Positions 1 to 64,000 of a stretch of 64,000 nucleotides of DNA are shown here, piece by piece. The stretch is from an uncultured bacterium (GTDB lineage Bacteria; Patescibacteriota; Minisyncoccia; Phycocordibacterales; UBA9973): contig CALCZP010000004.1 in the NCBI GenBank assembly GCA_937903035.1, positions 12,570-76,569 on the forward strand. Direction: 5' to 3'. How positions within the stretch are numbered: the first letter of the stretch is position 1; each line of letters starts with the position of its first letter. The notes under the pieces are model-generated. The model did no database searches and had not been told where the DNA came from. It was given only the letters and a program-made list of their open reading frames with translations. The position numbers were made by a program, and so were the translations under genes.

Positions 1-221
1 TTCTCTTTAATAAGAGTAAGTAGTTGGCTTTCACTCATGTCATTTACCAAAGCGACACCTTCAGAAAGAGCACTGTCCATTTTCTTAAGAAATTCTTTAT
101 CATCTTTTCGCCAACGATAAACACTATTACGAGATAGTCCTGTTTTCTCACATGCAACTTGAACTATTGGCACCTTCCGAAGTTCATCAAGGAACTGATC
201 TTGAAATTTATTCTTTTTCAT
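1..221 (-). CDS. Partial HTH protein resembling a phage terminase small subunit. The N-terminus is in the window and the C-terminus runs off the left edge.
   Basis: ATG at 219-221 (minus) gives MKKNKFQDQFLDELRKVPIVQVACEKTGLSRNSVYRWRKDDKEFLKKMDSAL..., an HTH pattern ('ACEKxGISRxTxYRWRK') typical of TerS-like proteins. It overlaps the stop of the upstream methylase by 14 nt. Confidence 0.4.
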   Translation of the reverse strand, partial: MKKNKFQDQFLDELRKVPIVQVACEKTGLSRNSVYRWRKDDKEFLKKMDSALSEGVALVNDMSESQLLTLIKE

Positions 222-1485
222 AGAAGTTCTTGATTACCTGTGCTTTGCGACCAGTTAATTTTTCGTATCTGCGAATTGCCAAATCGCAGAACACAGGTTC
301 TATCTCTAGGGAATAGACCTTTCGCCCAAGTTGTTCTGCACAGATCATGGTGCTTGCGGATCCAGAGAAGGCGTCAAAAATAATGTCTCCTGGTTTGGTG
401 CAACGCATAATAAACTTATGGTGGAGTTCAGGATTTTTACTTGTTGCATGCTCCATTTGATTTGCAGGAAGTCGTTTTGTCGCCCAGATATTTGAGATAT
501 CTTCTAGAAGCTGATTGCCAGTTCCGTAGTCTTTGTTTTGTACTTCGTTGAGATTTTTTACGAGATCAGAAATATATGGAGACCCTTTTGTGCCATACAC
601 GCAATACTCGAGGCACTTATTGAACGCCACGGTAGGTGTCGGCGATGAATTGTTTTTGATCCAGACATTGAGCCGTCTATTCTTAACTTCATGCTCCATA
701 TAGAGTGTTTGAAATACCCACACCCACGCTTCATCGCACCAGAAAGCGACGTGTACGTCCTTAGTAGATACAGCTAGTGAAGACTTAAGAACTTTGCGAA
801 TAAATTCTTTGTATTCTTCAGGTGATTGGTTGTCGTCAAATGTGCCACCATAGTTGGATTTATTGCCAACCCCTTTGTCATATGAAAGTCCGATATTAAA
901 GGGTGGGTCATTATATATAGCGGTAGCTTTATCATCGCCAAATAGTTTTTTAACGGCATTTATATCGGTTGAACTAGCACATAATAATTTGTGACCACCC
1001 ATGACAATCAGATCACCAGGTTTTGTTTGTGGTGTTTTGATTTTCTTTAATTCTTTCTCAACATCGAATTTATCGTCTTTAGTATCTTTTTCTTCGTCCC
1101 AAAACTTAACCAATTCTTTTTCGTTGAATCCAGCGAACTGTAAAAGCTCTAGATCAAATGACTTGAGCTTTTCAAAATCCCATTCGCCGTCGTTAATATT
1201 GCTTTCGATCGCAATCTTGCGACGTTCTTCGTCAGTCAATTTACGATCAGGAATCAACACATTTACTTGCTTAATACCGAGCTGTATCAAAGCAGTTTTT
1301 CTTTGATTACCTGAAATAATCGTATTGTCTGTATCAATAACGATTACACTATGAAAACCACTTTGAATGATCTTCTCTTTTAATTTTTCCATAGCGACCC
1401 GTGAGATTTTTCTTGGATTTTCTTTCCAAGGGAGCAGGTCTGTGACATCTCGAACTCCTGTTGTCCATGAAGGTTTTTTATTCAT
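208..1485 (-). CDS. ParB-like nuclease domain fused to a beta-class amino-DNA methyltransferase (N6-A/N4-C type)
   Basis: The N-terminal region is ParB/Srx-like. Motif IV 'YNDPPFNIG' precedes motif I 'FDAFSGSAST', which is the beta-class order. ParB-MTase fusions are typical of phage and mobile DNA. Confidence 0.8.
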   Translation of the reverse strand: MNKKPSWTTGVRDVTDLLPWKENPRKISRVAMEKLKEKIIQSGFHSVIVIDTDNTIISGNQRKTALIQLGIKQVNVLIPDRKLTDEERRKIAIESNINDGEWDFEKLKSFDLELLQFAGFNEKELVKFWDEEKDTKDDKFDVEKELKKIKTPQTKPGDLIVMGGHKLLCASSTDINAVKKLFGDDKATAIYNDPPFNIGLSYDKGVGNKSNYGGTFDDNQSPEEYKEFIRKVLKSSLAVSTKDVHVAFWCDEAWVWVFQTLYMEHEVKNRRLNVWIKNNSSPTPTVAFNKCLEYCVYGTKGSPYISDLVKNLNEVQNKDYGTGNQLLEDISNIWATKRLPANQMEHATSKNPELHHKFIMRCTKPGDIIFDAFSGSASTMICAEQLGRKVYSLEIEPVFCDLAIRRYEKLTGRKAQVIKNFYEKE

Positions 1486-1659
1486 AGAGTTTTTATTTAA
1501 TTACTTATAAATTTGTAGATGACTAATCTACTAACTCCATGAAATCAAAAAGGTACATAGTCATGTAATCACCACAAAATTGAGTAGTATAAAGAAAAAA
1601 CGCCTATTTAAAGGCGATTTTTCAAAGTTATCCACTCAACTTGGTGTCAACTTAGGAAT

Positions 1660-2292
1660 TTATTCTTTTTCTATGTGGATTTTTGGATTGATACGATACC
1701 CAGATCCTTTCTTTCCTTGAATGAGTTTCGTCTTCTTAGGAAGTCTTAGAGTGTTTATTGCGTAATCATTAAAAGTCTGAACCATTTTTGCTACCGCTTG
1801 TGATGAGGGGCAAGAGAGTATTCTTTGTAAGTCTTTTGTTTGTATATATGCATCTCGGTCAAGTAATGTTTCAAGTAATTTCTTTCTTTTTCCATTTTCA
1901 GTAAGGTCATATGAAAATAGTTTGCCGCCTAAATGTCTATCGAGCGATCCGTTATCTCTGTCGTAGATAATCACGTTACTATCTTGGCTTGAAGATAGAA
2001 GTCGCTTGTGATTTTTATTCAACTCCTGAAGTTCTTCTAAGATGTCATATTCAACAGGGCGACGATATACTATGGCTGGATATTCTACTGGCTCAAAAAG
2101 TTTTGCTTGTTCGCGAACGCGATTCATTTGTTCAATAATTGGTTGTGCAACTTTTTTGATATTTTCAATCATTTCAGCATGTCTTTTACCAATCTCTTGA
2201 AATTGAGAAATCTGCCCCTCACTTAAAGTAGGGGGATGTATTTTTGCCACCAGTTCACCAACAGTCATTGGTTTTTTCTGCTCGTCTGCCAT
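1660..2292 (-). CDS. Hypothetical regulator with a C-terminal OmpR-like winged helix, divergent from the LexA-like gene
   Basis: 210-aa ORF. The C-terminus '...KLIQGKKGSGYRINPKI' resembles a wHTH recognition wing. A hairpin terminator lies downstream. Confidence 0.4.
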   Translation of the reverse strand: MADEQKKPMTVGELVAKIHPPTLSEGQISQFQEIGKRHAEMIENIKKVAQPIIEQMNRVREQAKLFEPVEYPAIVYRRPVEYDILEELQELNKNHKRLLSSSQDSNVIIYDRDNGSLDRHLGGKLFSYDLTENGKRKKLLETLLDRDAYIQTKDLQRILSCPSSQAVAKMVQTFNDYAINTLRLPKKTKLIQGKKGSGYRINPKIHIEKE

Positions 2293-2350
2293 GTAGTTAT
2301 GATAGCAAATACTTGCTTTTTTGTATAGAGTAATTTATACTATTTATACC

Positions 2351-2968
2351 ATGACAAATAACCTAAGTGATAAAGATAAAAAAGCGTTTGCCCTTATCCG
2401 TAACAAGATTGTTCATTATGGCAAAAGTCCTACACTTAGTGAGATTAACGAGGTTACAGGTGGAGCTTCTCCACGATCTGCAAGCCTAGTAATTAATCGA
2501 CTAATCGATGCAGGACTTATAAAGAAAATCGGGCGACAACTTATCCTTACTGGATCACAGACAACAGCTTCAATAAGCACAGTTGATGTTCCGTTGGTTG
2601 GTGCTGTGACTTGTGGTGCTCCTGTTCTTGCCGAAGAAAATATTCAAGCACTAATTCCTGTCTCAACAGGTTTAGCAAAGAAAGGATCGAAATATTTTCT
2701 TTTGCGTGCTATGGGTGACTCGATGAATCTTGCGGGTATTAATAGTGGAGATCTGCTTTTGATTCGACAGCAAGATACAGCAGAAGATAATGAAAAAGTT
2801 GTTGCTCTTATAAATGACGAAGCAACCGTCAAAGTGTTCAAGAAAGCGAATGGTGCCGTTGTACTTCAACCGAAATCAACAAACAAAAACCACAAGCCGA
2901 TTATATTAACAGATAACTGCATCATACAAGGAGTAGTCGTTGCTGTACTTCCTGGTGATCTATATTAA
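2351..2968 (+). CDS. lexA: LexA-type repressor / S24 family autopeptidase (LexA or phage CI-like)
   Basis: The N-terminal domain resembles the LexA DNA-binding domain ('KKAFALIRNKIVHYGKSPTLSEINEVTGGASPRSASLVINRLIDAGLI'). A 'VGAVTCGAP' Ala-Gly cleavage region, the catalytic Ser in 'GDSM' and a Lys in 'KVFKK' are present. The start was moved to the ATG at 2351. Confidence 0.75.
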   Translation: MTNNLSDKDKKAFALIRNKIVHYGKSPTLSEINEVTGGASPRSASLVINRLIDAGLIKKIGRQLILTGSQTTASISTVDVPLVGAVTCGAPVLAEENIQALIPVSTGLAKKGSKYFLLRAMGDSMNLAGINSGDLLLIRQQDTAEDNEKVVALINDEATVKVFKKANGAVVLQPKSTNKNHKPIILTDNCIIQGVVVAVLPGDLY

Positions 2969-2972
2969 AAAT

Positions 2973-3200
2973 ATGGCAAAAAATATTCACACTGTTTACA
3001 ACTCAGAGCGTGGGATGTGGGAAAATAAAAAAGAAGGCTCTTCTTCTCCTGTTTCTTCGCACCACACAAAAGAAAATGCTCTTGATAGAGCAGAAAATAT
3101 TGCTGAAAAAGCAAAGGTCGAACATTTTATTCATGGTAAAGACGGAAAAATCCAGGAGCGTAACAGCTATGGAAACGATCCTTTCCCACCACGGGGTTAA
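2973..3200 (+). CDS. DUF2188 family small protein
   Basis: '...HGKDGKIQERNSYGNDPFPPRG' is the signature C-terminus of DUF2188/YjzC-like proteins. It starts 5 nt after the lexA-like stop and ends 6 nt before the next gene. Confidence 0.6.
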   Translation: MAKNIHTVYNSERGMWENKKEGSSSPVSSHHTKENALDRAENIAEKAKVEHFIHGKDGKIQERNSYGNDPFPPRG

Positions 3201-3206
3201 AACACT

Positions 3207-4130
3207 ATGGCTATTCCGCTTTCTCAACTGACAACATGGTCAAATCAGGGTGCTACTGTTTCAGCAAAAACAACACACGAATCTATTCGGACGGCACTAA
3301 CACACGATCAATCTCCACTTAAAGATCGTATCAGTAACGGCTCGGTAAAAATCTATCTCCAAGGATCGTATAAAAATGATACAAACATTCGAGCAGATAG
3401 CGATGTGGATGTAGTTGTCGAACTAACAACCACATTTGGTCATAATGCACACGAACTTCCTTATGATCAGAAAAATGCTCATGATCAGGCATACAGTAGT
3501 GCTGTTTATGATTGGCAAGATTTACGCAGAGATGTTATCTCTGCTCTGACTAAATATTACGGACTACTATCTGTTGATACAAGTGGTAATAAGTCAATTA
3601 AACTCAAACCTTCTTCAGGAAGGCTAAAGGCTGATATTGTTCCTGTTATAAATTATCGAAAATATGATTATTTTTATGGTACCACTAGCCATAATGCAGA
3701 AGAGGGTGTGAAGTTTTATCATCGCACAACAAATCGCGGAATTATAAATTATCCAGAGCACCACTATCAAAATGGAGTTAATAAAAATTCAGATACTCGT
3801 ACAGGTGGGCGTTTTAAACCAACAGTACGAATTTTCAAGAATATGAGAAACCATCTTGTTGATACAGGTAAACTTGCCGACGGTGTAGCACCATCATATT
3901 TCTTGCAGTCATTAGTTTATAATGTCCCTGATGAGCACTTCAATGGTGATAATTCCACAACCGTGCACGCCGTATTAAAACATCTCTGGTCTGCATTACC
4001 TTTGGGACAATGTGTGTGTCAAAACCATTTTCATGAATTATTTGGTGAAAGCGAGGAGCAATGGAATCAAGATGATGCGGTAAAAACTATTAGTGCTTTT
4101 GTAGAGCTTTGGGATAACTGGAATCAATAA
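3207..4130 (+). CDS. cGAS/DncV-like nucleotidyltransferase (CD-NTase / SMODS domain)
   Basis: 'IYLQGSYKNDTNIRADSDVDVVVEL' matches the [hQT]GS...DxD pol-beta NTase motif. The third acidic residue is in 'KADIVPV', and a helical C-terminal region follows ('PSYFLQSLVYNVP'). Confidence 0.7.
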   Translation: MAIPLSQLTTWSNQGATVSAKTTHESIRTALTHDQSPLKDRISNGSVKIYLQGSYKNDTNIRADSDVDVVVELTTTFGHNAHELPYDQKNAHDQAYSSAVYDWQDLRRDVISALTKYYGLLSVDTSGNKSIKLKPSSGRLKADIVPVINYRKYDYFYGTTSHNAEEGVKFYHRTTNRGIINYPEHHYQNGVNKNSDTRTGGRFKPTVRIFKNMRNHLVDTGKLADGVAPSYFLQSLVYNVPDEHFNGDNSTTVHAVLKHLWSALPLGQCVCQNHFHELFGESEEQWNQDDAVKTISAFVELWDNWNQ

Positions 4131-4132
4131 TT

Positions 4133-4732
4133 ATGCAAAATATACACCCATATTCAATAAATTCTGAAGAACACAAGTATGTATCGCTCTACCTTGCGGT
4201 ATTATCCATATTACTTGCTTGGGGTTTATATCTTTTCTCAAAAAATGTCTTTGTGCTTCCGTGGTGGATTGAGGCTCCTTCGGTGATTGGTTTTTACGGA
4301 ATTTTACATAAGTGGTTCGAGACTAAGTTATGGAGAAATAATTTTATTCGTAAAATTACTAGTATAAAAACTCCTATCGTAGATGGAAATTGGTCTGGAA
4401 CCATAACATCTCATTCAAATCATGCTAACGGTCCAATACAGATTAAGAAATTTTGTATTAAACAAACGTGGACTCATCTACTTATTTATCTAGAAACAGA
4501 AACATCCGAATCTTTCAGTTTTGAGGCATCAATGAATGTTGATGAGTTTGGAACGGCTCGAATACATTATCAATACAGAAACAAACCAAAAGATAATGCT
4601 CCCGAAAGTATGCACATACATGAAGGATCAGCATCTGCAAAACTAGAAGATGAAGGAACGCTTCAAACAGAGTATTACTCAGGTAGAGATCGTAACAATA
4701 CAGGCTCTTTTGAAGTTAAAAAGTTACAATAG
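4133..4732 (+). CDS. Two-transmembrane effector (SLATT / Cap15-like) with a beta-rich C-terminal domain
   Basis: Two hydrophobic helices (LYLAVLSILLAWGLYLF and APSVIGFYGILHKWF) are followed by a ~130-aa soluble domain. The gene starts 2 nt after the CD-NTase stop, so it is in the same operon. Confidence 0.6.
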   Translation: MQNIHPYSINSEEHKYVSLYLAVLSILLAWGLYLFSKNVFVLPWWIEAPSVIGFYGILHKWFETKLWRNNFIRKITSIKTPIVDGNWSGTITSHSNHANGPIQIKKFCIKQTWTHLLIYLETETSESFSFEASMNVDEFGTARIHYQYRNKPKDNAPESMHIHEGSASAKLEDEGTLQTEYYSGRDRNNTGSFEVKKLQ

Positions 4733-4757
4733 ATTGTAACTTTTATAGTCAATCCTG

Positions 4758-4784
4758 TGTCACTTTTGTCACTTTTTATCACTC
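4758..4784 (+). repeat. Three closely spaced direct repeats, GTCACTTTT / GTCACTTTTT / ATCACTCG (candidate iterons or operator)
   Basis: Read directly from the sequence just downstream of the 2TM gene stop. They are followed by TATAAT-like 'gatataat' at about 4796-4803. Confidence 0.4.
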
Positions 4785-4875
4785 GACAAGGGTCGATCTG
4801 ATATAATTAGAAAAGCTAAAAAAGCTTTGTGGTGCAATGAATCCCAAGGTCGCACCACGACTAGGCTCACAAAGC

Positions 4876-4903
4876 AAAAAGCGCTTCGCAAGAGGCGCTT
4901 TTT
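4876..4903. terminator. Rho-independent terminator hairpin, bidirectional
   Basis: AAAAAGCGC-ttcgcaagag-GCGCTTTTT, with T/A runs on both sides. Confidence 0.6.
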
Positions 4904-5095
4904 GCTTTGTGATTTTTTCAGCATATATGTTGAAAAAAGAATCGAACCGGGAAAGGGTCGGGAAACGGGAGTTTCCCGTGGAGGAAGGCAGGCGAAGCCG
5001 TTGGAAAACCGTGGGTTTCCAAAGTGTGAGATAATGAAATGTCCCCGTAGGGTCACTATTTAGAGAGCCCTCGAGAAGCGTCATAATAAATTACT

Positions 5096-5785
5096 ATGAA
5101 AAGACAAAACAACATACAAGCACAAATTAAAAGAGCCTCAGAAATTTTACCGAAAATCGAACAAGAATATAATAACTCTCTACACAAAAAAGAAGTTAGT
5201 GACGATTTAAAATTGGATATTCAAACTTTTTTAGGACACTTAAGATCTGCCTTAGATTACTTATCAAAGGATATAATTGAAAAATATTGTCCTAATGTAG
5301 ATAAATCATATTTCCCAATTAGGCATGACAAAAATTCTTTTATGAAAATGATGTCCGAATCTTATCCGGAGCTTATTTCACATTCTCCTGCTCTATACTC
5401 ATATCTGGAATCAATACAGCCATATACTAATTCGGATAACTCATGGCTAGCTCATTTCAATAAACTTAATAATGAAAACAAACATAACGATTTAGTTGAA
5501 CAAATACGAACAGAAACCGAGAGGGTTAATGTGGAGATTAATGGGGGTGGTAGTGTAAATTGGGACCCTTCGGCAGTTAGATTTAGTGGACCAGGTGTTT
5601 ATATAGGAGGAGTTCCTGTGGATTTTAATACTCAAATACCAGTACAATCAAATACTCAAACTGTAACTATCCAAACATGGATTGATTTCAAATTTAGTGA
5701 TATTGAAACTTCTGCCCTTCACTTACTAAAAGAGTCACTAAGCAAAATAAAAGATATAAACACTGAGATTGTTAAATTTCTATAA
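5096..5785 (+). CDS. Hypothetical protein (229 aa), first gene of a low-GC cassette
   Basis: Long ORF in a very AT-rich segment. The N-terminal half looks helical and the C-terminal half is Gly/Val-rich. No motif was recognised. Confidence 0.5.
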   Translation: MKRQNNIQAQIKRASEILPKIEQEYNNSLHKKEVSDDLKLDIQTFLGHLRSALDYLSKDIIEKYCPNVDKSYFPIRHDKNSFMKMMSESYPELISHSPALYSYLESIQPYTNSDNSWLAHFNKLNNENKHNDLVEQIRTETERVNVEINGGGSVNWDPSAVRFSGPGVYIGGVPVDFNTQIPVQSNTQTVTIQTWIDFKFSDIETSALHLLKESLSKIKDINTEIVKFL

Positions 5786-5802
5786 TTATTGGAAATAATA
5801 TT

Positions 5803-6468
5803 ATGATTGGCGCAATATTAAAACTTTCATATAACCAAATTGGAGAAAATACTATTATTGGGGGTATATGTGGGACGTGTTTTGCTATTGATAGACATAG
5901 GTTACTAACAGCTGAACATATTATTTCTAAAAATAGTTTTACACCGGACAATGGCTTTGAGAAAGTGCGGTACTGGGCATTACTTGAGTCTGGTCAAAAT
6001 ATTGAGATATATAAAAATAACATAGAAAGTAAAAGAGAAAAAGATCTTAGTATTATAAAAACATCTAAATGGATAAATGGTAAAGTTCTAAAAGTAATAA
6101 ATTCTGAGACAAATATTAACTCAACATGTGGGAATTATGGATACACAGCAAGAACAATGCCTGACATAGATGGTGCTTGGAGTAAAAGAAAATTCAATAT
6201 TAAGTTCCATTCTTTACAAGAAAACAGAATTCATTCAAGCGGTTATGTTAAATCAATAAAAAATGCAGAAGTTAATACTAATGATTTAAATTTAAAATCA
6301 AGAATCCTAGAACTTAGTTATGGCGGTCGAGAAGGTATGTCGGGCGGCTGTTTACAAAATGAAAATAATGAAATAATTGGTTTGATGTCATTTGGGTTAC
6401 CTCCAGATCAAGCAGTAAAAAATATTCTATTCGCAGTTGATATAAGAGAAATTATAAATTATTTATAG
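5803..6468 (+). CDS. Trypsin-like (S1/chymotrypsin fold) serine protease with no signal peptide
   Basis: Catalytic triad context: His in 'LLTAEHII', Asp in 'DLSIIKT', Ser in 'GMSGGCL'. There is no N-terminal hydrophobic segment. Confidence 0.65.
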   Translation: MIGAILKLSYNQIGENTIIGGICGTCFAIDRHRLLTAEHIISKNSFTPDNGFEKVRYWALLESGQNIEIYKNNIESKREKDLSIIKTSKWINGKVLKVINSETNINSTCGNYGYTARTMPDIDGAWSKRKFNIKFHSLQENRIHSSGYVKSIKNAEVNTNDLNLKSRILELSYGGREGMSGGCLQNENNEIIGLMSFGLPPDQAVKNILFAVDIREIINYL

Positions 6469-6551
6469 CGCTCGAGAAGGGTCGAAGTGCAATACTAAAA
6501 AGCACCAGTAAACCTTACGGGGTAAAGTAACACTTGGTTCTATCTCGAGAA

Positions 6552-6601
6552 GGCTCACAAATACAAAACACCTCTTACGAGGTGTTTTGTATTTGTGAGC
6601 C
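6552..6601. terminator. Perfect inverted repeat of about 22 bp with a 5-nt loop, acting as a bidirectional terminator between convergent genes
   Basis: GGCTCACAAATACAAAACACCTC-ttacg-GAGGTGTTTTGTATTTGTGAGCC. A related hairpin with the same core, ACACCTCTT[AG]CGAGGTG, occurs at 17168-17214. Confidence 0.6.
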
Positions 6602-6632
6602 GGAGGGTAGTGTACAAAATAATTACTTAAGA

Positions 6633-7280
6633 TTAATTACTATATTTAATCTGCTGGTACTCTGCCATTAATGCATTATAAATATCTGTATATTTACTAT
6701 AAATATCATTTAATTCAGCATTTCGTTGTTCTATTGTTGAAATACCTGGAGCACTTTTCACAGCTGCCGAATCCTTTGCATATTTTGCATTAAGATTAGC
6801 AATCTGTAGATTTATAGCATCAAGCTTTTTTTGTTTATCAGCTATTTTTGCGTTTATAACATCTTGTTCTCTTTGTGCTTGTTTTTTTACAGTTTCTGCA
6901 TCCTTTAGCGCTTTTAATTCGATCAACCTATCTTCTTCTGTCTTAATCGAAGCAGCTCTCGCCAATTCATCTACTGTTTGTTTAACAACTAAGGCGTCGC
7001 TATCTTTTGCTTTAGATGTTACTTTTGTTTGTGCCTTAATAGCTGCTGAATTATCAACTTGAGAAGCAGTAAGAGATTCAGCGACCGGAGCAACTGAAGT
7101 ATTTTTAAGCGTTTTTTCAAGTTCATTAATTCTATTGTTTAACTCCTGTGTTTTAACATCTATTTTTGGAGTAAACGTCCAGTTATTGAACCATGTTTTT
7201 GGTTGCCACCAAGCAGCGTTTGTAACCGTAGGAAATGCTAAAAAAAATCCTAGAAATAATAGTGAAATTAATTTTTTCAT
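6633..7280 (-). CDS. Secreted Ala/Lys/Gln-rich coiled-coil protein
   Basis: Signal peptide MKKLISLLFLGFFLAFPTVTNA. The rest is a low-complexity, helix-forming sequence. Confidence 0.5.
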   Translation of the reverse strand: MKKLISLLFLGFFLAFPTVTNAAWWQPKTWFNNWTFTPKIDVKTQELNNRINELEKTLKNTSVAPVAESLTASQVDNSAAIKAQTKVTSKAKDSDALVVKQTVDELARAASIKTEEDRLIELKALKDAETVKKQAQREQDVINAKIADKQKKLDAINLQIANLNAKYAKDSAAVKSAPGISTIEQRNAELNDIYSKYTDIYNALMAEYQQIKYSN

Positions 7281-7430
7281 ACTTAAAAGTAATTATTAAA
7301 TGCCTAATCTCTTAATTATGCTACCAGATTGATTTTAGTCAATCATTTAAGTATTTAGATATAAGATTGTTTCAATTTGCTCCTAATTTGGTCGCAAAAA
7401 AAAGAAGCACCACTTAGTGCTTCTTTATGC

Positions 7431-8243
7431 TTAAGCCATAACACGTTTTTTGGAAGGATATAGACTTTTTGCTCTCTGTATATAGAGTTTTGTAACATCA
7501 ACATCCAGATGATCACCAGGTCTGCCTGATTTGGTCAACTGGCTTTGAGCATCAATACTCACCCCATATCGTTTTACAAGCTCAGCTACTCTCCACACCG
7601 TCTTGGGACCGAGAGCTCCGGCAACTGTAAACTGCAGTTCACTGGTAAGGTTACAAATACCATCAATATATCCCTCAACACCTGGAAGATCTATTGCGTA
7701 GCCTTCCCCGCCAGATGCGTCAATGAGTACATGAGAAATAATACCAACATAGTGCTTCACTTCATGAGCAATTTTTATCGGATCCTCATTGTGCATATAC
7801 ATTGCATCTCTTCCAATCTGAAGGATAAGATCAATGTCAGGACATTTTTTCTTGAATGCTTCAAGCTCAGCAGGATCTGGCCATATCATGTCGAGCTGTA
7901 AAGCTTTCATGTTGGGACCACAAAGATCTACTACTGATGAAAGCTCTGCACATAGATGAAATCCCCGATCTGCATCATAATTTGCATAATGCACAGAGTT
8001 TACTATGCGACAATCTCGAACACTGAAAATATCTTTCAATGTTGTAACTGATGGATAGACACTTGCATGCTTTGTTGGCTTATCATGAAGTATCTTGTGA
8101 CTGGTCATAGCGCCAACCATAAACTGAGGGGTACTTTCATCAAAACCAGGAAGCACTTTCCATACTTCCATAACCTGCTCACCTGACTGAAATCCACAAG
8201 CACCAATGTAGGTACCTAATTTTTTTGTTTGTTTTTGTTGCAT
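7431..8243 (-). CDS. TIM-barrel protein of the TrpF (phosphoribosylanthranilate isomerase)-like family
   Basis: The C-terminus 'GVSIDAQSQLTKSGRPGDHLDVDVTKLYIQ' resembles the PRAI 'GVDVSSGVE..pG.KD' motif. No other trp genes are nearby. Confidence 0.4.
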   Translation of the reverse strand: MQQKQTKKLGTYIGACGFQSGEQVMEVWKVLPGFDESTPQFMVGAMTSHKILHDKPTKHASVYPSVTTLKDIFSVRDCRIVNSVHYANYDADRGFHLCAELSSVVDLCGPNMKALQLDMIWPDPAELEAFKKKCPDIDLILQIGRDAMYMHNEDPIKIAHEVKHYVGIISHVLIDASGGEGYAIDLPGVEGYIDGICNLTSELQFTVAGALGPKTVWRVAELVKRYGVSIDAQSQLTKSGRPGDHLDVDVTKLYIQRAKSLYPSKKRVMA

Positions 8244-8366
8244 ATGATGTACTATTTTGTTTTTCTTTACAGTACTACAGAATTAACAAAAGTCAAATAA
8301 TCTACCGAGGTCAAAAAACCATTACGTAACAATATAAAAACCACCGAATATTCGGTGGTTTTATTT

Positions 8367-9383
8367 TTATAATGCTTTTTCGATTTCAATAAGCTTTTTA
8401 ACTCCATTGTAGAGCTGCTCATAAATCTCACGCTCAGTCACTCCTAAGCGACGTTTATTTGAGATATCATAGATACCATCTGATGATTCAGAATGTTCTC
8501 CATGTACACCACGGATTGATAATCCGAGTGTGCCACAAATTGCTTTGAAATTTTGACTGTTTGAAAACTTTGGAATCCTAATATGTACTGATGCACGCAT
8601 TGCAGTTCCAAGGTTTGTCGGACAAGTCGTGTGATACCCACGAAGATCATCAAATGCAAAGTTGATTTTCTCATTGATAAAATTCAATGCTGTTGCCAAT
8701 CGGGTAAACACTTCAGCGATGTCAGCTCCTGGCTGCATACTTATGATACGCATACTGTCTTCTTCTGAAACCCAGACAAGGAATTTCTTGTCGTCAGAAA
8801 AGAAAATTCCACGATTCTTTGGCCAATCACGATTTACACCGGCACTTTCCAAGAAACGGTCGCCTTGCTTGAACAAAAAATGATCCTCAACCATTTTGGC
8901 ACGAACTTCTTCGCTCATACCATCAAGTGGAAAATACTCACCCTTAAGTGTTCCTGGGAGTTGTTTCAATGCTTCAATAATTTCGGATTCCATAGCAGCA
9001 CGATCTTCTGCTGAGATAGCAGAAGGAAAAGCATACTTTGCAAAATTACGACCAACACGAATACGGGTTGATACAACATAATTACCTTCAGGGTCTAAGT
9101 TTTCAACAGGAAGACCGGTGAGTGAGAAATCACTCTTATGCCCGCTCATATCATAATTATGATACTCCTTGATAACAGGATCAAAAAGAGAGGCAAGTAT
9201 AGTATACGATTCAGGATCTCCTGCATATACACCAATACTGGAGTCCTGGTTATCAATACCAGACTGAATTGCCTTTTGAAGAGTCCAGCCATGTGGTGTA
9301 ACAGCAGTAGCTAGCTGTTCTTGTACTTGTTCAGTACAATGCTTTTTCATTAACATGTCAGGGTTTTGTGTGTTTTTTGTCAT
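8367..9383 (-). CDS. Arginine kinase-type phosphagen (ATP:guanido) kinase, full two-domain form
   Basis: Active-site 'CPTNLGTAMRASVH' and 'KKFLVWVSEEDSMRIISMQPGADIAEVF' are classic AK/CK motifs. An N-terminal guanidino-substrate domain is present ('SGIDNQDSSIGVYAGDPESYTILASLFDPVIKEYH'), so this is not a McsB-like protein. It has its own terminator. Confidence 0.8.
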   Translation of the reverse strand: MTKNTQNPDMLMKKHCTEQVQEQLATAVTPHGWTLQKAIQSGIDNQDSSIGVYAGDPESYTILASLFDPVIKEYHNYDMSGHKSDFSLTGLPVENLDPEGNYVVSTRIRVGRNFAKYAFPSAISAEDRAAMESEIIEALKQLPGTLKGEYFPLDGMSEEVRAKMVEDHFLFKQGDRFLESAGVNRDWPKNRGIFFSDDKKFLVWVSEEDSMRIISMQPGADIAEVFTRLATALNFINEKINFAFDDLRGYHTTCPTNLGTAMRASVHIRIPKFSNSQNFKAICGTLGLSIRGVHGEHSESSDGIYDISNKRRLGVTEREIYEQLYNGVKKLIEIEKAL

Positions 9384-9482
9384 AAAGAACGTATTTTAAT
9401 ATAAATTTTTATATAATACTAACTTATAAAGTTTTTTTGTCAATTACACCATAAATCCCCGTCTTGTGAACGGGGATTTTTT

Positions 9483-9803
9483 CTACATCTTTTTTTTCTT
9501 TCTGAGATCAAAGTAGTTCGTGATTTTTATAAACTCAACTTCTGCTTCACATCCTAACTCTTCGAGTACCTCAATGACCTGATGAACGATGGCAAATTCA
9601 CTACTAAACATACGCAGGAATGGGCGATCTGTTTTTTCGGTATCAATTACTTTAGTCTTAATTTCAGAAAATGTTACGTTTTTGTAATCATCTTCTGAAA
9701 AAACTTTTTTTAAAGCATCGAGTAGATTATCACGAAGACTCATAAAGCCTGAATGAGAATAACCATGAAATTCAATTAAAGGAGCATAACTAGAGTGTTG
9801 CAT
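9483..9803 (-). CDS. Hypothetical protein
   Basis: 106-aa ORF with a downstream hairpin terminator (AAATCCCCG...CGGGGATTT). Confidence 0.4.
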   Translation of the reverse strand: MQHSSYAPLIEFHGYSHSGFMSLRDNLLDALKKVFSEDDYKNVTFSEIKTKVIDTEKTDRPFLRMFSSEFAIVHQVIEVLEELGCEAEVEFIKITNYFDLRKKKKM

Positions 9804-9854
9804 AGTATACTATTTTTCAAAACCATATATGTATTTTTTAAATTTGTCAATAAT

Positions 9855-11351
9855 CTAGTCTTGGCGAGGCTTCAGAAGTGGAAAGATTTGTGATTCGCGT
9901 ACTGGCTTGTCGAGGAGGAATGAGAAGAGTCGCTCTGATACACCAAAGCCAAATGCTGGCGGCATACCATACTCCATCGCCTCGACATATTCCATATCTG
10001 CCATTTGTGCCTCATCATCCCCCGCATCACGGAGATCTTGCTGCTTCATAAAGCGCTCCTTTTGATCTACCGGATCATTGAGTTCACTAAAGCCTTTGCC
10101 GACTTCACTCCCCGCAATGATGACTTGGAAGCGTTCTACAGTCTGGGGGTTAGTACGATTTTTCTTTGCAAGTGGCTCGAGATAGACAGGAACGTTAACA
10201 AGGAATCCTGGACCACCGAGTGATTTGCGCACTTTTTTCCAGAGCAGATCCACTCCACGCTCAACAGAGATAGCTTTCTTGTCATACTCAATACCATGTT
10301 TGATAAGTGCAGCTTCGATTTCATCTACTGATGTCGCAAGTGCATCAATACCATAATGCTCCGCAATGATTGCGACAAAGTCATATGTCACCCAATCAGC
10401 ATTAAGGTCCACAGTAAATCCTTTGATGGTAAATGTTGTCGTACCAAACGTTTTTTCAGCGATTTCTCGATAGAGTCTCTTGATCATTTCCATTCCTTTC
10501 AAGTAGTCACTGTATGCCATATAGAACTCCATCTGTGTGTAGTCCTGGAGATGTTCGGCAGACATGCCTTCGTTGCGGAAAATGCGACCGATCTCAAAGG
10601 TGCGAGGAATACCTGCCACAAGGAGCTTCTTTTGCCAAAGCTCACCTGCTGAGATACGAAGGAAGACCTCCATATCAAGTGCATTATGATGTGTCACAAA
10701 TGGTCGAGCCTCTGCACCACCTGTTGTATTTTCAAGCACCGGTGTTTCAACTTCAACAAAGTCTTGTGCAAGCAAAAATGATCGCATCGTATTCCAAAAG
10801 ACTGAGCGCTTTTTCACCATCTCAGCCACATCAGCGTTTCCAAGAATATCGAGATATCGCTTGCGAAGCTTTTCTTCAGGATCTTCGATACCGTACCACC
10901 CATCAGGAATAGGACGCAGACTTTTCGCAAGCATATGCCAACTTTTTACAAACAAACTCTGTGCACCGCGTTGTGTCGTGTATGCAGTACCGATGACTTC
11001 GATAAAGTCTCCCGTATCAGCAGTATCAGTAAAGAGCGCATAGAGTGCACTATCCATCCCATCAGACTTAAATACGAGCTGTGTCTTTGCAGTTCCATCA
11101 AAGAGATCGACAAATGCGAGGGCACCTTGTCCACGTTTGGACATGATGCGACCAGCAAGCGTGATTTCATCCTTCCCTGCTTCGTATAAACTGAAACGAT
11201 CAATAAACGTCGCAACCGTATCAGTACGATGTGATGCGGCAGGATAGGACTCAATACCTTTTTCTTTGAGGAGCTCAATCTTTTTCAGTCGGTCGTTCCG
11301 GAGTTCTTCAATGGATGCCATATCCGGAGATTGTACTAAAAAATAAGCCAA
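9855..11351 (-). CDS. lysS: Lysyl-tRNA synthetase, class II
   Basis: Motif 2 'FRNEGMSAEHLQDYTQMEFYMAY', an OB-fold N-terminus and class II architecture. Confidence 0.9.
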   Translation of the reverse strand: MAYFLVQSPDMASIEELRNDRLKKIELLKEKGIESYPAASHRTDTVATFIDRFSLYEAGKDEITLAGRIMSKRGQGALAFVDLFDGTAKTQLVFKSDGMDSALYALFTDTADTGDFIEVIGTAYTTQRGAQSLFVKSWHMLAKSLRPIPDGWYGIEDPEEKLRKRYLDILGNADVAEMVKKRSVFWNTMRSFLLAQDFVEVETPVLENTTGGAEARPFVTHHNALDMEVFLRISAGELWQKKLLVAGIPRTFEIGRIFRNEGMSAEHLQDYTQMEFYMAYSDYLKGMEMIKRLYREIAEKTFGTTTFTIKGFTVDLNADWVTYDFVAIIAEHYGIDALATSVDEIEAALIKHGIEYDKKAISVERGVDLLWKKVRKSLGGPGFLVNVPVYLEPLAKKNRTNPQTVERFQVIIAGSEVGKGFSELNDPVDQKERFMKQQDLRDAGDDEAQMADMEYVEAMEYGMPPAFGFGVSERLFSFLLDKPVRESQIFPLLKPRQD

Positions 11352-11360
11352 AAAGCACCT

Positions 11361-12428
11361 TTATATCCCTTCTTTCTTGAGTTGCTCGATCACTTCCTTT
11401 GCATGCTTGGAGAGTTTCTCAGGAAGGCGGATGTCGAGTTTGATGATGAAGTTGCCGCGACGAGAGCCATGTGGCACACCTTTGCCTTTGAGGGTGATCA
11501 TCTCGCCAACTGTTGTACCAGACGGGATCGATACTTTCTCCACACCATCAAGTGTTTCGATATCGTACTCAGTACCGAGGAGTGCGTCAGTGAGCTTGAT
11601 CGGGAGATTGATGATGAGATCATTCCCCTGACGAGCAATAGTCTTGTGCGTAGACACACTCACGCGAACATAGAGATCGCCTGACTGGCCACCCTTGATC
11701 GCTTCGCCAAGTCCAGTAAGTCTGAGCGTCTCGCCATGTTGAATACCAGTAGGCACATTGATCTTGATCGTGCGAGGTTCGTTGACCACACCCTTACCTT
11801 TACAGGTATCACACCGTGTCTTTGGAATCTTGCCAATACCATCACATGTTGGGCAGGTTTGTGTTGTTTGGATAGAGCCGAGAATGGTACGCTGTACTGC
11901 CTTAACGACACCACTACCGTGACACTGGCCACATATATCGACATGCGTACCAGGCTTTGCACCATCACCCTTACACGTCGTACAGGTCGAAGGTTTAGTG
12001 ACACGGATTTCCTTTTCAACACCGAATATTGACTCTTTAAATGTGAGACTGATAGAGGTCTGGAGATCTGCTCCGCGACGAGCCTTGGGACGGCGATTGC
12101 CACCACCAAACATGTCACCAAACATGTCACCGAGATCAAACTCAAATCCGCCCGCATTTTGCCCAAAGCCACCGAAATCAAATCCGCCAAAGCCTTGACC
12201 ACCTCCACCACCCATTTGTGGCCCATCCGCTCCAAACTGATCGTATGATGCACGCTTCTGATCGTCAGAAAGTGTCTGATATGCCTGGTTCACTTCCTTG
12301 AACTTGCTGTCATCTCCGCCGTTTTTGTCCGGGTGGTGCTTGTGCGCAAGCTTATGAAAAGCTTTCTTGATTTCGTCCTTGGAGGCGCTTTTGCTGACGC
12401 CCAATGTCTCGTAATAGTCTTTTGCCAT
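11361..12428 (-). CDS. dnaJ: Chaperone DnaJ
   Basis: J-domain with HPD ('HKHHPDKNGG'), a G/F-rich linker and four CxxCxGxG zinc-finger repeats. Confidence 0.9.
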   Translation of the reverse strand: MAKDYYETLGVSKSASKDEIKKAFHKLAHKHHPDKNGGDDSKFKEVNQAYQTLSDDQKRASYDQFGADGPQMGGGGGQGFGGFDFGGFGQNAGGFEFDLGDMFGDMFGGGNRRPKARRGADLQTSISLTFKESIFGVEKEIRVTKPSTCTTCKGDGAKPGTHVDICGQCHGSGVVKAVQRTILGSIQTTQTCPTCDGIGKIPKTRCDTCKGKGVVNEPRTIKINVPTGIQHGETLRLTGLGEAIKGGQSGDLYVRVSVSTHKTIARQGNDLIINLPIKLTDALLGTEYDIETLDGVEKVSIPSGTTVGEMITLKGKGVPHGSRRGNFIIKLDIRLPEKLSKHAKEVIEQLKKEGI

Positions 12429-12508
12429 AGGGCTATAATAGCATAATCATGCTGCTATTGACAATACTATATTTATATGATATTATATACTTAATAAACA
12501 AACAAATT

Positions 12509-12634
12509 ATGAAAAAGATATTCAGTGTTCTTTTAGTTGCCGTGATAGTAAGTATTGCATTCAGCAGCTGTGCTGGTGAAAAAACGATGACCGTGTTTGG
12601 CAATACTGTCAAAGGCAACAAATGCAAAGGATAA
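12509..12634 (+). CDS. Small putative lipoprotein or secreted peptide (41 aa)
   Basis: MKKIFSVLLVAVIVSIAFSSC... is a signal peptide ending in a lipobox-like Cys. A hairpin terminator follows immediately (AAATCCCCTTCTTTTCAGAAGGGGATTT). Confidence 0.3.
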   Translation: MKKIFSVLLVAVIVSIAFSSCAGEKTMTVFGNTVKGNKCKG

Positions 12635-12685
12635 ACCCTTTCAAAGTAATGCAAATCCCCTTCTTTTCAGAAGGGGATTTATTTA

Positions 12686-12763
12686 TTATCGGTGACGCAT
12701 TGAGACAGTCTTGCCGTCCTTCTTGCGCTTGTTCTTAGCAGCGATTTTGCGTTTCTTGTTCAT
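12686..12763 (-). CDS. Tiny, highly basic peptide (25 aa), possibly a ribosomal-protein-like peptide
   Basis: Minus-strand ORF MNKKRKIAAKNKRKKDGKTVSMRHR with 13 of 25 residues K/R/H. It lies between dnaJ and the downstream hypothetical gene and is too short to appear in the ORF track. Confidence 0.3.
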   Translation of the reverse strand: MNKKRKIAAKNKRKKDGKTVSMRHR

Positions 12764-12829
12764 ATGTCCTAGCACTATAGCATAGAAATCCAAAAGAAAA
12801 AGCCCTGATACGACAGGGCTTAAGATTTT

Positions 12830-13243
12830 TTAAATCAGTTTAACTTTATGAGCTAACTCGTAAGTTTTTTCTGCATCCTCCTTTGAGAGGTCAAATTCAC
12901 TAGTCCAATGCATGATCCATTCTTCTTTCGGGGAATGCATTGTTGGTAAATATGATCCTGAAAGAAACATGCCGTCTTTTTCAGCTAAACCTGCTTGAGT
13001 GAGTTTGTTTTTTACTTCCTTTAAAGCTTTTCTAATTTGTCTTTCAAAATCAGCATGAGGTGTAAATTTTTGTAAGCCCTCAGCAATTTCTTTTGGAGAA
13101 ACGATAATTAAATCAGCAACCGTTATAACTTTTACTACTTGTCGTTTATCGCCGGCGATGAGCCAATTTATAAATTCAAATGGTAAACAGCTTTTCTTTA
13201 GTTTAGTAATTTTGCAAACCTCAGAAGTAAGTATATTTTTCAT
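12830..13243 (-). CDS. Hypothetical protein
   Basis: 137-aa ORF in the dnaK/dnaJ locus with no recognisable motif. Confidence 0.45.
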   Translation of the reverse strand: MKNILTSEVCKITKLKKSCLPFEFINWLIAGDKRQVVKVITVADLIIVSPKEIAEGLQKFTPHADFERQIRKALKEVKNKLTQAGLAEKDGMFLSGSYLPTMHSPKEEWIMHWTSEFDLSKEDAEKTYELAHKVKLI

Positions 13244-13348
13244 TGTTTATTATTTTGGTGAAGAACTTTCTATATAATAGCACATATTTATATATACGTC
13301 AATAACACAAAAAGCCCTATTTCTAGGGCTTTTTGGAGGTTTTTTCGA

Positions 13349-15244
13349 TTATTTGGTTTCTTCACCTGATGCGTCGCGGACATTTTCCGTACCATCATCT
13401 GAGATTTCAGTTGGCTGAGGTTCTGCGGCAGTAGACTGTTCGCCATTCTTGGAGATATGCTCACCAATCTTTTGCATTTCCATTGAGAGCGCATGAGTCG
13501 CGGCTTCGAGTGCAGCCTTGTCATCCCCTTCCTTTGCTTTCTTCAACTCATCAATCTTAGCCTGTACTCCAGACTTGATGTCATCAGTGATAGCAGCTGC
13601 ATGTTCGATGAGTGCCTTCTCTGCTGAGAAGATCATCATATCTGCAGTGTTCTTCGCATCCACGAGCGCCTTCTTGGCTTCGTCTTCGGTTGCATGGAGT
13701 TCGGCATCTTTTTTCATACGCTCGATATCATCTGCAGTGAGACCTGATGATGCTTCGATACGGATGGACTGCTCTTTGCCAGTACCCTTGTCCTTGGCCT
13801 TTACATTGAGGATACCGTTGGCATCGACATCAAAGGTGACTTCGATTTGTGGCATGCCGCGTGGTGCTGGTGCAATACCATCGAGGATAAATCGTCCGAG
13901 GGACTTGTTGTCAGCTGCCATTGGGCGCTCACCTTGCGTGATATGAATCTCAACTGACGGCTGATTGTCGACCGCAGTTGAGAATACCTGACTCTTTGAT
14001 GATGGGATCGTTGTGTTGCGCTCAACGAGCTTGGTTGCTACACCACCCATCGTCTCGATACCGAGTGAAAGCGGGATCACATCAAGAAGGAGCACATCGC
14101 GCACATCACCCTGGAGCACACCACCCTGCACTGCAGCACCAAGTGCTACCACTTCGTCCGGGTTGATTGAGCGATTTGGTTCCTTGCCAAAGAGTTTTTG
14201 CACCTCTTCGACGATCTTTGGCATGCGAGTTTGCCCACCGACGAGAATGATCTCGTTGATATCAGACATTGCAAAGCCTGATGCTTCGACAGCACGCTTG
14301 GTGATCTCGATAGAGCGAGTCACGTATTCATCAGCGATACTTTCGAGCTGCGCGCGAGACATCTTAAGGAGCAAGTGCTGCGGACCTTCGGCGGTCGACG
14401 TAATGAACGGAATGTTGATCTCGGTCTCCATGGTTGTTGAGAGCTCGATCTTTGCTTTTTCAGCAGCCTCGTCCAGTCGCTGCTTTGCGAGCGGATCATT
14501 CATCACATCCACACCGGATGACTTTTTGAATTCATCAGCAATCCACTGCATAATCTTGAGATCAATATCACGACCTCCCATCATTGAGTCACCATCAGTA
14601 GACTTTACTTCGATGACATCGTTTGAGATCTCGAGTACTGACACGTCAAACGTACCACCACCGAGGTCGTAAATCACAACCTTTTCTTCCTTTTTAGTAT
14701 CAAGACCATATGCAAGCGCTGCTGCAGTCGGCTCGTTGATGATCCGCTTCACATCGAGACCTGCGATCGCACCGGCGTCCTTGGTCGCCTTTCGCTGTGC
14801 ATCGTTGAAGTATGCAGGCACGGTGATGATCGCTTCGGTAACTTTCTCACCGAGCTTTGCTTCAACGTCTGCCTTGATCTTCTGAAGGATCATTGCTGAT
14901 ACTTCCTCTGGACGATAGTCCTTGTCGCCGAGATGTACGAGAATGCCGCCATCAGGACCTTTTGAAACCTTGAACGGCGAGCTCTTGATCACCGCATCCA
15001 TGCCATGATCGTCGTACTGGTGACCCATGAAGCGCTTGATACCATAAATGGTATTTTGCGGGTTGGTCACTGCCTGACGCTTGGCAAGGAGCCCAACGAG
15101 GCGGTCGCCGCCTTTGCCCACCGCAACGATAGACGGAGTTGTACGTGCACCTTCGATGTTTTCAATAATTTTTGGCTGCCCACCTTCGATGATGGCGACA
15201 GCTGAGTTTGTAGTTCCAAGGTCAATTCCAATGATTTTAGCCAT
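13349..15244 (-). CDS. dnaK: Chaperone DnaK (Hsp70)
   Basis: '[13 protein letters not shown]', '[10 protein letters not shown]' and the usual C-terminal lid, for a 631-aa protein. A terminator hairpin lies at about 13311-13334. Confidence 0.95.
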
Positions 15245-15420
15245 ACTATTTAAACAAATATAAGTCTAATAAATCGGTCATAAGAAACATCTCTTTTCGA
15301 AAAGCCAGACCCAAGCCTAACCCTTTTCTCAAAAAGATATTTCTTATTCCCTCTATTTTACGTGTATTCCGCGAACGCGAAATACTTGTACAAAGAGCAG
15401 TATAGTGCTAGCATTTTCAC

Positions 15421-15954
15421 ATGTCAACAAGTGGCGACAAAAACTCCGGCTATTCCAAGAAAATCCTCAAGCTTCTGGGCTCAAAACGGGCTATTTCCGA
15501 GTCTGAACTCACCGAATTGATGGATGTCTCGGGTCCGAGCAAGTATGCCCTCACACGCTCCCTCAAAGGCCTCTCTGACACCGGCCTCGTCGAGACCCAT
15601 CACTCAGGTCGCCAGACCTATGCGAGCCTCACCAAGGATGGCAAACGCAAGCTTCACAGTATCTCACTTGAGTCAGATGCCGCGCTCGTTGATCCCAACT
15701 GGGATGGCAAATGGCGTATCGTAATGCTCGACCTCCCCGAAGATCGCAAGACTGAACGTGAAGGCCTCCGCTACCTCCTAAAAAAAGCAGGGTTTGTGTG
15801 TCTGAAAAATGCAGTGTGGATTTCACCACAACCGTTTGAGCACCTCTTTATGAATATTAAAAAAGACCTCGGTCTGACGACTGAGATCATGATATTTGTG
15901 ACCGATACACTTGATAGTGCAACAGAAGAAGCGTTTAAAGAAATAGTGAAATAA
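15421..15954 (+). CDS. PaaX-like winged-helix transcriptional regulator
   Basis: 'WDGKWRIVMLDLPEDRKTEREGLRYLLKKAGFVCLKNAVWISP' matches the PaaX C-terminal signature. It is divergent from dnaK and sits inside the heat-shock locus. Confidence 0.55.
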   Translation: MSTSGDKNSGYSKKILKLLGSKRAISESELTELMDVSGPSKYALTRSLKGLSDTGLVETHHSGRQTYASLTKDGKRKLHSISLESDAALVDPNWDGKWRIVMLDLPEDRKTEREGLRYLLKKAGFVCLKNAVWISPQPFEHLFMNIKKDLGLTTEIMIFVTDTLDSATEEAFKEIVK

Positions 15955-15999
15955 AAAAACCCTTACAAAAGTAAGGGTAATGTTTTTAACGGTAGTTAA

Positions 16000-16215
16000 T
16001 TAATAGGCTCTTCTGAAAACACTTTTTGGTTCGTTTGATTCATTTATTTTATTCACAAATAAACAAACTAAACCGGCAAAGGCCAAAACTTCAGATGCTG
16101 CCCATAAACCAATATCTGTTTTTTGCACGGCAATCATAAATACAAGAACGGACGCTGCAAAAGATGCAAGACCAATAATCACTAACTTTTTCATATATGT
16201 AGTTTTTAAGTTCAT
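16000..16215 (-). CDS. Small two-TM membrane protein
   Basis: Two hydrophobic helices in 71 aa. Confidence 0.35.
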   Translation of the reverse strand: MNLKTTYMKKLVIIGLASFAASVLVFMIAVQKTDIGLWAASEVLAFAGLVCLFVNKINESNEPKSVFRRAY

Positions 16216-16254
16216 TTACATTATAGCACTATATACTATAAAAGTCAATACAAG

Positions 16255-16851
16255 CTATTTCGCCTTGTAGACAGAGACTCGTGCGGGACGGAGAATGTTT
16301 TCACCGAGTTTGTAACCTTGCTGGAGGACTGAGGCAATTTTGTGATCGAATGCTAGGTCTTCTGTTTCAGTATCAGACACTGCCTGATGAAGCATTGGGT
16401 CAAAGGTCTCGCCTACTGCCCCAAACACCGCGAATCCACGAGCACTGAGCGTATTCATGAGCTGCTGATGGATGTACTCCACGCCGGTGCGCCATCCTGC
16501 ATCTACCTTTTCCCATGCTTCCTTGTTGGCCATTGCCATACCAAAGCTATCTACGACAGGCAGGAGCTCTTCGATGAATGCTTCCTCTGCAAATCCTTTC
16601 ATACGCTTTTTGTCTTCCTCAGACGTTTTCACAATATTTGCATAGTCCGCACGAGCGCGCTGCCAGCCATCGAGGTATTCCTGTTTCTCTTTTTCGAGCT
16701 CTTTGATCTTGTCCTTCAATTGCCTTACCTTTGCAGTAGCGTCAAGCTCCATTCCCTCTTCGGTACTCGGCACGATCTCATCGTCGTATACAATTTCGTC
16801 AGTAGTGTTGTCGTCCATATGCCCTTGATTATACTTATTTTTCAAAAACAA
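16255..16851 (-). CDS. grpE: Nucleotide exchange factor GrpE
   Basis: Coiled-coil N-terminus and the GrpE C-terminal beta domain ('...FDPMLHQAVS...YKLGENILRPARVSV'). The start may be the internal Met at MDDNTT. Confidence 0.85.
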   Translation of the reverse strand: MFLKNKYNQGHMDDNTTDEIVYDDEIVPSTEEGMELDATAKVRQLKDKIKELEKEKQEYLDGWQRARADYANIVKTSEEDKKRMKGFAEEAFIEELLPVVDSFGMAMANKEAWEKVDAGWRTGVEYIHQQLMNTLSARGFAVFGAVGETFDPMLHQAVSDTETEDLAFDHKIASVLQQGYKLGENILRPARVSVYKAK

Positions 16852-16868
16852 AAAAGCCCCGAAGGGCT

Positions 16869-17129
16869 TTATGCTGCAACATTTTGTCGTAGCAAATGAA
16901 GTTTAAATGTGTTAAACGCAAGCTTTGGTGTGACGTGAGAAAATAATTGACCATTGTCAGTATATGACCCCATTACGACACCAGAAACAGTTGCTTCTAA
17001 CTTCATACTGATTTGTCCGACCGAAGTAGTAGCGGTGGCATTGACTACGGTCTCATTACTTGAAAATTCAATTTTTTCCTGGATAAGCATAGCTACCCAA
17101 GGCTCAAGGGATGGATGAATCTTCTGCAT
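16869..17129 (-). CDS. Hypothetical small protein (86 aa)
   Basis: ORF downstream of the rpsI terminator hairpin. The longer track ORF overlaps rpsI, so it was trimmed to the internal ATG at 17129. Confidence 0.3.
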   Translation of the reverse strand: MQKIHPSLEPWVAMLIQEKIEFSSNETVVNATATTSVGQISMKLEATVSGVVMGSYTDNGQLFSHVTPKLAFNTFKLHLLRQNVAA

Positions 17130-17211
17130 AAAAAACGATTTGGTTCGACCTATAGTATATACCTCAGCAAAAACAAAACACCTCTTGCGAGGTGCTGTGT
17201 TTTGTTTTGTT

Positions 17212-17616
17212 TTAACGCTTTGACCACTGTGGGGCCTTGCGAGCTTTCTTGAGACCGAACTTGCGGCGCTCTTTTGATCGAGGGTCACGCTTGAGAAATC
17301 CTTCCTGCTTGAGCGTGGTCTTGTCGCTCTCATGCTCAACCACGAGACCTCGAGCAATACCATGACGGACTGCTTCAGCCTGTGAGTGAATACCTGAGCC
17401 TTTCACGAGGACACTCACTGAGTATGCGTCTGCCTTCTCAGCAACCTTCATCGGATCAGTAACGATCTTCTGGAGCTCATCTGTTGGGAAATAGGTTGCA
17501 AGGTCCTTGCCGTTGATCACGTAGCTTGATTTAGTAGCCGGAGTGATGCGTACACGAGCTGTCGCAGTTTTGCGGCGGCCGATGGTCTCTATGTATCTTT
17601 TCTTTGTTTTATCCAT
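17212..17616 (-). CDS. rpsI: 30S ribosomal protein S9
   Basis: C-terminal '...ARKAPQWSKR' is the S9 signature. Confidence 0.9.
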   Translation of the reverse strand: MDKTKKRYIETIGRRKTATARVRITPATKSSYVINGKDLATYFPTDELQKIVTDPMKVAEKADAYSVSVLVKGSGIHSQAEAVRHGIARGLVVEHESDKTTLKQEGFLKRDPRSKERRKFGLKKARKAPQWSKR

Positions 17617-17633
17617 ATATTTCTGTATCTAAA

Positions 17634-17978
17634 TTATTCGGTCACGGTGAGAGCTTTCATCATCTCGTTCTGAAGCTTGTTCTTTGGGAGCATACCTTTG
17701 ACTGCGAGTGTTACGACTTCTGCATAGCCTTTCTTTTCGACAACGTGCGCCATACTTGAAACCTTGAGTCCACCTGGGTAGCCAGAGAAACTAAGGTAGG
17801 TCTTGTCTTTGAGCTTTGGAGCTGTAACCTTGAGCTTTGACGCGTTGGTTACGGTCACAGTTACCCCTGAAAGGTTGTTGCGAGTGAACTCTGGACTGTT
17901 CTTACCCATGAGAAGTACTGCTACTTCTGAAGCGAGACGGCCGAGTGATTTGTTTGTTGCGTCGATAGTGTGGTTCAT
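17634..17978 (-). CDS. rplM: 50S ribosomal protein L13
   Basis: 'LGRLASEVAVLLMGKNSPEFT' and 'SGYPGGLK' are L13 motifs. The start was trimmed to the ATG at 17978 so it does not overlap rplQ. Confidence 0.85.
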   Translation of the reverse strand: MNHTIDATNKSLGRLASEVAVLLMGKNSPEFTRNNLSGVTVTVTNASKLKVTAPKLKDKTYLSFSGYPGGLKVSSMAHVVEKKGYAEVVTLAVKGMLPKNKLQNEMMKALTVTE

Positions 17979-17982
17979 AAAA

Positions 17983-18333
17983 TTATACGAGTTCAATAAC
18001 TGCCATTGGACTTGCGTCCCCTTTGCGAGGCGTAAGCTTGGTGATACGAGTGTAGCCACCTGGACGTTCTGCGTAGCGAGGAGCGATAGCAATGAGACGA
18101 TCTACGACATCAGTGCTGTTGTAGAGACCTGCAAGGAGGAGACGACGGTTTGCAAGGGTAGGATTCTTGGCCTTGGTGAGCATTTTCTCAAACTTTGGGC
18201 GAAGTTCCTTTGCCTTCGCTTCTGTAGTAAGGATACGCTCGTGCAATACCAATGATGCTACAAGCCCCTTCAAAAGAGCTGTTCGCTGGTTGTTATCACG
18301 TCCGAATTTTCTGTTGGCATCATGGTGTCGCAT
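17983..18333 (-). CDS. rplQ: 50S ribosomal protein L17
   Basis: 'MRHHDANRKFGRDNNQRTALLKGLVASLVLHERILTT'. Confidence 0.9.
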   Translation of the reverse strand: MRHHDANRKFGRDNNQRTALLKGLVASLVLHERILTTEAKAKELRPKFEKMLTKAKNPTLANRRLLLAGLYNSTDVVDRLIAIAPRYAERPGGYTRITKLTPRKGDASPMAVIELV

Positions 18334-18355
18334 AGTGAGTACTCTTTATAGCGTA

Positions 18356-19369
18356 TTAATCCTTCAAAGACAAGTTGAATGCAGCAAGTGCTTCCTTGAT
18401 CTCGGTAATCCCCTTGTCGCCAATGCCGTCGATCTCAAGAAGATCAGCAACATGCTTGCGCGCAACACCTCCGACAGTGCGGATGTTTGCTGCAGAGAGC
18501 GCATTGAGGGTACGAGTAGAAAGGCCGATTGCATCGATGCGATTCTTGAGCACATCAGTCACATCAACTGAATCATCTTCTGATGAAGTTGCTTCTTCAG
18601 ATGCTTCTGTGACTTCCATAGCCGGAGCTACAGCTTTTGCACTTACTTTTGACTGAATGTCAGCAATGATTGCACCGCTGTCTACTGATACGATAGCCGC
18701 AAGCTGCTCGATCATCGTGTTTACTGAGGTTTCAAGTGCCTCACGTGGTGAGATCGTTCCATCAGTTTCAATGGTCATACGAAGACGGTTGAAGTTCGTC
18801 TTGTCGCCGACACGCATTTCCTCTACATCGTAGCTCACGCGACGGATTGGAGAGAAAATAGCATCGAGAAAGATCGTACCGATGTCAGCCCTCTGTTTGT
18901 TGTGGTGTGCATCACGAGGAACAAAACCGAGGCCACGTTCGATGGTGAGTTCAACATCGAGAGAAACCTTGCTAGTAATCTCACAGATGTACTGGTCAGT
19001 ATTTGAAATAGTTACAGCACCTTTTGCATTGATATCAGCAGCAGTTACTTTTTTTGGACCTTTTACTGAGAAAGAAACCTTTACTGGCTCATCACCAACG
19101 AGCTGAAAACGGACGTTTTTGAGGTTCAAAAGGATTGTAATAACGTCTTCTTTGACGCCTTCGATCGTAGAAAATTCATGAGAAACACCATCAATCTTGA
19201 CTGCAGTTACTGCAGCACCAGAGAGTGATGAAAGGATAATACGACGAAGCGAGTTACCAAGGGTGTATCCGTATCCTGGTACGAGACCGTCAATCTCAAA
19301 TACGCCTTTGTTAGCTTCTTCTGAAATTGCCTTTGGTTTTGATGGGAGGGTGATTTTTTGCTCAGTCAT
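18356..19369 (-). CDS. rpoA: DNA-directed RNA polymerase alpha subunit
   Basis: An N-terminal dimerisation domain ('GYGYTLGNSLRRIILSSL') and a C-terminal alpha-CTD HhH region are both present. The start was moved to MTEQKITL to avoid overlap with rpsD. Confidence 0.9.
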   Translation of the reverse strand: MTEQKITLPSKPKAISEEANKGVFEIDGLVPGYGYTLGNSLRRIILSSLSGAAVTAVKIDGVSHEFSTIEGVKEDVITILLNLKNVRFQLVGDEPVKVSFSVKGPKKVTAADINAKGAVTISNTDQYICEITSKVSLDVELTIERGLGFVPRDAHHNKQRADIGTIFLDAIFSPIRRVSYDVEEMRVGDKTNFNRLRMTIETDGTISPREALETSVNTMIEQLAAIVSVDSGAIIADIQSKVSAKAVAPAMEVTEASEEATSSEDDSVDVTDVLKNRIDAIGLSTRTLNALSAANIRTVGGVARKHVADLLEIDGIGDKGITEIKEALAAFNLSLKD

Positions 19370-19421
19370 AGTATTATACTTTACAACTATTTTGTAATTA
19401 TTGCAATAATGTGTCGTAACG

Positions 19422-20033
19422 TTATCGGCTGTAGTACTCAAGAACCGTTTCAAACTGGAGGAATGCCTCTGTATTCTTTGGCTTTCCTACTACCTCTGCC
19501 TTGAGCTCAGCTGGTACCAGCTTGAGCCATGTCGGCCAGGTGTAGCTTTCTACTTTCTTTTCAAATTCACCAAATGCAGGACTCTTGCGAGATCCTTCGC
19601 GAACTGAGATCACATCTCCAACGCGCACCGCATATGAAGGAATGGTTACCTTGGTGCCGTTGACAGTGAAGTGACCATGTGAGACGAGCTGACGAGCAAA
19701 GCGACGAGTGTTTGCAAAACCAAGACGATATACAACGTTATCGAGACGGTTTTCGAGTTCTTCGAAGAGCTTTTCGGTTACTGGCATACCTTTAGTGTGG
19801 GTTGCCTTTTCTACGTAGTTTGAAAGCTGCTTTTCAGAAAGTCCATATGAAAAACGAACTTTTTGCTTTTCGATGAGCTGACGACCGTAGTCAGAAGGCT
19901 GCTTTGGGCGCTTGCCTTTTGATGCTGCTGCAGACTTTTTAGTCTCAGACTGTACGTACTTCGCAGTCTGGCATTTTTCAAAAACACCAGAACCGAGACG
20001 TCGACACATTTTGTATTTTGCTCTTGTTTCCAT
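19422..20033 (-). CDS. rpsD: 30S ribosomal protein S4
   Basis: Zinc-ribbon-like N-terminus 'KYKMCRRLG' and the S4 domain. Confidence 0.9.
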   Translation of the reverse strand: METRAKYKMCRRLGSGVFEKCQTAKYVQSETKKSAAASKGKRPKQPSDYGRQLIEKQKVRFSYGLSEKQLSNYVEKATHTKGMPVTEKLFEELENRLDNVVYRLGFANTRRFARQLVSHGHFTVNGTKVTIPSYAVRVGDVISVREGSRKSPAFGEFEKKVESYTWPTWLKLVPAELKAEVVGKPKNTEAFLQFETVLEYYSR

Positions 20034-20037
20034 AAAA

Positions 20038-20469
20038 CTATACTCTTCGTGGTTTCTTAGCCTTTACTCCGTTGTGTGGAACTGGAGTCTGGTCCTTGAT
20101 TGATAATAGTTCGATTCCTGTACCGACGAAACCTCGGATCAATGGTTCGCGACCACTTCCAACACCGGTAACAAGCACATGGGTTTCTTTGATACCGATG
20201 GCAGTAGCTTTTTCAGCAAGGATTTCACCCACCTTTGAAGCAGCAAATGGAGTTCCTTTTTTTGCACCCTTGAAGCCAAGTGAACCTGATGAAGACCAGA
20301 AGAGAACATTACCTTTGAGGTCACTGACAACTGCTTTGGTGTTGTTAAAGGTTGCTTCAATAGCAAGGATTGAGGTAGTGAGTTTCTTTTTTGGTGTACG
20401 AGCAGCAGTACGTGCGCGTGCCCCGTCAACCAACTGTCCTTCTTGATTTGTGATACGTTTTTTACCCAT
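20038..20469 (-). CDS. rpsK: 30S ribosomal protein S11
   Basis: '...VTGVGSGREPLIRGF...IKDQTPVPHNGVKAKKPRRV'. Confidence 0.9.
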   Translation of the reverse strand: MGKKRITNQEGQLVDGARARTAARTPKKKLTTSILAIEATFNNTKAVVSDLKGNVLFWSSSGSLGFKGAKKGTPFAASKVGEILAEKATAIGIKETHVLVTGVGSGREPLIRGFVGTGIELLSIKDQTPVPHNGVKAKKPRRV

Positions 20470-20479
20470 ATATTATCGA

Positions 20480-20860
20480 TTATGTTTTAGATTCCTTACG
20501 ACGTCCGCTACCCATAGTGTTTCGGATGTTCCCACGAACGGTACGAGAGTTGGTCTTAGTACGCTGACCTTTGACTGGGAGGCGACGCATGTGACGAACA
20601 CCACGGTATGCTTTGATATCTTTGAGACGCTTGATATTTGAAGCAATCTCACGCTTGAGGTTACCTTCGATGGTGCGGTCTTCGAGGATGGTACGAATCG
20701 CATTTTCTTGTTCGAGGGTGATATCAGCAGGTTTTGCAGATGAAGCAACACCAACTTGCTTGAGAACCTTGTTCGCAGTTGCTGTACCTACACCATAGAG
20801 TGAGGTAAGGCCGATAGAAAGCTGTTTTTCATTTGGAATAGTAATACCGAGAATACGCAT
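20480..20860 (-). CDS. rpsM: 30S ribosomal protein S13
   Basis: 'MRILGITIPNEKQLSIGLTSLYGVG'. Confidence 0.9.
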   Translation of the reverse strand: MRILGITIPNEKQLSIGLTSLYGVGTATANKVLKQVGVASSAKPADITLEQENAIRTILEDRTIEGNLKREIASNIKRLKDIKAYRGVRHMRRLPVKGQRTKTNSRTVRGNIRNTMGSGRRKESKT

Positions 20861-20869
20861 GGGAAAGTC

Positions 20870-20980
20870 TTATTGTTTTTGCTTATGTTTAGGGTTGTCA
20901 CAAATCACGAGTAAGTGCCGACTGCGTTTTACAATCTTGCACTTGTCACACATCTTTTTAACTGTTGATTTGACTTTCAT
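20870..20980 (-). CDS. rpmJ: 50S ribosomal protein L36
   Basis: The minus-strand [39 protein letters not shown] carries the C-x2-C...C...H zinc ribbon of bL36. It sits between infA and rpsM as expected and is not in the ORF track because it is under 60 aa. Confidence 0.8.
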
Positions 20981-21030
20981 AAAATAAAAAAGTTGCACTG
21001 TAGATTTCAGGCCGAGGGAGTATACACTAC

Positions 21031-21240
21031 CTATCCTCTTCTGACAATACGCGCTTTGCCACCGTACGGATCAAGAATCATTTCGACAGAATCCCCTACT
21101 AATACCTTGATACGATGCAGTCTCATTTTGCCAGCTAAATAAGCAACAATGAGTTGCTCATTTGCGAGCTCGACTCGGAACATGGTATTGGGGAGGGCTT
21201 CCTTTACGATACCCTTAACTACTTCTTCTTGTGATGCCAT
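21031..21240 (-). CDS. infA: Translation initiation factor IF-1
   Basis: The S1-like fold sequence '[59 protein letters not shown]'. Confidence 0.9.
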
Positions 21241-21284
21241 GTGGTTACCGGAACACTATACTATAAGGCTTTATTTGGGTCAAC

Positions 21285-22553
21285 TTATTTGACTTCAACC
21301 TTGATTCGAGACTCCTTGGTTGGGAAAAAGGGTGACCAAAATGGGAGTAATGAGTATCGAGCTGTATCAATTTCTGGTATAGCAGCAAGTGCGGAAACAA
21401 ACTTTGTCCGAGGAAGACCAACAAGTACATCAGTGACTTCTGAGATAGAGGCTTTAGGAATAAGGGTTCCCGACCCAGAAACACGGATAGTGATAGACTC
21501 TGGTACACGAGTAGGACTGGTTGGAATAGCAGATATAGGATCAACTGAAAGATTTGCAAGTGTCGGTACACTCACCCGCGGAAGCGTGGCACCACTGACA
21601 GCTTTGGTAGCAATAGCACTCTCAAGAAGCTCCCTCGAAATCAAATATGAGACCATGGTACCACTGATTGTTGCAGGAAACTTCACTTCAGGACCTTCAA
21701 GCTTGAGCAGATCAGTATTAATAGAAACAAACTGAAGATTTGGGTAGGTAATCAAATTTTCAGGAATCTGGGTGCGAGTCTCCCGCTTGAGACGCTCGGT
21801 AAGTTGCGCAGTAAGGGTCGCCATTACTTCCGGGCGATCAGCATTGGATACACCATGCATCATCCCTGACTCACCCCCACTAATAACACCAGCAGATTGG
21901 GCATAAAATGTCTTTGATGAGCCAAATCCACTCACACTAAAACTTGTACCATTTGTGTTATATGCAGGACCGGTCTCCTCTGCAACAACCAATACAGAAG
22001 CACTTGTACCAGCTGTTTTCTTTTTAGTCTTAGTATCGGTGGTATACCCAGGAACTGTAACTGATGCCTGTGTTATATAACGTTTGCCATTTTGTGCGGT
22101 AAGTGTGGTACCACTTTTAACCGTTTTAGCTGTAGTGCTTAACTCATTAAAAAAGACCACCTTGCCGCGAGCTTTTGAAGTACTTGCACGAAGCTCTGAG
22201 CCATAGACCTCACGACTAATAGTCGCCTCAACAACCATGGTCTGGAATGAGAGTCTCCCTTGTGCAGCATCCTTTTCATGCAAAAGTTCAAGCTCAGCAT
22301 TGGTCAATGAAAATGGTATTCGTCGCTCAACAATCGTCACCTGTGCACGCACCATATACATACCTGCAACATAGAGTCCTACCAACAGGATACCTGCACC
22401 ACCGATAATAAACAGTTTTTTCCATGGTGACTGCCGTTTGTAATTGACGTTAGGTGCAGGGGCATCATGATGGACCGCTTTCTCTATTGTACTATCAGAG
22501 AACTGCTTGTCATTTTGCAATCGTTCTTTGCGGATAACGTCGTAGAGTTTCAT
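21285..22553 (-). CDS. Membrane-anchored protein with one TM and a large extracytoplasmic domain (PilN/O-like or unknown)
   Basis: A single hydrophobic helix 'LFIIGGAGILLVGLYVAGMYMV' is followed by ~350 Thr/Ser-rich residues. Confidence 0.45.
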   Translation of the reverse strand: MKLYDVIRKERLQNDKQFSDSTIEKAVHHDAPAPNVNYKRQSPWKKLFIIGGAGILLVGLYVAGMYMVRAQVTIVERRIPFSLTNAELELLHEKDAAQGRLSFQTMVVEATISREVYGSELRASTSKARGKVVFFNELSTTAKTVKSGTTLTAQNGKRYITQASVTVPGYTTDTKTKKKTAGTSASVLVVAEETGPAYNTNGTSFSVSGFGSSKTFYAQSAGVISGGESGMMHGVSNADRPEVMATLTAQLTERLKRETRTQIPENLITYPNLQFVSINTDLLKLEGPEVKFPATISGTMVSYLISRELLESAIATKAVSGATLPRVSVPTLANLSVDPISAIPTSPTRVPESITIRVSGSGTLIPKASISEVTDVLVGLPRTKFVSALAAIPEIDTARYSLLPFWSPFFPTKESRIKVEVK

Positions 22554-22561
22554 TGGTAATA

Positions 22562-23719
22562 TTATATCAGGCGCTTGGCAAAAAGAGTTGCTATCGAAAG
22601 TGGAATATCAACGCTCACATCATCAATTGCTCTGATATGACTATCAAGTACTGCTTCAGTAAGAAAAATAGGTTGCACTACTCCTCGAGAACATGCATGC
22701 TGAATAAATGGATCATGTGTAATGACATTAACAAGCAGTGATTCAAACCGTGGGTCAGCGCTGATATAGCAACGCTCAGGTAAGCAAAAACCATACCGTC
22801 CTGTATCGAGTACTTGCTGTAATGCTTTCTGCCATGTTTCTTGAAATACACCAAGTGCTTCTGTTGCTTTTTGAGCACCAAGACCGCCGAGCTTGTTGAG
22901 ACGATACCCTTCAAACAGCGTCCGTGCCTCAAGAATACTTGCTGCATCAAGAGCTCTATAGAGCGCATACATACCTACAGGAAATGAGTGTTGATACAAA
23001 AAGAGTCCGTCTTTGACGAAAGCAACATCAGTAATCTCCTCTCCGACATCGATAACGATACACTCATCATCAGGATGAATATGGTCACGACTCACAATAT
23101 ACGCCGCAAATGGTGCGGTTGTGACGCCAAGCGTACGGTCGCCATATGCGCGCTTGAGTGGAGTCAATATACGATCCATCACCATAGTGGGTACAGTAGT
23201 AATTGTAATAGACAGCTCGAGCGACGTCGCAGATTTACCATAGGGATTTTCAGTTGTATAGCCATTGAGCTTTATACTTGAGAGCTGCTTTTCAACAACA
23301 CTTCCCTCACTACCAAACCCAGTATCGGTTGTTACTGCATGAGCGAGCTCTTTGTCGATGAGTCCATCAACAAGCTTTTGAGTACATATGAAAGGCACTG
23401 TCTTGGTATATACCATCGTACGAGTTTGTGAGAGGTACCAGGGAGATGCAAGTACTACTTGTATATAGTCGGGATGATGAACATCAGCTTTGTGCAATCG
23501 AGCAACCACCTGCTCAAGATTTTTTGCAGTGTGTTCAACAAGTCGTGCAATATCAGGTTCACCCGAGAGTGCGGCATCTACTCGTGTCGATGCAAGAAAA
23601 AGAGACTGGTGTTTAGTATGAACATCACGCTCGAGCAATACATGTCCTCCAGCAACAGAGCTTGAACTAATATCAAATACGGCGATAACTTTTTTTGGAC
23701 GCGGACGCGCAAATAACAT
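22562..23719 (-). CDS. Actin-like ATPase domain protein of the PilM/FtsA-like family
   Basis: An N-terminal 'VIAVFDISSSSVAGG' phosphate-1-like motif. Size and context (followed by a 1-TM protein) fit PilM/FtsA. Confidence 0.4.
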   Translation of the reverse strand: MLFARPRPKKVIAVFDISSSSVAGGHVLLERDVHTKHQSLFLASTRVDAALSGEPDIARLVEHTAKNLEQVVARLHKADVHHPDYIQVVLASPWYLSQTRTMVYTKTVPFICTQKLVDGLIDKELAHAVTTDTGFGSEGSVVEKQLSSIKLNGYTTENPYGKSATSLELSITITTVPTMVMDRILTPLKRAYGDRTLGVTTAPFAAYIVSRDHIHPDDECIVIDVGEEITDVAFVKDGLFLYQHSFPVGMYALYRALDAASILEARTLFEGYRLNKLGGLGAQKATEALGVFQETWQKALQQVLDTGRYGFCLPERCYISADPRFESLLVNVITHDPFIQHACSRGVVQPIFLTEAVLDSHIRAIDDVSVDIPLSIATLFAKRLI

Positions 23720-23752
23720 GCACCAAGTATAGCGCGAAGAAGTAAAGTTGTC

Positions 23753-25501
23753 CTATGAAAGGATCGCTTTAATACGACGAATACCGGCAGACGATGCTTC
23801 TTCTTTTTGAATAGTAAACTTTCCAAGTAATGCTGTTTCAGTAACGTGTGGTCCACCACAAAACTCTTTGGAAACTGGCGTACCATTTTTATCTTCGATG
23901 AAATACACCGACACAATATCGGGGTATTTAGTACCAAACTCCATTTCTGCCCCAATTGCCTCAGCATCGGTACGTGGCATTTCGCGACGACAAACCCTAT
24001 GGTTTTCAGTGATCCACGTATTTACCTGATCTTCAACTGCTTTTTTCTCTTGATCAGTCATCTTGCGGTCAAAATTGAAGTCGAGACGGAGACGCTCGTC
24101 AGTAATGTTGCTTCCCTTTTGTTTTACTTCGGGCCCAAGGACTTTCTGAAGAGCAGCGAGAAGTAAGTGATGTGCGGTATGGAGTTTAGTCGTCATTTCT
24201 GTAGTACCAGCAAGTCCCCCTTTGAATTTCTGTTCGGCACCTGCACGAGACGCAGCTTGATGTGCAGCCATATCAGCGTCAAACTTTACACGATCGATAC
24301 TCATCCCCTTTTCTGACGCCAGCTCTTCGGTAAGCTCAATAGGAAAACCATAGCTCGTCGCAAGAAGAAACGGATCAGTTCCCTTTTCAAATTCTTTAAG
24401 CCCCTGTGCAAGCGTTTTGCCAAATTTATTGATTTCAGCATAAATCACTTCAACAATCTCAGCCTGTTTTTCAAAAACATCATAGACACTCTGATATGGG
24501 GCAAGCAATGCCGTGATAATACCTGCAAGCTTTTCACGCTCAATCAGTAATACCTTGTTCATATAAAAACGCGTTGCACGACGAATCAATCGACGAAGAA
24601 TATAACCCTGGTCTTTATTGCCAGGAAGCACACCATCAGCAATCAGAAATGATGCAGTGCGAAGGTGGTCAACAATAATACGTGATTCTCGCATATCATA
24701 AGTCCCTGTATGACTGTCGAGATATGCTATCGCTGGTGCAAAAAAGTCAGTATCATAGACAGTAGTCTTGCCTTGTATGAGCATTGTAATGCGTTCAAGA
24801 CCACTACCAGTATCAATATTTTTTTGTGGAAGCTGCCCAACCACCGCACCATCTTTTGAAAGGTACTGCATGAATACATCATTCCAAATCTCAACAACTT
24901 CACCGATATCGTCCGCAGCAACATACTCCTCGTGTGTCATATCACCAAGACCTTGCGGGGTAACATCATAAAACATCTCTGTGTCAGGACCACACGGGCC
25001 ATTATCACCCGCACTCCACCAGTTGTTTTTCTTTGGCAGAAAATAAATACGATGTTCAGGAATGTACTGCTTCCAAATCTCAACCGCTTCGAGATCACGC
25101 GGTGCATTGTCATCACCCTCAAATACGGTCACATAGAGACGAGCAGGATCAAGTCCAAGACCCTGGTCCTTTGATGTGAGGAATTCATAGCTCCATTTGA
25201 TCGCGTCTTCTTTGAAATAATCCCCGAGCGACCAGTTGCCAAGCATTTCAAAAAACGTAAGATTCTTGTGGTTGCCTACCTCTTCGATATCACCGGTACG
25301 AACGCATTTCTGACAACTTGCCAGACGCTTGCCAAGCGGATGTGTCTCACCCATCAAATACGGCACAAGTGGCTGCATACCAGCGGTATTGAAGAGTACA
25401 GACGGATCATTCTTAGGTACAAGTGAGGCAGACGGAACAACCGCGTGTCCACGTGTTTCAAAAAAGGTGAGGAATTTCTGTCTGATCTCAGCTGATGTCA
25501 T
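23753..25501 (-). CDS. alaS: Alanyl-tRNA synthetase, short form with catalytic, tRNA-binding and editing domains and no C-Ala domain
   Basis: The AlaRS class II N-terminus 'FLTFFETRGHAVVPSASLVPKNDPSVLFNTAGMQPL' and the editing-domain motif 'HTAHHLLLAAL...CGGPHV'. At 582 aa it is well short of a typical AlaRS. Confidence 0.85.
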   Translation of the reverse strand: MTSAEIRQKFLTFFETRGHAVVPSASLVPKNDPSVLFNTAGMQPLVPYLMGETHPLGKRLASCQKCVRTGDIEEVGNHKNLTFFEMLGNWSLGDYFKEDAIKWSYEFLTSKDQGLGLDPARLYVTVFEGDDNAPRDLEAVEIWKQYIPEHRIYFLPKKNNWWSAGDNGPCGPDTEMFYDVTPQGLGDMTHEEYVAADDIGEVVEIWNDVFMQYLSKDGAVVGQLPQKNIDTGSGLERITMLIQGKTTVYDTDFFAPAIAYLDSHTGTYDMRESRIIVDHLRTASFLIADGVLPGNKDQGYILRRLIRRATRFYMNKVLLIEREKLAGIITALLAPYQSVYDVFEKQAEIVEVIYAEINKFGKTLAQGLKEFEKGTDPFLLATSYGFPIELTEELASEKGMSIDRVKFDADMAAHQAASRAGAEQKFKGGLAGTTEMTTKLHTAHHLLLAALQKVLGPEVKQKGSNITDERLRLDFNFDRKMTDQEKKAVEDQVNTWITENHRVCRREMPRTDAEAIGAEMEFGTKYPDIVSVYFIEDKNGTPVSKEFCGGPHVTETALLGKFTIQKEEASSAGIRRIKAILS

Positions 25502-25510
25502 GGGGATACT

Positions 25511-27301
25511 TTATATCTTTTTCATCTTTTTTGCGAGTTTCTCGAGTTTGATAATATCAGCCTCTATTCCTTTGAGGCCCGCCTCAAAGAATGCTTTATT
25601 AGTTGTGATACCAATCGACTTAAAAATATCTTTTGGATTCATTGAACGACCCGCAGAAAGAAACTGTTCTACTTTGTGTATATACGCATGATCTTGTTTC
25701 CAATTTTCAAACAAAACACGACTCACCAATCCTCCGTAGGCATACGTGTAGGTGTAGAAGAAATATCGAATATGTGGCCAGGTAACAAAGGAATATCCAT
25801 CGTCTTCGGTAATAGTAAATGCATCTCCACAGTATGCCTGCAAATGTTTTTGCATGAGCTGCGCCATTACTTCTTTACTCACCTGTCCTTCTGTTCGTAT
25901 ACGGGTATGCAATTCTAATTCAAAATTGAAACATGCAATCTGACAAAAAATAGCGTGAATATCTTCTGAAAGAGATCGATGCAGATGAATAAACTTTTCT
26001 TCATCAGAAAGATATTTCTGAAGCTCAAGTCCAACAAACTGCTCAAAAAACATACTCGCGACCTCCGCTGTCGCAAGTGAGTGACCCTGATACAAAGGCG
26101 ACAAATGATTATCAAGTTCAGCATGAATTGCATGTCCCATCTCATGTGCAAGTGTTTCAATAGATTGCACATTATCTACCTGATTGAGCAAAATATACGT
26201 TGGCAAATCACCTACAGACATGCAATAACCACCAGAAGACTTACCCGAGCGTGGATATACATCGATCTGACCCTTTTGAAGGTAGCTTTCAAGTAATGCT
26301 CCATATTTTGGATCCGCAGTAGTAAGTGCGTCTTTTGCAACAGAAGCTCCTGTTTTGAAATCGAATTTCTTTTTAATTGCACCTATCATTACACGACGAT
26401 CTGCGAGGGTAATCTTTTTTTCTCCTAACAACTTTGCATGTAGTTTATAAAATCGGCGACTAAGTCCGAAATGATCGGTAACAAGTTCTGAAAATTCTTT
26501 GATTTCATCTTCAGTGTTTTCATTTCCAATAACAGAAGCACTGTATGGTGTTTTATACCCTCGCTTTTCGTCAATCACCTTTTTATAGTTACAAATGGCA
26601 TTTAATTCAGCTTCAGCAAGGAAACTGATAGATTTTGAAACCATCGTCATCTCATGCGCCATCAAGTGTCGTTCTTTTTTTGGAAGATTGACGAGCATAT
26701 CTCTTGCCTCGGAAAGTGGAATACGTTTCTTTTTATACCTAACAGTTTGCTTGCCGAGCATTTTTTTCTGAACATCAAGCCACATCGCCTCACTCGTTTG
26801 ATTTAGCAAATTATTTAGTTGCTCTTCTTTTTCACTTAGTTGATACGAGGCATTGAGAAATATATTTTTCAGAAAGTGTACATACGGTTGTAACACAGCT
26901 TCAGCAAGATACCGCTTCTGTGCTACTAAAGGAATTTTTGCAATTTCAAGAGTGAAAAATGTTGCCTTGTTGCTTGCCGTAGCAATACGATGCTCAACAA
27001 GTGTTGCCCTTGCTTGAAGGTTTGTATTATCTGATTCAATATCTTTTTTAAGATAAAAGTACAACAATGGTTTTGAAAGCCATGCTTCGTTGAGTGACTC
27101 ATATTGCTTCAATGCTTTTGCAAGCTTCTGAGGTGTTTCAATATAAGCCTTGTTACGATATGTTTTTTCAAAATCACTGCAAGCCTTTTCGATTGCAAGA
27201 ATATCGCATTCCATTTCTGGATCATGTTCGCTTTTGTAGAGTAATCCCAAATCCCACTTAACCTTATAGTTCATAGAATCCATAATACCAGAAAACAACA
27301 A
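25511..27301 (-). CDS. pepF: Oligoendopeptidase F (M3 family metallopeptidase)
   Basis: Zinc motif 'HEMGHAIH' plus a downstream Glu ligand region. The ~600-aa size is typical of M3B. Confidence 0.85.
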   Translation of the reverse strand: MLFSGIMDSMNYKVKWDLGLLYKSEHDPEMECDILAIEKACSDFEKTYRNKAYIETPQKLAKALKQYESLNEAWLSKPLLYFYLKKDIESDNTNLQARATLVEHRIATASNKATFFTLEIAKIPLVAQKRYLAEAVLQPYVHFLKNIFLNASYQLSEKEEQLNNLLNQTSEAMWLDVQKKMLGKQTVRYKKKRIPLSEARDMLVNLPKKERHLMAHEMTMVSKSISFLAEAELNAICNYKKVIDEKRGYKTPYSASVIGNENTEDEIKEFSELVTDHFGLSRRFYKLHAKLLGEKKITLADRRVMIGAIKKKFDFKTGASVAKDALTTADPKYGALLESYLQKGQIDVYPRSGKSSGGYCMSVGDLPTYILLNQVDNVQSIETLAHEMGHAIHAELDNHLSPLYQGHSLATAEVASMFFEQFVGLELQKYLSDEEKFIHLHRSLSEDIHAIFCQIACFNFELELHTRIRTEGQVSKEVMAQLMQKHLQAYCGDAFTITEDDGYSFVTWPHIRYFFYTYTYAYGGLVSRVLFENWKQDHAYIHKVEQFLSAGRSMNPKDIFKSIGITTNKAFFEAGLKGIEADIIKLEKLAKKMKKI

Positions 27302-27328
27302 AGCCCCAAGTGAGGGGGCTTTGTTGTT

Positions 27329-27796
27329 TTAGAGTGCCTGATCGTGATGCTTCTTGTTCTGACGAAGTTCGATATTACGGAGCTGCTTTTCAATGAGCCA
27401 AAGTACGATGAATGTAAAGAGGGTGAGTACGGTAATAGCAATTGCGAGATAGTAAAGTCCAAATCCACATGCCATACCAATACCAGCCGCAACCCACATA
27501 CCACTTGCAGTCGTAACACCACTAACCTGGTTATCATTACGATGCACAATAGCACCAACACCCAGAAATCCTGCCGCTGCCACTACTTGCGCAGCAATAC
27601 GCATTGGATCAAAATTATGAATCGACATACTACTCGTCACAATCTCTGAAATCACCACAAAGACTGCGGAACCCATTGAGATTAGTGTATACGTGCGCAT
27701 GCCTGCAGTTTTGTGTGCCACAAAGCGCTCAACACCAAGTGTCATACCGAGCACCATTGCGAGCATGATATTTAAGTAGATTTCAGGAATCATCAT
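27329..27796 (-). CDS. MgtC/SapB family membrane protein
   Basis: 'LGMTLGVERFVAHKTAGMRTYTLISMGSAVF' is the MgtC signature. The start was trimmed to the Met abutting the upstream gene. Confidence 0.7.
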   Translation of the reverse strand: MMIPEIYLNIMLAMVLGMTLGVERFVAHKTAGMRTYTLISMGSAVFVVISEIVTSSMSIHNFDPMRIAAQVVAAAGFLGVGAIVHRNDNQVSGVTTASGMWVAAGIGMACGFGLYYLAIAITVLTLFTFIVLWLIEKQLRNIELRQNKKHHDQAL

Positions 27797-27797
27797 A

Positions 27798-28574
27798 TTA
27801 TTTTTCTTCAACAAGAATCGCTTCGGTAGTCTCAGTGGTATCACTCACCACAACAGGCTCTACTGCCTCTGTAGTATTTCCTCCCTCAAGTGCTCGATAT
27901 AACTGGATAACAACTAACAGTGCAATCGGATATGCAACAATGAGTCCGAATCCAAATGTGCAGATCCCGACAAGAATCAGGAGTATTGCAAGTACAACAA
28001 CGGTAAGAAAAATAGTCCAAAACTTTGTTCCTTTGGTGATCGACCATGAATAACGAATCGCATCACGAACCCCCTTCTGTCGGTCAACAAATGAAATAGT
28101 AGCAAACATAAGTCTCGTACTAACGTATATAACTGGAATCACTACTAAGATCAGGTATGCGGCGCCTATTGAAATAGTAAGCCCAACACCCATAAACAAT
28201 AATGGAAGGCCTACTATGCCAAATGTCACAAGTAGTCCAAGTGCAACCATAATCGGCAAACTAACGATAATACTTACGCCAAATACTTTGAGCCACTGCA
28301 TCACAGTCGGGAGATGTTTGAATAGTCCTTGTACAGTTCCTACTTTTTCTTCTTTACCATCAATCACCGCAAGTGTTACGGAGATCGCGATGTAGGTCAC
28401 TACAAGTGACAAGATACTTGAAACAACTGCAAGCAGAGTGTTTACATGACGGTGGTGTGTATCGAGATTAAGGATTGCGATTACTAGTGCAATGACGATA
28501 TAGATCGTCGCATGCTTAGTGAAGAGCTGCCAAGCTTTTTGAATAGAGTTTCGAATTGAAAAGTGGAATTGCAT
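27798..28574 (-). CDS. Polytopic integral membrane protein (hypothetical)
   Basis: About six hydrophobic helices and a Thr/Glu-rich C-terminal tail. Confidence 0.5.
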   Translation of the reverse strand: MQFHFSIRNSIQKAWQLFTKHATIYIVIALVIAILNLDTHHRHVNTLLAVVSSILSLVVTYIAISVTLAVIDGKEEKVGTVQGLFKHLPTVMQWLKVFGVSIIVSLPIMVALGLLVTFGIVGLPLLFMGVGLTISIGAAYLILVVIPVIYVSTRLMFATISFVDRQKGVRDAIRYSWSITKGTKFWTIFLTVVVLAILLILVGICTFGFGLIVAYPIALLVVIQLYRALEGGNTTEAVEPVVVSDTTETTEAILVEEK

Positions 28575-28579
28575 ATAGG

Positions 28580-30367
28580 TTACATACGGTCGGGGGCTAT
28601 CTCATAATAATTCGTTAAGAATTGTACCATGCTAAAAAATGGATCACCAAGAGTCTGAATGGCAAACTGGGCACCGTTCTTTGGATATACATTGTACAGA
28701 TACAGTACGTAGCGAGGATTTGTTGCGGGAAAAAAGCCGATTAGTGAGTGCAAGTTGCGATCATTATAATATCCCGTACCATCTGATTTTGCGATTTGTG
28801 CAGTACCCGTCTTTGCGCCGACAGTATAGTGTGGGAGTCCTCGATGATAACCATCATCTACCACATGAGTAAGCATGCTACGAATCGTCGCAGTGGTTTC
28901 TGACTTAAGAACATTATCAATAACCGGATACTCGAGTTTCTTGGTAAAACCATTTGACTCTTTGATCTCTCTTACCAAATGCGGCGTCACGAGTTTGCCA
29001 CCATTTGCAAGGATTGCAAATCCACGCACGGTGTTGATCGGTGTCGTTGCAATACCTTGCCCGAATGATGCAGTCGCATAATTGACATCGTTTGGCGTCT
29101 TAAGTCCACTGACCAACCCCTTAATTTCATTTGGAAGATCAATCCCGGTACGCTCACCGATTTTGTACCGATCAAGCATATATTCCTTAAACAGATCTTT
29201 ACCCATCTTTTGCTCAACAAAAACCATACCTGTGTTGAGTGACTGATTGAGCACATCCTGCATACTCACCTTACCTCGACCTTTATGATCAAAGTTCTTG
29301 AGTACTTTGTCATCAACTTTTACCTCTCCGCTATCAAAGTAGGTTGTTGATGACGTAACGATACCTGCATCAATTGCTGCAGCCATAACAAGTGGTTTAA
29401 CAATTGACCCCATTTCATAGACGTTTTGAGTAAAAGGATTAGCGTACACACTGACGTTTTTGGCACTTCCGTACTCGTTGAGGTCAAATGTTGGGACCTG
29501 TGCCATCGCAATGATTTCTCCTGTATATGGATCCATCACTACACCGCCAACAGCATCACTCGACCAAGTATTTTCTATACCTGCGATTGCGGCCTCGAGC
29601 TGATTTTGAACACTTGGCTCAATAGTAGTAACCACATCCCCTGTTGCTGTTTTATTATGAAAAATGCTTGATTGGACGTTTGCAAAAATCTCAGCAAAGA
29701 AGTTGACATAAAAATTCTCTGCATTTCGTGAAAGTACATCATTATATTCCTCTTCAAGACCATAGTTGCCTGTTAGTTCATTGTCTTTATATGAGACAAA
29801 GCCGATTGCTTTTGCCGCAAGGCTGCCGCCAGGATAGGTGCGCCATTTCTGGCGATAGAGTGTAACACCAGGCAAATCAAGCGTAGTAATCTTTTGCCCC
29901 TGATCATTGGTGACTCGCTCAGCGATCTCTTCATATGGATCATTTTTTTTACCAATACTTACAACAAAGTCATCATAATCTATCGGAACAATCGCATTGA
30001 GCGCATTGTAGGTATGCTCAGCATCACTAATCTGTGCAGGAACAATCGCTACTTTGAATCCATCTTCAACGGTTGCAGCTGCAATCGTTGTACCATCTTT
30101 TTTGGTGAAATAAATATTTCCTCGATCAAATGATGAGCCACTCGGTGTGACGTACTGGTGCTGTGCCTTTTGTTTATAGGTGGCGCCATTCATCACCTGC
30201 AACGAAAAAAGACGGATGATGACAAGCACCCCGACTATAATGACAGCAATGATGATGATACGTATACGCGTACGATGTATGCTAGCGTCCAACATTCCAA
30301 GCAACAGCACGACGAGGTGCAGCAAATGCCGTCTTTTCAGCACGGACGAAACCTTCGGCTTGTGCAT
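28580..30367 (-). CDS. ftsI: Penicillin-binding protein transpeptidase of the FtsI/PBP3 class
   Basis: 'GSIVKP' (SxxK), 'SLNTG' (SxN) and 'KTGTA' (KTG), with an N-terminal TM anchor. The true start may be the internal Met at about 30295, since it overlaps the ftsL-like gene. Confidence 0.8.
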   Translation of the reverse strand: MHKPKVSSVLKRRHLLHLVVLLLGMLDASIHRTRIRIIIIAVIIVGVLVIIRLFSLQVMNGATYKQKAQHQYVTPSGSSFDRGNIYFTKKDGTTIAAATVEDGFKVAIVPAQISDAEHTYNALNAIVPIDYDDFVVSIGKKNDPYEEIAERVTNDQGQKITTLDLPGVTLYRQKWRTYPGGSLAAKAIGFVSYKDNELTGNYGLEEEYNDVLSRNAENFYVNFFAEIFANVQSSIFHNKTATGDVVTTIEPSVQNQLEAAIAGIENTWSSDAVGGVVMDPYTGEIIAMAQVPTFDLNEYGSAKNVSVYANPFTQNVYEMGSIVKPLVMAAAIDAGIVTSSTTYFDSGEVKVDDKVLKNFDHKGRGKVSMQDVLNQSLNTGMVFVEQKMGKDLFKEYMLDRYKIGERTGIDLPNEIKGLVSGLKTPNDVNYATASFGQGIATTPINTVRGFAILANGGKLVTPHLVREIKESNGFTKKLEYPVIDNVLKSETTATIRSMLTHVVDDGYHRGLPHYTVGAKTGTAQIAKSDGTGYYNDRNLHSLIGFFPATNPRYVLYLYNVYPKNGAQFAIQTLGDPFFSMVQFLTNYYEIAPDRM

Positions 30368-30620
30368 AACTTTCAGTCAGGTTCTTTTCTTGTGATAGGT
30401 AGGTAAGCTCCTCGGTACTCATTGCTGAGATGAGTCCCTTGATATCACGTGCGAGCTCCTGTTGCTTCACCACTGAAAATGTAATTGCGCCAACAAAATA
30501 CAAATAACAAGCAAAGAGTGCCCCGCTCCCGATCCACGTATACGTAAGTACGGTACGAATATGTTTGTTCATGTCTTCAAATTGAACGTTTCTGATTTTG
30601 TTGGTGATTTTTTGTATCAT
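30282..30620 (-). CDS. FtsL-like bitopic cell-division protein
   Basis: One TM plus a coiled coil, located between rsmH and the PBP gene as in dcw clusters. Confidence 0.4.
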   Translation of the reverse strand: MIQKITNKIRNVQFEDMNKHIRTVLTYTWIGSGALFACYLYFVGAITFSVVKQQELARDIKGLISAMSTEELTYLSQEKNLTESYAQAEGFVRAEKTAFAAPRRAVAWNVGR

Positions 30621-31498
30621 AGTTTTTGTATGGTGCGAAGTTTGGCGCTACGCGCGCGAGGATTTGATAATTGTTCGTGACGAGACGGAGGAAGTGGTTT
30701 TTTTGTAATGTGTTGTGCATCAGTACGTGCTTTCATCCATTGTTTGACCACCCGATCTTCGAGACTGTGAAAGGTGATCACACTGATGCGCCCTCCAGGC
30801 TTCAGTCGTTCCCACCAGGCGTTCAATGCCTCTGGGATGACTGCAAGCTCATCATTGACAACAATACGAAAAGCTTGGAAGGTTTTAGTTGCAGGGTGAG
30901 TTCTTCCACTCTTGGGAATGACCGAGAGAATGATATCGGCAAGTTGCCTTGCAGTGTTGATAAGTCCATCGAGACGGGCATCAACAATTGCCCGTGCAAT
31001 TTTGCGCGATGCACGATCTTCGCCATACGCATAGATTACATCAGCAATCGATGATTCTTCCCATTCGTTTGCAATGTCCCACGCTGTGATGCCTGTATGA
31101 GATCCTGCATGCGCAAACGTCATTTGAAGGGGCGTATCAGTATTGAATGAAAACCCTCGATCATCCTGCAGTAGTTGAAATGTACTCGTGCCAAGATCAA
31201 GCAAGAGCTTATCTACATGATCTTGGCCGGCAGCTTCAAGAATATGATCAGCGTTTTTAAAGTTGGACTGAACGAATGTTGCCTTGCCAACCAACGCTGA
31301 TGCTTCAAATCGATCTTTTGCATGTTCATCAAGATCGACACAAATGAGGGTGATACTAGGACATGCCGCAAGTATCGCACTTGAATGCCCTCCACCACCG
31401 AAGGTGCCATCGACGACGATGTTGCCGTTTTGAAGATCGAGTGATTGAATACTTTCTTCTAAAAGAACAGGAACATGGAATGGCTGATCAGTTTTCAT
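30617..31498 (-). CDS. rsmH: 16S rRNA (cytosine1402-N4)-methyltransferase RsmH (MraW)
   Basis: 'VDGTFGGGGHS' SAM-binding motif and the mraZ-rsmH gene order. Confidence 0.9.
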   Translation of the reverse strand: MKTDQPFHVPVLLEESIQSLDLQNGNIVVDGTFGGGGHSSAILAACPSITLICVDLDEHAKDRFEASALVGKATFVQSNFKNADHILEAAGQDHVDKLLLDLGTSTFQLLQDDRGFSFNTDTPLQMTFAHAGSHTGITAWDIANEWEESSIADVIYAYGEDRASRKIARAIVDARLDGLINTARQLADIILSVIPKSGRTHPATKTFQAFRIVVNDELAVIPEALNAWWERLKPGGRISVITFHSLEDRVVKQWMKARTDAQHITKKPLPPSRHEQLSNPRARSAKLRTIQKL

Positions 31499-31500
31499 GA

Positions 31501-31935
31501 TTAGAGCACTCCGATGCCTCCCAAACGCTCAGCGAGACTATCAGCGTTTGCCTCGACGTCTTTCTTGTATGTTTTCCATGTCGCCTCATCCCAAAGTTCA
31601 ACTCTGGTATGCACGCCGACAATCGCTACCTTTCCTTCGATACCAGCTCGCTCCTTGAGAAAGTCTGGAACCAACATACGACCCTGCGCATCAACTGAAA
31701 CTTCAGTCGCACCTCCGAGAAGGTATCGGTTGAAGCTTCGAGTATCTGCTTGGAGCATGGATGAGTTTGCCAACTTCTCAGCAATACTCGTCCACTCTTT
31801 GGTAGTAAACACGAACAAACAACGGTCGAGCCCAGGCGTCACCACTACCGTTTTTCCCATTTCCTTTCTGAATTTGATCGGAAATGAGAGTCGGTTTTTT
31901 TCATCAATTGTGTGTGTATATTCGCCGATTAACAT
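31501..31935 (-). CDS. mraZ: Transcriptional regulator MraZ
   Basis: Duplicated 'DEKNRLSFP' / 'DAQGRMLVP' MraZ motifs. Confidence 0.9.
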   Translation of the reverse strand: MLIGEYTHTIDEKNRLSFPIKFRKEMGKTVVVTPGLDRCLFVFTTKEWTSIAEKLANSSMLQADTRSFNRYLLGGATEVSVDAQGRMLVPDFLKERAGIEGKVAIVGVHTRVELWDEATWKTYKKDVEANADSLAERLGGIGVL

Positions 31936-32061
31936 TACATTTTATTTACCACTTCTTCCCACTTCATTCCATTTTACTCCACTTCTATCCCCTCTAGCAA
32001 GGAAATTAATGTGGATAACAAAAAAAGCCCTCGCTTGAGGGCTTTTTTTGAACGGACTACT

Positions 32062-32520
32062 TTAGTCAAGACTAAGGATTTTGTATGAAATGTCACCTTT
32101 CGGAGTATGCACTGCGATAAGATCACCTTTTTTCTTGCCGAGGAGTGCGACACCGATCGGAGATTTGTATGAAATCTTACCTGAGAGCATATCCGTCTCC
32201 TCACTGCCTACAATGATGAACGTGCGGGTGTTGGTCTCACCTTCTTTTTGGATCACAACGGAGCTCCCCACAGATACAACGTCGGTTGTCTTGTGATTGA
32301 TAACTTCTGCATGCTTGAGCACGTGCTCAATCGTCGCAATACGCTCCTCGAGCTTGCCCTGCTCTTCGCGGGCATTATGGTATTCGGCATTTTCGGAGAG
32401 GTCACCGAGACTCTTGGCATATTCGATCGCAGACACGATCTCTTTGCGCTTTGGTCCAGAGAGTTCCTTGAGCTCAGCTTCAAGCGCCGCCTTGTTTTCC
32501 TTGGTGATATATTCTTTCAT
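32062..32520 (-). CDS. greA: Transcription elongation factor GreA
   Basis: An N-terminal coiled coil with acidic tip residues and a C-terminal FKBP-like domain. Confidence 0.9.
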   Translation of the reverse strand: MKEYITKENKAALEAELKELSGPKRKEIVSAIEYAKSLGDLSENAEYHNAREEQGKLEERIATIEHVLKHAEVINHKTTDVVSVGSSVVIQKEGETNTRTFIIVGSEETDMLSGKISYKSPIGVALLGKKKGDLIAVHTPKGDISYKILSLD

Positions 32521-32544
32521 TGGAACAACTATACTGTGGTTTGG

Positions 32545-34239
32545 TTATTCGGTCAAAAGCTCAGGCCGGTCAGCAAATAACTGGAGTACTGGCTTGAATG
32601 CATGGGTTGCACCACTTGAAACCTTGGGACCGTCTTCCATGAGGACTGTAAATGCAAAGCGAGGATTGTCGAGCGGAAAGAATCCGATTGCCCAGGAGTT
32701 CACTCGCGTATTTCCCTTGATCTGGGCCGTACCTGTCTTTGCAGCAACAAGAATATTTGGGTTATTAAGTGCTCCTGCAGTACCTTCAGTCACCGTCATG
32801 CGCATTGCATCATGCACAACATTGTACTGGGTGTCAGTAAACGGAAGCTTAGCTGAAACAACAGGCACATTGGTTACATTCTTAAGAATCGTCGGCGTGA
32901 CAAGTCTGCCACGAGATGCAATTCCTGCGACCGCACGCAACATCTGGATAGGTGTCACCTGGAAGCCGTACTGACCAATAGCGGTATGATACGTATCTCC
33001 CAGACGCCATGGATCACCTTTAAAGTTTTTTGCTTTCCACGCAACACTTGGAACAGTTCCAGCGAGCTCACCCGAAATATTGATACCTGTTTTTTCACCA
33101 ATACCAAAGAGTTCGGCGTACTTTTCAATGTTTGCAATACCAAGGCCTTTTTGATCACCAAATCCGCCTCCGATCTGATAGAAATAGACATTAGATGAGA
33201 CTGCAATAGCCTTTCGCATATCGACATCACCATGATCGGCATTATCATTAAATATAGAATACTGGCCTGGGTTGTACGGATTTGGAATACGAAGCTCACC
33301 GGTGGTATGAATGACCTTTGTCGGTGAGATAATACCTTCTTCGAGTGCAGCAAGCCCAAGGAATGGCTTAACAATCGATCCGGGTGTATAGAGTCCTTCG
33401 GTCATACGATTAAGAAACGGCCGCTCGTCTCCGGTGATATATGATCTGATCGTCGCAACATCTTTACCTGCTGAGAGGATGCTCTGGTTGTACTCGGGAT
33501 AACTCGTCATTGCAAGGAGCTCTCCAGTGCGAATATCCATCACCGCTCCTGCACCGCCTTTATATCCTGATTGCTCAGCGAGTGCCCTGATCCCCTCAAA
33601 GAATGTTTTTTGAATCGTAGCATCCACAGACAGATTAATGTTTTCACCACGTATTGGTACTTCAATCGTACTTTGCGAGAGTACTTCCCCGCTCACGTCA
33701 GTCTCAATGAGGTTCGTACCGTTGATACCAGCAAGCGCCGTATCAAATTCTTTTTCAGCACCATCCTTACCAATAATCTTTTCTTGCCATAGATTGCCAC
33801 TCTTGTCCTTTGCTGGATATGACACGTAGCCGACTAATGTCGCAAAGCCGCCATCCTTGGTGTATTCACGTGCAGTTGGTGCGACATCGTTACCAACGGT
33901 ATTCCATGCGAGCTCAATACCATTTCTGTCATAAATGATGCCGCGATCAGCAAAGATCGGAATATGTCCGAGACTATTTTGTTCACTCTTTTTCTCATAG
34001 TAGTCAGCACGTGCAAGCTGTAGCACTCCGAGTCGCACCGGGAAGCACATCGCAACAAACACCATCACGCCAAACAATATCGCGAGTGAGCGTTTGGATA
34101 TTGCCTGTTCAATGCGACCTTCAAACTGCTGTCGATCGAATGCGGGCGAGTTGTGCACATCGAGCAAGATCTCATCTGGCTCAAGCTCAACGGTCTTTAT
34201 AAAACGTCGTCTACTTCTTCGGAACATAGAGTTCAGCAA
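32545..34239 (-). CDS. mrdA: Penicillin-binding protein 2 (elongation transpeptidase)
   Basis: 'GSIVKP', 'SSNVYF' and 'KTGTAQ' motifs, an N-terminal TM, and an MreD-like gene upstream. Confidence 0.8.
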   Translation of the reverse strand: MLNSMFRRSRRRFIKTVELEPDEILLDVHNSPAFDRQQFEGRIEQAISKRSLAILFGVMVFVAMCFPVRLGVLQLARADYYEKKSEQNSLGHIPIFADRGIIYDRNGIELAWNTVGNDVAPTAREYTKDGGFATLVGYVSYPAKDKSGNLWQEKIIGKDGAEKEFDTALAGINGTNLIETDVSGEVLSQSTIEVPIRGENINLSVDATIQKTFFEGIRALAEQSGYKGGAGAVMDIRTGELLAMTSYPEYNQSILSAGKDVATIRSYITGDERPFLNRMTEGLYTPGSIVKPFLGLAALEEGIISPTKVIHTTGELRIPNPYNPGQYSIFNDNADHGDVDMRKAIAVSSNVYFYQIGGGFGDQKGLGIANIEKYAELFGIGEKTGINISGELAGTVPSVAWKAKNFKGDPWRLGDTYHTAIGQYGFQVTPIQMLRAVAGIASRGRLVTPTILKNVTNVPVVSAKLPFTDTQYNVVHDAMRMTVTEGTAGALNNPNILVAAKTGTAQIKGNTRVNSWAIGFFPLDNPRFAFTVLMEDGPKVSSGATHAFKPVLQLFADRPELLTE

Positions 34240-34543
34240 CGCGTGTCTGTGTCGTTATAAGAAAATGAATAAGGAGTACAACCATGACAACCATTGTGAC
34301 CTGGAACATTGATATGCCAAATCCGCGCGTTGGCACATAGACCGCATCTGCAAAGATCGCAGGCAGGAGCAAAAAGATCCGATACCGTACCGAAAGCACA
34401 GCAATCAAAAGCAGCAGTCCCTGAAGCCATAATGGCGCCCACAGAACAGCTGCAGCAAGTATCAAAATGGCGATGATAGTGCGAACCATTAGGCTGATTC
34501 TAGCATATTGCTTAGGCAAACACCACTGCAACAGCGGGTACAA
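34211..34543 (-). CDS. MreD-like small polytopic membrane protein
   Basis: 110 aa with three or four hydrophobic helices. It overlaps the start of mrdA, as in mreD-mrdA operons. Confidence 0.35.
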   Translation of the reverse strand: MYPLLQWCLPKQYARISLMVRTIIAILILAAAVLWAPLWLQGLLLLIAVLSVRYRIFLLLPAIFADAVYVPTRGFGISMFQVTMVVMVVLLIHFLITTQTRVAELYVPKK

Positions 34544-35639
34544 GCCGTGTGTCGAAAATATCAGGGACGATCATAGTTTCGGTCGGTGTCGCAACAAGAT
34601 CTGCGATGACATGCGCCGCTTTGATCAAATGACCATGTGTGATCTCTCGCGTAGCAGTATCGAGCGCACCGCGAAAGAGTCCTGGGAATGCCAGCGCATT
34701 ATTGATCTGATTTGGAAAGTCTGAGCGACCTGTTGCCATGATGTATACACCTGCATCATGCGCATCATTTGGATGAATCTCGGGTACTGGATTTGCCATC
34801 GCAAAAATGATTGGGCGTTCATTCATACGTTGCACCATGTCCTTGGTTAGCGCGTTGGCAACACTGACACCGATGAATACATGCGCACCGACAAGTGCTT
34901 CAGCGAGTGTTCCTGCAGTTGCATGTGTTTTCTCTGCAATGAGTTTTTTCTCTGGTGTTAGATCAGTGCGAGACATACTGAGTGCACCTTTACTATCAAG
35001 CACCGTCATCTGATGTATACCCGCATCCCACAGAAGCTCTGCAATCGCAATACCTGCAGCCCCTGCACCATTAATCACCACTCGTGCATCAGCAAACGCG
35101 AGTTCGCGAAGCTTGAGCGCATTGATGAGACCTGCGAGTACAACAGTAGCCGTACCATGTTGATCATCATGAAAAACCGGGATCGAGAGTCGTGCGCGGA
35201 GCTTTGCTTCTATTTCAAAACAACGTGGTGCTGCAATATCCTCAAGGTTAATACCGGCAAATGATGGCGCAAGCGCTGCAACTGTTTCAATGATCTGATC
35301 TGTATCTTGGGTTGCAAGACAAAGCGGCACCGCATCAATATCTGCAAAGCGTTTAAAGAGTGCAGCCTTGCCTTCCATGACTGGCATTGCCGCAGCAGGA
35401 CCAATGTTGCCAAGTCCAAGCACTGCAGAGCCATCAGTAATGATCGCAACGGTGTTTCCAATGTTCGTGTATTTTTTTGCAAGCGATACATCAACTGCAA
35501 TATCTGATGAGATGAGTCCAACACCGGGCGTGTATGCAAGCGAGAGATCTGCCTTGGTATCAAGTGGTACCTTGAGTGCTGTTGCGAGCTTGCCATGGTG
35601 TCGCGCGTGAAGTTCACGTGCCTGTTCGTCAAACGTCAT
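34512..35639 (-). CDS. NAD(P)-dependent malic enzyme (small bacterial type)
   Basis: 'LSLAYTPGVG' malic-enzyme N-terminal motif and a Rossmann 'VINGAGAAGIAIAELL' region. The start was trimmed to the ATG at 35639. Confidence 0.8.
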   Translation of the reverse strand: MTFDEQARELHARHHGKLATALKVPLDTKADLSLAYTPGVGLISSDIAVDVSLAKKYTNIGNTVAIITDGSAVLGLGNIGPAAAMPVMEGKAALFKRFADIDAVPLCLATQDTDQIIETVAALAPSFAGINLEDIAAPRCFEIEAKLRARLSIPVFHDDQHGTATVVLAGLINALKLRELAFADARVVINGAGAAGIAIAELLWDAGIHQMTVLDSKGALSMSRTDLTPEKKLIAEKTHATAGTLAEALVGAHVFIGVSVANALTKDMVQRMNERPIIFAMANPVPEIHPNDAHDAGVYIMATGRSDFPNQINNALAFPGLFRGALDTATREITHGHLIKAAHVIADLVATPTETMIVPDIFDTRLVPAVAVVFA

Positions 35640-35640
35640 A

Positions 35641-36396
35641 CTAAATAAATCGTCTGATAATAAAACGAAGCACAATGAATGCGAGTACGATTCCAACCAC
35701 GTAGAACATGAGCATGCTACCGAGGAGTGATGCGAGCGACGTTGCGCCAATCAGAATCAAGTAATCCTTGGGATTGTTCTGGCTGTCAGCAGAAGGATTC
35801 TTCTCAGGCTCAACACCGGCGATTTCCTTGGCGATTTTTTCCTCGACTTGTCGTGCGACCGAAATACCGAGATCGCGCTTTGCTTCGTCACGCATTGTTG
35901 CAAAATGCTCTGCCTGTGCGATACGCCACTTCTCTACTGATGCAAGATGTATACCAAACCATTGCTTGATCGCATCAGCCCCCGGGAAGCCATTGATAGC
36001 GATAGGTGCAGTCGCACCAACTGCGATGGTACCGAGTTCTCCTTTAAGACTCGCAACATCCTTTTTATCCTTGGTATTTACTGCCTTGGTGATCGATACA
36101 AGAATGCTTGCAGGAGCTTCAGGCATGACCCATGGCACGACTGCGCTCTTGCCACTCTCTTTTGGTACTACGACAACTACTGTTCCGATATCGGTACCAC
36201 CGGACGCAAACATGACCGTCACCGAGACTTCATTCTTGGTGTTGTTGTACACAAATGCATTGAGATCAATCGTGGCACCTGGCCTTGCATCAGATGGAGT
36301 AACCCACAGTGTTTCAGCAGGAGGAGTCGCAACGGCTCCTACTAGCGCAGGCACAAGGAATACGATGAGCGATAGAATACCGATGAGTCGTCGCAT
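35641..36396 (-). CDS. Signal-peptide protein with a C-terminal TM anchor (hypothetical)
   Basis: Both N- and C-terminal hydrophobic segments are present, and the C-terminus ends in basic residues. Confidence 0.45.
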   Translation of the reverse strand: MRRLIGILSLIVFLVPALVGAVATPPAETLWVTPSDARPGATIDLNAFVYNNTKNEVSVTVMFASGGTDIGTVVVVVPKESGKSAVVPWVMPEAPASILVSITKAVNTKDKKDVASLKGELGTIAVGATAPIAINGFPGADAIKQWFGIHLASVEKWRIAQAEHFATMRDEAKRDLGISVARQVEEKIAKEIAGVEPEKNPSADSQNNPKDYLILIGATSLASLLGSMLMFYVVGIVLAFIVLRFIIRRFI

Positions 36397-36397
36397 G

Positions 36398-37141
36398 TTA
36401 TTTAAGTGAAAATGCTGCCTTTACTGTCACAGTCACCTGCTTTTCGATCTGAGACGTATCATAGCTCCCATAGTCAGATACATCAGTTGAGTTGCGAGAC
36501 TGGACTTGGACCACACCACTTGATGCACTCTTGAGGGTACCGACATCCTTGCCTGAATTCTTGGCAATCTCGCCTGCACGGGCCTTGGCATCATCAATAG
36601 CCTGTGAGAGAAGCGTGATACGTGTCTCAGGAAGCTTTGAGTAGTAGTACTCGAGCGAGAGACTTGAGAAGATCACATTCTGCCCCACTACTGTCGCGAG
36701 ATTTTTGGATGCATTGGTTACGCGATCAACATCCATCGTTGATACAGTGAGCACCTGCGTGAGCGAGTAGAGCTTTTCGGCAGATTGGTTCTGCTGATAG
36801 ACCTCATTCATCGAGACCGGACTAATATTGAGCTCAGTATCAGCGATCTGCTGCCCTTTCATGAATGATTTGGTGATCTCAAGGTCACGGGCAATCTGCT
36901 CATACCCGCTCTTGAGATTACTCTCGCGCACGGTGCGACTGATCTGGGTGATCCACTTTGCCTGGTCTGCCGTGACCTCCATCTTTGCAGAGCCGGTCAC
37001 TGACACGGTGTCATTGAGCGAGCGCAAGCGAAATACGGTCATTGCACCAACAACTGTTGCAATGAGAAAACTGCCGCCGAGAATAATACCAAGGAGTACG
37101 AGTGGGTGAAATTTTTGCTGCATATACGTGAAGTATAGCAC
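36398..37141 (-). CDS. SIMPL / DUF541-like domain protein (YggE-like)
   Basis: An N-terminal TM followed by a ~210-aa domain of SIMPL-like composition. The family assignment is tentative. Confidence 0.4.
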   Translation of the reverse strand: MLYFTYMQQKFHPLVLLGIILGGSFLIATVVGAMTVFRLRSLNDTVSVTGSAKMEVTADQAKWITQISRTVRESNLKSGYEQIARDLEITKSFMKGQQIADTELNISPVSMNEVYQQNQSAEKLYSLTQVLTVSTMDVDRVTNASKNLATVVGQNVIFSSLSLEYYYSKLPETRITLLSQAIDDAKARAGEIAKNSGKDVGTLKSASSGVVQVQSRNSTDVSDYGSYDTSQIEKQVTVTVKAAFSLK

Positions 37142-37147
37142 TGCTTG

Positions 37148-37756
37148 CTAGTGGAACGTAAAGAAACCGTAGAATATTGCCGCAAAGTTAAGTACTGCAT
37201 GCGCGAGCGATATCAGGATCAAGCTTGGGAAATACCGATACATGAGTGCAAAACAAAGCCCTCCGATGAATGCAACTGACAACATGATGCCAGGCAATGG
37301 ATAAATGACATGCAAAAACGTAAACAACAGAACATTAAATAGAATGATGAACCACCACTTTGATGAAAGCAATCGCAATTTATAAAAGAGAAATCCTCGA
37401 TAAGCGATTTCTTGCAACAGAGACACCGGAAGAAACATAAATAACAGATGCGATGACTGCCACCATGTTCCGACAGATTCGAGTCCAAGCTTTTTGGATA
37501 CCCACGCAAGTGCACATACACCCGCTATAGTAAACAAGGTATATGGGATCAATCCTTTGCGAAATGATGTTCGTGAGATGCCAAGGGCAGCATCAGGAAT
37601 GCGTTCATGCATGATAATGCCATACATAAGGAGCATTGAGATGCACAGTACAAGCATCCGCCATTCTGGATTGATGATACCAGTCGCAATGAGCGCAACC
37701 GGTACGATAAAGATAAAGAAAATCTCGCTGAGGATTGTTTCTCGGTCAGTAGTCAT
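37148..37756 (-). CDS. CPBP family intramembrane glutamic endopeptidase (CAAX protease/Abi family)
   Basis: Motifs 'EIAYRG' (EExxxR-like), 'FTFLHV' (FxxxH) and 'HAVLNF' (HxxxN) in a polytopic protein. Confidence 0.7.
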   Translation of the reverse strand: MTTDRETILSEIFFIFIVPVALIATGIINPEWRMLVLCISMLLMYGIIMHERIPDAALGISRTSFRKGLIPYTLFTIAGVCALAWVSKKLGLESVGTWWQSSHLLFMFLPVSLLQEIAYRGFLFYKLRLLSSKWWFIILFNVLLFTFLHVIYPLPGIMLSVAFIGGLCFALMYRYFPSLILISLAHAVLNFAAIFYGFFTFH

Positions 37757-37758
37757 AC

Positions 37759-38031
37759 TTATGCGTTAATTGCGCCTTCCTTGATAAGGAGTGCTCGCTT
37801 GGCATCAGGGCCACCACGGTTGTACCCACCTACTTTTCCATCAGATCGGATCACGCGGTGACACGGAACAGTCAGATCATAGTTATCCTTCATGATCGCA
37901 CCGACTGCACGAGCAGCACCAGGATACCCCGCCTTTGCGGCAACTGCACCATAGGTCATGGTCTTGCCCACAGAAATCTTGCGGACCTCTGCGCGTACCT
38001 TATCTGCAAATATTGTTTCGATCTTTTTCAT
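37759..38031 (-). CDS. Methylated-DNA-protein-cysteine methyltransferase (Ogt/MGMT DNA-binding and active-site domain only)
   Basis: 'PCHRVIRSDGKVGGY' active-site cysteine motif in a 90-aa protein. Confidence 0.75.
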   Translation of the reverse strand: MKKIETIFADKVRAEVRKISVGKTMTYGAVAAKAGYPGAARAVGAIMKDNYDLTVPCHRVIRSDGKVGGYNRGGPDAKRALLIKEGAINA

Positions 38032-38048
38032 AGACTTAGTATATCCTA

Positions 38049-38076
38049 TTGCAAAAAAGCGGTTTTGTATTACAAT
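38049..38076 (+). promoter_or_regulatory. Sigma70-like promoter for tRNA-Ala
   Basis: TTGCAA, a 16-nt spacer and TACAAT, ending about 20 nt before the mature tRNA 5' end. Confidence 0.5.
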
Positions 38077-38095
38077 CTCATAGTCCCACTCAAAT

Positions 38096-38171
38096 GGGCC
38101 CTTAGCTCAGCTGGTAGAGCAGTGCTTTTGCAAAGCAAAGGTCAGGAGTTCGAATCTCCTAGGGTCCACCA
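38096..38171 (+). tRNA. tRNA-Ala (anticodon UGC) with the CCA end encoded
   Basis: The cloverleaf was folded by hand. The acceptor stem GGGCCCT/AGGGTCC contains the G3:U70 alanine identity pair. The anticodon loop is TT-TGC-AA and the T-loop is TTCGAAT. The 3' end is ACCA. Confidence 0.9.
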
Positions 38172-38172
38172 A

Positions 38173-38208
38173 AAAAGCAAAACCGCCTATGTGGCGGTTT
38201 TGCTTTTT
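38173..38208. terminator. Bidirectional rho-independent terminator
   Basis: AAAAGCAAAACCGCC-tatgt-GGCGGTTTTGCTTTT. Confidence 0.7.
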
Positions 38209-38223
38209 TGGAGTAGAGAATGC

Positions 38224-38868
38224 TTATTGAGCTTTTACACTCGCAGATGCATCCACTTTCACCTCAGACTTTGCGTTTGCACGAAATGCTTTGACGAGCT
38301 TGTCGGCATCAGCACGAGCTACTTGGAGACTCGTACGCGCAAGCTTGATCTTGGCACGAGCTTCCATCCCAATTTTTTTATTTGCTTCTGCTATTTCTTT
38401 TGTTGCTCCATCAGTTTTTGCAGTTGCTGCAATATCAGCTGCTGCCTTTGCTTGTACCTTTGCATCAGCAACCTTTGCAGTGTAGTCAGCGTAGATTGCA
38501 GTCCATGCAGCAACATCAACACCATTTGCCTTTGCCGCATTGATGCGCGCTTCAAGCTTGGTACCAAATATTGTCATAACATCAGCAGTCGCAATGATAC
38601 GGTTTGTCACCACATTCACCATATTGATACCAAAAGCTCGAACCATACCGCGCTTCATATCAACATTTGCTTTCACATCTGCTTTGATATCCGCACGAGC
38701 TTCACTGCGCTTTTCCATTATTTCACGCACTGGCATGGTACCTGAAGTAGTAACAGCTGCCTTTACCCCCATGTCAGCATTCAGACGAACTGTCTCTTGT
38801 GCTACAGCTGGAGTTACAGCAATTGAAACAATAGCAGCAACCACAACTATAGAGTGAGTGTATTTCAT
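38224..38868 (-). CDS. Secreted Ala/Lys-rich helical protein
   Basis: Signal peptide MKYTHSIVVVAAIVSIAVTPAVAQ, then repetitive sequence of the KA..A.A.V.AKA type. The start was trimmed to 38868. Confidence 0.5.
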   Translation of the reverse strand: MKYTHSIVVVAAIVSIAVTPAVAQETVRLNADMGVKAAVTTSGTMPVREIMEKRSEARADIKADVKANVDMKRGMVRAFGINMVNVVTNRIIATADVMTIFGTKLEARINAAKANGVDVAAWTAIYADYTAKVADAKVQAKAAADIAATAKTDGATKEIAEANKKIGMEARAKIKLARTSLQVARADADKLVKAFRANAKSEVKVDASASVKAQ

Positions 38869-38869
38869 A

Positions 38870-39124
38870 TTATTGTATTGATTTCTGTTGAGTACTTTCT
38901 GCATCGACTGCTGCAGAATCCTGTTCGATAAGTTTGAGCTGTGCATCCATGGTTGCCATATCACGCTCCAGGTCATTATTTGAATTCCCTGTCGTAAGTT
39001 TTGCCTCTGTCTGAACAGTAGTCTGTTCTTTTTTTATTGCCTCTTTTTTATTGTGATTAAAGATTCCATACCCCACACCACCAATAACAGCAGCTGAGAG
39101 TATAATACGTGCAAGTAGTGGCAT
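38870..39124 (-). CDS. Small membrane-anchored protein
   Basis: An N-terminal TM and a polar tail, for 84 aa in total. Confidence 0.4.
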   Translation of the reverse strand: MPLLARIILSAAVIGGVGYGIFNHNKKEAIKKEQTTVQTEAKLTTGNSNNDLERDMATMDAQLKLIEQDSAAVDAESTQQKSIQ

Positions 39125-39246
39125 ATAATACTAGTAGTTGATTAGCTAATAACCTCCTGCTGCGACGATTCGCAACATACCTAAAGTATACCACTAGACG
39201 TATCTGCCACCTGCCTTATATACTTTAGATACTAACTACATATCCT

Positions 39247-39921
39247 ATGCGAATATTACTCGTTGAAGATGATGTTGACATGCGTGAATTTCTCAAATCA
39301 CGACTTGAGAAAAAATGTTTTGCCGTCGATGCGTTTGCTGATGGATATAGCGCACTATATCAGGCAAAGATCAACGAATATGACCTGATCCTGCTCGACT
39401 ATGATCTTCCTGATACAAATGGGTACCGCATCTGTGCTGACCTGCGAGCAAGTAGGATAACTATCCCGATCATCATGATCTCGGCAACAACTGAAGTGCC
39501 ACACAAAATTGAAGGATTTGAGCTTGGTATTGACGACTATGTCACCAAGCCTTTTTTCTTTGATGAACTTTTCGCTCGTATCCAAGCAGTATTGAGACGA
39601 CCTAAAGCACAAGAACAAGCAATCCTCTCAATTGATGATCTCTCACTTGATACTATCAAACAAAAAGTGACTCGTGGCACGGAAAATATCTATCTAACTC
39701 GCAAAGAATTTTCGCTTCTTGAATATCTATTACGAAATACAGGGAATGTTATATCGCGAAGTACACTGATGGAACATATTTGGGATATAGATGCTAACCC
39801 ATTCTCAAATACGATTGAAACTCATATTTTAAATCTCCGAAAGAAAATAGATCATACTTCTGTACATAAACTCATTCATAGCGTACCAGGTCGTGGATAT
39901 AAAATAGAGCATATTCACTGA
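39247..39921 (+). CDS. OmpR-family response regulator
   Basis: A receiver domain with 'DLILLDYDLPD' and a C-terminal wHTH ('TRKEFSLLEYLL...VPGRGYKI'). Confidence 0.85.
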   Translation: MRILLVEDDVDMREFLKSRLEKKCFAVDAFADGYSALYQAKINEYDLILLDYDLPDTNGYRICADLRASRITIPIIMISATTEVPHKIEGFELGIDDYVTKPFFFDELFARIQAVLRRPKAQEQAILSIDDLSLDTIKQKVTRGTENIYLTRKEFSLLEYLLRNTGNVISRSTLMEHIWDIDANPFSNTIETHILNLRKKIDHTSVHKLIHSVPGRGYKIEHIH

Positions 39922-40820
39922 TGACTGACCATGTCGTGATTCGCCAGTACCTTACGATTGGCATGACCGGCTGTGCAGTTATTCACTACCTCTGTGTTCT
40001 AGGAGGAATCTACATTCTCCTGAGAAAGGTATATGCCTTTTATCAACAACGAAAATCTCGTGAGCAAGAAATACTCATCGAATGCGCAACTCGTCACCAC
40101 AAAGAACATCTGCAAGCAAGAAATCATACAGAAAAGCTCGCCCAGCTATATACATTTGTAGAATTTGGTAAATTGTCTTCAGGCTTATTTCACGACCTCA
40201 TGAATCCACTGAATGCTCTTGTAGGGACAGTTGAATCAATGTCTCATACCGAACAAGTACCTGAGCTTCTCCCCTATGTAGAAAAAGCTGTTATTCATAG
40301 CAAACGAATGCAACGTGTTATGAATGTTGTACAAAAACAAGTCGATATGAGTCTCCTTGAACGACCATTTTCCTCAAGTGCTGAATTACATGAAGCAATT
40401 ATGGTCTTGAATTATCGTGCACGAACAACTTCTACACGTATTAATACCTGTATTCGCAACAACCTCATTCTATACGGAAATCCTCTGAAGTTTTATCAGA
40501 TTGCAGTAAACCTGATTAGTAATGCGATTGATGCAACTAATACAATCACTGATAGAGAGCGGTACGTTAGTGTTGAACTACTCCATAGTCATGGAAGTGC
40601 AATCTTAAAGGTGAGAGACAATGGCATCGGCATACCTGCTGCATTTCATTCAAAAATCTTTGATCCCTTTTTTACAACAAAAGAGAAAAATGGTATGGGG
40701 ATCGGACTCTCTACAACCAAAGACATTGTAGAACGACATTTCAATGGAACAATCACCGTATCGAGCATTCCAACTATTGGTACTGTATTTACCGTGCGAA
40801 TTCCTCGAAAGAGTACCTAA
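39921..40820 (+). CDS. Sensor histidine kinase
   Basis: An N-terminal TM, the H-box 'FHDLMNPLNAL', the N-box 'NLISNAIDA' and the G-box 'DNGIGIP'. Its start overlaps the stop of the response regulator. Confidence 0.8.
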   Translation: MTDHVVIRQYLTIGMTGCAVIHYLCVLGGIYILLRKVYAFYQQRKSREQEILIECATRHHKEHLQARNHTEKLAQLYTFVEFGKLSSGLFHDLMNPLNALVGTVESMSHTEQVPELLPYVEKAVIHSKRMQRVMNVVQKQVDMSLLERPFSSSAELHEAIMVLNYRARTTSTRINTCIRNNLILYGNPLKFYQIAVNLISNAIDATNTITDRERYVSVELLHSHGSAILKVRDNGIGIPAAFHSKIFDPFFTTKEKNGMGIGLSTTKDIVERHFNGTITVSSIPTIGTVFTVRIPRKST

Positions 40821-40873
40821 CAAAAACGGCATTGCTGCCGTTTTTGTTCCCTGTATTCACGCACTAGTAATTA

Positions 40874-41836
40874 CTATCTACTCCAATCACCCTTGAAAAA
40901 GTGGCGAAAGAATGAGCCGATACGAGTAAAGATGCCTTTTGAAGCTCGTACTTCATCAACACTGGTCGCATCAACTGATGTGCCACTTACCGTACCACGC
41001 ACTACCACACTCTCACCTACTTTAATGTCATCCTTGTCCTCATCGCCCACCACCTCACTGGTATCAACTTGGTAGCTTGTACCATCAGATACAAGCACCG
41101 TTAGTGAATTAACAGTCTTTGCGGTCACGGTACCTCGGATACCAGCATGTGCCATCTCTTGTGGAAGGTTCACCTCAACTACATTTGTTGCAGTCACTGA
41201 TGTACCATTCACCTTACCTTGAATGATCACACTGTCGCCGACATCAAGGTCATCCATGCCACCCTTACTATTCTTGTCTTTCCAAATACTCGCATCAGCG
41301 GTCATTACTGTGTAGGTCGTACCGTTTTTACCAACTATGGTGATAGAGGTATCACTCGTCGCAGTGATGGTGCCGATAATACCTGACATATCGTTCGGCA
41401 TGGGCTTCGTCACAGTACCTGCTTTTGCAGTCACGATACTAGTCGCAACGATCGTATTACCACTGATCGCACCTTGGATCACGACAGCGTCATTCACACT
41501 GATTGATGAGAACGAGATGTCATCGTTGCCACGACGAACCTTTGCATTGGAGGCATCAACGACATAGATCGTGCCGCTGTTGCCAGCCTTGATCGTAAGG
41601 GTCGTGTCAGTCTTTGCGGTCACCGTACCTACTACAGCAGGATCGTATGACCAATCTTTCCATCTGTCCCAAAGCTTGTCATCAACCTTAATACCACCAT
41701 TGAGCGTTATGCTTCCTTTGATAGTTGTATCGTTGCGTTTATCACCATCATTCGTTGCGAATGCAACAGATGCGGAGCTAGTAAACATTGCAAGCGCAAC
41801 AGTACTTGCGAATAATTGTTTGTATAATGATTTCAT
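40874..41836 (-). CDS. Secreted protein made of about four tandem ~70-aa repeats (DUF5666-like)
   Basis: A signal peptide, then repeating units of the form 'GTVTAKTDTTLTIKAGNSGTIYVVDASNAKV...VVIQG.ISGNTIVATSIV'. Confidence 0.55.
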   Translation of the reverse strand: MKSLYKQLFASTVALAMFTSSASVAFATNDGDKRNDTTIKGSITLNGGIKVDDKLWDRWKDWSYDPAVVGTVTAKTDTTLTIKAGNSGTIYVVDASNAKVRRGNDDISFSSISVNDAVVIQGAISGNTIVATSIVTAKAGTVTKPMPNDMSGIIGTITATSDTSITIVGKNGTTYTVMTADASIWKDKNSKGGMDDLDVGDSVIIQGKVNGTSVTATNVVEVNLPQEMAHAGIRGTVTAKTVNSLTVLVSDGTSYQVDTSEVVGDEDKDDIKVGESVVVRGTVSGTSVDATSVDEVRASKGIFTRIGSFFRHFFKGDWSR

Positions 41837-41980
41837 AAGCGTTTTATGTATATTACTACCATTACTGATAATGATTCGACTCATCTAGTAGTGACGACCC
41901 TATGGGGTGATACTTACATCTCTATGTGATTGACAAATTTTATATGTATACTATAGTGAAATCCAACTAAAAACTATTTT

Positions 41981-42151
41981 ATGCTCCTTGTATCATCTCC
42001 TTTTTTTCATCCTAACTCCAACTGGCTATGGGGAGGTCTGGCATTGGGTATTGTTCTAGCTGTAATTCTTGTATTTCGTACAAGAAAAAAAAGAAATAAC
42101 GCCAATCAAGACGATGAGACTGACATCATTCTTTCTGATGGTGATAGATAG
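41981..42151 (+). CDS. Small single-TM peptide (56 aa)
   Basis: MLLVSSPFFHPNSNWLWGGLALGIVLAVILVFRTRKKRNN..., followed by a strong hairpin terminator (AAAAAGTCGTCCCTCCAAGGGACGACTTTTTT). Confidence 0.25.
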   Translation: MLLVSSPFFHPNSNWLWGGLALGIVLAVILVFRTRKKRNNANQDDETDIILSDGDR

Positions 42152-42203
42152 CTCTCCATGCAAAAAGTCGTCCCTCCAAGGGACGACTTTTTTACTTATA
42201 CGA

Positions 42204-42458
42204 TTATGAAAGATGCTTTGAAACGAGCTTGGTCATTTCGAACATGTTCACGACTTTCTTACCATCGAACACTTTGAGTAATTTCTCATCGGCATTGATA
42301 TTGCGCTTGTTTGCAGGATCCTGAAGATCATGTTTTTTGATGTATACCCAGATTGCCTTGGTAACTTCAGGGCGTGACATTTCGTCAGCACCCACCACTG
42401 CCGCGAGGTCAGCGCTTACTTTCATTGGTTTTGAGAGTCCGGTGTTTGTTGTAGCCAT
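42204..42458 (-). CDS. SWIB/MDM2 domain protein
   Basis: 'LAAVVGADEMSRPEVTKAIWVYIKKHDLQDPANKRNINADEKLLKVF' matches the SWIB consensus. Confidence 0.7.
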   Translation of the reverse strand: MATTNTGLSKPMKVSADLAAVVGADEMSRPEVTKAIWVYIKKHDLQDPANKRNINADEKLLKVFDGKKVVNMFEMTKLVSKHLS

Positions 42459-42660
42459 AGGCCATACTATACCATATTCCATAGAAAATGGAATGAACCC
42501 GATTCTTTGAAAAAATTTGATGGAAACTACATGCCTTAGCTATACCTAGAGGCATTTTTATTTCGATCATTCTCAATACTCTGTAGTATATTGACTTTTA
42601 ATATAATTTGTGCTATTATATGTTGGAAGCTCCTTACAATCACCAACAAAAAAACTCCTA

Positions 42661-43293
42661 ATGAAACAACTAATCGCAAGTTTAGCTTTCTTATTTCTTC
42701 TTGGTACCCTATCTGCTCAAGTAATCTACCACCGCACAAAAAATCCTAATGTAGGATTTGGCAAAGCAACTGATTGTACACAAAGTCTCTATATGAACTT
42801 TTGTGTGAATGGTCCACTTGTTAGCCCTAACAAACTTCCAGTTGGTGGATACGTCGATAACGGTACTCAGATGAAAAATTGGGTTAACCCAGAAGATAGC
42901 GGAGGAAACTTTGCTGTCGACAATGCAATCTTTGGACTTGGATTTGATGGCAACCTCTACATGGTTTCATCAAACCAGAAAGAAATGGTACCTCAAATGA
43001 AATGGGCATTTCAAAATGGCCCTATCTTAGTAAAAGATAGTCTAAACATGAGAGGAACATCCCAATCCAAAACTGCTCGCTCAGGAATTGGATACAAAAA
43101 AGATGGCACTATCGTTGTGATAGTATCTATTTCTCCAATTACATTTTATGAGTTTGCAAACTTATTTGTTCAAGAAGGTTGCTCAAATGCACTCTACTTG
43201 GATGGAGGCCCCTATGTTGGGTGCTCAAATAAGGATACGACTTATGGAACGATGGTGAGCCAAGCTACTAAATTACAGTTTTTCAACAATTAG
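42661..43293 (+). CDS. Secreted phosphodiester glycosidase family protein (DUF2233/NAGPA-like)
   Basis: A signal peptide and '...RSGIGYKKDGTIVVIVSIS...NALYLDGGPY' typical of PF09992. A terminator hairpin follows. Confidence 0.6.
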   Translation: MKQLIASLAFLFLLGTLSAQVIYHRTKNPNVGFGKATDCTQSLYMNFCVNGPLVSPNKLPVGGYVDNGTQMKNWVNPEDSGGNFAVDNAIFGLGFDGNLYMVSSNQKEMVPQMKWAFQNGPILVKDSLNMRGTSQSKTARSGIGYKKDGTIVVIVSISPITFYEFANLFVQEGCSNALYLDGGPYVGCSNKDTTYGTMVSQATKLQFFNN

Positions 43294-43383
43294 TATCAAA
43301 TGAACCCACCGGCAAAACCTGCTTCGGCGGGTTTTTTTATTTTAATGATATTGATGAAGCTTTGGTTCAATATTGAAACTTTT

Positions 43384-43821
43384 TTATGTAAGGCTTACTT
43401 CTTTTCTTTTACTTTTATAAGCAAGAATCGTTAGCACTAATGCATATACAATATGCTCATCTACAATAGGGTTATTTTCAGGTGGTAATAATGATAGCCA
43501 CATAAGTAGCATCATAACTACACCAGCGATTGCTCCCCATTTTACAAATCTATTGAGCAACAGGGTAAGTCCGATAAATAACAGACCGAGCATAAACAGC
43601 CAATCAATACCAGCTACACCTGCAAGACTTTTAAAAAATTCAGCAAAAGGACCCTTGGTTGCAAACGATAAAAACCCTGTTGTTGGTGAACCTCCGTTTA
43701 TCCATGCATTTTCTGGTTTAGTAGCGAATCCAAGACCAAAGACCTTATCAAAGAACGCCCACAAAAAAATGAGTGCCATTACGATTCTCAATTTTATAAG
43801 TGCAATTTTTTGTATATTCAT
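43384..43821 (-). CDS. DoxX family membrane protein
   Basis: Four hydrophobic helices with a DoxX-like 'LRIVMALIFLWAFFDK' segment. Confidence 0.6.
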   Translation of the reverse strand: MNIQKIALIKLRIVMALIFLWAFFDKVFGLGFATKPENAWINGGSPTTGFLSFATKGPFAEFFKSLAGVAGIDWLFMLGLLFIGLTLLLNRFVKWGAIAGVVMMLLMWLSLLPPENNPIVDEHIVYALVLTILAYKSKRKEVSLT

Positions 43822-43860
43822 AGATATAGTATATTTTAACTTATTAAATTTATAAATCAT

Positions 43861-44250
43861 CTACGCTTGGAAATTAATTTCAAAAGGATACATACCCATT
43901 CCACAGCTACCCTTTAGTACCCCCGCCTGTTGGATCCCGAGATCAAGTTCGGTAACACCTGTTTGTGGCAAATTTTGTGATATGTTCAGAGATGGAATTC
44001 GTACGGAAGAAGAACAATCAAATGTACCTTTTGTAGTAACACGAAGCACTGTAGGAATTCCAGCTTTTGCATCAATACTACGAGGAGTAAACCCTCCTTT
44101 TGCCCGTAAATCAATAATTTGCTTTCCATCAACTACAGTAACAACATTTATAGGCACCTCTTCTTCTTTTGGCACACTATTTACCGCTACGAGTATTCCG
44201 AACCCAATAATTACGATACCTATAGAGATTGCAAGAATATTTTTTTTCAT
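43861..44250 (-). CDS. Membrane-anchored Cys-containing protein, possibly metal-binding
   Basis: An N-terminal TM, Cys residues in 'FDCSSS' and 'GSCGMGM', and a location inside the copper cluster. Confidence 0.4.
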   Translation of the reverse strand: MKKNILAISIGIVIIGFGILVAVNSVPKEEEVPINVVTVVDGKQIIDLRAKGGFTPRSIDAKAGIPTVLRVTTKGTFDCSSSVRIPSLNISQNLPQTGVTELDLGIQQAGVLKGSCGMGMYPFEINFQA

Positions 44251-44252
44251 AG

Positions 44253-45293
44253 CTATAAATTAAATAAAGGTGGAATAAGACCAATTACCGCCAAGCTATT
44301 AATGAGATTGAACAGTGCAAACAGTATAACAATCAATCCTGCAGATTTAAAGAATATTCCTGCACGAGAACTTTTCTTGACACTAAATGAACTAAACCCC
44401 ACAAGGAGCAGTACCGGGAGCGTACCAAGTGCATATGCAAGCATGGTAAGACCGCCTTTCATAAAGGTTCCCGTGGAAAGAGTGTATATCTGCATTGACT
44501 GAGTAAAGCCGCACGGAAGGAAGAACGTCGCAATACCGACCAGAAAAGGAGTAAACGTATGTGTCAGCTTACTTACTGAAAATGCTTTCTTCGAAATCAT
44601 TTTTGGCATGCCCGGCTGCAATCTTTTTGTGAAATGGAAAACATCGAGCAAGTTTAATCCCATAAGAAGCATGACAATGCCGATTACGATACCAAGAATA
44701 AATGTTGCTGTTGTGTTGAGCGCAAAAGCTGAACCGATTCCACCAATAACACCTCCGAGAATAAAGAATGAGATAAGACGTCCTAGTTGAAACAAAATTT
44801 GTGGACGAATTTTATCCCCCTCTCTCGCAAATGTAGCTGACATTGAAAGCACGAGTCCACCAACTACTGCCATACATGTTGAGAGTGAGGCTATGATACC
44901 GATCACAAATGCAGTCCCGTACGACACATTACTTGCATCAACAAGATTTACAATCCCCATCTTTTGCAAAAGTACAAATAGTACAGCAAATACAATAGCT
45001 ATAGGAATGGCGATCGAAAACTCGCGTGTTCGTTTTGTTTTTACCGCAATCTGTTTTTGAGTAGAGACTGTATATCCATGAGATTTGAGTACTTCAGTAA
45101 ACCGCTCTGCTAATTCTTCCTGCGTTTTACCCTCAAACATACCTGTCACCGTGACGGTATGTTTCGAAAGACTAGCGTGTGCATGTTCTACTTCCGACAG
45201 TTCATTCAGTTCCCCCTCTGTAAGCAGAATACATGCCTTGCAGTGCATACCGTGTATATGAAATGTATATGTTTGTTTTTCTGTATTATTCAT
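44253..45293 (-). CDS. HMA-domain fusion to a DsbD_2/UreH-like polytopic membrane protein
   Basis: An N-terminal 'GMHCKAC' heavy-metal-associated motif, then 6-8 TM helices with a conserved Cys pair. Confidence 0.6.
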   Translation of the reverse strand: MNNTEKQTYTFHIHGMHCKACILLTEGELNELSEVEHAHASLSKHTVTVTGMFEGKTQEELAERFTEVLKSHGYTVSTQKQIAVKTKRTREFSIAIPIAIVFAVLFVLLQKMGIVNLVDASNVSYGTAFVIGIIASLSTCMAVVGGLVLSMSATFAREGDKIRPQILFQLGRLISFFILGGVIGGIGSAFALNTTATFILGIVIGIVMLLMGLNLLDVFHFTKRLQPGMPKMISKKAFSVSKLTHTFTPFLVGIATFFLPCGFTQSMQIYTLSTGTFMKGGLTMLAYALGTLPVLLLVGFSSFSVKKSSRAGIFFKSAGLIVILFALFNLINSLAVIGLIPPLFNL

Positions 45294-45295
45294 AC

Positions 45296-47584
45296 TTATA
45301 GTTTTTTAGCTTTTAACCGCAATGAGTTTCCTACCACCGACACGCTCGAGAATGCCATTGCAAGCCCTGCAAATATCGGATTAAGCAGCCATCCAAATAG
45401 TGGATAAAATACACCTGCCGCAAGTGGTATCCCTACAATATTATATATAAATGCCCAGAATAAATTTTGCTTAATCCCACGCATCGTAATCTTTGAAAGA
45501 TTGATTGCCTTAACAAGTTTTGTAATATCACCGTGCAAGAGTGTGATTCCCGCGCTCTCTATAGCAACATCTGTCCCGGTTGCCATAGCAATACCGACAT
45601 CTGCTTGAGCGAGAGCTGGAGCGTCATTGACTCCATCTCCAGCCATTGCGACTACTTCTCCCGATGATTGTAATTTTTTGACTGTATTGAGTTTATCTTC
45701 AGGTGTTACTTCGGCAATGACCTCATCTATTCCCACAGAAGAAGCAATAAACTGCGCAGTATTTATATTATCTCCAGTTAACATGTAAACCTTAATTCCT
45801 TTCTTATGAAGCTCCTGTATAGCATTTTTTGCTTCAGGCTTTACCGCATCTGCAACCATAACGATTGCAAGTATTTTTTCTTTCGTAGCAAGTAGCACTG
45901 GTGTTTTTCCAGTTTTTGTCTCTGCCTCAATCATTGATATGTCTATAGCGTGCTTGAGGTTTTCCATAAGCCGGATATTACCAGCAAAATATTCTATTCC
46001 GAGTATTGAACCACGAATACCTTCACCTTTTACAATCTGGAATGATCCAACTGGAGGAAGTTGTATATCTGTTTCTTTCGCATACGAAACAATTGCATCT
46101 GCAATAGGATGTTCAGATTTTTTCTCAAGCGCAGCAAGTAGTGCAATAATCTCTTCATCTGACCGATCAGAAAGATTTTTTATAGACACTAGCTCTGGTT
46201 TTCCTTTTGTAATAGTCCCTGTCTTATCAACAACAACCGTGGTAACTTCGTGAAGTTTCTGCAACGTAGCAGCGTCTTTGATAAGAATGCCATTCCTTGC
46301 CCCTTTACCTACCCCAACGATAATTGCTGTCGGCGTAGCAAGTCCAAGCGCACATGGACACGCAATTACGAGCACACTTACAAACGAAAGTATTCCAAGT
46401 GAAAGTGCTTGTGAGAAGCCAAGATAGGTTGAGCCAATAGTTAGCCATGCAACTATTGAAAGAAAGGCAATGACTAGAACAATAGGAACAAACACGCTTG
46501 AGATTTTATCGGCGAGCGCCTGAATTGGCGCACGACTTCCCTGCGCCTCTTCTACCATTTTGATAATATTCGCAAGCATAGTTTCTGCTCCTACTTTTGT
46601 TGCCTTGAATGTAAATGACCCTGTAGTATTCATAGTACCTGCAACCACAGTATCTCCTTCCCCTTTTTCCACAGGAATTGGCTCGCCAGTAATCATAGAT
46701 TCATCCACATATGAAGACCCCTCAGCAACAACACCATCAACTGGTATTCTACCGGCGGGCTTTACAACAATAAGATCCCCATGCACCACTTCAGTGATTG
46801 GAATTTCAACTTCTTCTCCCTGACGAATAATAAGGGCGGTTTTTGCCTGAAGCGTGAGTAGAGCTTCAATCGCATCCCCTGTTTTCTTTTTTGATCGAGC
46901 CTCCAAGTATTTTCCAAGTGTAATAAATCCAATCACGACAATAGTCACATCAAAATAGGTGAATTCTGGTACACGCAATAGGTCGCGAATAGATGGTAAT
47001 AGCGTTATAACAACACTGTATAAATATGCAGTGAGCGTACCAATACCAATAAGGGTATCCATATTAGCAACCTTATATCGAAGGAATCTTGTAACACCTT
47101 TTAAAAATGGTTTTCCAACCCAAAACAATACTATTGTTGCAAGTACCATGTTTATTATATTGAAAAGATCCATAGGTATAGGAAGATTTGGAACACGAAC
47201 AAATGTCCGTGCGAGAATATCCCATAGCATAAGTATAAATATTACGCCAGTGATTGGCAGTACAAAATGTGTTTTCTGTTGTAATAGCACAAGTTCGCTG
47301 TCAGAAGTTTTAGCATGATCATGTACTCCAGATTCTTCTTCACCAGTAGACATAATCATATATCCTAACTTCTCAAGCTCTGTATTCATTACTTCAATAG
47401 AGGTAGCAGACGGATCAAACGAAAGATTCGCTTTTTCACTCACAAAATTCACCGATATATCACGCACACCTGGAACCTTTGAAACAGTTTTCGTAATTAT
47501 GGAAGCACAACTTGCACAGTGCATCCCTTTTATTGTATAGACATCTTTTTTCATATCTTTGTAATGAGTTAAATTGAATACCAT
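45296..47584 (-). CDS. copA: Copper-translocating P1B-type ATPase
   Basis: An HMA 'GMHCASCAS', a 'CPC' transmembrane motif, 'DKTGTIT' and '[10 protein letters not shown]'. Confidence 0.9.
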
Positions 47585-48132
47585 GTTGACCTAAGACCTT
47601 TAAGTGTTTCTATACCCCCTTTGAGAAATGCTTCTACTCCATCTGCATTATTAAGAATTTCAGCCCTACTTGATTTAATACGTGTTTCTTGAGTCATCTC
47701 AATACCAGCTTCATGGTGTGCAATAATTGCGTTTAAAAATCTAAGGTCAAATTTTTCATCTTTTGGACCAAGGTTTGCAACAATAGGATCACGCACTTTT
47801 CTACTATCTCCGTACCACTCTTTTTTCCATGTATAAAGCTCTTCAATAAGCACAGGCTCTCCTTTCAATATATCAGCTGCGAGCGTTTGTAGTTCAGGTC
47901 TATCAGTATTTTTTTGGAGTTGCTCAGCAAGTAGCATTGCGCCCCGATGATGCGCAATCATTGCGTTAATATAACGCAAATCAAACGTACGGTCAGCACG
48001 TCCTAAATCCATTGTGTTTTTTTCATACATTGAAGTTCTATATTCAGGAGTAAGGGCATACCCAATACCAAGACCAAGAACCCCGGATACAATTGCTATG
48101 CTAATTGCGAAATATAATGATATTTTTTTCAT
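47569..48132 (-). CDS. DUF305 family protein
   Basis: The duplicated '[16 protein letters not shown]' / '[16 protein letters not shown]' repeat characteristic of DUF305. An N-terminal TM is also present. Confidence 0.7.
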
Positions 48133-48154
48133 ATAAATAATTATTTCTATTAAA

Positions 48155-48418
48155 TTACTTGCGCTTTAAACGATAAACTTGGATGATTTCTTGTGTAGCT
48201 TTATCAGCTTTTCCATCCTTAATTTGGTTAATTAAGCAATGGCCCAAATGATGCTCAAGAAGAGTATCCTCAACATTGGAAATTCCCTGCTTTATCGCGG
48301 ATGCCTGCGTGATGACGTCGATACAATATGTACCTTTTTCAATCATGTCTTGAAGACCCCTTACTTGACCTTCAATTATTTTTAACCGGCGTATCATTTT
48401 TTCTTTATTCGTAGACAT
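48155..48418 (-). CDS. csoR: CsoR/RcnR family metal-sensing transcriptional repressor
   Basis: 'LKIIEGQVRGLQDMIEKGTYCIDVITQ...HHLGHC' carries the C-H-C ligand pattern. Confidence 0.8.
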   Translation of the reverse strand: MSTNKEKMIRRLKIIEGQVRGLQDMIEKGTYCIDVITQASAIKQGISNVEDTLLEHHLGHCLINQIKDGKADKATQEIIQVYRLKRK

Positions 48419-48603
48419 GTACCGAGTATATACCCCCAGGGGGGTATTGTCAAAGGTATTTTAAATACTTAAATATCGTAATAGCCTACTCTTCAATTAT
48501 TCTTAAAAGGTAACTAGAATTAAGGTTCTAATTTTAGGTGTGAAATATCGACTTATCCTTATTTAGGAGTACTATTTATAAATATAAATAAGAATAAAAA
48601 CAT

Positions 48604-49002
48604 ATGAAAATTGATGAAAATATTGAAAAATTTATTTTATCTGCCGAATCAAAAGCACTTGCAACATATGGCACAAACATAAACGTTGTTCCTGTATCTT
48701 CAATAAGGATTGTGGAAGGGAAAATTTGGCTTATAAACTATTTTCTTGATAAAACACTAGCAAATATTCTTCTTAACCCCTCGGTTTCTCTTGTATGCTG
48801 GAAAAAAATGATGGGATATCAGATAAAAGGAAATGTTGAATATATAACAGATGGAGAATATTTTGATAATGCAACCTCATGGATAAAAGAACAGCTGCCA
48901 GATAGAGTAGTAAAAGGTTTGTTGATTTTAACACCAGAAGAGATATACGATATTGCTCCTACCAAAGATACTGCGGAAAAGTTTTTAAATGAACTATCCT
49001 AA
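48604..49002 (+). CDS. Pyridoxamine 5'-phosphate oxidase-like FMN-binding split-barrel protein
   Basis: The 'LATYGTNINVVPVSSIRIVEGKIWL' PNPOx-like fold signature, in an AT-rich flank with a downstream hairpin. Confidence 0.55.
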   Translation: MKIDENIEKFILSAESKALATYGTNINVVPVSSIRIVEGKIWLINYFLDKTLANILLNPSVSLVCWKKMMGYQIKGNVEYITDGEYFDNATSWIKEQLPDRVVKGLLILTPEEIYDIAPTKDTAEKFLNELS

Positions 49003-49152
49003 AATGATGAGATATCGTAAATACAAAAGACACCTAAAATTAGATGTCTTTTGTTCTGGTTACCGCACTCAGCGGGTATGCAATTTCAGTATAGTATATC
49101 GAGCTAGCTCGAGAAGCGTTATTTCAACGCGTCTCGTGCTAGCTGTCAATTG

Positions 49153-49223
49153 CTGGGGAACTAGGACTCGAACCTAGATAAACGGAACCAAAATCCGTTG
49201 TCCTACCATTAGACGATTCCCCA
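49153..49223 (-). tRNA. tRNA-Gln (anticodon UUG), without an encoded CCA
   Basis: Hand-folded: acceptor TGGGGAA/TTCCCCA, a three-bp D-stem (GTC/GAC), anticodon stem ACGGA/TCCGT with loop TT-TTG-GT, T-arm CTAGG-TTCGAGT-CCTAG and discriminator G. The architecture resembles E. coli tRNA-Gln. Confidence 0.8.
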
Positions 49224-49274
49224 ATATTGTGCCCTGCAGTTATACCATGACAGGTGTTTTTTTTGAAGAGTTTT

Positions 49275-50318
49275 TTATTTCTTCCCTTCTATCCCGAGCA
49301 TGTCGATAAATGCGAGCTCGAGTGCGAGTGTCGGCACTGCAGCATAGGCAATACGCTCGATCGCCGTGATCACCGCAACAATACCGCGTGATGAGATGGC
49401 TTCTGTACTCTCCACTGCTCCCCGCTTGATGATCTCCATGTACTGCTCAGAGTATTCAGCTTCGATATCGGCACGCTTGTTCGGCGCATAGCGATACATG
49501 AGCGAGCGACGCATCGTATCGAGAAAGAGCTGCGCCAGGAGCATCATGTCGGTATGGTGCGCCTCAGCACGAGCAAGCGTCGTATAGATCGCATCCATGT
49601 CGCACTCAATGAGCGCAGTATAGAGCTCATGAATCACCTGGAGTGATGGCGCACCGGTGATACTCTCAATGAGCTCACGAGTAATCACGCGCCCTTTTGC
49701 AGCAGAGAGTACCTTTTGCAAAATACTGAACGAATCACGAAACGATCCATCGCCGAGAAATGCCACGAGTGCGGCACTCTCCTTGTCGATCACCACATGC
49801 TCACGCTCCGCAATGCTTTCGATGATACTTGCGAGGACTTTCTCATTTGGCTTGCGAAACGAAAATACTTGGCAACGAGAGAGGATCGTATCAGGCACCT
49901 TGTCGAGCTCAGTCGTTGCAAGCACAAAGATCACATGAGCCGGTGGCTCCTCAATGGTCTTGAGAAGTGCATTGAATGCATGTGATGAGAGCATGTGCAC
50001 CTCGTCGATGATGTAGACCTTGAAGCGTGATGAAAATGGGAGTACACGCACGCTCTGTCGGATCTCATCGACATCAGCCACCTGACGGTTTGATGCGGCA
50101 TCGATCTCAATAATGTCCTCAGGGTTCGTACCGAGCGCACGGGCAAAGATGCGAGCGACTGAAGTCTTGCCCGTACCACGACTGCCTGTAAAGAGGTATG
50201 CATGGGAGAATGTACCACTTTCGATTGACTGAGAGAGTGCCGAGACAATGTGCTCTTGCCCCACCACTTCATTCCACTCACTCGGGCGATATTTGCGGTA
50301 CAAGACTTGGCTTTCCAT
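49275..50318 (-). CDS. dnaX: DNA polymerase III gamma/tau subunit, short form
   Basis: 'YLFTGSRGTGKTS' Walker A, 'IIDEVHML', and sensor 'ILSRCQVFSF'. The start was trimmed to MESQVLYRKYRPSEW. Confidence 0.85.
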   Translation of the reverse strand: MESQVLYRKYRPSEWNEVVGQEHIVSALSQSIESGTFSHAYLFTGSRGTGKTSVARIFARALGTNPEDIIEIDAASNRQVADVDEIRQSVRVLPFSSRFKVYIIDEVHMLSSHAFNALLKTIEEPPAHVIFVLATTELDKVPDTILSRCQVFSFRKPNEKVLASIIESIAEREHVVIDKESAALVAFLGDGSFRDSFSILQKVLSAAKGRVITRELIESITGAPSLQVIHELYTALIECDMDAIYTTLARAEAHHTDMMLLAQLFLDTMRRSLMYRYAPNKRADIEAEYSEQYMEIIKRGAVESTEAISSRGIVAVITAIERIAYAAVPTLALELAFIDMLGIEGKK

Positions 50319-50382
50319 GACGACATTGTAGCAGACATGCCCAAAAGAAAAAGCCTGCACGGTGTGCAAGGCTTTAGGGTTT

Positions 50383-50817
50383 TTAATGTGGAGTAAACGT
50401 GAATAAAAAGTTATCATCTTTCACTTGCTCAACAACTATTTCAGCTTTTGTATTCCAAATAGCAGATATTTGAGCACATATCCGAGCTAACTCATTGAGT
50501 GAATACTGACTGATGAGTACTTCTTTTTGTACCAAAAAGGTGCTTTGCTGGGCAGCTTTTTCTCCATTGAATACTAATGTTGCATCAAGTAATGCATACA
50601 GAAGTGTCTTTGTATGTTGTACGGGCAGGATCAATAAACGCCTCGCATCATCAGCATTTTCTTGAGATGGAGGAATTAGAAGTGATTTGTAAATCGGCTC
50701 TAGATACTGCATTCGCTGAGCCTCAAATGCGGAGCTAGTCTTATTAACTGCATATACAGTTTTTGAAAAGGGTCCATAAAGGCGGCTCGTACCTTCGGTA
50801 AGAAGAATTTTTTTCAT
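50383..50817 (-). CDS. Hypothetical protein
   Basis: 144-aa ORF upstream of dnaX. Confidence 0.4.
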   Translation of the reverse strand: MKKILLTEGTSRLYGPFSKTVYAVNKTSSAFEAQRMQYLEPIYKSLLIPPSQENADDARRLLILPVQHTKTLLYALLDATLVFNGEKAAQQSTFLVQKEVLISQYSLNELARICAQISAIWNTKAEIVVEQVKDDNFLFTFTPH

Positions 50818-50852
50818 GGTACTTAGTTTTTCAACAAAATACCATTTGATAA

Positions 50853-51929
50853 CTAACTTGTCAAAAATTGTACTACAATCCCCTCAACTTCACCTGCATC
50901 CTTTGCTTCCATGAGCTCCATACGAAGTTCCTTTGCACCGCGGAAGCCCGTGCAGTATGCCTTGTAGTGTTTTTTCATAATGGCAAATGACTTGATATCA
51001 CCGAGCAAGTCCTCAAAGAGTTTCGTATGTTCTACCATTACCGTGAGTCGCTCCTCGATCGTGATCGGACGCGCAGCAGATTGTGCGAGCGTGCGCTTAC
51101 TCGTCCCAAAGATATGTTTCAAAAAGGTACTGCGGATCCATCGTGGTTGCTTGCGCGGAATACTTGCCACCACTTCACGCGACGCATCAAAAAACCATGG
51201 ATTACCAAACAGTGCTCGTCCTACCATCACGCCGTCAGCCCCACTCTCTACTGCTTTTTGTTTCCCATCAGCAAGCGACGTCACATCACCGTTGCCGATA
51301 ATGATCGTCTCTGGCGCAAGCTTGTCGCGGAGCTCGACGACGCGCTTAAGACGAGACCAGTCAGCAGGTACTGCGGAGAGTTCTTTGCGGGTGCGTACAT
51401 GCACACTGAGTGCAGCAATTCCTGCAGAGAGTAGTAGCGGGATCCATTTTTCTATTTGTACCGTCTGATACCCAACGCGTGTTTTCACCGAAAGCGGAAT
51501 ATCACGACCTGATGCCTGGATACCACGTTTTGCAGCGGCAATCACTGCCAATGCAACATCAGGTGTCTTGATCATTGCGGCACCTGCGCCCTGCTTCTCA
51601 ATAGTCTTGTCAGGACATCCCATGTTGATGTCGATACCATCAAAGCCGAGCTCGGCCGCGAGCTTACACGCGCCTTCCATATTTGTGGGATCAGCAGAAA
51701 AAAGTTGCGCGACAATCGGTCGCTCTGCTTCAGAAAACACCAAGTCACGCGCGAGTATCTCCCGCCCCTTGCTCATGAGTCCATTTGCAGACACAAACTC
51801 CGTCCATATGACATCAGGCTTGCCATGACGAGCAATGAGTGCGCGAAATGCAGGATCAGTCACATCTGCCATCGGTGCGACGACAAAGAATGGCTTTTTA
51901 GTTGATTTGAGTTGTTGCCAGAAGTTCAT
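50853..51929 (-). CDS. dusB: tRNA-dihydrouridine synthase
   Basis: 'VAPMADVTD' and 'DINMGCP' Dus motifs, a TIM barrel and a helical C-terminal domain. Confidence 0.85.
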   Translation of the reverse strand: MNFWQQLKSTKKPFFVVAPMADVTDPAFRALIARHGKPDVIWTEFVSANGLMSKGREILARDLVFSEAERPIVAQLFSADPTNMEGACKLAAELGFDGIDINMGCPDKTIEKQGAGAAMIKTPDVALAVIAAAKRGIQASGRDIPLSVKTRVGYQTVQIEKWIPLLLSAGIAALSVHVRTRKELSAVPADWSRLKRVVELRDKLAPETIIIGNGDVTSLADGKQKAVESGADGVMVGRALFGNPWFFDASREVVASIPRKQPRWIRSTFLKHIFGTSKRTLAQSAARPITIEERLTVMVEHTKLFEDLLGDIKSFAIMKKHYKAYCTGFRGAKELRMELMEAKDAGEVEGIVVQFLTS

Positions 51930-52747
51930 TAGTCGAATTTATACACTACTTTGTTCTCAAAGCGAAGGTCGATATAGCGGAGCACACTCGCTGAGTGATA
52001 CATCGTCTCCAAAGGATCAGTACGGAGCGCACTAAAGAGCGCCTCGAGCGTCGTATCAGCATCATGCAAGGGATCGATCATGAGCTTTGCTTCGTTGGCT
52101 TGATGCATAAACACAATATCAAGCTCACGCTCCGATACAAAGTGAAATGCAATCGGATCAATCGAAATATCACGCAAGTGATCGATATATGTTTGTATGA
52201 GCATTAGTTGATCTAGTGTGATAGGTACAAACGGAAGCTCACCGCGAGTACCGATAGAGATTTTCACATATGCATTCCCCGAGAAGTACGGCGCCTGCGC
52301 AAATACTGATCCACGCTCATCCATAAAGAAACACTGCTCATCACACCAGAGATATTTACCTTCGTATTCTGCAACAGAGACCATGAGCTTGGTCGCACCA
52401 TCACGCGTGACCGATACTTGCTTGAACCTTGGAAACATTTCCTTGATGCGAGACGCGAGCATATCACTATCAAGGAGCAGCATGCTTTTCTTGGGAAATA
52501 GTTTCAAATGATTGCCTTCGAGTAAGCTCGCCGCATAGAGTCTAACTTCTTCGGGATCAGCGACATTTGCACCAACAACTTCAATGGTCTGCACTTGAAG
52601 CTTGGGGGTACGAGTCAGCATCACAAAGCCTACAATCACTGCAATAATACTGAGTATGATGACCAAACGCTTCAAGGGAAACTTCTTTGGATCAGGTTTC
52701 GATGCGTCTGACTTGAGAACGCGTGATTGATACGTGCGTTCGTACAT
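51929..52747 (-). CDS. FtsQ/DivIB-like cell division protein
   Basis: A single TM after a basic N-terminus, then a POTRA-like segment 'IQTIEVVGANVADPEEV'. Confidence 0.55.
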   Translation of the reverse strand: MYERTYQSRVLKSDASKPDPKKFPLKRLVIILSIIAVIVGFVMLTRTPKLQVQTIEVVGANVADPEEVRLYAASLLEGNHLKLFPKKSMLLLDSDMLASRIKEMFPRFKQVSVTRDGATKLMVSVAEYEGKYLWCDEQCFFMDERGSVFAQAPYFSGNAYVKISIGTRGELPFVPITLDQLMLIQTYIDHLRDISIDPIAFHFVSERELDIVFMHQANEAKLMIDPLHDADTTLEALFSALRTDPLETMYHSASVLRYIDLRFENKVVYKFD

Positions 52748-52752
52748 ACGTA

Positions 52753-54018
52753 TTATCCGAGATAGTCCTTACCGATATAGGGCTTGAGCACATCAGGTAC
52801 TTTGATACGACCATCTGCCTGTTGGAAATTCTCGATGATCGCAGGAATGATACGTGACGGTGTTGCAACAAGCGTGTTGTTGAGTGAGTGCGCATAGCGG
52901 AGCTTGCCTTCGGCATCCTTGTACCGAATGTTGAGACGTCGTGTTTGAAAATCATGAAAGTATGACGCTGAATGTGTCTCACGGAATTTACCTTGTGACG
53001 GCATCCATACTTCGATGTCGTATTTCTTGACCTGCCCGAGACCAAGGTCACCACCGCAGTTCACCACAATATGATAGTGCAGACCGAGTGCCTGAAGGAG
53101 CTCCTCGACATTCGTCGTGATTTCTTCATGGAGTGCAACAGAAGCTTCATGACTTGCTTCACAGAGTACAACTTGTTCGAGTTTGTAGAACTCATGCACA
53201 CGGATCAAGCCCTTCACATCCTTGCCATGGCTTCCCGCTTCACGACGGAAACATGGTGAAAATGCTACGTACTTTTTTGGGAGATCACTGACTGAAAGCA
53301 CCTCATCAGAATGATATGACATGGTCGCGACTTCACCAGTACCTGCGAGGTAGTCATCGTCTTGTGTTTTATACAAATCCTCCTCACCTTGTGGTAAGTA
53401 ACCTGTACCGTAGAGTGTGTTCTTGGTGACAAGTGACGGTACAACAAGTGGCGCAAATCCTTTTGCAACGATTGCTTGCATAAAGTACTGCCAGAGTGCG
53501 AACTGGAGAAGTACTGCATCATTTTTTAAAAAGTATCCACGAAAACCTGCAACTTTGGTTCCACGATCAAAGTCCACCATATCACGCGCTTCCATGAGCT
53601 CAGTATGATCCTTTACTGGGAAATCAAATGTTGGTTGTTCACCCCATACACGATACTCAAGATTTTCTTCGTCACTCGCACCTTCAGGAACTGAAATATC
53701 AGGTACGTTTGGTACCTGAAGCATCATGAGCTGCCATTCGCGGGTGATGGTTTTCACCAACTCTTCTTTTGCCTGAACTTCTTCTTTGATCGGCTTGAGA
53801 TCTTCGATGAGCTTGGTGCGAGTCTCGACATCAGGCGCCTTTGGAATCTCATCAGAGAGACGGTTTTGCTCAGCACGGATGGTCTCAAATGCCGTCAGTG
53901 CTTCACGACGCTTCTCTTCGAGTGCAAGGAGTGCATCCACATCAAAGGTAATATGTTTTTTGGCAGCGGCCGCCTTGATAAGCTCAGGATTTTCTTTGAT
54001 GAATTTGATATCTAACAT
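52753..54018 (-). CDS. serS: Seryl-tRNA synthetase
   Basis: An N-terminal coiled coil, class II motifs ('FRREAGSHGKDVKGLIRVHEF') and a 421-aa length. Confidence 0.9.
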   Translation of the reverse strand: MLDIKFIKENPELIKAAAAKKHITFDVDALLALEEKRREALTAFETIRAEQNRLSDEIPKAPDVETRTKLIEDLKPIKEEVQAKEELVKTITREWQLMMLQVPNVPDISVPEGASDEENLEYRVWGEQPTFDFPVKDHTELMEARDMVDFDRGTKVAGFRGYFLKNDAVLLQFALWQYFMQAIVAKGFAPLVVPSLVTKNTLYGTGYLPQGEEDLYKTQDDDYLAGTGEVATMSYHSDEVLSVSDLPKKYVAFSPCFRREAGSHGKDVKGLIRVHEFYKLEQVVLCEASHEASVALHEEITTNVEELLQALGLHYHIVVNCGGDLGLGQVKKYDIEVWMPSQGKFRETHSASYFHDFQTRRLNIRYKDAEGKLRYAHSLNNTLVATPSRIIPAIIENFQQADGRIKVPDVLKPYIGKDYLG

Positions 54019-54075
54019 GTAGGAGCACTATAGCGCATTTTTTGACTTTTTTGAATATTTATCTTTTCTTGAGGG

Positions 54076-54966
54076 TTGGCACCATACAATATATACATGG
54101 AAGACTACCCGATCCGAGAACTGCACCCTCTTGAGGCATTTCCATCCCTTGCTGAAATCCCCGACCAACCCAAGGTGCTCCATATCCGCGGATCACTCGA
54201 TCGTATGCAGGGCACCAAGTACGTGACCGTCGTCGGTAGTCGCAAATGTACAAGCTATGGCAGAAATGTCTGCCAATCATTGATTGCTGGACTTGCAGGA
54301 TATCCAGTCACTATTGTTTCAGGTCTTGCACTGGGCATTGATGGCATTGCACATCAAGCAGCGATTGATGCAGGACTTCCAACCATCGCATTTCCCGGAT
54401 CAGGACTTAATGCAAACGTGCTCTATCCCGCGAGTCATCATGGTCTCGCACGCAGCATACTCGAACACGGTGGTGCACTCATTAGTGAATACGACAATGA
54501 TATGATTGCAACGCCGTGGACTTTCCCGAGACGCAACAGACTCGAGGCAGGTATTTCAGATATCACCATTATTATTGAGGCACAAGAAAAGTCGGGCACC
54601 CTCATCACCGCGCGATTGGGCACCGAGTACAACAAGATCGTCGGCGCCGTGCCTGGACCTATTACGTCGGACACCTCGCGGGGTACTAACTGGCTTCTGA
54701 AACTTGGGGCAGTACCAATCACTGATTCTACAGATATTTTGCGCGAGCTCAATCTTGCGGAGAAACTCACGAGTGATATATCGAGCTATCTGATGCTCAA
54801 TGCTGATGAAGAACGCGTAATCGCTATCTTAAATGAACCAAAAAGTCGAGAAGATATCATGCATGAACTTGAACTTGATGCATCATCTGCGAACATGCTG
54901 TTCTCTACACTTGAGATCAAAGGAGTCATACGAGAGACGCTCGGTTATATTGAGCGCATGCTCTAG
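54076..54966 (+). CDS. dprA: DNA processing protein DprA (Smf)
   Basis: 'VTVVGSRKCTSYG...IVSGLALGIDGIAHQAAI' Rossmann-like DprA core. Confidence 0.85.
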   Translation: MAPYNIYMEDYPIRELHPLEAFPSLAEIPDQPKVLHIRGSLDRMQGTKYVTVVGSRKCTSYGRNVCQSLIAGLAGYPVTIVSGLALGIDGIAHQAAIDAGLPTIAFPGSGLNANVLYPASHHGLARSILEHGGALISEYDNDMIATPWTFPRRNRLEAGISDITIIIEAQEKSGTLITARLGTEYNKIVGAVPGPITSDTSRGTNWLLKLGAVPITDSTDILRELNLAEKLTSDISSYLMLNADEERVIAILNEPKSREDIMHELELDASSANMLFSTLEIKGVIRETLGYIERML

Positions 54967-55013
54967 AAATTTGCCAAAGAATATTCCTCGTGGTACTACT
55001 GCATGAGCAAACT

Positions 55014-57224
55014 ATGAAATTACTTATTGTCGAGAGTCCCTCGAAAGCAAAAACAATCGAAAAATATTTGGACGGTGCATATACCGTACGCGCATCAGTC
55101 GGCCATATTCGCGATCTTCCAAAGTCAAACAAAAAAGCCATCGACATTCCAGGTGGCTTTATTCCTCATTATGAAATCGCCAAGGGTAAAAGTCATGTCG
55201 TGGACGAGTTGCAGCACCTTGCACACAGCGCCAAAGAAATCATGCTCGCAACTGACCCGGACCGAGAAGGAGAAGCCATCGCGTGGCACATTGAGGAAAT
55301 TCTCCATGCCGACAAAAAAGTCAAAGCACCAATCAAGCGTGTGACATTTAATGAGATCACCAAGGAGGCAGTGACCGAGGCATTAAAACATCCTCGTAAT
55401 ATCGATACAAATCTTCGTCGTGCACAAGAAGCACGCCGTGTCCTTGATCGCCTCGTGGGCTATGATCTCTCAGGTATTATCTGGCAGAAAGTCCGCTACG
55501 GCCTCTCAGCAGGTCGCGTACAATCCCCTGCGCTTCGCATTCTCATGGAGCGCGAGCGCGAAATCCGCGCATTTATTCCTGAGACCTACTGGGTACTTGA
55601 TGGACTCTTCAAGACCAAAAAAGGTGTCACTATCGGACTTGCTGCAACCGAAGAACCACGCGACAAAGCTGAGGTTGATCGTATTATCAATATCGCCAAG
55701 TCTGCTGACTGGATCGTGACTGAAGTAAAGACTAGTGAGCAAAAACGCTCACCACGTGCACCATTTACCACTTCAACGATTCAACAGACAGCGAGTACAC
55801 GTTTTGGCTTTTCGCCTGCACGCACCATGCAGATCGCACAAAAGTTGTATGAAGCCGGTCATATCACCTACATGCGTACTGACTCGACCACCATCTCCGC
55901 ACAGATCATGCCGATGATCGTCAAAACGATTGAAAAGAAATTTGGCAAGGAATTCGTGGAAGTTCGCACATACAAAACTAAGGCAAAAAACGCACAGGAA
56001 GCCCACGAAGCCATCCGTCCAACTCACCCAGAGAAAATCTCAGCAGGTACGACCGATGAACAAAAGAAACTCTACTCCTTGATTTGGGAGCGCACGATTG
56101 CATCACAAATGATCGATGCAAAGCTCATGAAAACACGCATTGCGGCAAATGTGACCAAGGGTACGATCCCTGACTTTGTCGCAAACGGCTCACGTGTCAT
56201 TGCACCAGGATGGCTCATGGCTGATATTGGCGCACGCGGCGAAGACATTGAACTCCCGGAAGTGCACGAACAAGACCCGCTCACCCTTGTTGAATTCAAA
56301 GACACTGAGAAACAAACCGAGCCACCAAATCGCTACTCCGAAGCAGGGCTCGTCAAAGAGCTTGAGGCACGAGGCATTGGTCGTCCTTCAACCTATGCAG
56401 CTATCATCTCAACACTTGAGGCACGAGGATATATTGAAAAGGTAAATCGCTCACTCCATCCGACTGATACCGGCGATGTTGTATCATCATTCCTTGAGGC
56501 ACACTTCATGAATTATATTTCCGACACCTTTACCGCAGAAATGGAAAATGAGCTCGATGATATTGCAAACGGTGATCGCGACTATACCAAAACGCTCAAG
56601 GAATTCTACACACCATTCCAAAAGGAAGTAAAGCAAAAAGAAAAGCTCGACAAAGCGACTACTCTTGAGAAAGCCGATGACAAATTCAAATGTCCGAAAT
56701 GTGGCGCAGGCATGATTGTAAAGCTTGGTCGCGGCGGCAAGTTTCTCTCATGCGATCGCTACCCTGACTGCGATGGCGCACTCACCATTGAAGGTCTTGA
56801 AATTAAAAAAGATGAACCAATTGGTATTGATCCTGAGAGTGGACTTCCGATCTTTGTGCTTATTGGACGTTTTGGCCCCTATGTACAGCTTGGGCTCAAA
56901 CCTGAAAAGACCGCGAAAGCAAAGAAAGGTGAAAAGAAAGAGAAGCCTCGCATGGCAAGTATTCCCAAAGAGATTGATCCAACGACCGTGACGGTGGCAA
57001 TGGCAACCAAATACCTCTCACTCCCGCGCGTACTGGGTATACACCCAGACAGTGGCAAAGAAGTCATGGCAAACATTGGACGCTTTGGTCCATATGTCGG
57101 ACATGACGGCAATTTCCGATCAATCAAAGCACCCCTTGATGTGTACACTATTACCCTAGATGAAGGACTCCATCTCCTCGCCCAAGAAAAGAAACCTCGT
57201 GGATTCCAGAAAAAGAAAGTCTAA
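55014..57224 (+). CDS. topA: DNA topoisomerase I
   Basis: TOPRIM 'LLIVESPSKAKTIEKYL', an active-site Tyr region, and a C-terminal zinc ribbon 'CPKCGAGM...CDRYPDCDG'. Confidence 0.9.
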   Translation: MKLLIVESPSKAKTIEKYLDGAYTVRASVGHIRDLPKSNKKAIDIPGGFIPHYEIAKGKSHVVDELQHLAHSAKEIMLATDPDREGEAIAWHIEEILHADKKVKAPIKRVTFNEITKEAVTEALKHPRNIDTNLRRAQEARRVLDRLVGYDLSGIIWQKVRYGLSAGRVQSPALRILMEREREIRAFIPETYWVLDGLFKTKKGVTIGLAATEEPRDKAEVDRIINIAKSADWIVTEVKTSEQKRSPRAPFTTSTIQQTASTRFGFSPARTMQIAQKLYEAGHITYMRTDSTTISAQIMPMIVKTIEKKFGKEFVEVRTYKTKAKNAQEAHEAIRPTHPEKISAGTTDEQKKLYSLIWERTIASQMIDAKLMKTRIAANVTKGTIPDFVANGSRVIAPGWLMADIGARGEDIELPEVHEQDPLTLVEFKDTEKQTEPPNRYSEAGLVKELEARGIGRPSTYAAIISTLEARGYIEKVNRSLHPTDTGDVVSSFLEAHFMNYISDTFTAEMENELDDIANGDRDYTKTLKEFYTPFQKEVKQKEKLDKATTLEKADDKFKCPKCGAGMIVKLGRGGKFLSCDRYPDCDGALTIEGLEIKKDEPIGIDPESGLPIFVLIGRFGPYVQLGLKPEKTAKAKKGEKKEKPRMASIPKEIDPTTVTVAMATKYLSLPRVLGIHPDSGKEVMANIGRFGPYVGHDGNFRSIKAPLDVYTITLDEGLHLLAQEKKPRGFQKKKV

Positions 57225-57238
57225 GGTATAGTGAGTCC

Positions 57239-58711
57239 ATGCACGACATTGCATCACTCACCAAGCTCATCACGTATCCTATTACTGATGATGACAAAAC
57301 ACGGATAGAAAGAGCGTACACCTTTGCAGAAGCAAAACACGCAGGTCAGAAACGAAACTCTGGTGAGGACTATTTTTTTCACGTACTTGAAGTCGCCAAA
57401 AACTGTGCAGTACTTGGCATGGATACCACAACAATTATCAGCGCACTCCTTCATGACACTCTTGAGGATACGGATGCAACTGAGGATGAGATGCTTGAAG
57501 CGTTTGGCGAGCAGGTAGTCTTTTTGGTCAAAGGGGTCACTAAACTTGGCAAGATTAAATACCGCGGACAAGAACGACATGTTGAAAGTATGCGTAAGCT
57601 CTTTGTTGCAACAGCGGAGGATTTGCGTGTACTTATCATCAAGCTCGCTGACCGTTTGCATAATGTCTCAACACTTGAACACGTTCGTCCTGACAAGCGC
57701 ACTCGTATCGCACTTGAAACAATCGAAGTGCATGCATCACTCGCCGGACGACTTGGTATGGGTAAACTCAAAGGAATGCTTGAGGATTATGCATTCCCCT
57801 ATGCTTTTCCAAAAGAATACGAACGAACAAAAGCATTCTTCACCGAACGATCACCAAAAGCACAAGAGACTGCCAGCAAGGCACACACTGAGCTCACCCA
57901 GACACTCAATGGCTTTACACTACCTAACATCGAGATCGATTCTCGAGTCAAGCATCTCTACAGCCTGTATCGCAAAATGCTCAAGTATGAAAAGCGCAAA
58001 GAGTCGACCGATCAGATCTATGATATCGTTGCACTTCGTGTACTCACTGACTCAGTTACCGACTGCTATCAAGTCCTTGGACTCGTTCATATGCTCTGGA
58101 AACCACTCCCTGGCCGTATCAAAGACTACATTGCCCTTCCTAAACCCAATGGCTACCAATCACTCCACACAACTGTTATAACCCCGACTGGTATTGTTGA
58201 GATACAAATCAGAACTCATGCGATGCACCAAGAAAGTGAAATCGGTATCGCAGCACATTTTGCGTACAAAGAAGCTGCCCACCCTCAAGCACATGCTCCA
58301 AAGAAAAAACTTCGATGGATTGATGACCTCAAAGAGTTCCATGGTGCAATTAAAAATCCCAACAAATTTCTTGATCAGCTTCGTACTGATCTGTTCAAGA
58401 ACCGTATCTTTGTCTTTACCCCAAAAGGCGATGTGATTGACCTCCCTGAGGATGCATCTCCAATCGACTTTGCATATGCAGTTCACTCAGATATCGGTAA
58501 CAGCGTGAGCTCCGCTCGTATTAATGGCAAAATAGCAGCGCTTGGCAGCGCTCTCAATAATGGCGATATCGTTGAAATCATCACGAGTAAAAATGCCAAG
58601 CCTTCGAGCAAATGGCTCGACTATGCACGCACTGGTATGGCCAAGCGTCGTATTCGCACCTATATTGCCGAGCACGGCGGTCTCCTCGAGAAGTTTCTGG
58701 CAAAAGAATAG
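57239..58711 (+). CDS. rel: Bifunctional (p)ppGpp synthetase/hydrolase Rel, short form without an ACT domain
   Basis: An HD domain ('LLHDTLEDT'), a synthetase domain ('VKHLYSLYRKM...YQSLHTTV') and a TGS domain at the C-terminus. Confidence 0.85.
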   Translation: MHDIASLTKLITYPITDDDKTRIERAYTFAEAKHAGQKRNSGEDYFFHVLEVAKNCAVLGMDTTTIISALLHDTLEDTDATEDEMLEAFGEQVVFLVKGVTKLGKIKYRGQERHVESMRKLFVATAEDLRVLIIKLADRLHNVSTLEHVRPDKRTRIALETIEVHASLAGRLGMGKLKGMLEDYAFPYAFPKEYERTKAFFTERSPKAQETASKAHTELTQTLNGFTLPNIEIDSRVKHLYSLYRKMLKYEKRKESTDQIYDIVALRVLTDSVTDCYQVLGLVHMLWKPLPGRIKDYIALPKPNGYQSLHTTVITPTGIVEIQIRTHAMHQESEIGIAAHFAYKEAAHPQAHAPKKKLRWIDDLKEFHGAIKNPNKFLDQLRTDLFKNRIFVFTPKGDVIDLPEDASPIDFAYAVHSDIGNSVSSARINGKIAALGSALNNGDIVEIITSKNAKPSSKWLDYARTGMAKRRIRTYIAEHGGLLEKFLAKE

Positions 58712-58832
58712 CTCCACAAAAACACCATTCATATGACACGCATATTTTTCTGGTGAAAATTGCTATGCTCGCACCAGTCGCGCTTGTGCAATGTCATAGA
58801 ACTAGTATTTTTTATAGTGGGCTAGGGTAAAA

Positions 58833-59804
58833 TTACAGTGAGAAGTTTCTGATATTGTAGAGCTCATCGATCTCTTGATCAGCTTCTTTCACTTCTTCTT
58901 TACTTCGATCATCAAGTTCAACAACTGTCGGCTCCTCTGCCTGATCAGCAACAGTAGTACCAACAGCTGCAATCTGTGAACGTTCCTCTGCGAGTACCTT
59001 CATAATCGCCTGCAAATCTTCTGGCGTGAAGTAGTCAATCGTGATCTTACCACCAACTTCACGAGGTTCAATATGGACGCGAGTACCAAGTGACTCCTGG
59101 AGCTTTTGCTCGATCTCCATGAGTTCAGGTGTCGGCAAAAGATTCTGTTTTCTCACTTTCTCAACAGCAATACGGCGCGCGATACGCTCAGCTTCACGGA
59201 CACTGATCTTGCGGAACATGATTTCCTTGAACAATGTCTGCTGCTCTTCGGGACGACTCGAAAGCATCATGAGCGGACGTGTGTGGCCTTCGTTAATCTT
59301 GCCCATTGAGAGCGCATCAAGCATGTCCTGTGGGAGCATGAGGAGGCGAAGCGTGTTTGAAACAAATTCGCGGCTCTTCCCTACTTTTTGCCCAATCTGT
59401 GTATGGGTGAGCTTGAACTCCTCCACGAGCCGAGAGAATGCTCGTGCACGCTCGACGGCATTAATATCCTCACGCTGGAGGTTCTCAATGATCGCAAGCT
59501 CAAGCTTCATGAGGTTGTCATCACCCACACGAATGATTGCAGGCACCTGCGTGAGTCCTGCGAGCTTGGATGCACGGAGTCGTCGCTCCCCAGCAATGAG
59601 TTCATACTCGGTCGTGAGACCTCCGTCTTCGGTTACTTTTTCGAGACGAGACACCACAAGCGGCTGAAGTACTCCGTACTGGCGGATCGACTCTGCGAGA
59701 TCCTTGAGCGGACCTTCTTCAAACTCACGACGTGTCTGATACGGGTTTGGCGCAACGCGATCAACATCAATAAAGAAAATGGAGTTGGTATAGAGTTCGG
59801 ACAT
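58833..59804 (-). CDS. parB: Chromosome partitioning protein ParB (Spo0J)
   Basis: 'GERRLRASKLAGLTQVPAIIR' ParB box and HTH. No parA is adjacent. Confidence 0.85.
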   Translation of the reverse strand: MSELYTNSIFFIDVDRVAPNPYQTRREFEEGPLKDLAESIRQYGVLQPLVVSRLEKVTEDGGLTTEYELIAGERRLRASKLAGLTQVPAIIRVGDDNLMKLELAIIENLQREDINAVERARAFSRLVEEFKLTHTQIGQKVGKSREFVSNTLRLLMLPQDMLDALSMGKINEGHTRPLMMLSSRPEEQQTLFKEIMFRKISVREAERIARRIAVEKVRKQNLLPTPELMEIEQKLQESLGTRVHIEPREVGGKITIDYFTPEDLQAIMKVLAEERSQIAAVGTTVADQAEEPTVVELDDRSKEEVKEADQEIDELYNIRNFSL

Positions 59805-59867
59805 GGGATTAGTGTATCACATACCTTATTTGAAATAATCGTGGAAAAATGCCAATATACAGGCATT

Positions 59868-59950
59868 GCCGGTGTGGCGGAATGGTAGACGCGATCGACT
59901 CAAAATCGATTACCCGTACGGGTGTGGAGGTTCGAGTCCTCTCTCCGGCA
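59868..59950 (+). tRNA. tRNA-Leu (anticodon CAA), no CCA encoded
   Basis: Hand-folded: anticodon stem ATCGA/TCGAT with loop CT-CAA-AA, a long variable arm (ACCCG-tac-GGGT), and T-arm GGAGG-TTCGAGT-CCTCT. The acceptor GCCGGTG/CTCCGGC has one U-U mismatch at 6:67. Confidence 0.75.
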
Positions 59951-59955
59951 CAAGA

Positions 59956-60037
59956 GCCCGAATGGTGGAATTGGTAGACACGTACGCTTCAGGTGCGTAT
60001 ATCGCAAGATGTGGGAGTTCAAGTCTCCCTTCGGGCA
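59956..60037 (+). tRNA. tRNA-Leu (anticodon CAG), no CCA encoded
   Basis: Acceptor GCCCGAA/TTCGGGC, anticodon stem TACGC/GCGTA with loop TT-CAG-GT, a long variable arm, and T-arm GGGAG-TTCAAGT-CTCCC. miaA starts 2 nt after it. Confidence 0.85.
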
Positions 60038-60038
60038 C

Positions 60039-60866
60039 ATGAGCAAGCAAAAAATTATCGTCGTATGCGGACCGACTGCGACCGGCAAGTCAGATCGCGC
60101 CGTTGAGATCGCTAAAGAAAAAAATGGTGAGGTTATTTCTGCAGATTCACGTCAGGTGTACCGAGGACTCGATACTGGAAGTGGCAAGATTACAACTGAA
60201 GAAATGCAAGGTATTCCCCACCATCTCCTTGATGTGGCTGATCCAGCTGACAAATTCTCAGTCACACAATACCAAACACTTACCAAAGCATGCATTGATG
60301 ACATCATCGCTCGCGGCAAAACGCCCATTATCTGTGGTGGTACCGGACTTTATATTGACGCCATTGTTTCTGGCACCGTATTCCCTGCTGTTCCTCCTAA
60401 TGAAACACTACGCGCTTCCCTTGCAAAGGAACCTCTCGAGTCACTCCAAGAAAAACTACAAACACTCGATCCTGAACGGTATGACATGATCGATGAACAA
60501 AACAGTGTTCGCCTCATCCGTGCCATCGAGATTGCAACAGCACTTGGCAAAGTTCCCGCGCTTGAGACAAAGCGTGAGTATGAAGTTGAATGGATCTACC
60601 TCGACTTTCCTGATGACGTATTAAAATCACGCATTCACGATCGCCTATTGAAGCGCATGGATAGGGGTATGCTTGATGAAGTGAGTAATCTACATGCAAA
60701 AGGAATCTCATGGGAGCGTCTCGAATCCCTCGGACTTGAGTACCGGTACCTCGCACTCTACCTCCAAGAAAAGCTCTCATATGACGACATGCTTCAGCAG
60801 CTTGAGATAGCGATTTGGCATTATGCCAAGCGACAACGAACGTGGTTTAAGAAATACGCGAAGTAA
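60039..60866 (+). CDS. miaA: tRNA dimethylallyltransferase
   Basis: 'IIVVCGPTATGKS' P-loop and 'ISADSRQVYRGLDIGS'-type motif. The start was trimmed to MSKQKII. Confidence 0.85.
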   Translation: MSKQKIIVVCGPTATGKSDRAVEIAKEKNGEVISADSRQVYRGLDTGSGKITTEEMQGIPHHLLDVADPADKFSVTQYQTLTKACIDDIIARGKTPIICGGTGLYIDAIVSGTVFPAVPPNETLRASLAKEPLESLQEKLQTLDPERYDMIDEQNSVRLIRAIEIATALGKVPALETKREYEVEWIYLDFPDDVLKSRIHDRLLKRMDRGMLDEVSNLHAKGISWERLESLGLEYRYLALYLQEKLSYDDMLQQLEIAIWHYAKRQRTWFKKYAK

Positions 60867-60972
60867 AACACCAATATAAAAGCGCATCTTCTTGTGTTTT
60901 CTTTGAAAACATCCGCGAAGCAAATTTCCGCTTTTTATACGGAACGCTGTCACTTGTAAAAAACGAAAATTT

Positions 60973-61043
60973 GCGAGCGATGAGGGAATCGAACCCCCGC
61001 CAAAGGTTTTGGAGACCTTCGTTCTACCATTAAACTAATCGCC
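60973..61043 (-). tRNA. tRNA-Trp (anticodon CCA), no CCA end encoded
   Basis: Acceptor GGGCGAT/ATCGCTC with one G-U pair, anticodon stem AAGGT/ACCTT with loop CT-CCA-AA, and T-loop TTCGATT. It lies immediately downstream of rpmG, as in many bacteria. Confidence 0.85.
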
Positions 61044-61095
61044 CAATTTGCCCTGCCACTATAGCAAAAAAGTAGTCTTGCGACTACTTTTTTGT

Positions 61096-61254
61096 TTATT
61101 TCTTTGATTCCTTGAACTTGATGACCTTGCGGAGCTTCTTGGAATATTTGTTGAACTCGAGCTTGATACCCGCGAGTTTCTTGCGGTTCTTTGCAGACCA
61201 GTAGACCTCTCCAGTCTCTTTGTTTACGAGTTTTACGAGATTATCTTGTGACAT
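61096..61254 (-). CDS. rpmG: 50S ribosomal protein L33
   Basis: The minus-strand ORF MSQDNLVKLVNKETGEVYWSAKNRKKLAGIKLEFNKYSKKLRKVIKFKESKK (52 aa) matches the bL33 pattern '...Y.T.KN.R..P.RLE..KY...' with the conserved C-terminal KE. A terminator hairpin lies downstream. It is not in the ORF track because it is under 60 aa. Confidence 0.7.
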   Translation of the reverse strand: MSQDNLVKLVNKETGEVYWSAKNRKKLAGIKLEFNKYSKKLRKVIKFKESKK

Positions 61255-61414
61255 AGTGGCAAAACTATAGCACCGAACACGTATTTGGGCAAATCTAGCT
61301 ATACTTGACTTTTATTTTATAAAGTGTTATAAAATATTTAGAGGTTAAGGAAAATACAGCATTTGAAATTATTCGAATCCTGCATTTTTCTTAACCAAAA
61401 AACCGTTCTTTGTT

Positions 61415-62371
61415 ATGAACACAAACACACAGGTACTTAGCGCCGTGAACACGATAGTGACTCACCGCCGTCCTCATATCGATGAAATAGTAGCTATTGT
61501 TCTCTTGAGAGCATATGGTGAAAAAAAGTTTCCCGGCATCAAAAATGCAACACTTGCTTTTTGGGATGCAGGATCAGCAAACACGGATAATAAAAGCTGG
61601 AAGCAACATCACCGTGAAGGCAGAGTATTAATTGGTGTTGGAGGTAGCTGCTTTGATGAGCATCCTTCTGCTACGAATGACAGAAAAGATGGTCACTGTG
61701 CTGCAACTCTTGTTGCTCAGTATCTCGGAATTTCAGATTTACCTGAGCTAGAACAATTGTTAAGGTACACCTTGAACAATGATACAAAGGGTGGCAATAA
61801 CCCTTTTGATCTTGCGGCACTAACCAATCTTATGAATAAGACATGGTTCGACACGAACCCGCAAGGTGCAGTGAACTGGGCAATCCAGGCAGTAGAAATG
61901 CTTTTACAAAAGCAGGTTAAATTCTTTAGGCAAACCGCTAAGGAATTTAATGAATATGCAGAAGTCATCAAATGCGACCACAAAGGGAAAAACATCACTG
62001 TTGTGGCAATTCAAAGCAACGATGAAGACATGGGTGCGTACGCTCGTTCTGACTACGGAGCAAGTGCGGCAATCGTGATTCAACAAAATCAAAAAGGTCA
62101 GGTAAGCATTACTTCTCAAAAAAGAGCAAAGATTGATTTTAGTAAAGCAATCGTTGTTATACGGAGAAAAGAGGCTTATTTGAAAAAAATTGATTTTAGC
62201 AAAATGAACCTCACTATTGAAGGTACTATACCTGAAATTAGCGAATGGTACTACGATGAACCTGCGGCACGTATCTTGAATGGAAGCCTAACAGCACCAA
62301 ATGTTGCGGCAACACAAATTCCATTTGGTGAGTTGATAGGTATGATTATTAAAGCCTTGTCTACTACATAG
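61415..62371 (+). CDS. MYG1-like (UPF0160) metal-dependent hydrolase family protein
   Basis: 'HRRPHIDEIVAIVLL' and 'GVGGSCFDEH' match the MYG1 H.G.FH.DE / GG.YD...DHH motifs. A hairpin terminator follows. Confidence 0.55.
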   Translation: MNTNTQVLSAVNTIVTHRRPHIDEIVAIVLLRAYGEKKFPGIKNATLAFWDAGSANTDNKSWKQHHREGRVLIGVGGSCFDEHPSATNDRKDGHCAATLVAQYLGISDLPELEQLLRYTLNNDTKGGNNPFDLAALTNLMNKTWFDTNPQGAVNWAIQAVEMLLQKQVKFFRQTAKEFNEYAEVIKCDHKGKNITVVAIQSNDEDMGAYARSDYGASAAIVIQQNQKGQVSITSQKRAKIDFSKAIVVIRRKEAYLKKIDFSKMNLTIEGTIPEISEWYYDEPAARILNGSLTAPNVAATQIPFGELIGMIIKALSTT

Positions 62372-62447
62372 TAGTGTTCTAAAAGTGCTCTGGTCCCCGA
62401 TATAAATCGGGGACTTTTTTATTTGGTGCTACACTGGTATAACAAAG

Positions 62448-63047
62448 ATGTTTATGAAGAAATCAATACAAGAAACTATGGAGCGCACCAAGAAACTTGA
62501 ACGGACTGCTGATGTCGCAACTCGCTGGATCGGGTCTACTCGTTCACTCCTTGTGCACACCTTCGTCTTTGCCGCAGCCTTCATTGTGCCGTTTTTTGGT
62601 ATTGCCCTTGATCGCGTACTCCTTGTACTCACAACCGCCCTCTCGCTCGAGGCGATCTATCTCGCTATCTTTATCCAAATGTCAGTAAACAAAAACACTG
62701 CTGATATCGAGGTCATCCAAGAAGACGTTGAAGATATCCAAGAAGAGATCGAGGATATTGGTGAAGATGTTGAAGAAATCCAAAAGGATGTCGATGACAT
62801 CGCCGAGGAAATCGAGGATATCGGGGAGGATGTTGAGGAAATTCAGAAAGACGTCGTAGAGATCCAAGAAGACGTGGAAGGTATTGAAAAAGACGTTGAG
62901 GAAATTCAAGGCGACATTGAGGAAATCGAGGAGGATAGCGACGAGGATGTAAAAATTGAGCAAAAAGAGCAGCAAACACTTGCTGCAATTCAGGAAACAC
63001 TTGCGATCCTTCAGAAAGAAATCGAAAGCCTCAAAAAGAAACGTTAG
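62448..63047 (+). CDS. DUF1003-like two-TM membrane protein with a C-terminal acidic heptad-repeat tail
   Basis: Two hydrophobic helices (residues about 37-80), then about eleven copies of E[DE][VI][ED][ED]I[QGA]. Confidence 0.55.
   Translation: MFMKKSIQETMERTKKLERTADVATRWIGSTRSLLVHTFVFAAAFIVPFFGIALDRVLLVLTTALSLEAIYLAIFIQMSVNKNTADIEVIQEDVEDIQEEIEDIGEDVEEIQKDVDDIAEEIEDIGEDVEEIQKDVVEIQEDVEGIEKDVEEIQGDIEEIEEDSDEDVKIEQKEQQTLAAIQETLAILQKEIESLKKKR
62703..62951 (+). repeat. In-frame 21-nt (heptad) tandem repeats that encode the acidic tail
   Basis: Repeating gaag[at]tgt[tc]ga[ag]ga[at]at[tc]ca[ag] units are visible in the DNA. They are coding repeats, not a CRISPR array. Confidence 0.7.
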
Positions 63048-63610
63048 ATTGTACGCGCACCCTGTCGCAAGACGATCACTTCACCTTCTTCAAACTTTAC
63101 TATCGTTGATGGCTCACTCACTTTTTCTCCGCCATCAACATACGTATCGATACGCTCACCAAAATATACTTCTGCTTCTGCAACCGTTTGTGCAGGTACT
63201 CCGCCTTGCGGATTTGCACTTGGTGCCACGAGTGGGCCAGTGATTTTCAATAGTTCCAGAAGTTCGAGATTGTCAGGAAAGCGAAATGCGAGTGTGTTGG
63301 TACCACGATGTAGGTATTCAAGATCGGCTTGATAATCATCCCCGATCGGGAGTATGACCGTGACTGCACCTGGCCATAGATCAGTGAGCTTTGAAGTTTC
63401 ATCAGATGAAAGCTCCACACCAAAGTCAGCAAGTCGCTCAATACTATCGATCAATATAATAAACTGTTTGTGTTCATCGCGCCCTTTGAGTTTATAGATA
63501 CGCGCCACCACGTCAGGCAACAATGCACTCCCGACAATGCCATACAGCGTATCTGTTGGGATTACTGCAATACCACCGTCTTTCAATACTTGCACTACTT
63601 CTTCGTTCAT
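63044..63610 (-). CDS. tsaC: L-threonylcarbamoyladenylate synthase (TsaC/YrdC, short form)
   Basis: The 'GGIAVIPTDTLYGI' YrdC signature. Confidence 0.8.
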   Translation of the reverse strand: MNEEVVQVLKDGGIAVIPTDTLYGIVGSALLPDVVARIYKLKGRDEHKQFIILIDSIERLADFGVELSSDETSKLTDLWPGAVTVILPIGDDYQADLEYLHRGTNTLAFRFPDNLELLELLKITGPLVAPSANPQGGVPAQTVAEAEVYFGERIDTYVDGGEKVSEPSTIVKFEEGEVIVLRQGARTI

Positions 63611-63702
63611 TGTTTAAAAAATTAAAATTCTATTTGTCCGACTCCGGCCTTGGGAGGGCCTCCGCTGGATGATTGAATTCAAAATATGAAAACGTGGCCG
63701 TT

Positions 63703-64000
63703 TTATATTTTAAACTCGATCACATCACCGTCTTTGACGATGTAGTCCTTACCTTCAGTACGAACCAATCCTTTTGATCGAGCATTCCCGTATGATCCTG
63801 CATCCAGAAGGTCACTCCAAAAGATCACTTCAGCGCGGATGAATTTATCCTTAAAGTCGGTATGAATCGCTGTACCTGCAATTGGTGCAGTACTCCCCTT
63901 TGCAATCGTCCATGCACGAGTCTCGTCTTCACCGGTGGTGAAAAATGTCTCAAGGCCTAGGAGCTTGTACGCAGCGGTAATGAGGTTGTTAATACCATCG
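63703..64000 (-). CDS. ychF: Ribosome-binding ATPase YchF, with only the C-terminal TGS-like part in the window
   Basis: The minus-strand translation ends '...TFFTTGEDETRAWTIAKGSTAPIAGTAIHTDFKDKFIRAEVIFWSDLL...EGKDYIVKDGDVIEFKI*', a typical YchF C-terminus. A terminator hairpin (AAAACGGCCACGTTTT) lies downstream. Confidence 0.8.
   Translation of the reverse strand, partial: DGINNLITAAYKLLGLETFFTTGEDETRAWTIAKGSTAPIAGTAIHTDFKDKFIRAEVIFWSDLLDAGSYGNARSKGLVRTEGKDYIVKDGDVIEFKI

Follow-up and report, generated by a model that had tools for sequence, protein, structure and literature searches.

The genes and other features at the left edge of the window (the whole 64,000-nucleotide stretch of DNA that was analysed) are listed in Table 1. 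The initial annotation had described here a partial TerS-like HTH gene, a fusion of a ParB-nuclease domain with a beta-class DNA methyltransferase (MTase), and a gene with a C-terminal wHTH divergent from a LexA/CI-like repressor. All of these were found as described.

Table 1. Features of the left edge of the window (positions in the window; a dot marks features to which no strand was assigned)
Feature	Position	Strand	Remarks
TerS-like gene	221..<1	-	5' part, 73 of 135 codons, in the window; cut by the edge
Orphan ParB-domain/beta-class N6_N4 DNA MTase fusion	208..1485	-	425 aa
Conserved control region, ORF210 to ParB-MTase-TerS-TerL operon	1486..1659	-	
ORF210	1660..2292	-	210 aa; N-terminal helical hairpin and C-terminal OmpR/PhoB-type winged-helix DNA-binding domain
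Divergent promoter/operator region	2293..2350	.	58 bp between ORF210 and repressor
Self-cleaving LexA/CI-type repressor	2351..2968	+	205 aa; Peptidase_S24 6e-27, LexA_DNA_bind 3e-4
DUF2188 protein	2973..3200	+	First gene of the cargo operon; Pfam DUF2188 5e-19; PADLOC candidate PDC-S16 1.3e-27
CBASS CD-NTase (oligonucleotide cyclase)	3207..4130	+	PADLOC Cyclase 3e-106; SMODS/CD_NTase_C
Cap15 two-TM CBASS effector	4133..4732	+	Cap15_CD_rec 2e-27, Cap15_TM 2e-8; PADLOC 2TM effector 4e-57
Conserved element end, attL side	4709..4871	.	End of the homology with L005, L016 and L026

The complete TerS protein was read in the source contig (L001), where its gene adjoins that of TerL. It matched the PHROG 'terminase small subunit' (phrog_4044, E 1.4e-9), and its two Pfam matches, HTH and Sf6_terminase, were both weak. 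The end of the MTase gene and the beginning of TerS share 14 nt, a gap of 2 nt separates the TerS stop from TerL, and TerS was located directly upstream of TerL in every related locus.

The ParB-MTase fusion was borne out by Pfam and PHROG matches and by motif order. The MTase domain (aa 189-404) matched Pfam N6_N4_Mtase at 3e-27. The N-terminal ParB-like domain was recognized by phrog_620 at 2e-21 and by Pfam ParB_N at just 0.0096, and the whole protein by phrog_498 at 4e-71. As read from the sequence, motif IV (DPPF, around aa 190) precedes motif I (FSGSAST, around aa 383), which is the order of the beta class. The nearest solved structure was CcrM (6pbd, 1.3e-9). Full-length homologues were found in 221 phage records, with identities to the phage proteins not exceeding 29%. 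No restriction endonuclease gene adjoins the MTase gene. Its location upstream of terminase genes fits the arrangement of the phage 'ParB-Tls locus', in which a ParB-MTase lies directly upstream of the terminase and has been proposed to couple DNA modification and packaging (PMC6536676). Similar loci and ParB-fused orphan MTases are known from Paracoccus, Sinorhizobium, Wolbachia WO and Streptococcus prophages (PMC6536676). Whereas portal and head genes follow in the phage loci, cargo and a recombinase follow here.

ORF210 had no match in Pfam (including Trans_reg_C) or PHROGs, and a profile search against PDB sequences returned nothing meaningful; only the fold search was informative. In the AlphaFold2 model pLDDT was about 90 across aa 105-210, and Foldseek comparison with the PDB gave CovR (3rjp, E 1.8e-3, TM 0.71), followed by CadC, ToxR, AdeR and PhoB. 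The N-terminus was modelled as a helical hairpin and a receiver (phospho-acceptor) domain was absent, thus ORF210 is not a two-component response regulator. None of its 75 database homologues carries a Pfam domain, and its dN/dS was about 0.05. On the strength of the model we regard ORF210 as a putative activator or switch protein. At 25 loci the ORF210 slot was occupied by a family of about 135 aa that is unrelated to ORF210 and also lacks Pfam and PHROG matches.

Translation of the repressor most likely starts at the ATG at 2351 rather than at the TTG at 2321. When the protein was aligned with E.coli LexA, the cleavage site coincided with Cys88-Gly89, and both residues of the Ser/Lys dyad (Ser124, Lys161) were invariant. 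The divergent promoter region contains the palindrome GTATA-N8-TATAC (2323-2340), which overlaps a promoter-like site of ORF210 (2327..2299). It occurs once in the 64-kb window (0.04 expected), and in the relatives its arms are kept and its spacer varies. The control region on the other side of ORF210 was studied by alignment of 11 relatives, motif search and a terminator scan. Besides two palindromes (at 1515-1531 and at 1554-1567) it has a hairpin that resembles a terminator (1601-1616) and, on the minus strand, the perfect direct repeat AAGTTGA-N4-AAGTTGA (1636-1653). The repeats are candidates for either an activator site or a pac site. The AAGTTGA repeat, the proposed ORF210 site, lies between the ORF210 stop codon and ORF210's own terminator-like hairpin. 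This position is odd for a promoter and counts against the proposed activation by ORF210.

Behind the repressor the window encodes a CBASS of the type I arrangement, with CD-NTase and effector and without ancillary Cap2/3 or HORMA genes. Because the intergenic gaps are only 2-6 nt, repressor and CBASS genes are predicted to be co-transcribed.

The suggestion that the element continues to the left of the window proved true when the source contig, whose orientation is the reverse of that of the window, was read directly. In the contig's orientation attL is followed by the leftward genes of Cap15, CD-NTase, DUF2188 and the LexA-like repressor, and then by the rightward genes of ORF210, ParB-MTase, TerS, TerL, DGR, a TM protein, type III Res/Mod and a large serine recombinase, with attR at the far end. 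Outside the window there are thus the full TerS, an intact TerL, a DGR, a type III R-M pair and the recombinase. A large terminase and an integrase, both looked for upstream, were therefore present. TerL (L001 11675-13162, just outside the window) matched phrog_38 at 3.5e-79 and Terminase_6C at 3e-6, and combines a Walker A/B ATPase domain with an RNase H-like nuclease domain at its C-terminus. The recombinase has Resolvase, Recombinase and Zn_ribbon_recom domains. The DGR comprises target, TR, Avd and RT (RVT_1 2e-28, bAvd 1e-16); 21 of its 23 TR/VR mismatches fell at TR adenines, and judged by its sequence it looks active.

Capsid genes, which had also been looked for upstream, were absent: no portal, major capsid protein, maturation protease, tail or lysis gene was detected in the stretch from attL to the recombinase of L001, L005 or L016, and capsid, portal and tail genes were missing from about 95 related loci as well. 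No element ORF contained a primase, helicase or Rep domain, so that no replication module was recognized, nor was a capsid-size redirection gene or a recombination directionality factor identified. The original label 'prophage or satellite' thus holds in its second half only: the reading as a satellite-like, capsid-less element stands, and that as an intact prophage falls.

Comparison with relatives showed that a mobile element of about 15.9 kb, integrated site-specifically, ends in the window, where positions 1-4871 are its right-hand third. An element-only contig (L016; 15,856 bp) begins exactly at window position 4871, and both of its ends lie exactly where its homology with L001 and L005 ends; it has no terminal overlap that would indicate circularity. 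The att sites that were to be expected could be reconstructed (attB, attL and attR) in L005, a copy 94% identical at the nucleotide level, which is integrated at the 3' end of a tRNA-Glu gene with a 5-bp common core, TGTGA, in attL and attR. The predicted empty site, left flank plus TGTGA plus tRNA-Glu, was present in another metagenome (Ga0265294_10016615), which makes the insertion polymorphic. In relatives attR adjoins tRNA-Glu. In the window's own genome attL alone was seen, the core reading TCACA on the plus strand (4867-4871) within one arm of a hairpin (4867-4912). This hairpin probably represents the terminator, now displaced, of the target tRNA gene. The right junction of this copy is not readable, because L001 stops inside the recombinase gene. 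An Rfam search of the ORF-free region by the element end gave sub-threshold hairpin matches only. The left flanks of L001 and L026 share the motif GGTTCGATTC, which might be a tRNA fragment, but otherwise these flanks are not homologous.

These boundaries bear on the possibility that the edge of the window is ordinary chromosomal DNA, with LexA and the regulator belonging to the host and the methylase to a chromosomal R-M system. Nothing but the generic domain types speaks for this explanation, and it is already refuted: all these genes belong to a unit that is missing from the empty site and that assembles as its own contig, the GC content of the element is low relative to most of the window, and the MTase gene is followed not by a restriction endonuclease gene but by TerS and TerL. 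The sequence upstream is therefore not ordinary chromosomal DNA, and the MTase is not part of a chromosomal R-M system.

In L005, a TIR-like/2TM cassette stands behind the same repressor at the place where CBASS stands in the window. Since the CBASS genes lie inside the boundaries, form a predicted operon with the repressor and are swapped in this relative, they are cargo of the element, and the idea that the defence operon is a 'moron' gained support from the same three points. In a census of the family, the slot behind the repressor contained ThsB-TIR (7 proteins), ThsA, HORMA/E1-E2-JAB CBASS parts, caspase and KAP, and the slot between TerL and recombinase contained SNase, MmeI, ResIII, Shedu and Sie/Ltp. 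Neither slot contained a portal or capsid family. An abortive-infection-type system located directly downstream of the maintenance repressor and co-oriented with it resembles lambda cI-rexAB, other repressor-linked prophage morons and the defence hotspots of P4-like satellites, as does the exchange of the slot's content between close relatives. The arrangement differs in that the repressor combines a LexA-like wHTH with S24 and that the cargo is DUF2188 followed by a type I CBASS.

The conserved core of ParB-MTase, TerS, TerL and serine recombinase was found in at least 95 loci of different species, with family-wide synteny in 80 GTDB loci, about 10 IMG/VR loci and L102. The recombinase gene was downstream of TerL in 61 of 79 loci, in 36 of these at a distance of 250 bp or less; the loci without a downstream recombinase, when inspected for portal and capsid genes, contained just host or unrelated genes. 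TerL matches came from at least 113 GTDB species genomes, the majority of which carry the label Patescibacteria, and 452 TerL clusters (50% identity) were obtained with E<=1e-30. The family thus appears to be a large and undescribed one of ultra-small bacteria (Patescibacteria/CPR); a literature search, which was not exhaustive, found no description of a terminase/serine-recombinase element in Patescibacteria.

The element could be the remnant of a decaying prophage that has lost its portal-to-lysis region and retains the terminase genes as functionless relics. Its gene order is indeed that of a serine-integrase temperate phage minus the morphogenesis and replication modules, and the sole archaeal precedent was also read as a relic: in Ca. 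Nitrosopumilus koreensis the cryptic integrated element NitKor-E1 has adjacent TerS and TerL as its only Caudovirales-like genes beside an integrase and defence-type genes, and its authors termed the role of the terminase 'enigmatic' (Krupovic et al. 2019, PMC6563490). However, NitKor-E1 is a single case with a tyrosine integrase (PMC6563490), whereas the present family has a serine recombinase and a ParB-MTase, and shows the identical reduced architecture at loci whose TerL proteins range from 37% to 100% identity. Purifying selection is strong: dN/dS was 0.004-0.034 for TerL (137 synonymous versus 3 non-synonymous changes between L001 and L016), 0.012-0.026 for TerS, 0.021-0.033 for ParB-MTase and 0.023 for the recombinase. 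Apart from contig ends, only 2 of about 80 TerL genes were disrupted, and in the 76 intact family members the catalytic motifs are preserved without exception: K73/S74/T75, D175/D176/E178, D319, E385 and D453/D456 (Walker A, Walker B and the Asp/Glu residues of the nuclease) do not vary. Moreover, the precise presence/absence polymorphism and the mosaic recombinase alleles indicate recent mobility. A functionless remnant is therefore improbable and already disfavoured.

Known satellites also offer a comparison. As in PICIs and SaPIs, the element is site-specifically integrated, its size is within the 8-16 kb range, its repressor is divergent from the activation genes, and it has accessory hotspots for defence genes. 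Operon I of SaPIs is LexA-controlled. Like PICIs, the element has its own TerS for redirecting packaging, and TerL is also encoded by cfPICIs. However, cfPICIs are defined by capsid, portal, protease and head-tail adaptor/connector genes, none of which accompanies TerL here, and TerS plus TerL without head genes occurs in no described satellite family (PMC10085698). The integrase is a large serine recombinase, whereas PICI models contain tyrosine integrases, and the AlpA/MerR/Stl regulator, primase-replicase and capsid-morphogenesis gene of the PICI core (PMC10085698) are absent, the element having LexA-like and OmpR-like regulators of its own. Its hosts differ too, being mostly labelled Patescibacteria. 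Up to 2025 no satellite was on record for this group, and a preprint of that year calls it unknown whether viruses of CPR bacteria have satellites (bioRxiv 10.1101/2025.02.15.638363).

On the evidence as a whole it is reasonably probable that the element is a helper-dependent, satellite-like integrative element carrying defence cargo. More tentatively, and with somewhat less confidence than doubt, we propose that the family represents a new class of phage satellites, the first proposed for Patescibacteria/CPR, with a core of ParB-MTase, TerS, TerL and large serine recombinase, which has its own complete terminase and no head genes, pirates whole procapsids of CPR phages and ferries defence systems and DGRs between episymbionts.

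For such an element we infer that regulation, excision and entry into the capsids of a helper take the following course. In the integrated state the LexA-like repressor would bind GTATA-N8-TATAC and silence the divergent ORF210 promoter, and would be expressed together with the defence cassette, as lambda cI is with rexAB. DNA damage (through RecA-stimulated self-cleavage) or a signal from the helper phage would remove the repressor. Next, ORF210, as an OmpR-type DNA binder, might switch on the ParB-MTase-TerS-TerL operon, and the serine recombinase would cut the element out. TerS and TerL could then recognize the element DNA and pump it into helper-phage procapsids, and the ParB-MTase would methylate this DNA against restriction in the next host.

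To find the helper, 50,697 phage records were searched by tblastn with TerL, and identity did not exceed 27%; the nearest TerL proteins of complete or cultured phages (about 25-27% identical) were those of the Mu-like SuMu and 3927AP2. Scans of IMG/VR with TerL, a TerL alignment and two distant representatives yielded only phages that are unrelated or further elements of the capsid-less kind. In these pattern-seeded scans of IMG/VR, which may miss divergent relatives, a TerL of this clade never stood beside a portal gene. The attP site was reconstructed as …GCACTCGACTC-TGTGA-GCCTAGTCGTGG…, and this excised-circle junction was absent from IMG/VR, JGI metagenome contigs and the fetched loci, a weak negative because of exact matching and assembly bias. 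As no helper phage was found, the packaging step has the status of a proposal.

Absence of a helper phage, an attP junction and replication genes would also be compatible with a defence island that moves otherwise, for example by natural transformation and serine-recombinase integration, and whose terminase serves another purpose than packaging the element; it might, for instance, keep invading phages from being packaged, whether through competition for procapsids or through cleavage of their concatemers. Nearly all genes in both variable slots are anti-phage or superinfection-exclusion genes, and the strong selection on TerL demands a function, not necessarily self-packaging. On the other hand, TerS, TerL and ParB-MTase are ordered and translationally coupled exactly as in the packaging operon of a phage, a methylase protecting outgoing DNA fits ill with a purely defensive nuclease, and no precedent for a stand-alone defence terminase is known, nor did a literature search provide one. 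We regard this explanation as rather unlikely, if clearly more credible than a functionless remnant. If no helper exists, the alternative to the satellite-like element would be a phage terminase recruited for a non-virion function.

Almost nothing is known about the mobile elements of Patescibacteria or about relations between phage, host and satellite in this group. The four-gene core makes this type of element easy to spot, and its TerL clade and att sites provide a concrete handle for finding CPR phages. With cargo including CBASS, Thoeris-like, Shedu, R-M and superinfection-exclusion genes and DGRs, the family would account for the spread of defence systems and DGRs among CPR lineages. Capsid-less elements of this kind also challenge the rule that terminase genes mark a virus. 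Several of them are classed as viral genomes in IMG/VR, and the DGRs located on these elements were previously classed as 'cellular'.

Positions 1-4871 of the window are the regulatory, packaging-start and defence-cargo end of a capsid-less, terminase-bearing integrative element (see the table). ORF listing and six-frame translation gave three minus-strand genes in 1-2320. The first, TerS-like, also matched HTH and Sf6_terminase in Pfam, both weakly. In the second, the N-terminal ParB-like domain was recognized by phrog_620 (2e-21), Pfam ParB_N giving just 0.0096. Because motif IV (DPPF) precedes motif I (FSGSAST), its methyltransferase (MTase) part has the beta-class order; the closest solved structure is CcrM (6pbd, 1.3e-9). 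The third gene encodes a 210-aa polypeptide (ORF210), which was modelled with AlphaFold2 from a 34-sequence alignment drawn from 75 database homologues. The model had a pLDDT of ~90 over residues 105-210, and nearly all its Foldseek matches in the PDB were OmpR/PhoB-type winged-helix DNA-binding domains (CovR 3rjp, TM 0.71; also CadC, ToxR, AdeR and PhoB). The N-terminus is predicted to be a helical hairpin, without a receiver domain. Alignment of the divergent repressor with E. coli LexA placed the cleavage site at Cys88-Gly89, with Ser124 and Lys161 invariant.

Exact-protein look-up of the MTase retrieved a contig that extends beyond the window (ENA ERZ650244 NODE_1, 405,211 bp). Its locus, L001, runs in the opposite orientation: window 1-11485 is the reverse complement of L001 1-11485 (100% identity). 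To the left of the window follow further packaging genes, a diversity-generating retroelement (DGR), a restriction-modification pair and a recombinase. The 302-aa protein is a DGR target: of the 23 differences between the variable repeat at the 3' end of its gene and the template repeat (139 positions), 21 fall on template adenines. Portal, capsid, protease, tail, lysis and replication genes were all absent from the element on the source contig. The initial annotation had described the edge as a TerS-like HTH gene, a ParB-MTase fusion and a winged-helix gene divergent from a LexA/CI-like repressor, continuing to the left as part of a prophage or satellite. These observations are confirmed in all parts; integrase, TerL and (by reconstruction, below) att sites were found, capsid genes were not, and of the interpretation only the full prophage has to be dropped.

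Features of the element and its neighbourhood (window positions; dN/dS from pairwise comparisons)
Feature	Position	Strand	Size, matches	dN/dS
Large serine recombinase	left of window		Resolvase, Recombinase, Zn_ribbon_recom domains	0.023
ResIII helicase-nuclease and N6_N4 MTase	left of window		774 aa and 569 aa; together type III-like R-M pair
Small TM protein	left of window
bAvd and RVT_1 reverse transcriptase	left of window
DGR target protein	left of window		302 aa
TerL	left of window		495 aa; phrog_38 3.5e-79; Terminase_6C	0.004-0.034
TerS	starts 221, truncated by window edge; full gene runs left of window	-	135 aa; begins MKKNKFQDQFLDELRKVPIVQVACEKTGLSRNSVYRWRKDDKEF…; phrog_4044 (terminase small subunit) E 1.4e-9	0.012-0.026
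ParB-MTase fusion	1485..208	-	425 aa; N6_N4_Mtase 3e-27 at aa 189-404; entire protein phrog_498 4e-71	0.021-0.033
Conserved intergenic region	1486-1659
ORF210	2292..1660	-	no Pfam or PHROG match; fold from AlphaFold2 and Foldseek	~0.05
Putative operator	2323-2340		GTATA-N8-TATAC
LexA/CI-type repressor	divergent from ORF210 across 58-bp spacer	+	Peptidase_S24 6e-27, LexA_DNA_bind 3e-4	0.04-0.08
DUF2188	behind repressor		PADLOC PDC-S16 1.3e-27
CD-NTase	behind repressor		PADLOC Cyclase 3e-106
Cap15	behind repressor		PADLOC 2TM effector 4e-57
Element junction	4867-4871	+	TCACA, within hairpin 4867-4912
Candidate structured RNA	4925-5075	-	GC-rich, ORF-free
ORF229 and trypsin-like protease	5096-6601		ORF229: phrog_13652, weak
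Perfect hairpin	6552-6601		23-nt arms
Phosphagen/arginine-kinase-type protein	8367-9383	-	ATP-gua_PtransN, ATP-gua_Ptrans

The unit was delimited by three independent copies. L005, an IMG/VR contig of ~94% nucleotide identity, has this gene series flanked by tRNA-Ser/trxB/ftsZ and, at the opposite end, by tRNA-Glu. L016, a 15,856-bp GTDB contig labelled Ca. Nomurabacteria, is the element alone: its first base corresponds to L001 6615 (window 4871), and its last lies 5 nt inside the tRNA-Glu of L005. The third copy, L026, ends at the same points and likewise adjoins tRNA-Glu. The pentamer TGTGA is present at either end (as GGTGA in L026). An exact search for the empty site predicted from L005 (left flank, TGTGA, tRNA-Glu) located it in JGI metagenome contig Ga0265294_10016615 (L096), in which both flanks are homologous to L005 and the element is missing. 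Accordingly, the element, of ~15.4-15.9 kb, is precisely inserted between the tRNA-Glu 3' end and the terminator hairpin of that gene, a position that fits a serine integrase using a short crossover core. Of the window's own copy one junction (4867-4871) was read, and no attP junction was present in the searched assemblies. Between att site and trxB, L096 holds a ~2.8-kb insert differing from L005 (L096 4271-7073; 440-, 157- and 125-aa ORFs), so the region downstream of tRNA-Glu is variable in its own right. Two family elements stand in tandem on one contig (L024 7086-21491), and three MAGs each yielded a pair of different copies (L025/L027, L030/L071, L075/L087), suggestive of repeated integration or of co-residence.

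With a TerL alignment as seed, a scan of GTDB matched at least 113 species genomes; 80 of the loci were retained, at least 17 of them on contigs longer than 100 kb. Among the matches listed, host labels were mostly CPR lineages (Nomurabacteria, Paceibacterota, Parcubacteria, Saccharibacteria, Komeilibacteria, Moraniibacteriota and others); the ~16 non-CPR MAG labels are probably unreliable. By offline blastp labelling, ParB-MTase, TerS and TerL formed a co-oriented core in the kept loci wherever sequence was at hand. Downstream of it, 61 of 79 loci have a large serine recombinase, which in 36 starts within 250 bp of the TerL stop; IMG/VR loci L006-L010, L097, L098 and L102 show this architecture too. 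A LexA-like gene lies upstream on the opposite strand in ~40% of loci. The slot directly upstream of the MTase holds the ORF210 family in 13 loci and an unrelated, unannotatable ~135-aa family in 25. The TerL clade comprised 452 clusters at 50% identity (E<=1e-30, exhaustive HMMER search) and at least 3,450 at 90% (E<=1e-10, word-indexed search); every member with readable context was capsid-less, and IMG/VR scans found none beside a portal gene. Some members have two tandem TerL paralogues (L093 8188-11221; L097 3035-6318), and many a second, ParB-less MTase between ParB-MTase and TerS (L010, L066, L071, L072, L080, L083, L087, L095, L097, L098). IMG/VR lists the capsid-less L005 (IMGVR_UViG_3300009666_001272), L006-L010, L097, L098 and L102 as viral genomes, presumably because of TerL; virus-detection pipelines relying on terminase as a hallmark will assign the family wrongly.

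L001, L005 and L016, compared in pairs by the Nei-Gojobori method, gave low dN/dS for all the genes so examined (see the table); between L001 and L016, TerL differs by 137 synonymous and 3 non-synonymous changes. All 76 intact TerLs of the family share the Walker A Lys/Ser/Thr, the Asp-Asp of Walker B, the catalytic Glu and, in the nuclease, Asp319, Glu385, Asp453 and Asp456, and only two TerL genes were broken otherwise than by a contig end. As judged from these sequence comparisons, passive decay of the packaging genes is excluded. A relic prophage is therefore improbable, the more so as the conserved family is large.

The inverted repeat GTATA-N8-TATAC in the divergent spacer is the sole copy in 64 kb (0.04 expected). 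The arms are the same in all 11 relatives compared, the spacer differs, and the repeat overlaps the promoter-like site TATACA-17-TATCAT of ORF210. This is the form expected of an operator for a dimeric LexA-type repressor. Between ORF210 and the MTase the sequence is highly conserved, with a short terminator-like hairpin, two palindromes and a perfect direct repeat, AAGTTGA-N4-AAGTTGA, whose 11-bp periodicity is the geometry used by OmpR/PhoB proteins. Both copies are altered in the divergent relative L033, and the repeat alone is not statistically compelling (~1 chance match with two mismatches allowed). It could equally be a candidate OmpR/PhoB-type binding site or a candidate TerS/pac site.

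The genes of the defence operon (DUF2188, CD-NTase, Cap15) follow the repressor gene at gaps of 2-6 nt, all within the element boundaries. In L005 the same repressor (98.5% amino acid identity) precedes a different cassette, of two TIR-like proteins and a 2-TM protein. Over the family as a whole, the repressor is followed by chained genes such as ThsB-TIR (7 proteins), ThsA-Macro, the CBASS components HORMA, E1/E2/JAB and SMODS, caspase, KAP NTPase and 8xMP. TerL and the recombinase enclose a second variable slot, with SNase nucleases, MmeI, ResIII, Shedu SduA, KAP and Ltp/Sie superinfection-exclusion genes or, in the window's element, with the DGR and type III R-M. The position of CBASS and the exchanged cassettes support the suggestion that the defence operon is a moron, carried as cargo; more exactly, the element possesses two exchangeable defence hotspots. 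The DGR (L001 13279-16143) looks active; related DGRs occupy the same slot in several loci (e.g. L006, L016, L026, L034, L081, L082), and DGR genes stand at other positions in L010, L037, L039 and L095. At least some clade 2 CPR DGRs, although classed as 'cellular' (PMC8144416), thus ride on a mobile element.

The element shares with PICIs its size range, integration, divergent repressor, terS and defence cargo, but lacks the tyrosine integrase, AlpA/MerR/Stl regulator, primase-replicase and capsid-morphogenesis genes that define them; in cfPICIs TerL always accompanies capsid, portal and adaptor genes (PMC10085698), which are missing here. Marine VEIMEs, which have TerS homologues, are presumed to rely on the TerL of their helper (PMC9618062). 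The closest precedent is NitKor-E1, a single thaumarchaeal element with TerS, TerL and integrase, whose authors pointed out that no non-viral element had been seen with a terminase and described the role of terminase there as enigmatic (PMC6563490). No description of a terminase/serine-recombinase family in Patescibacteria was found in the searchable literature, and a 2025 preprint describes satellites of CPR viruses as unknown (bioRxiv 10.1101/2025.02.15.638363). The element is best classed as a satellite-like integrative element outside every defined satellite family; its own family is apparently undescribed.

Beside the established gene identities, boundaries, polymorphism, selection and synteny, we infer a regulatory cascade, excision and encapsidation. 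In the integrated state the repressor would be co-expressed with the defence cassette and would silence ORF210. Upon loss of the repressor, through RecA-stimulated self-cleavage or a helper-phage cue, ORF210 would switch on the operon of ParB-MTase, TerS and TerL, whose genes are translationally coupled. The serine recombinase, with a putative directionality factor, would excise the element, and TerS and TerL would pack its DNA into helper-phage procapsids while ParB-MTase methylates it. Full-length ParB-MTase homologues occur in 221 phage records (e.g. upstream of TerL in Streptococcus phage Javan191), and the phage 'ParB-Tls locus' has been proposed to methylate DNA during packaging (PMC6536676). 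The family is large and the element as such clear; helper-dependent packaging, the key functional claim, is a proposal. No helper phage was found (the closest TerLs in complete phages are Mu-like, 27% identity), and since a portal-linked clade member, attP and a replication module are also missing, the satellite model as a whole is only somewhat favoured. That the element moves by other means, its terminase serving phage interference, is a less likely but serious alternative.

Beyond the element end, the minus strand of the stretch preceding ORF229 folds much better than shuffled sequences (z -3.15, 0/200 better), the plus strand no better (z +0.33), and, with no Rfam family match, is a candidate small structured RNA. 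In PADLOC the trypsin-like protease comes closest to the protease domains of RT-Protease_XI, LmuA and HamA. The hairpin after the ORF229/protease pair opens with GGCTCACAAA, as does that at the element junction; pair and hairpin may be a further defence pair or what is left of an older insertion. The kinase-type gene, unusual in a CPR-like genome, lies in the low-GC stretch adjoining the element (~4872-9800) and may have been acquired horizontally.

What the first reader, a model, noticed from the sequence alone, without database searches (positions are those of the whole stretch)
2351..4732. Four-gene operon in which a LexA-type S24 autocleaving repressor leads a CBASS-like nucleotidyltransferase/effector pair
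Four plus-strand genes are packed with 2-6 nt gaps: a LexA-like repressor with a LexA-type wHTH and an S24 peptidase, a DUF2188 protein, a cGAS/DncV-like nucleotidyltransferase, and a two-TM effector. Known CBASS regulators are CapH/CapP (an HTH plus a separate metallopeptidase) or CapW (a wHTH). Here a single self-cleaving, RecA*-responsive LexA/CI-type repressor appears to be co-transcribed with, and presumably auto-regulating, a cyclic-nucleotide signalling suicide module. That would wire CBASS directly to the SOS/prophage-induction signal, an arrangement I do not recognise as described. The locus sits in a phage-derived neighbourhood in a small CPR-like genome, where such systems are rarely reported.
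Basis: partly seen in the sequence, partly recalled or inferred. Interest (0 to 1): 0.8.

Follow-up and report, generated by a model that had tools for sequence, protein, structure and literature searches.

The report
LexA-type repressor leading swappable defence genes
A self-cleaving LexA-like repressor gene is followed in one operon by a complete CBASS anti-phage system, but the same repressor heads many other defence systems in related bacteria, so it looks like a general DNA-damage switch in front of an exchangeable defence-gene slot.

Summary
Window 2351-4732 holds four + strand genes separated by 4, 6 and 2 nt: a full-length LexA-type S24 repressor, a DUF2188 protein, a clade-E CD-NTase (CdnE) and Cap15. 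The last two form a complete type I CBASS.

The repressor-CBASS linkage is conserved in at least 10 loci whose CdnE is only 47-98% identical. The repressor is not CBASS-specific, however. A 99%-identical copy on the same backbone (94% nt identity) carries a TIR cassette in exactly the same slot. Across 79 metagenomic homologue loci the genes just downstream (median gap 4 nt) include three CBASS architectures, Thoeris-like TIR systems, type II R-M, a Bub-like E1 system, a caspase, a deaminase and PDC-M48. DUF2188 recurs behind the repressor with at least five cargo types.

A conserved, apparently leaderless promoter is overlapped by TATAC/GTATA repeats, which argues for autorepression. Derepression by RecA*-stimulated cleavage at Cys88-Gly89 is inferred, not shown.

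The module sits on phage-derived DNA (TerL, TerS, ParB-methylase) in a CPR bacterium. I found no description of LexA/S24 regulators in front of defence operons in the library I could search. I rate it a new variant of a known kind (DNA-damage-responsive regulators of defence operons).

The parts
1..221 (-). 5' part of a terminase-small-subunit-like / HTH gene (135 aa in full; cut by the window edge)
   Evidence: The window's own contig L203 has the 135-aa gene at 7464-7871, and window position 1 = L203 7651. The L003 homologue hits PHROGs terminase small subunit at 2.3e-9.
208..1485 (-). ParB-N-domain / N6_N4 DNA methyltransferase of the phage-derived backbone
   Evidence: Pfam N6_N4_Mtase 3.3e-27, ParB_N weak; PHROGs DNA methyltransferase 3.9e-71. 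Conserved next to S24 in about 20 loci.
1660..2292 (-). 210-aa protein of unknown function, transcribed divergently from the repressor gene
   Evidence: No Pfam, PADLOC or PHROGs hit. This position is variable across loci (210, 173, 140, 119 aa families).
2293..2350 (.). 58-bp divergent control region. Rightward promoter: -35 TTGCTT 2313-2318, 17-nt spacer, -10 TATACT 2336-2341, start codon 9 nt further (leaderless or nearly so). Three putative operator repeats: GTATA 2323-2327, TATAC 2336-2340, TATAC 2345-2349
   Evidence: Sequence. Consensus over 47 non-redundant homologue loci is cTTg..TTTTTgTAtA...t.tTtTATACTtTTTATACc|ATG. TATAC/GTATA occurs 2.5 times per 45 nt upstream against 0.076 in background. 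Exact TATAC-N4-TATAC is unique in the window. A leftward promoter-like site at 2327-2299 overlaps the first repeat. Binding is inferred.
2351..2968 (+). LexA-type repressor: N-terminal winged HTH plus S24 self-cleaving peptidase (205 aa); cleavage site Cys88-Gly89, Ser124, Lys161
   Evidence: PHROGs transcriptional repressor / UmuD-like 2e-19.
2973..3200 (+). DUF2188 protein (75 aa) with a near-invariant C-terminal tail SYGNDPFPPRG; function unknown, part of the 'leader' rather than of CBASS
   Evidence: It follows S24 homologues in front of at least five cargo types.
3207..4130 (+). Clade-E CD-NTase (CdnE), the CBASS cyclase
4133..4732 (+). Cap15 effector: two TM helices plus a cyclic-dinucleotide-binding beta-barrel
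4717..4779 (+). Conserved right end of the cargo slot: AT-rich hairpin 4723-4740 spanning the Cap15 stop codon, a T-run, and GTCACTTTT repeats; probable terminator and recombination flank
   Evidence: Shared at 77-92% identity by loci with unrelated cargo (L104, L017, L093, L015, L109, L103, L100). In L173 similarity to the window stops at 2987 and resumes at 4709-4872.
4868..4911 (+). 20-bp-stem GC-containing hairpin followed by a T-run (terminator-like)

Best explanation
SHOWN. Window 2351-4732 is one tightly packed operon: lexA-like S24 repressor, DUF2188, CdnE, Cap15. CdnE and Cap15 form a complete type I CBASS. The repressor, often with a small second gene such as DUF2188, is a conserved leader placed in front of an exchangeable slot for defence cassettes. 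CBASS is one of many cassettes found in that slot. In this genome the module sits on phage-derived DNA: TerL, TerS, a ParB-methyltransferase and a 210-aa unknown protein, with a diversity-generating retroelement further left.

INFERRED FROM SEQUENCE. The operon is read from a sigma-70-type promoter whose -10 box lies 9 nt before the start codon, giving a leaderless or nearly leaderless mRNA. Three TATAC/GTATA repeats cover the spacer, the -10 box and the start site. These repeats are conserved in front of homologous repressors.

INFERRED MECHANISM. A repressor dimer binds these repeats and holds its own operon, and probably the divergent leftward one, at a low basal level. RecA bound to single-stranded DNA, produced by DNA damage or by phage replication, stimulates self-cleavage at Cys88-Gly89 by Ser124/Lys161. 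The operon is then derepressed and CdnE and Cap15 levels rise. On a phage cue CdnE makes a cyclic dinucleotide; Cap15 binds it and disrupts the membrane, aborting the infection.
For: - Gene identities.
- Gaps of 4, 6 and 2 nt, no + strand terminator-like site found by the scan inside the operon, terminator-like hairpins after it.
- Repressor keeps the cleavage site and catalytic dyad, invariant over 21 homologues.
- Conserved promoter/repeat architecture with a 33-fold enrichment of the pentamer.
- Linkage with CdnE conserved at 47-98% identity.
- Same repressor, other cargo. L173: 99% aa repressor, 94% nt backbone, ThsB-TIR cassette, breakpoints at window 2987 and 4709. P0178: metallo-beta-lactamase-fold / PDC-M48B cassette plus Shedu.
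- In 79 metagenomic loci, 64 have a same-strand gene within 250 nt downstream, median gap 4 nt. Cargos are SAVED-nuclease+cyclase+E2 CBASS, DncV-like+TIR-STING CBASS, ThsB/ThsA-Macro, DpnII and TdeIII R-M, ThiF-DUF6791+DUF6527, caspase and deaminase.
- The module also occurs away from the terminase backbone (L019, L024, L081, L116, L160, L161).
- Precedent: CapH/CapP, CapW and CapK/CapS make defence operons respond to DNA damage. DUF2188 and DUF3892 proteins also appear in CapH/CapP-linked operons, as they do here (window; L019).
Against: - Nothing here is experimental. Binding to the repeats, RecA dependence and co-transcription are all inferred.
- The LexA_DNA_bind Pfam hit of the window protein is below the curated cut-off.
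- Because the repressor is the first gene of its own operon, derepression also replenishes it, so induction may be transient or modest.
- A transcriptome survey, mainly of E. coli strains, reports defence-system expression negatively correlated with recA expression, so SOS induction of defence is not a general rule.
- The paper defining the Patescibacteria LexA-binding motif is not in the held library, so I could not compare the repeats with the host SOS box.
- I could not test whether the genome has another lexA.
Confidence: 0.6

Rival explanations
1. Lambda cI-rexAB logic. The repressor's main job is to silence the divergent phage-derived genes (methylase, terminase). Its own promoter stays on in the quiescent state, so the defence cassette is simply expressed constitutively together with the repressor, as a 'moron' that protects the host of the element. 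DNA damage is not what switches defence on.
For: - The repressor lies back-to-back with phage-type genes across a 58-bp region.
- A leftward promoter-like site overlaps the first repeat.
- The leaderless layout resembles the lambda cI transcript from P_RM (textbook knowledge, not tested here).
- Cargo is swapped between conserved flanks, as in prophage and satellite hotspots. A preprint listed describes such hotspots in P2-like prophages and P4-like satellites.
Against: - Two of the three repeats cover the -10 box and start site of the repressor's own promoter. That position represses rather than activates.
- The S24-cargo unit also occurs without the terminase backbone.
- No capsid, tail, lysis or replication genes lie nearby, so there is no obvious lytic programme to hold down.
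Confidence: 0.2
2. Housekeeping lexA with an insertion hotspot. The gene is the cell's own (possibly only) SOS repressor, and defence cassettes merely accumulate at the 3' end of lexA. Co-transcription would then be a by-product.
For: - Full-length LexA architecture, and sources annotate it 'repressor LexA'.
- Hundreds of 75-80% identical copies occur in CPR assemblies.
- Only one S24 gene is present in the 64-kb window.
Against: - The gene travels inside a segment that is 87-91% identical in DNA between MAGs that each stand for a different species, with unrelated flanks.
- Its region has lower G+C (35-38%) than the rest of the window (40-48%).
- Gaps to the cargo are 1-6 nt in most loci.
- None of the downstream genes examined is a classical SOS repair gene.
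- No second exact copy of the repeat pair occurs in the window.
Confidence: 0.12
3. Dedicated CBASS regulator. The S24 repressor and DUF2188 co-evolved with the CD-NTase/Cap15 pair as a CBASS-specific control module, comparable to CapH/CapP.
For: S24 lies upstream of CdnE in at least 10 loci. CBASS of three architectures is the commonest cargo class behind S24 homologues, about 11 of 79 loci.
Against: - A 99%-identical repressor carries a TIR cassette.
- Most homologue loci carry non-CBASS cargo.
- DUF2188 occurs with at least five cargo types.
- 65 of the 80 closest CdnE loci have no adjacent S24.
Confidence: 0.05

Closest known systems
CapH/CapP-regulated CBASS and other defence operons (Lau et al. 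2022, bioRxiv 10.1101/2022.04.27.489752)
   Same: A repressor that is inactivated by proteolysis in response to DNA damage controls CBASS. The same regulator family is found with many other defence systems. DUF2188 and DUF3892 proteins turn up in the regulated operons, as in the window and in L019.
   Different: Here a single polypeptide carries both the DNA-binding domain and an S24 serine peptidase, presumably RecA*-stimulated. CapH/CapP is an HTH repressor plus a separate ssDNA-activated metallopeptidase. Here the regulator is the first gene of the operon on the same strand, whereas capH/capP lie upstream on the opposite strand.
CapW/BrxR (wHTH-WYL-WCX) and CapK/CapS regulators of defence operons
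   Same: Local repressors encoded next to diverse immune operons that raise expression after DNA damage (abstracts).
   Different: No WYL domain and no kinase here. The sensing route would be RecA*-stimulated self-cleavage, not direct ssDNA binding or phosphorylation.
E. coli LexA / UmuD (S24 family)
   Same: Same domain order. The alignment covers LexA residues 2-196. The Ser/Lys dyad is present, and the cleavage site is Cys-Gly as in UmuD rather than Ala-Gly (the UmuD site is from my own knowledge).
   Different: It is carried on horizontally moving, phage-derived DNA. Its only visible targets are its own defence operon and the divergent genes. The putative operator (TATAC repeats) differs from the LexA boxes listed.
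Type I CBASS with CdnE and Cap15 (solved structures 6e0k and 7n34)
   Same: Cyclase and effector families match, gene order is cyclase then effector, and there are no Cap2/Cap3/HORMA accessory genes.
   Different: Preceded in the same operon by a repressor and a DUF2188 gene. The host is a CPR bacterium.
Lambda cI-rexAB and defence hotspots of prophages and P4-like satellites
   Same: Defence genes sit directly behind an S24-family repressor gene on phage-derived DNA, and cassettes are exchanged between conserved flanks. The hotspot preprint is listed; the lambda comparison rests on textbook knowledge.
   Different: No virion genes other than the terminase subunits. The N-terminal domain is the LexA type rather than the CI/XRE type. 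The repeats sit where they should repress the repressor's own promoter.

Membership tests
CBASS type I | CD-NTase with the GS...DxD...D catalytic signature | tested here: met
   PADLOC cyclase 3e-106; profile against solved CdnE 6e0k 4.8e-103; G53, S54, D66, D68 and D143 invariant in 28 sequences.
CBASS type I | Adjacent effector with a cyclic-nucleotide receptor domain | tested here: met
   Cap15_CD_rec 2.1e-27 and Cap15_TM 2.4e-8; PADLOC 2TM effector 4e-57; 7n34 at 2e-9.
CBASS type I | No Cap2/Cap3 or HORMA/TRIP13 accessory genes | tested here: met
   None among the eight neighbouring proteins scanned.
CBASS type I | Cyclic nucleotide synthesis and protection against phage | not testable with these tools
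   Needs biochemistry and plaque assays.
LexA / S24 self-cleaving repressors | S24 peptidase domain with Ser/Lys dyad | tested here: met
   Peptidase_S24 5.5e-27; S124 and K161 invariant and aligned to the GMSM and VTVK segments of E. coli LexA, which carry Ser119 and Lys156 (residue numbers from my own knowledge).
LexA / S24 self-cleaving repressors | Ala-Gly or Cys-Gly cleavage site in the linker | tested here: met
   C88-G89 invariant, aligned to the VAAGEP segment of E. coli LexA, which holds the Ala84-Gly85 cleavage site (residue numbers from my own knowledge).
LexA / S24 self-cleaving repressors | LexA-type winged-HTH DNA-binding domain | tested here: met
   Pfam 21.1 bits against a cut-off of 23.7 for the window protein. 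The family profile matches full-length LexA at 5e-32 and the isolated DNA-binding domain 1lea at 1.2e-5. Many homologues carry PF01726.
LexA / S24 self-cleaving repressors | Binds operators in its own promoter | tested here: inconclusive
   Conserved TATAC/GTATA repeats overlap the -10 box and start site, with 33-fold enrichment. No binding assay was possible.
LexA / S24 self-cleaving repressors | RecA*-stimulated self-cleavage | not testable with these tools
   Needs an in vitro cleavage assay.
CapH/CapP regulator pair | HTH repressor plus a separate ImmA/IrrE-type metallopeptidase, divergent from the operon | tested here: not met
   No metallopeptidase in the locus. The regulator is on the same strand as the operon.
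CapW/BrxR | wHTH-WYL-WCX architecture | tested here: not met
   No WYL hit.
Temperate prophage immunity region (cI-rexAB type) | Repressor and exclusion genes inside a complete prophage with structural and lysis genes | tested here: not met
   Only TerL, TerS and a methylase, plus a DGR or a serine recombinase, lie within 10 kb.
Phage satellite / small integrative element | Integrase, repressor and packaging gene(s) in a unit of about 8-15 kb with defined ends | tested here: inconclusive
   L003, L002 and L005 share an 8.1-kb unit running from a large serine recombinase to the cargo end. The window's own contig shows no integrase within 10 kb; a DGR is there instead. No replication gene was recognised.

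The most novel reading that the evidence does not exclude
In CPR (Patescibacteria) bacteria a LexA-type self-cleaving repressor, together with small adaptor proteins such as DUF2188 or DUF3892, forms a general RecA-gated expression platform for exchangeable defence cassettes. This would be a fourth, mechanistically distinct class of DNA-damage-responsive immune regulators. It rides on a terminase-encoding, satellite-like element, so one signal (RecA* during infection) would both arm abortive infection and derepress packaging of the island. In these reduced genomes it might even be the only LexA.
Probability: 0.25. Interest if true: 0.8.

Novelty: new variant of a known kind. Interest (0 to 1): 0.62.

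Why it matters
How abortive-infection systems are kept quiet yet ready is an open question. Three families of DNA-damage-responsive regulators of defence operons have been described (CapW, CapH/CapP, CapK/CapS). A LexA-type regulator would link defence islands to the canonical RecA pathway, the same signal that induces prophages.

It would also give a simple genomic marker for discovery: take the genes directly behind these repressors. Several cargo families here have no assigned function (the 303-aa, 232/158-aa and 94+94-aa proteins).

The recurrence of DUF2188 and DUF3892 behind two unrelated protease-controlled repressor types points to a shared, still unknown role for these small proteins.

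Finally, it documents a rich, mobile defence repertoire in CPR bacteria, whose genomes are small and little studied in this respect.

Tried and rejected
- PADLOC has no model for the S24 protein.
- tblastn with the window repressor missed the divergent S24 of L009. A local HMM was needed to find it.
- My first idea was that the repressor is the master repressor of an 8-kb serine-recombinase element. I weakened this for two reasons: the window's own contig has a DGR, not a recombinase, within 10 kb, and the S24-cargo unit also occurs without the terminase backbone.
- The Patescibacteria LexA-motif paper (Sanchez-Osuna et al. 2017, PubMed id 28618189) is not held, and the papers that cite it do not state the motif.
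- The sigma-70 scan alone is uninformative: 12 sites against 12.8 expected. The promoter call rests on conservation across loci instead.
- No classical SOS repair gene was found behind any S24 homologue examined.
Full report
**1. The observation**

- Gene 1 has a Peptidase_S24 domain (5.5e-27). Its LexA_DNA_bind hit (21.1 bits) is just under the curated cut-off. A profile of 21 family members aligns over residues 2-196 of E. coli LexA (5e-32) and also finds the isolated LexA DNA-binding domain.
- Gene 2 is DUF2188 (3.8e-19). PADLOC lists this family as candidate PDC-S16.
- Gene 3 matches a PADLOC CBASS cyclase model at 3e-106. As a profile it matches the solved CdnE structures 6e0k, 6e0m and 7x4f (4.8e-103 and below). 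G53-S54, D66, D68 and D143 are invariant.
- Gene 4 is Cap15: Cap15_CD_rec 2.1e-27, Cap15_TM 2.4e-8, and solved 7n34 at 2e-9.

No Cap2/Cap3/HORMA genes are present, so genes 3 and 4 form a type I CBASS. The scan found no + strand terminator-like site inside the operon. An AT-rich hairpin spans the Cap15 stop codon (4723-4740) and a 20-bp-stem hairpin follows at 4868-4911.

**2. Is the repressor-CBASS linkage real?**

A genome scan with a CdnE alignment returned 80 loci.

- An S24 gene lies directly upstream, on the same strand, in L001, L002, L003, L005, L009, L015, L017, L019, L024 and L028. CdnE identity in these runs from 98% down to 47%.
- L004, L006 and L008 are cut at the contig edge but show the S24 end or DUF2188.
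- In L010 and L011 an S24 gene is divergent from CdnE. In L010 it is fused to a DNA methyltransferase.
- The other 65 loci, mostly outside the CPR, have CdnE+Cap15 without an adjacent S24.

The linkage is therefore conserved, but only in a subclade. The gene between S24 and CdnE varies: DUF2188 (window, L001, L003, L009, L024), a 303-aa unknown protein (L002, L005), 97-, 68- and 69-aa proteins (L015, L017, L019; the last is weakly DUF3892), or nothing (L028).

**3. The repressor is not CBASS-specific**

The repressor has more than 1,800 homologues at E below 1e-10. Hundreds are 75-80% identical, 205 aa long and labelled 'repressor LexA' in CPR assemblies.

Sampling their contexts changed the picture. 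P0178 has the same backbone, but downstream lie a metallo-beta-lactamase-fold protein (PADLOC PDC-M48B, 2e-68) plus two unknown proteins, with Shedu on the opposite strand.

The clearest case is L173 (IMG/VR). Its DNA is 94% identical to window 1-2987 and its repressor is 99% identical. Its cargo, however, is a 123-aa protein, a ThsB-type TIR protein and a 189-aa protein. Similarity to the window resumes at 4709-4872. The slot is thus about 2988-4708 and the cassette was exchanged between conserved flanks. A roughly 60-bp right-end block (window 4717-4779) is shared by loci with unrelated cargo.

In 79 metagenomic loci with an S24 homologue (49-96% identity), 64 have a same-strand gene within 250 nt downstream. 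The median gap is 4 nt, and 49 of the 64 lie within 20 nt. The cargos identified are:

- SAVED-endonuclease + cyclase + E2 CBASS (about 8 loci)
- CdnE + Cap15 (2 loci)
- DncV-like cyclase + TIR-STING (1 locus)
- ThsB-TIR + ThsA-Macro (3 loci)
- ThsB-TIR + an unknown protein (4 loci)
- Dam methylase + DpnII + methylase (5 loci) and methylase + TdeIII (2 loci)
- ThiF/DUF6791 + DUF6527 (3 loci)
- caspase (2 loci)
- a 650-aa deaminase (2 loci)
- the PDC-M48B set (8 loci)
- several unknown families

None of the genes examined is a classical SOS repair gene. DUF2188 follows the repressor in 10 of these loci, in front of at least five cargo types. Two other small-protein families behave the same way.

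**4. Genomic setting**

The leftward genes are phage-derived. PHROGs gives terminase large subunit 2e-76, small subunit 2e-9 and DNA methyltransferase 4e-71.

In L002, L003 and L005 an 8.1-kb unit runs from a large serine recombinase to the cargo end. It is 87-90% identical in DNA while the flanks are unrelated. The window matches L001 and L003 at 89-91% over positions 1-4871.

On the window's own 405-kb contig there is no recombinase within 10 kb. Instead TerL abuts a diversity-generating retroelement. The S24-cargo unit also occurs next to a serine recombinase alone (L081, L116, L160, L161), or with no recognisable mobile genes in reach, for example L019 beside a Mg-chelatase/ComM-type (ChlI family) gene.

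The first 10 kb of the window is 35-38% G+C against 40-48% elsewhere.

I conclude that the repressor-plus-cargo unit is the stable association and that the terminase backbone is one of its carriers.

**5. Control region**

Aligned at the start codon, 47 non-redundant upstream regions (repressor at least 59% identical) give the consensus cTTg..TTTTTgTAtA...t.tTtTATACTtTTTATACc|ATG.

In the window this reads as:
- -35 TTGCTT at 2313-2318
- a 17-nt spacer
- -10 TATACT at 2336-2341
- ATG at 2351

That leaves only 9 nt between the -10 box and the start codon, so the mRNA should be leaderless or nearly so.

The pentamer TATAC/GTATA occurs 2.5 times per 45 nt upstream, against 0.076 in background sequence from the same loci. 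The window copies are at 2323-2327, 2336-2340 and 2345-2349. The exact pair TATAC-N4-TATAC is unique in the 64-kb window. More distant homologues keep TTGACA-N17-TATACT-like promoters with GTATAC- or CATAC-type repeats at the same places.

Repeats over the -10 box and the start site are where a repressor shuts off its own promoter. A leftward promoter-like site overlaps the first repeat.

**6. Most likely mechanism**

Shown: gene content, operon packing, an intact cleavage site (Cys88-Gly89) and Ser124/Lys161 dyad, the conserved promoter/repeat layout, and the exchangeable defence cargo.

Inferred:
- The repressor dimer binds the repeats and keeps the operon at a basal level.
- RecA on single-stranded DNA, arising from DNA damage or phage replication, stimulates self-cleavage.
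- Derepression raises CdnE and Cap15.
- CdnE, once triggered by infection, makes a cyclic dinucleotide. Solved relatives are named cyclic dipyrimidine nucleotide synthases.
- Cap15 then permeabilises the membrane.

I put 0.6 on this. The main rival (0.2) is the lambda cI-rexAB logic: the cassette is expressed together with a repressor whose real target is the leftward phage genes. The host-lexA-with-hotspot reading (0.12) is disfavoured by the horizontal spread and by the lack of repair genes, but it cannot be closed without the whole genome. The CBASS-dedicated reading (0.05) is contradicted by L173 and by the cargo survey.

**7. Comparison with what is known**

- CapH/CapP, CapW and CapK/CapS are local regulators that couple CBASS and other defence operons to DNA damage.
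- The CapH/CapP and CapK/CapS papers do not mention LexA or S24, and the CapW paper mentions LexA only in a reference title. A full-text search for CBASS + LexA + S24 found no paper. Searches for LexA-like/S24 with defence terms found nothing equivalent.
- A preprint notes that some defence genes fall in LexA regulons in regulatory-network databases. That is a different thing from a dedicated LexA paralogue heading the operon.
- Lau et al. report DUF2188 and DUF3892 proteins in CapH/CapP-linked operons, and cite Burroughs and Aravind 2020 for a predicted defence role. The same two families sit behind the S24 repressor here (window; L019).

The concept (DNA-damage-gated defence, cargo hotspots on phage-derived elements) is therefore known. 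The regulator type, its same-strand leader position and the CPR setting are new as far as I could search.

**8. DUF2188**

**9. Verdict**

The interesting object is broader than the finding: a LexA-type repressor, with or without a small protein, in front of an exchangeable defence-cassette slot in CPR bacteria, of which this CdnE-Cap15 CBASS is one instance. Novelty: new variant of a known kind. Interest: 0.62.

Noticed in passing
L203 2993-5854 (the window's own contig; window position 1 = L203 7651, so this lies 1.8-4.7 kb left of the window): A diversity-generating retroelement abuts the terminase gene: reverse transcriptase, bAvd, template repeat at 4450-4584 and variable repeat at 4952-5086 in the 3' end of a 301-aa gene. 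20 of the 21 mismatches fall on template adenines.
   Followed up: yes
L010 6400-7923; L190-L195 (524-aa gene at the right edge of each locus): LexA DNA-binding and S24 domains are fused to DNA methyltransferases (N6_N4 type in L010, C5 type in L190-L195). They lie next to a CdnE gene or near DUF2188 loci. This looks like a self-cleaving repressor-methylase.
   Followed up: partly
window 2973-3200 (alignment A3): The DUF2188 family ends in a near-invariant tail, S-Y-G-N-D-P-F-P-P-R/K-G, modelled with low confidence. It could be a docking or degradation motif.
   Followed up: partly
window 4717-4779: A conserved block of about 60 bp (AT-rich hairpin over the Cap15 stop codon plus GTCACTTTT repeats) marks the right end of the cargo slot in loci with unrelated cargo. 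It may serve as terminator and recombination flank.
   Followed up: partly
window 5096-6468: A 229-aa protein with no family is followed by a 221-aa trypsin-like protease that resembles the protease domains of the PADLOC RT-Protease_XI and LmuA models (1e-11, 1e-9). Both lie in low-G+C DNA right after the element and may be a further defence pair.
   Followed up: no
window 8367-9383 (-): An ATP:guanido phosphotransferase (arginine-kinase-like) gene in a CPR genome (Pfam families listed).
   Followed up: no
L196 4001-7041: In a Saprospiraceae MAG, DUF2188 leads an operon with Multi_ubiq, DUF6791-ThiF and BubE (a Bub-like ubiquitination system), with no S24 gene.
   Followed up: no
L002 7055-7999, L005 7088-7999, L110 9593-10594, L134, L141: A 303-333-aa protein with no Pfam or PHROGs hit recurs directly behind S24 or DUF2188, either alone or in front of CdnE-Cap15. 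It is an uncharacterised cargo or accessory family.
   Followed up: partly
L121 601-3047: An S24 homologue is followed by a DncV-like cyclase, a 163-aa protein and a TIR-STING effector. This is a third CBASS architecture behind this repressor family.
   Followed up: partly

Follow-up and report, generated by a model that had tools for sequence, protein, structure and literature searches.

Results

Two plus-strand genes from the list of open reading frames lie side by side in the window (the whole 64-kb stretch of DNA that was analysed, which comes from a Paceibacterota, or CPR, genome). Gene A (5096-5785) encodes a protein of 229 aa and gene B (5803-6468) one of 221 aa, and they are separated by 17 nt. 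Both are real genes of conserved families, and an earlier note on this DNA was right in describing a two-gene unit in which a 229-aa protein is followed, after a 17-nt gap, by a protease. The GC anomaly claimed for this cassette was upheld. With a GC content of 30.6%, it is the minimum over all 1,373-nt segments of the 64 kb, which average 43.0% (sd 4.3%). The contrast with its immediate neighbors is modest (34.7% for the Cap15 gene and 32.6% for a gene encoding 215 aa), and positions 1-7,300 are low in GC throughout as opposed to the 45-50% of the housekeeping genes. Scans for terminators and for repeats and hairpins found no terminator between A and B. A promoter-like site is located at 5757-5786, just 5′ of B, and separate transcription of this gene is therefore possible.

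The cassette is bounded on both sides by copies of a repeated motif, as had been proposed. The sequence CTCGAGAAG is found exactly at 5070, 6471 and 6544, and a longer copy with one mismatch starts at 4782. There are five exact copies in the 64-kb window while 0.4 are expected, and none of 100 shuffles reached five. Copy 1 (CTCGACAAGGGTCGA, 4782-4796, plus strand), which is kept in the comparative loci L138-140 and L163, lies within the right-end module of the adjacent CBASS element. It opens the upstream copy of a composite, about 130 nt long, that joins the motif to a AGGCTCACAAA-hairpin and is duplicated at 4782-4912 and 6471-6601. Copy 2 (CTCGAGAAGCGTCAT, 5070-5084, plus strand), 12 nt before gene A, is part of a 31-nt direct repeat with 6467-6497. 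Copies 3 (6471) and 4 (6544) close an imperfect 79-nt hairpin (6471-6549, plus strand), which belongs to the downstream copy of this composite. Next to it, a perfect 23-bp palindromic hairpin (6552-6601) is located between the convergent genes B (plus strand) and 6633-7280 (minus strand), and on either strand the fold z-scores of this region lie between -9 and -10. The island ends on the right at this hairpin, which is probably a bidirectional terminator, a prediction that agrees with the earlier one for the 3′ end of the cassette. Its T-run sits within the stem, and for this reason it was missed by a simple scan for terminators.

On the other side, an intrinsic terminator (4864-4918, plus strand) composed of a 20-21-bp hairpin (GGCTCACAAAG..., stem-loop 4867-4912) and a T-run divides the CBASS/right-end module from the A-B cassette; the region 4797-4925 folds with a z-score of -8.9. 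The non-coding leader that follows (4913-5056, plus strand) is 99.97% identical to the sibling contig L137, which departs from the window after 5056. L137 has another cassette, and the shared leader is part of the flank rather than of A-B. The structured DNA that had been described upstream of the cassette was not found, as 4913-5095 folds no better than shuffled sequences (z = -0.69) and the strong structure is the terminator of the preceding module (4867-4912). An Rfam scan of 4600-6800, at gathering thresholds and also at E ≤ 10, produced chance-level matches only. A riboswitch, retron or ToxI-like RNA as a part of the cassette was dropped from consideration because no Rfam family matched, the fold was not significant, and the leader is common to a sibling with a different cassette. 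Integron attC sites and type III toxin-antitoxin (TA) loci were also considered for the repeat-plus-hairpin layout, and neither an integron integrase nor tandem RNA repeats were seen. Among all the other loci fetched, the repeat motif was absent outside the lineage; its 16 exact matches in IMG/VR are, by a rough estimate, no more than chance would give for a 15-mer.

The neighboring CBASS operon (3207-4732, plus strand), which is outside the cassette, is of type I and consists of a CD-NTase (3207-4130) and a Cap15 effector (4133-4732), with PADLOC matches to Cyclase PDLC00788 (3e-106) and Cap15_CD_rec (2e-27). An integrative element of about 8-9 kb with a serine recombinase has this operon at its right end, and A-B is located just beyond the edge of this element. 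The same element is present in six or more other host contexts, all of them without A-B, and in these relatives it shares 88-93% nucleotide identity with that of the window. The match ends at window position 4790 in L130, L141, L165 and L168 and around 4871 in L138 and L163, and A-B is missing from each. In L137, which also lacks A-B, the match runs to 5056 at 99.97% identity and the slot is occupied by a reverse transcriptase (PADLOC RT_UG17, 3.5e-17). Comparison of these sequences suggests that the slot to the right of the CBASS element is swappable, holding A-B in one genome and a UG17-type defence reverse transcriptase in its sibling. Because the relatives of the element do not have the pair and the slot of the sibling contains a different cassette, A-B appears to have been acquired horizontally, as anticipated in the earlier note. 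The absence of the pair from closely related genomes also shows that A and B are not conserved housekeeping neighbors. The proposed defence island is supported by the neighboring operon, a true type I CBASS made up of CD-NTase and Cap15, and by the UG17-type reverse transcriptase as the alternative cassette. A viral origin of the cassette was rejected; 2.9 million viral contigs contained one distant match each for A and B.

Protein B is, with confidence, an S1/HtrA-fold (PA-clan) serine protease with the double beta-barrel chymotrypsin fold and an intact catalytic triad (H39/D81/S180). A single S1 domain fills its 221 amino acids, with no PDZ, sensor or oligomerisation domain. The nearest fold is that of the periplasmic HtrA/Deg proteases, and the relatives of solved structure identified by sequence were generic S1 proteases only. 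No signal peptide or hydrophobic leader was detected, and B begins directly at a conserved structural beta-strand, like most of its homologues. The N-terminal KLSYN strand of B is invariant. These features sustain the earlier description of a cytoplasmic trypsin-like protease. A cryptic signal peptide, which would have spoken against it, is not present in B, but a few homologues (P0131, P0132, P0136, P0137 and P0149) have N-terminal extensions resembling signal or lipoprotein peptides. In PADLOC, the best matches of B were to RT-Protease_XI (1.4e-11 and 6.4e-11), LmuA (1.1e-9) and HamA1 (2.8e-5). All of these matches align with the protease part of models of fusion proteins; they are domain-level matches, and PADLOC-DB v2.0.0 has no full-length, system-specific model for B. 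B is thus a compact S1 protease from the clade whose members serve as fused protease domains in variants of retron-XI, Lamassu (LmuA) and Hachiman (HamA), in line with the suggested kinship to effector modules of phage defence. Homologues of B are found within restriction-modification (RM) operons in the arrangements HsdS-Abi_2-HsdR-B and MTase-B-PRiA4-RhuM-REase, and elsewhere their 5′ neighbors include TIR, AAA_21 ATPase, GmrSD and HsdR.

When clustered at 50% identity, the family of protein A comprises about 1,730 clusters. Its members, almost always 220-250 amino acids long, occur in CPR, Bacteroidota, Acidobacteriota, Planctomycetota and one archaeal MAG. The family has no entry in Pfam, NCBIfam or PADLOC. 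The search of PADLOC-DB v2.0.0 with A gave only a noise match (0.015) and no full-length, system-specific model; a profile search of the PDB gave one insignificant tail-fibre match and no relative of solved structure. A matches phrog_13652 (5.7e-8). The predicted structure is that of a cytoplasmic protein with a HEPN-like helical bundle and an inserted beta domain (approximately residues 136-200) that falls between the helices of the bundle. Every 10-residue block of the model has a mean pLDDT of at least 84, indicating that there are no disordered "gating" loops. The modeled resemblance to HEPN is at the fold level only, as no HEPN profile in Pfam, NCBIfam or PADLOC matched A (Pfam was searched to E = 10 and with 40 members). 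In a 40-sequence alignment, the Rx4-6H motif is absent and only a variable K/R123-x6-H130 is found, while R50 in LRSxLDY and H130 in NNENKH are invariant. The invariant residues also include S51, D54, Y55, Y72-F73-P74, N126, K129, Q136, W195, D197 and F198. No transmembrane segment and no Abi or PADLOC match was detected. Of the HEPN, Abi or sensor fold envisaged earlier for the 229-aa protein, a HEPN-like bundle is suggested by the model, but an Abi match and the Rx4-6H motif did not appear, and an RNase activity of A is purely conjectural. Homologues of A are located inside type I RM loci (L040, L042 and L066) and beside a NotI-type RM system, they occur solo on plasmids, and one lies alone and oppositely oriented in Bacillus phage PK1. 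Fusions joining A to a protease or effector were sought and rejected, since the longest members (P0226, P0233, P0254 and P0308) bear unrelated extensions. In their genomic surroundings, which are RM operons and the vicinity of recombinases and, for A, also a temperate phage and plasmids, the A and B families behave as defence-island passengers.

A trypsin-like gene lies directly downstream (+1) of A in 3 of the 74 A-family loci and is lacking in the other 71. Trypsin is the most frequent Pfam domain among the 74 +1 neighbors, and by a rough estimate about 0.15 such neighbors would be expected by chance. In addition to the window, the order A then B on one strand is found in the Bacteroidota loci L001 and L011, and in L062 a divergent A (34% identity) precedes a different S1 protease. 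The arrangement is found in three independent lineages, with gaps of 17, 8-73 and 11 nt. The closest relatives of A (L006 and L007, 59-61% identity) do not have B, and A is present at none of about 50 B-family loci (45 metagenomic loci plus L175 and L179). The possibility that other upstream partners of B are remote homologues of A was discarded, as in hhalign comparisons the A profile matched three of them with less than 1% probability each. In BLAST clusters of the neighbors, neither A nor B had a recurrent partner family. The tightly coupled two-component system that had been postulated is not well supported because the families are mostly apart and each is found alone inside RM operons. 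The partnership would rather be facultative, and each protein may work alone or with other partners elsewhere.

Discussion

We propose, with a probability of roughly 0.45, that A-B is acquired AT-rich cargo in a variable slot, that its function is most likely anti-phage or abortive-infection defence, and that the two genes possibly cooperate. A new anti-phage module is plausible. The genes would be co-transcribed, given the 17-nt gap, the lack of a terminator between them and the presence of one terminator on each side. They would then cooperate in the manner of other pairs of an effector and a trypsin-like protease: upon an infection cue, B would cleave A or be recruited by it. This could set free a toxic activity of A or, alternatively, lead to Lit-like proteolysis of essential host or phage proteins, and the infected cell would be arrested. 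Points against this proposal are the rarity of the pairing, the lack of gating loops and Rx4-6H in A, the lack of a sensor or oligomerisation domain in B, the promoter-like site before B, and the absence of both families as such from PADLOC.

The closest precedent is found in Hachiman and AVAST, where an upstream pro-nuclease is activated by a downstream trypsin-like protease that is insufficient by itself (Tuck et al., Science 2025; PMC12799240). The same pair is found in Lamassu and DRT loci, and its recruitment by Hachiman (HamMAB), AVAST type 1, Lamassu and DRT was described (PMC12799240). Like these pairs, A-B encodes an effector-type protein in a gene of its own, directly upstream of the gene for a trypsin-like protease; the protease is homologous to the domains fused to HamA, LmuA and RT (PADLOC), and the module is mobile and set repeatedly beside unrelated defence systems. 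However, the upstream protein of the known pairs is an MBL-fold nuclease with disordered gating insertions, while A is a HEPN-like bundle with a beta insertion whose lowest 10-residue block has a pLDDT of 84. Their protease is fused to HamA, LmuA, Avs1 or RT, whereas B is free-standing. A sensor component is not evident in A-B, and the effector and protease of the known pairs are co-inherited, unlike the facultative A and B (3/74 and 0/~50). By the fold of the effector, the fusion of the protease and co-inheritance, A-B does not qualify as a member of the pro-nuclease/trypsin-like protease family. We regard as rather unlikely the more specific proposal of a minimal immune system of two genes and no sensor, with a non-MBL, HEPN-like effector under the proteolytic control of a free-standing, HtrA-like S1 protease.

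The slot itself resembles the P2/P4-type cargo slots of prophage and satellite defence hotspots (PMC9122126) in that close strains have alternative defence cassettes (A-B or the UG17 reverse transcriptase) at a fixed place on the edge of an element. It differs from them in its CPR host, in the element, which carries CBASS and a serine recombinase and spans about 8-9 kb, and in the CTCGAGAAGGGTCGA/hairpin repeat on either side of the cassettes.

A possible but less probable reading is that A and B are independent single-gene passengers stacked in one slot with no functional interaction, A being a solo HEPN-like Abi protein and B a Lit-like solo protease. ApeA and the AbiU2- and AbiV-type proteins are solo HEPN abortive-infection proteins encoded by prophages and defence islands. 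Another example is Tha of S. aureus phages (PMC11087260). Like them, A is a single small cytoplasmic protein whose gene is carried alone, as an accessory, by temperate phages, islands and RM operons, but it has the invariant motifs LRSxLDY and NNENKH instead of Rx4-6H, has no HEPN match in Pfam or PADLOC and contains a beta domain between its helices. Lit, from the E. coli e14 prophage, is the classic single-gene abortive-infection protease and cleaves EF-Tu. As a cytoplasmic protease from a mobile element, B could also act alone upon a phage-product trigger, which would account for the solo B genes in RM operons, although Lit is a zinc metalloprotease and B has the S1 serine-protease fold. 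Independence agrees with the overwhelming separation of the two families, each found alone within RM operons, with the solo A genes in phage and on plasmids, with upstream neighbors of B that are unrelated to A and to one another, and with the possible separate promoter before B. It does not easily explain the conserved order, strand and short gaps in three lineages, one of them with a different S1 subfamily, when chance would give about 0.15 A-protease neighbors in 74 loci (a rough estimate), nor the fact that no terminator parts A from B.

We consider it improbable that A-B is an addiction or TA-like stabilisation module, or other selfish cargo, which aids the persistence of the island and is not defensive. 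The cassette is mobile, AT-rich, sporadic in its distribution and located at the edge of an integrative element, and HEPN-like folds are common among toxins. Against this, neither protein is like a small DNA-binding antitoxin, no TA family in Pfam, NCBIfam or PADLOC matched, and each gene is usually without the other, which is unlike obligate TA pairs.

Proteases are known as CBASS accessories or effectors, and A-B is directly 3′ of CD-NTase-Cap15 on the same strand, so it could be an accessory such as a second effector or a cyclic-nucleotide-responsive regulator. This role is very improbable and largely refuted by the comparative loci (L130, L138, L141, L163, L165 and L168): A-B is missing from at least six other contexts that contain the same element (51 near-identical CD-NTases). 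Moreover, the two are set about 360 nt apart with a strong terminator (4867-4912) in between, Pfam summaries of the other A or B loci include no CD-NTase neighbor, and neither protein has a known nucleotide-sensor domain. That the cassette is an ordinary one, with a secreted or housekeeping protease and an unrelated conserved protein, is hardly credible despite the signal- or lipoprotein-like N-termini of several B homologues and the closeness of the fold to periplasmic HtrA/Deg, because B itself has no hydrophobic leader and starts at a structural beta-strand, the pair is missing from closely related genomes, and the contexts of both families are RM and defence loci.

If A and B are independent passengers, they would be two candidate single-gene defence families, with nothing conceptually new. 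If A is controlled by the protease, the principle of a pro-effector plus a trypsin-like protease would gain a new effector class, and the A family of about 1,700 clusters, together with the solo B proteases in RM operons, would be unrecognised anti-phage genes. Validation of A-B as defence cargo would give a function and a name to a large, phylum-spanning family that currently has no database annotation, and would indicate that the defence-associated trypsin-like protease also works free-standing and with interchangeable partners. The flanking repeats could hint at a mechanism of cassette exchange. The phage biology of CPR/Patescibacteria is poorly known, and the slot, if validated, would be one of the few concrete defence-cassette hotspots in these host-dependent bacteria.

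Results

The cassette consists of two open reading frames on the + strand, A (5096-5785), encoding a 229-aa protein, and B (5803-6468), encoding a 221-aa serine protease of the S1/HtrA fold. The gap between them is 17 nt, and the span, the 229-aa product and the spacing described in the earlier note were all borne out. The claimed AT-richness also held: the GC content of A-B is 30.6% over 1,373 nt, the minimum among all equal-sized windows in the 64 kb (mean 43.0%, sd 4.3%). The adjoining genes are AT-rich as well (Cap15, 34.7% GC; the downstream 215-aa gene, 32.6% GC), and the true contrast is that of the entire 1-7.3-kb island versus housekeeping genes of 45-50% GC (LysRS, DnaJ, DnaK). The 215-aa gene (6633-7280, - strand) is convergent with B and shares a bidirectional hairpin with it; its product matched no family and clearly carries an N-terminal signal peptide ahead of a body that is coiled-coil-like. 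The end of the low-GC island is marked by an adjoining ATP:guanido phosphotransferase gene (arginine-kinase/McsB-like; 8367-9383, - strand), which is followed by LysRS, DnaJ and DnaK, all of them ordinary host genes.

Positions 1-4790 make up the right-hand portion of a ~8-9-kb integrative element that extends to the left of the window (L133, the locus of this genome reaching beyond the window start, 1-9584). The gene order of the element is large serine recombinase, terminase-like/DEAD protein, 135-aa protein, ParB-N4/N6 methyltransferase, 210-aa protein, S24 repressor, DUF2188 or 303-aa protein, CD-NTase and Cap15. The neighbouring operon had been called CBASS-like, and its profile matches make CBASS a solid assignment (PADLOC cyclase, 3e-106; Pfam Cap15_CD_rec, 2e-27). 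In this genome and in L163, a diversity-generating retroelement (DGR; RVT_1 reverse transcriptase plus the accessory protein bAvd) is found where other relatives have the serine recombinase; here it adjoins the CBASS element at L133 137-1537, which puts it about 3.3-4.7 kb ahead of the first window position. At ≥90% identity the CD-NTase counts 51 members, which, where sources name them, are from Paceibacterota or Nomurabacteria. Copies with 88-93% nucleotide identity occur in no fewer than six further host contexts in Paceibacterota (L130, L138, L141, L163, L165 and L168), each with different right-hand host genes, and the homology of these copies to the window stops at 4790 or ~4871. The element resembles a satellite or prophage that serves to carry CBASS in CPR bacteria.

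None of these six relatives carries A-B. Furthermore, the sibling contig L137, which stems from the same study, agrees with window positions 1473-5056 at 99.97% identity and diverges thereafter. Beyond 5056, in the equivalent slot (L137 3585-4672), it contains a CTCGAGAAGGGTCGA motif, ~330 nt of non-coding DNA and a reverse transcriptase gene, whose best match is PADLOC RT_UG17 (3.5e-17) and which also matches Pfam RVT_1. Near-identical backgrounds thus carry alternative cassettes at one position, one of them a recognised defence reverse transcriptase class. This finding provides direct evidence for the acquisition of A-B as cargo of a defence hotspot, in agreement with the horizontal acquisition proposed before, and it rules out that A and B are conserved housekeeping neighbours. 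The ~330-nt stretch preceding the reverse transcriptase is a candidate DRT ncRNA.

Repeats were found at the cassette edges, as had been claimed. Exact copies of CTCGAGAAG are located at 5070, 6471 and 6544, and a one-mismatch copy of the longer motif CTCGAGAAGGGTCGA at 4782; exact 9-mer copies in the window number 5 against 0.4 expected, and at least 5 were obtained in 0 of 100 shuffles. A composite module of ~130 nt (motif, ~65 nt, then a hairpin based on AGGCTCACAAA) flanks the cassette on both sides (4782-4912 and 6471-6601), with AGGCTCACAAA, the base of the neighbouring hairpins, itself recurring at 4863 and 6551. The claim that structured DNA bounds the cassette was correct downstream of B, where an imperfect 79-nt hairpin closed by two motif copies and a perfect 23-bp hairpin between the convergent genes (6552-6601) have fold z-scores of ~-9 to -10 on either strand. 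It failed for the leader (4913-5095), whose folding was not significant (z = -0.69) and which matched no Rfam family; the strong structure upstream of A-B is an intrinsic terminator (4867-4912). The motif and hairpin arrangement suggests that cassettes may be exchanged by a site-specific or repeat-mediated route.

Motifs of the CTCGAGAAGGGTCGA type bracket A-B (4782, 5070, 6471 and 6544), and another lies at the alternative-cassette junction (L137 3608). A further CTCGAGAAGCGT copy is found inside an intergenic hairpin (49100-49145) directly downstream of a tRNA (49153-49223, - strand); it could be a related terminator, an att-like element or a coincidence. The right end of the element includes a possible small RNA gene (4797-4925, fold z = -8.9) that has a perfect extended -10 at 4799-4807 (TGATATAAT), hairpins in its interior and an intrinsic terminator made up of 4867-4912 and a T-run. 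Conservation of its internal hairpin in L138 is not obvious.

In an alignment of 29 homologues of B, no variation is seen at H39 or S180 (GMSGG), and position D81 is either Asp or Glu, in accordance with the triad proposed earlier. The N-terminus is a conserved beta-strand, modelled with confidence (MxxAILKLSYN; K7 and S9 do not vary). Since the protein starts at this strand, B has no signal peptide, as the earlier note stated, and no extra domain. Five homologues forming a subclade (P0131, P0132, P0136, P0137 and P0149; alignment A3) have N-terminal extensions similar to Sec signal peptides or lipoprotein peptides, and therefore a subset of the family may, judging from these sequences, be exported rather than cytoplasmic. 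The PADLOC check suggested for the pair gave hits for B solely to the protease parts of fusions that belong to known defence systems, namely retron type XI RT-protease (1.4e-11), LmuA of the protease type (1.1e-9) and HamA1 (2.8e-5).

Protein A was indeed unrecognised. It had no match in Pfam, NCBIfam or PADLOC, its sole match being phrog_13652, of unknown function (5.7e-8), and 40 members of its family showed no recurring Pfam family even at E ≤ 10. Yet it belongs to a large family with good conservation, which has 258 90%-clusters in an indexed search and 1,730 50%-clusters at E ≤ 1e-3 in an exhaustive profile search; among the latter, nearly all lengths are 220-250 aa and informative fusions are absent. 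Its hosts include CPR phyla, Bacteroidota, Planctomycetota, Acidobacteriota, Proteobacteria, Chloroflexota and one archaeal MAG. The AF2 model (pLDDT 93) has long helices at 4-31, 36-64, 113-129 and 207-226, and a beta domain (~136-200) inserted ahead of the final helix. Residues conserved without exception are R50, S51, D54 and Y55 (LRSxLDY), then YFP, and N126, K129 and H130 (NNENKH). Because these do not form the HEPN motif Rx4-6H, the HEPN-like fold suggested by the model is a lead, short of a classification.

The neighbourhoods of A are heterogeneous across 79 genome loci. Nevertheless, a trypsin domain is encoded by 3 of the 74 downstream neighbours scanned (L001, L011 and L062), making it the commonest single +1 domain, and order, strand and short gaps are alike in all A-then-trypsin cases. 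The proteases of L001 and L011, both from Bacteroidota, are 95% identical to each other, and that of L001 is 36% identical to B; in L062 a 34%-identical A precedes a different S1 protease (20% identical to B, hhalign E 2.4e-6). As chance would, by a rough estimate, give ~0.15 such genes in 74 loci, the association looks real.

From the side of B, an A relative was present in 0 of 45 metagenomic loci with B-family genes. A co-directional ORF lies ≤100 nt upstream of B in 15 of 37 usable loci, and these partners vary, among them HsdR, N6/N4 methyltransferase, a TIR protein (8-nt gap), AAA_21/AAA_15 ATPase, GmrSD, weak Abi_alpha-like and AbiU2-like proteins, membrane proteins and a transposase. 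Two closer homologues belong to RM operons with 4-11-nt gaps, ordered HsdS-Abi_2-HsdR-B (L175 1184-5687) and MTase-B-PRiA4_ORF3-RhuM-ResIII/REase (L179 3122-9779); no catalogue appears to list solo S1 proteases as passengers of RM operons. A itself is found inside three type I RM loci (L040, L042 and L066), beside a NotI-type RM, on Bacillus plasmids and, alone and in opposite orientation near a recombinase, in Bacillus phage PK1. In these scattered contexts both behave like defence-island passenger genes that can be separated. The partnership is recurrent but facultative, and the earlier interpretation is supported in part: as acquired defence-island cargo, but not as an obligate two-component system.

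Discussion

Our main reading, to which we give a probability of roughly 45%, is that A-B forms a mobile defence cassette transcribed as one unit, whose S1 protease would act together with the HEPN-like protein, the latter as effector or partner, so that infected cells are arrested. The main rival, that A and B are two independent passenger genes, agrees with their separate contexts and is opposed by the A-trypsin pairs; we regard it as rather unlikely.

Useful comparisons are HEPN Abi proteins that occur singly in prophages, for example Tha, the Lit protease, and P2/P4-type prophage defence hotspots. Tuck et al. (Science 2025, PMC12799240) studied variants of Hachiman, AVAST, Lamassu and DRT, all with an MBL-fold pro-nuclease that a separate gene upstream encodes; in that study the protease by itself was insufficient without sensor-driven oligomerisation. 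The PADLOC matches of B are to those protease domains and the gene order is identical to A-B; however, A is not an MBL nuclease and lacks disordered gating loops, B is free-standing, and A and B are not co-inherited. A-B may therefore work like the pro-nuclease/protease pairs, yet it is not a member of their family.

These findings are of value on three counts: the A family is large, unannotated and consistently placed in defence-type contexts; the defence-associated trypsin-like protease is present here as a stand-alone gene; and a cassette hotspot is documented for a CPR bacterium.
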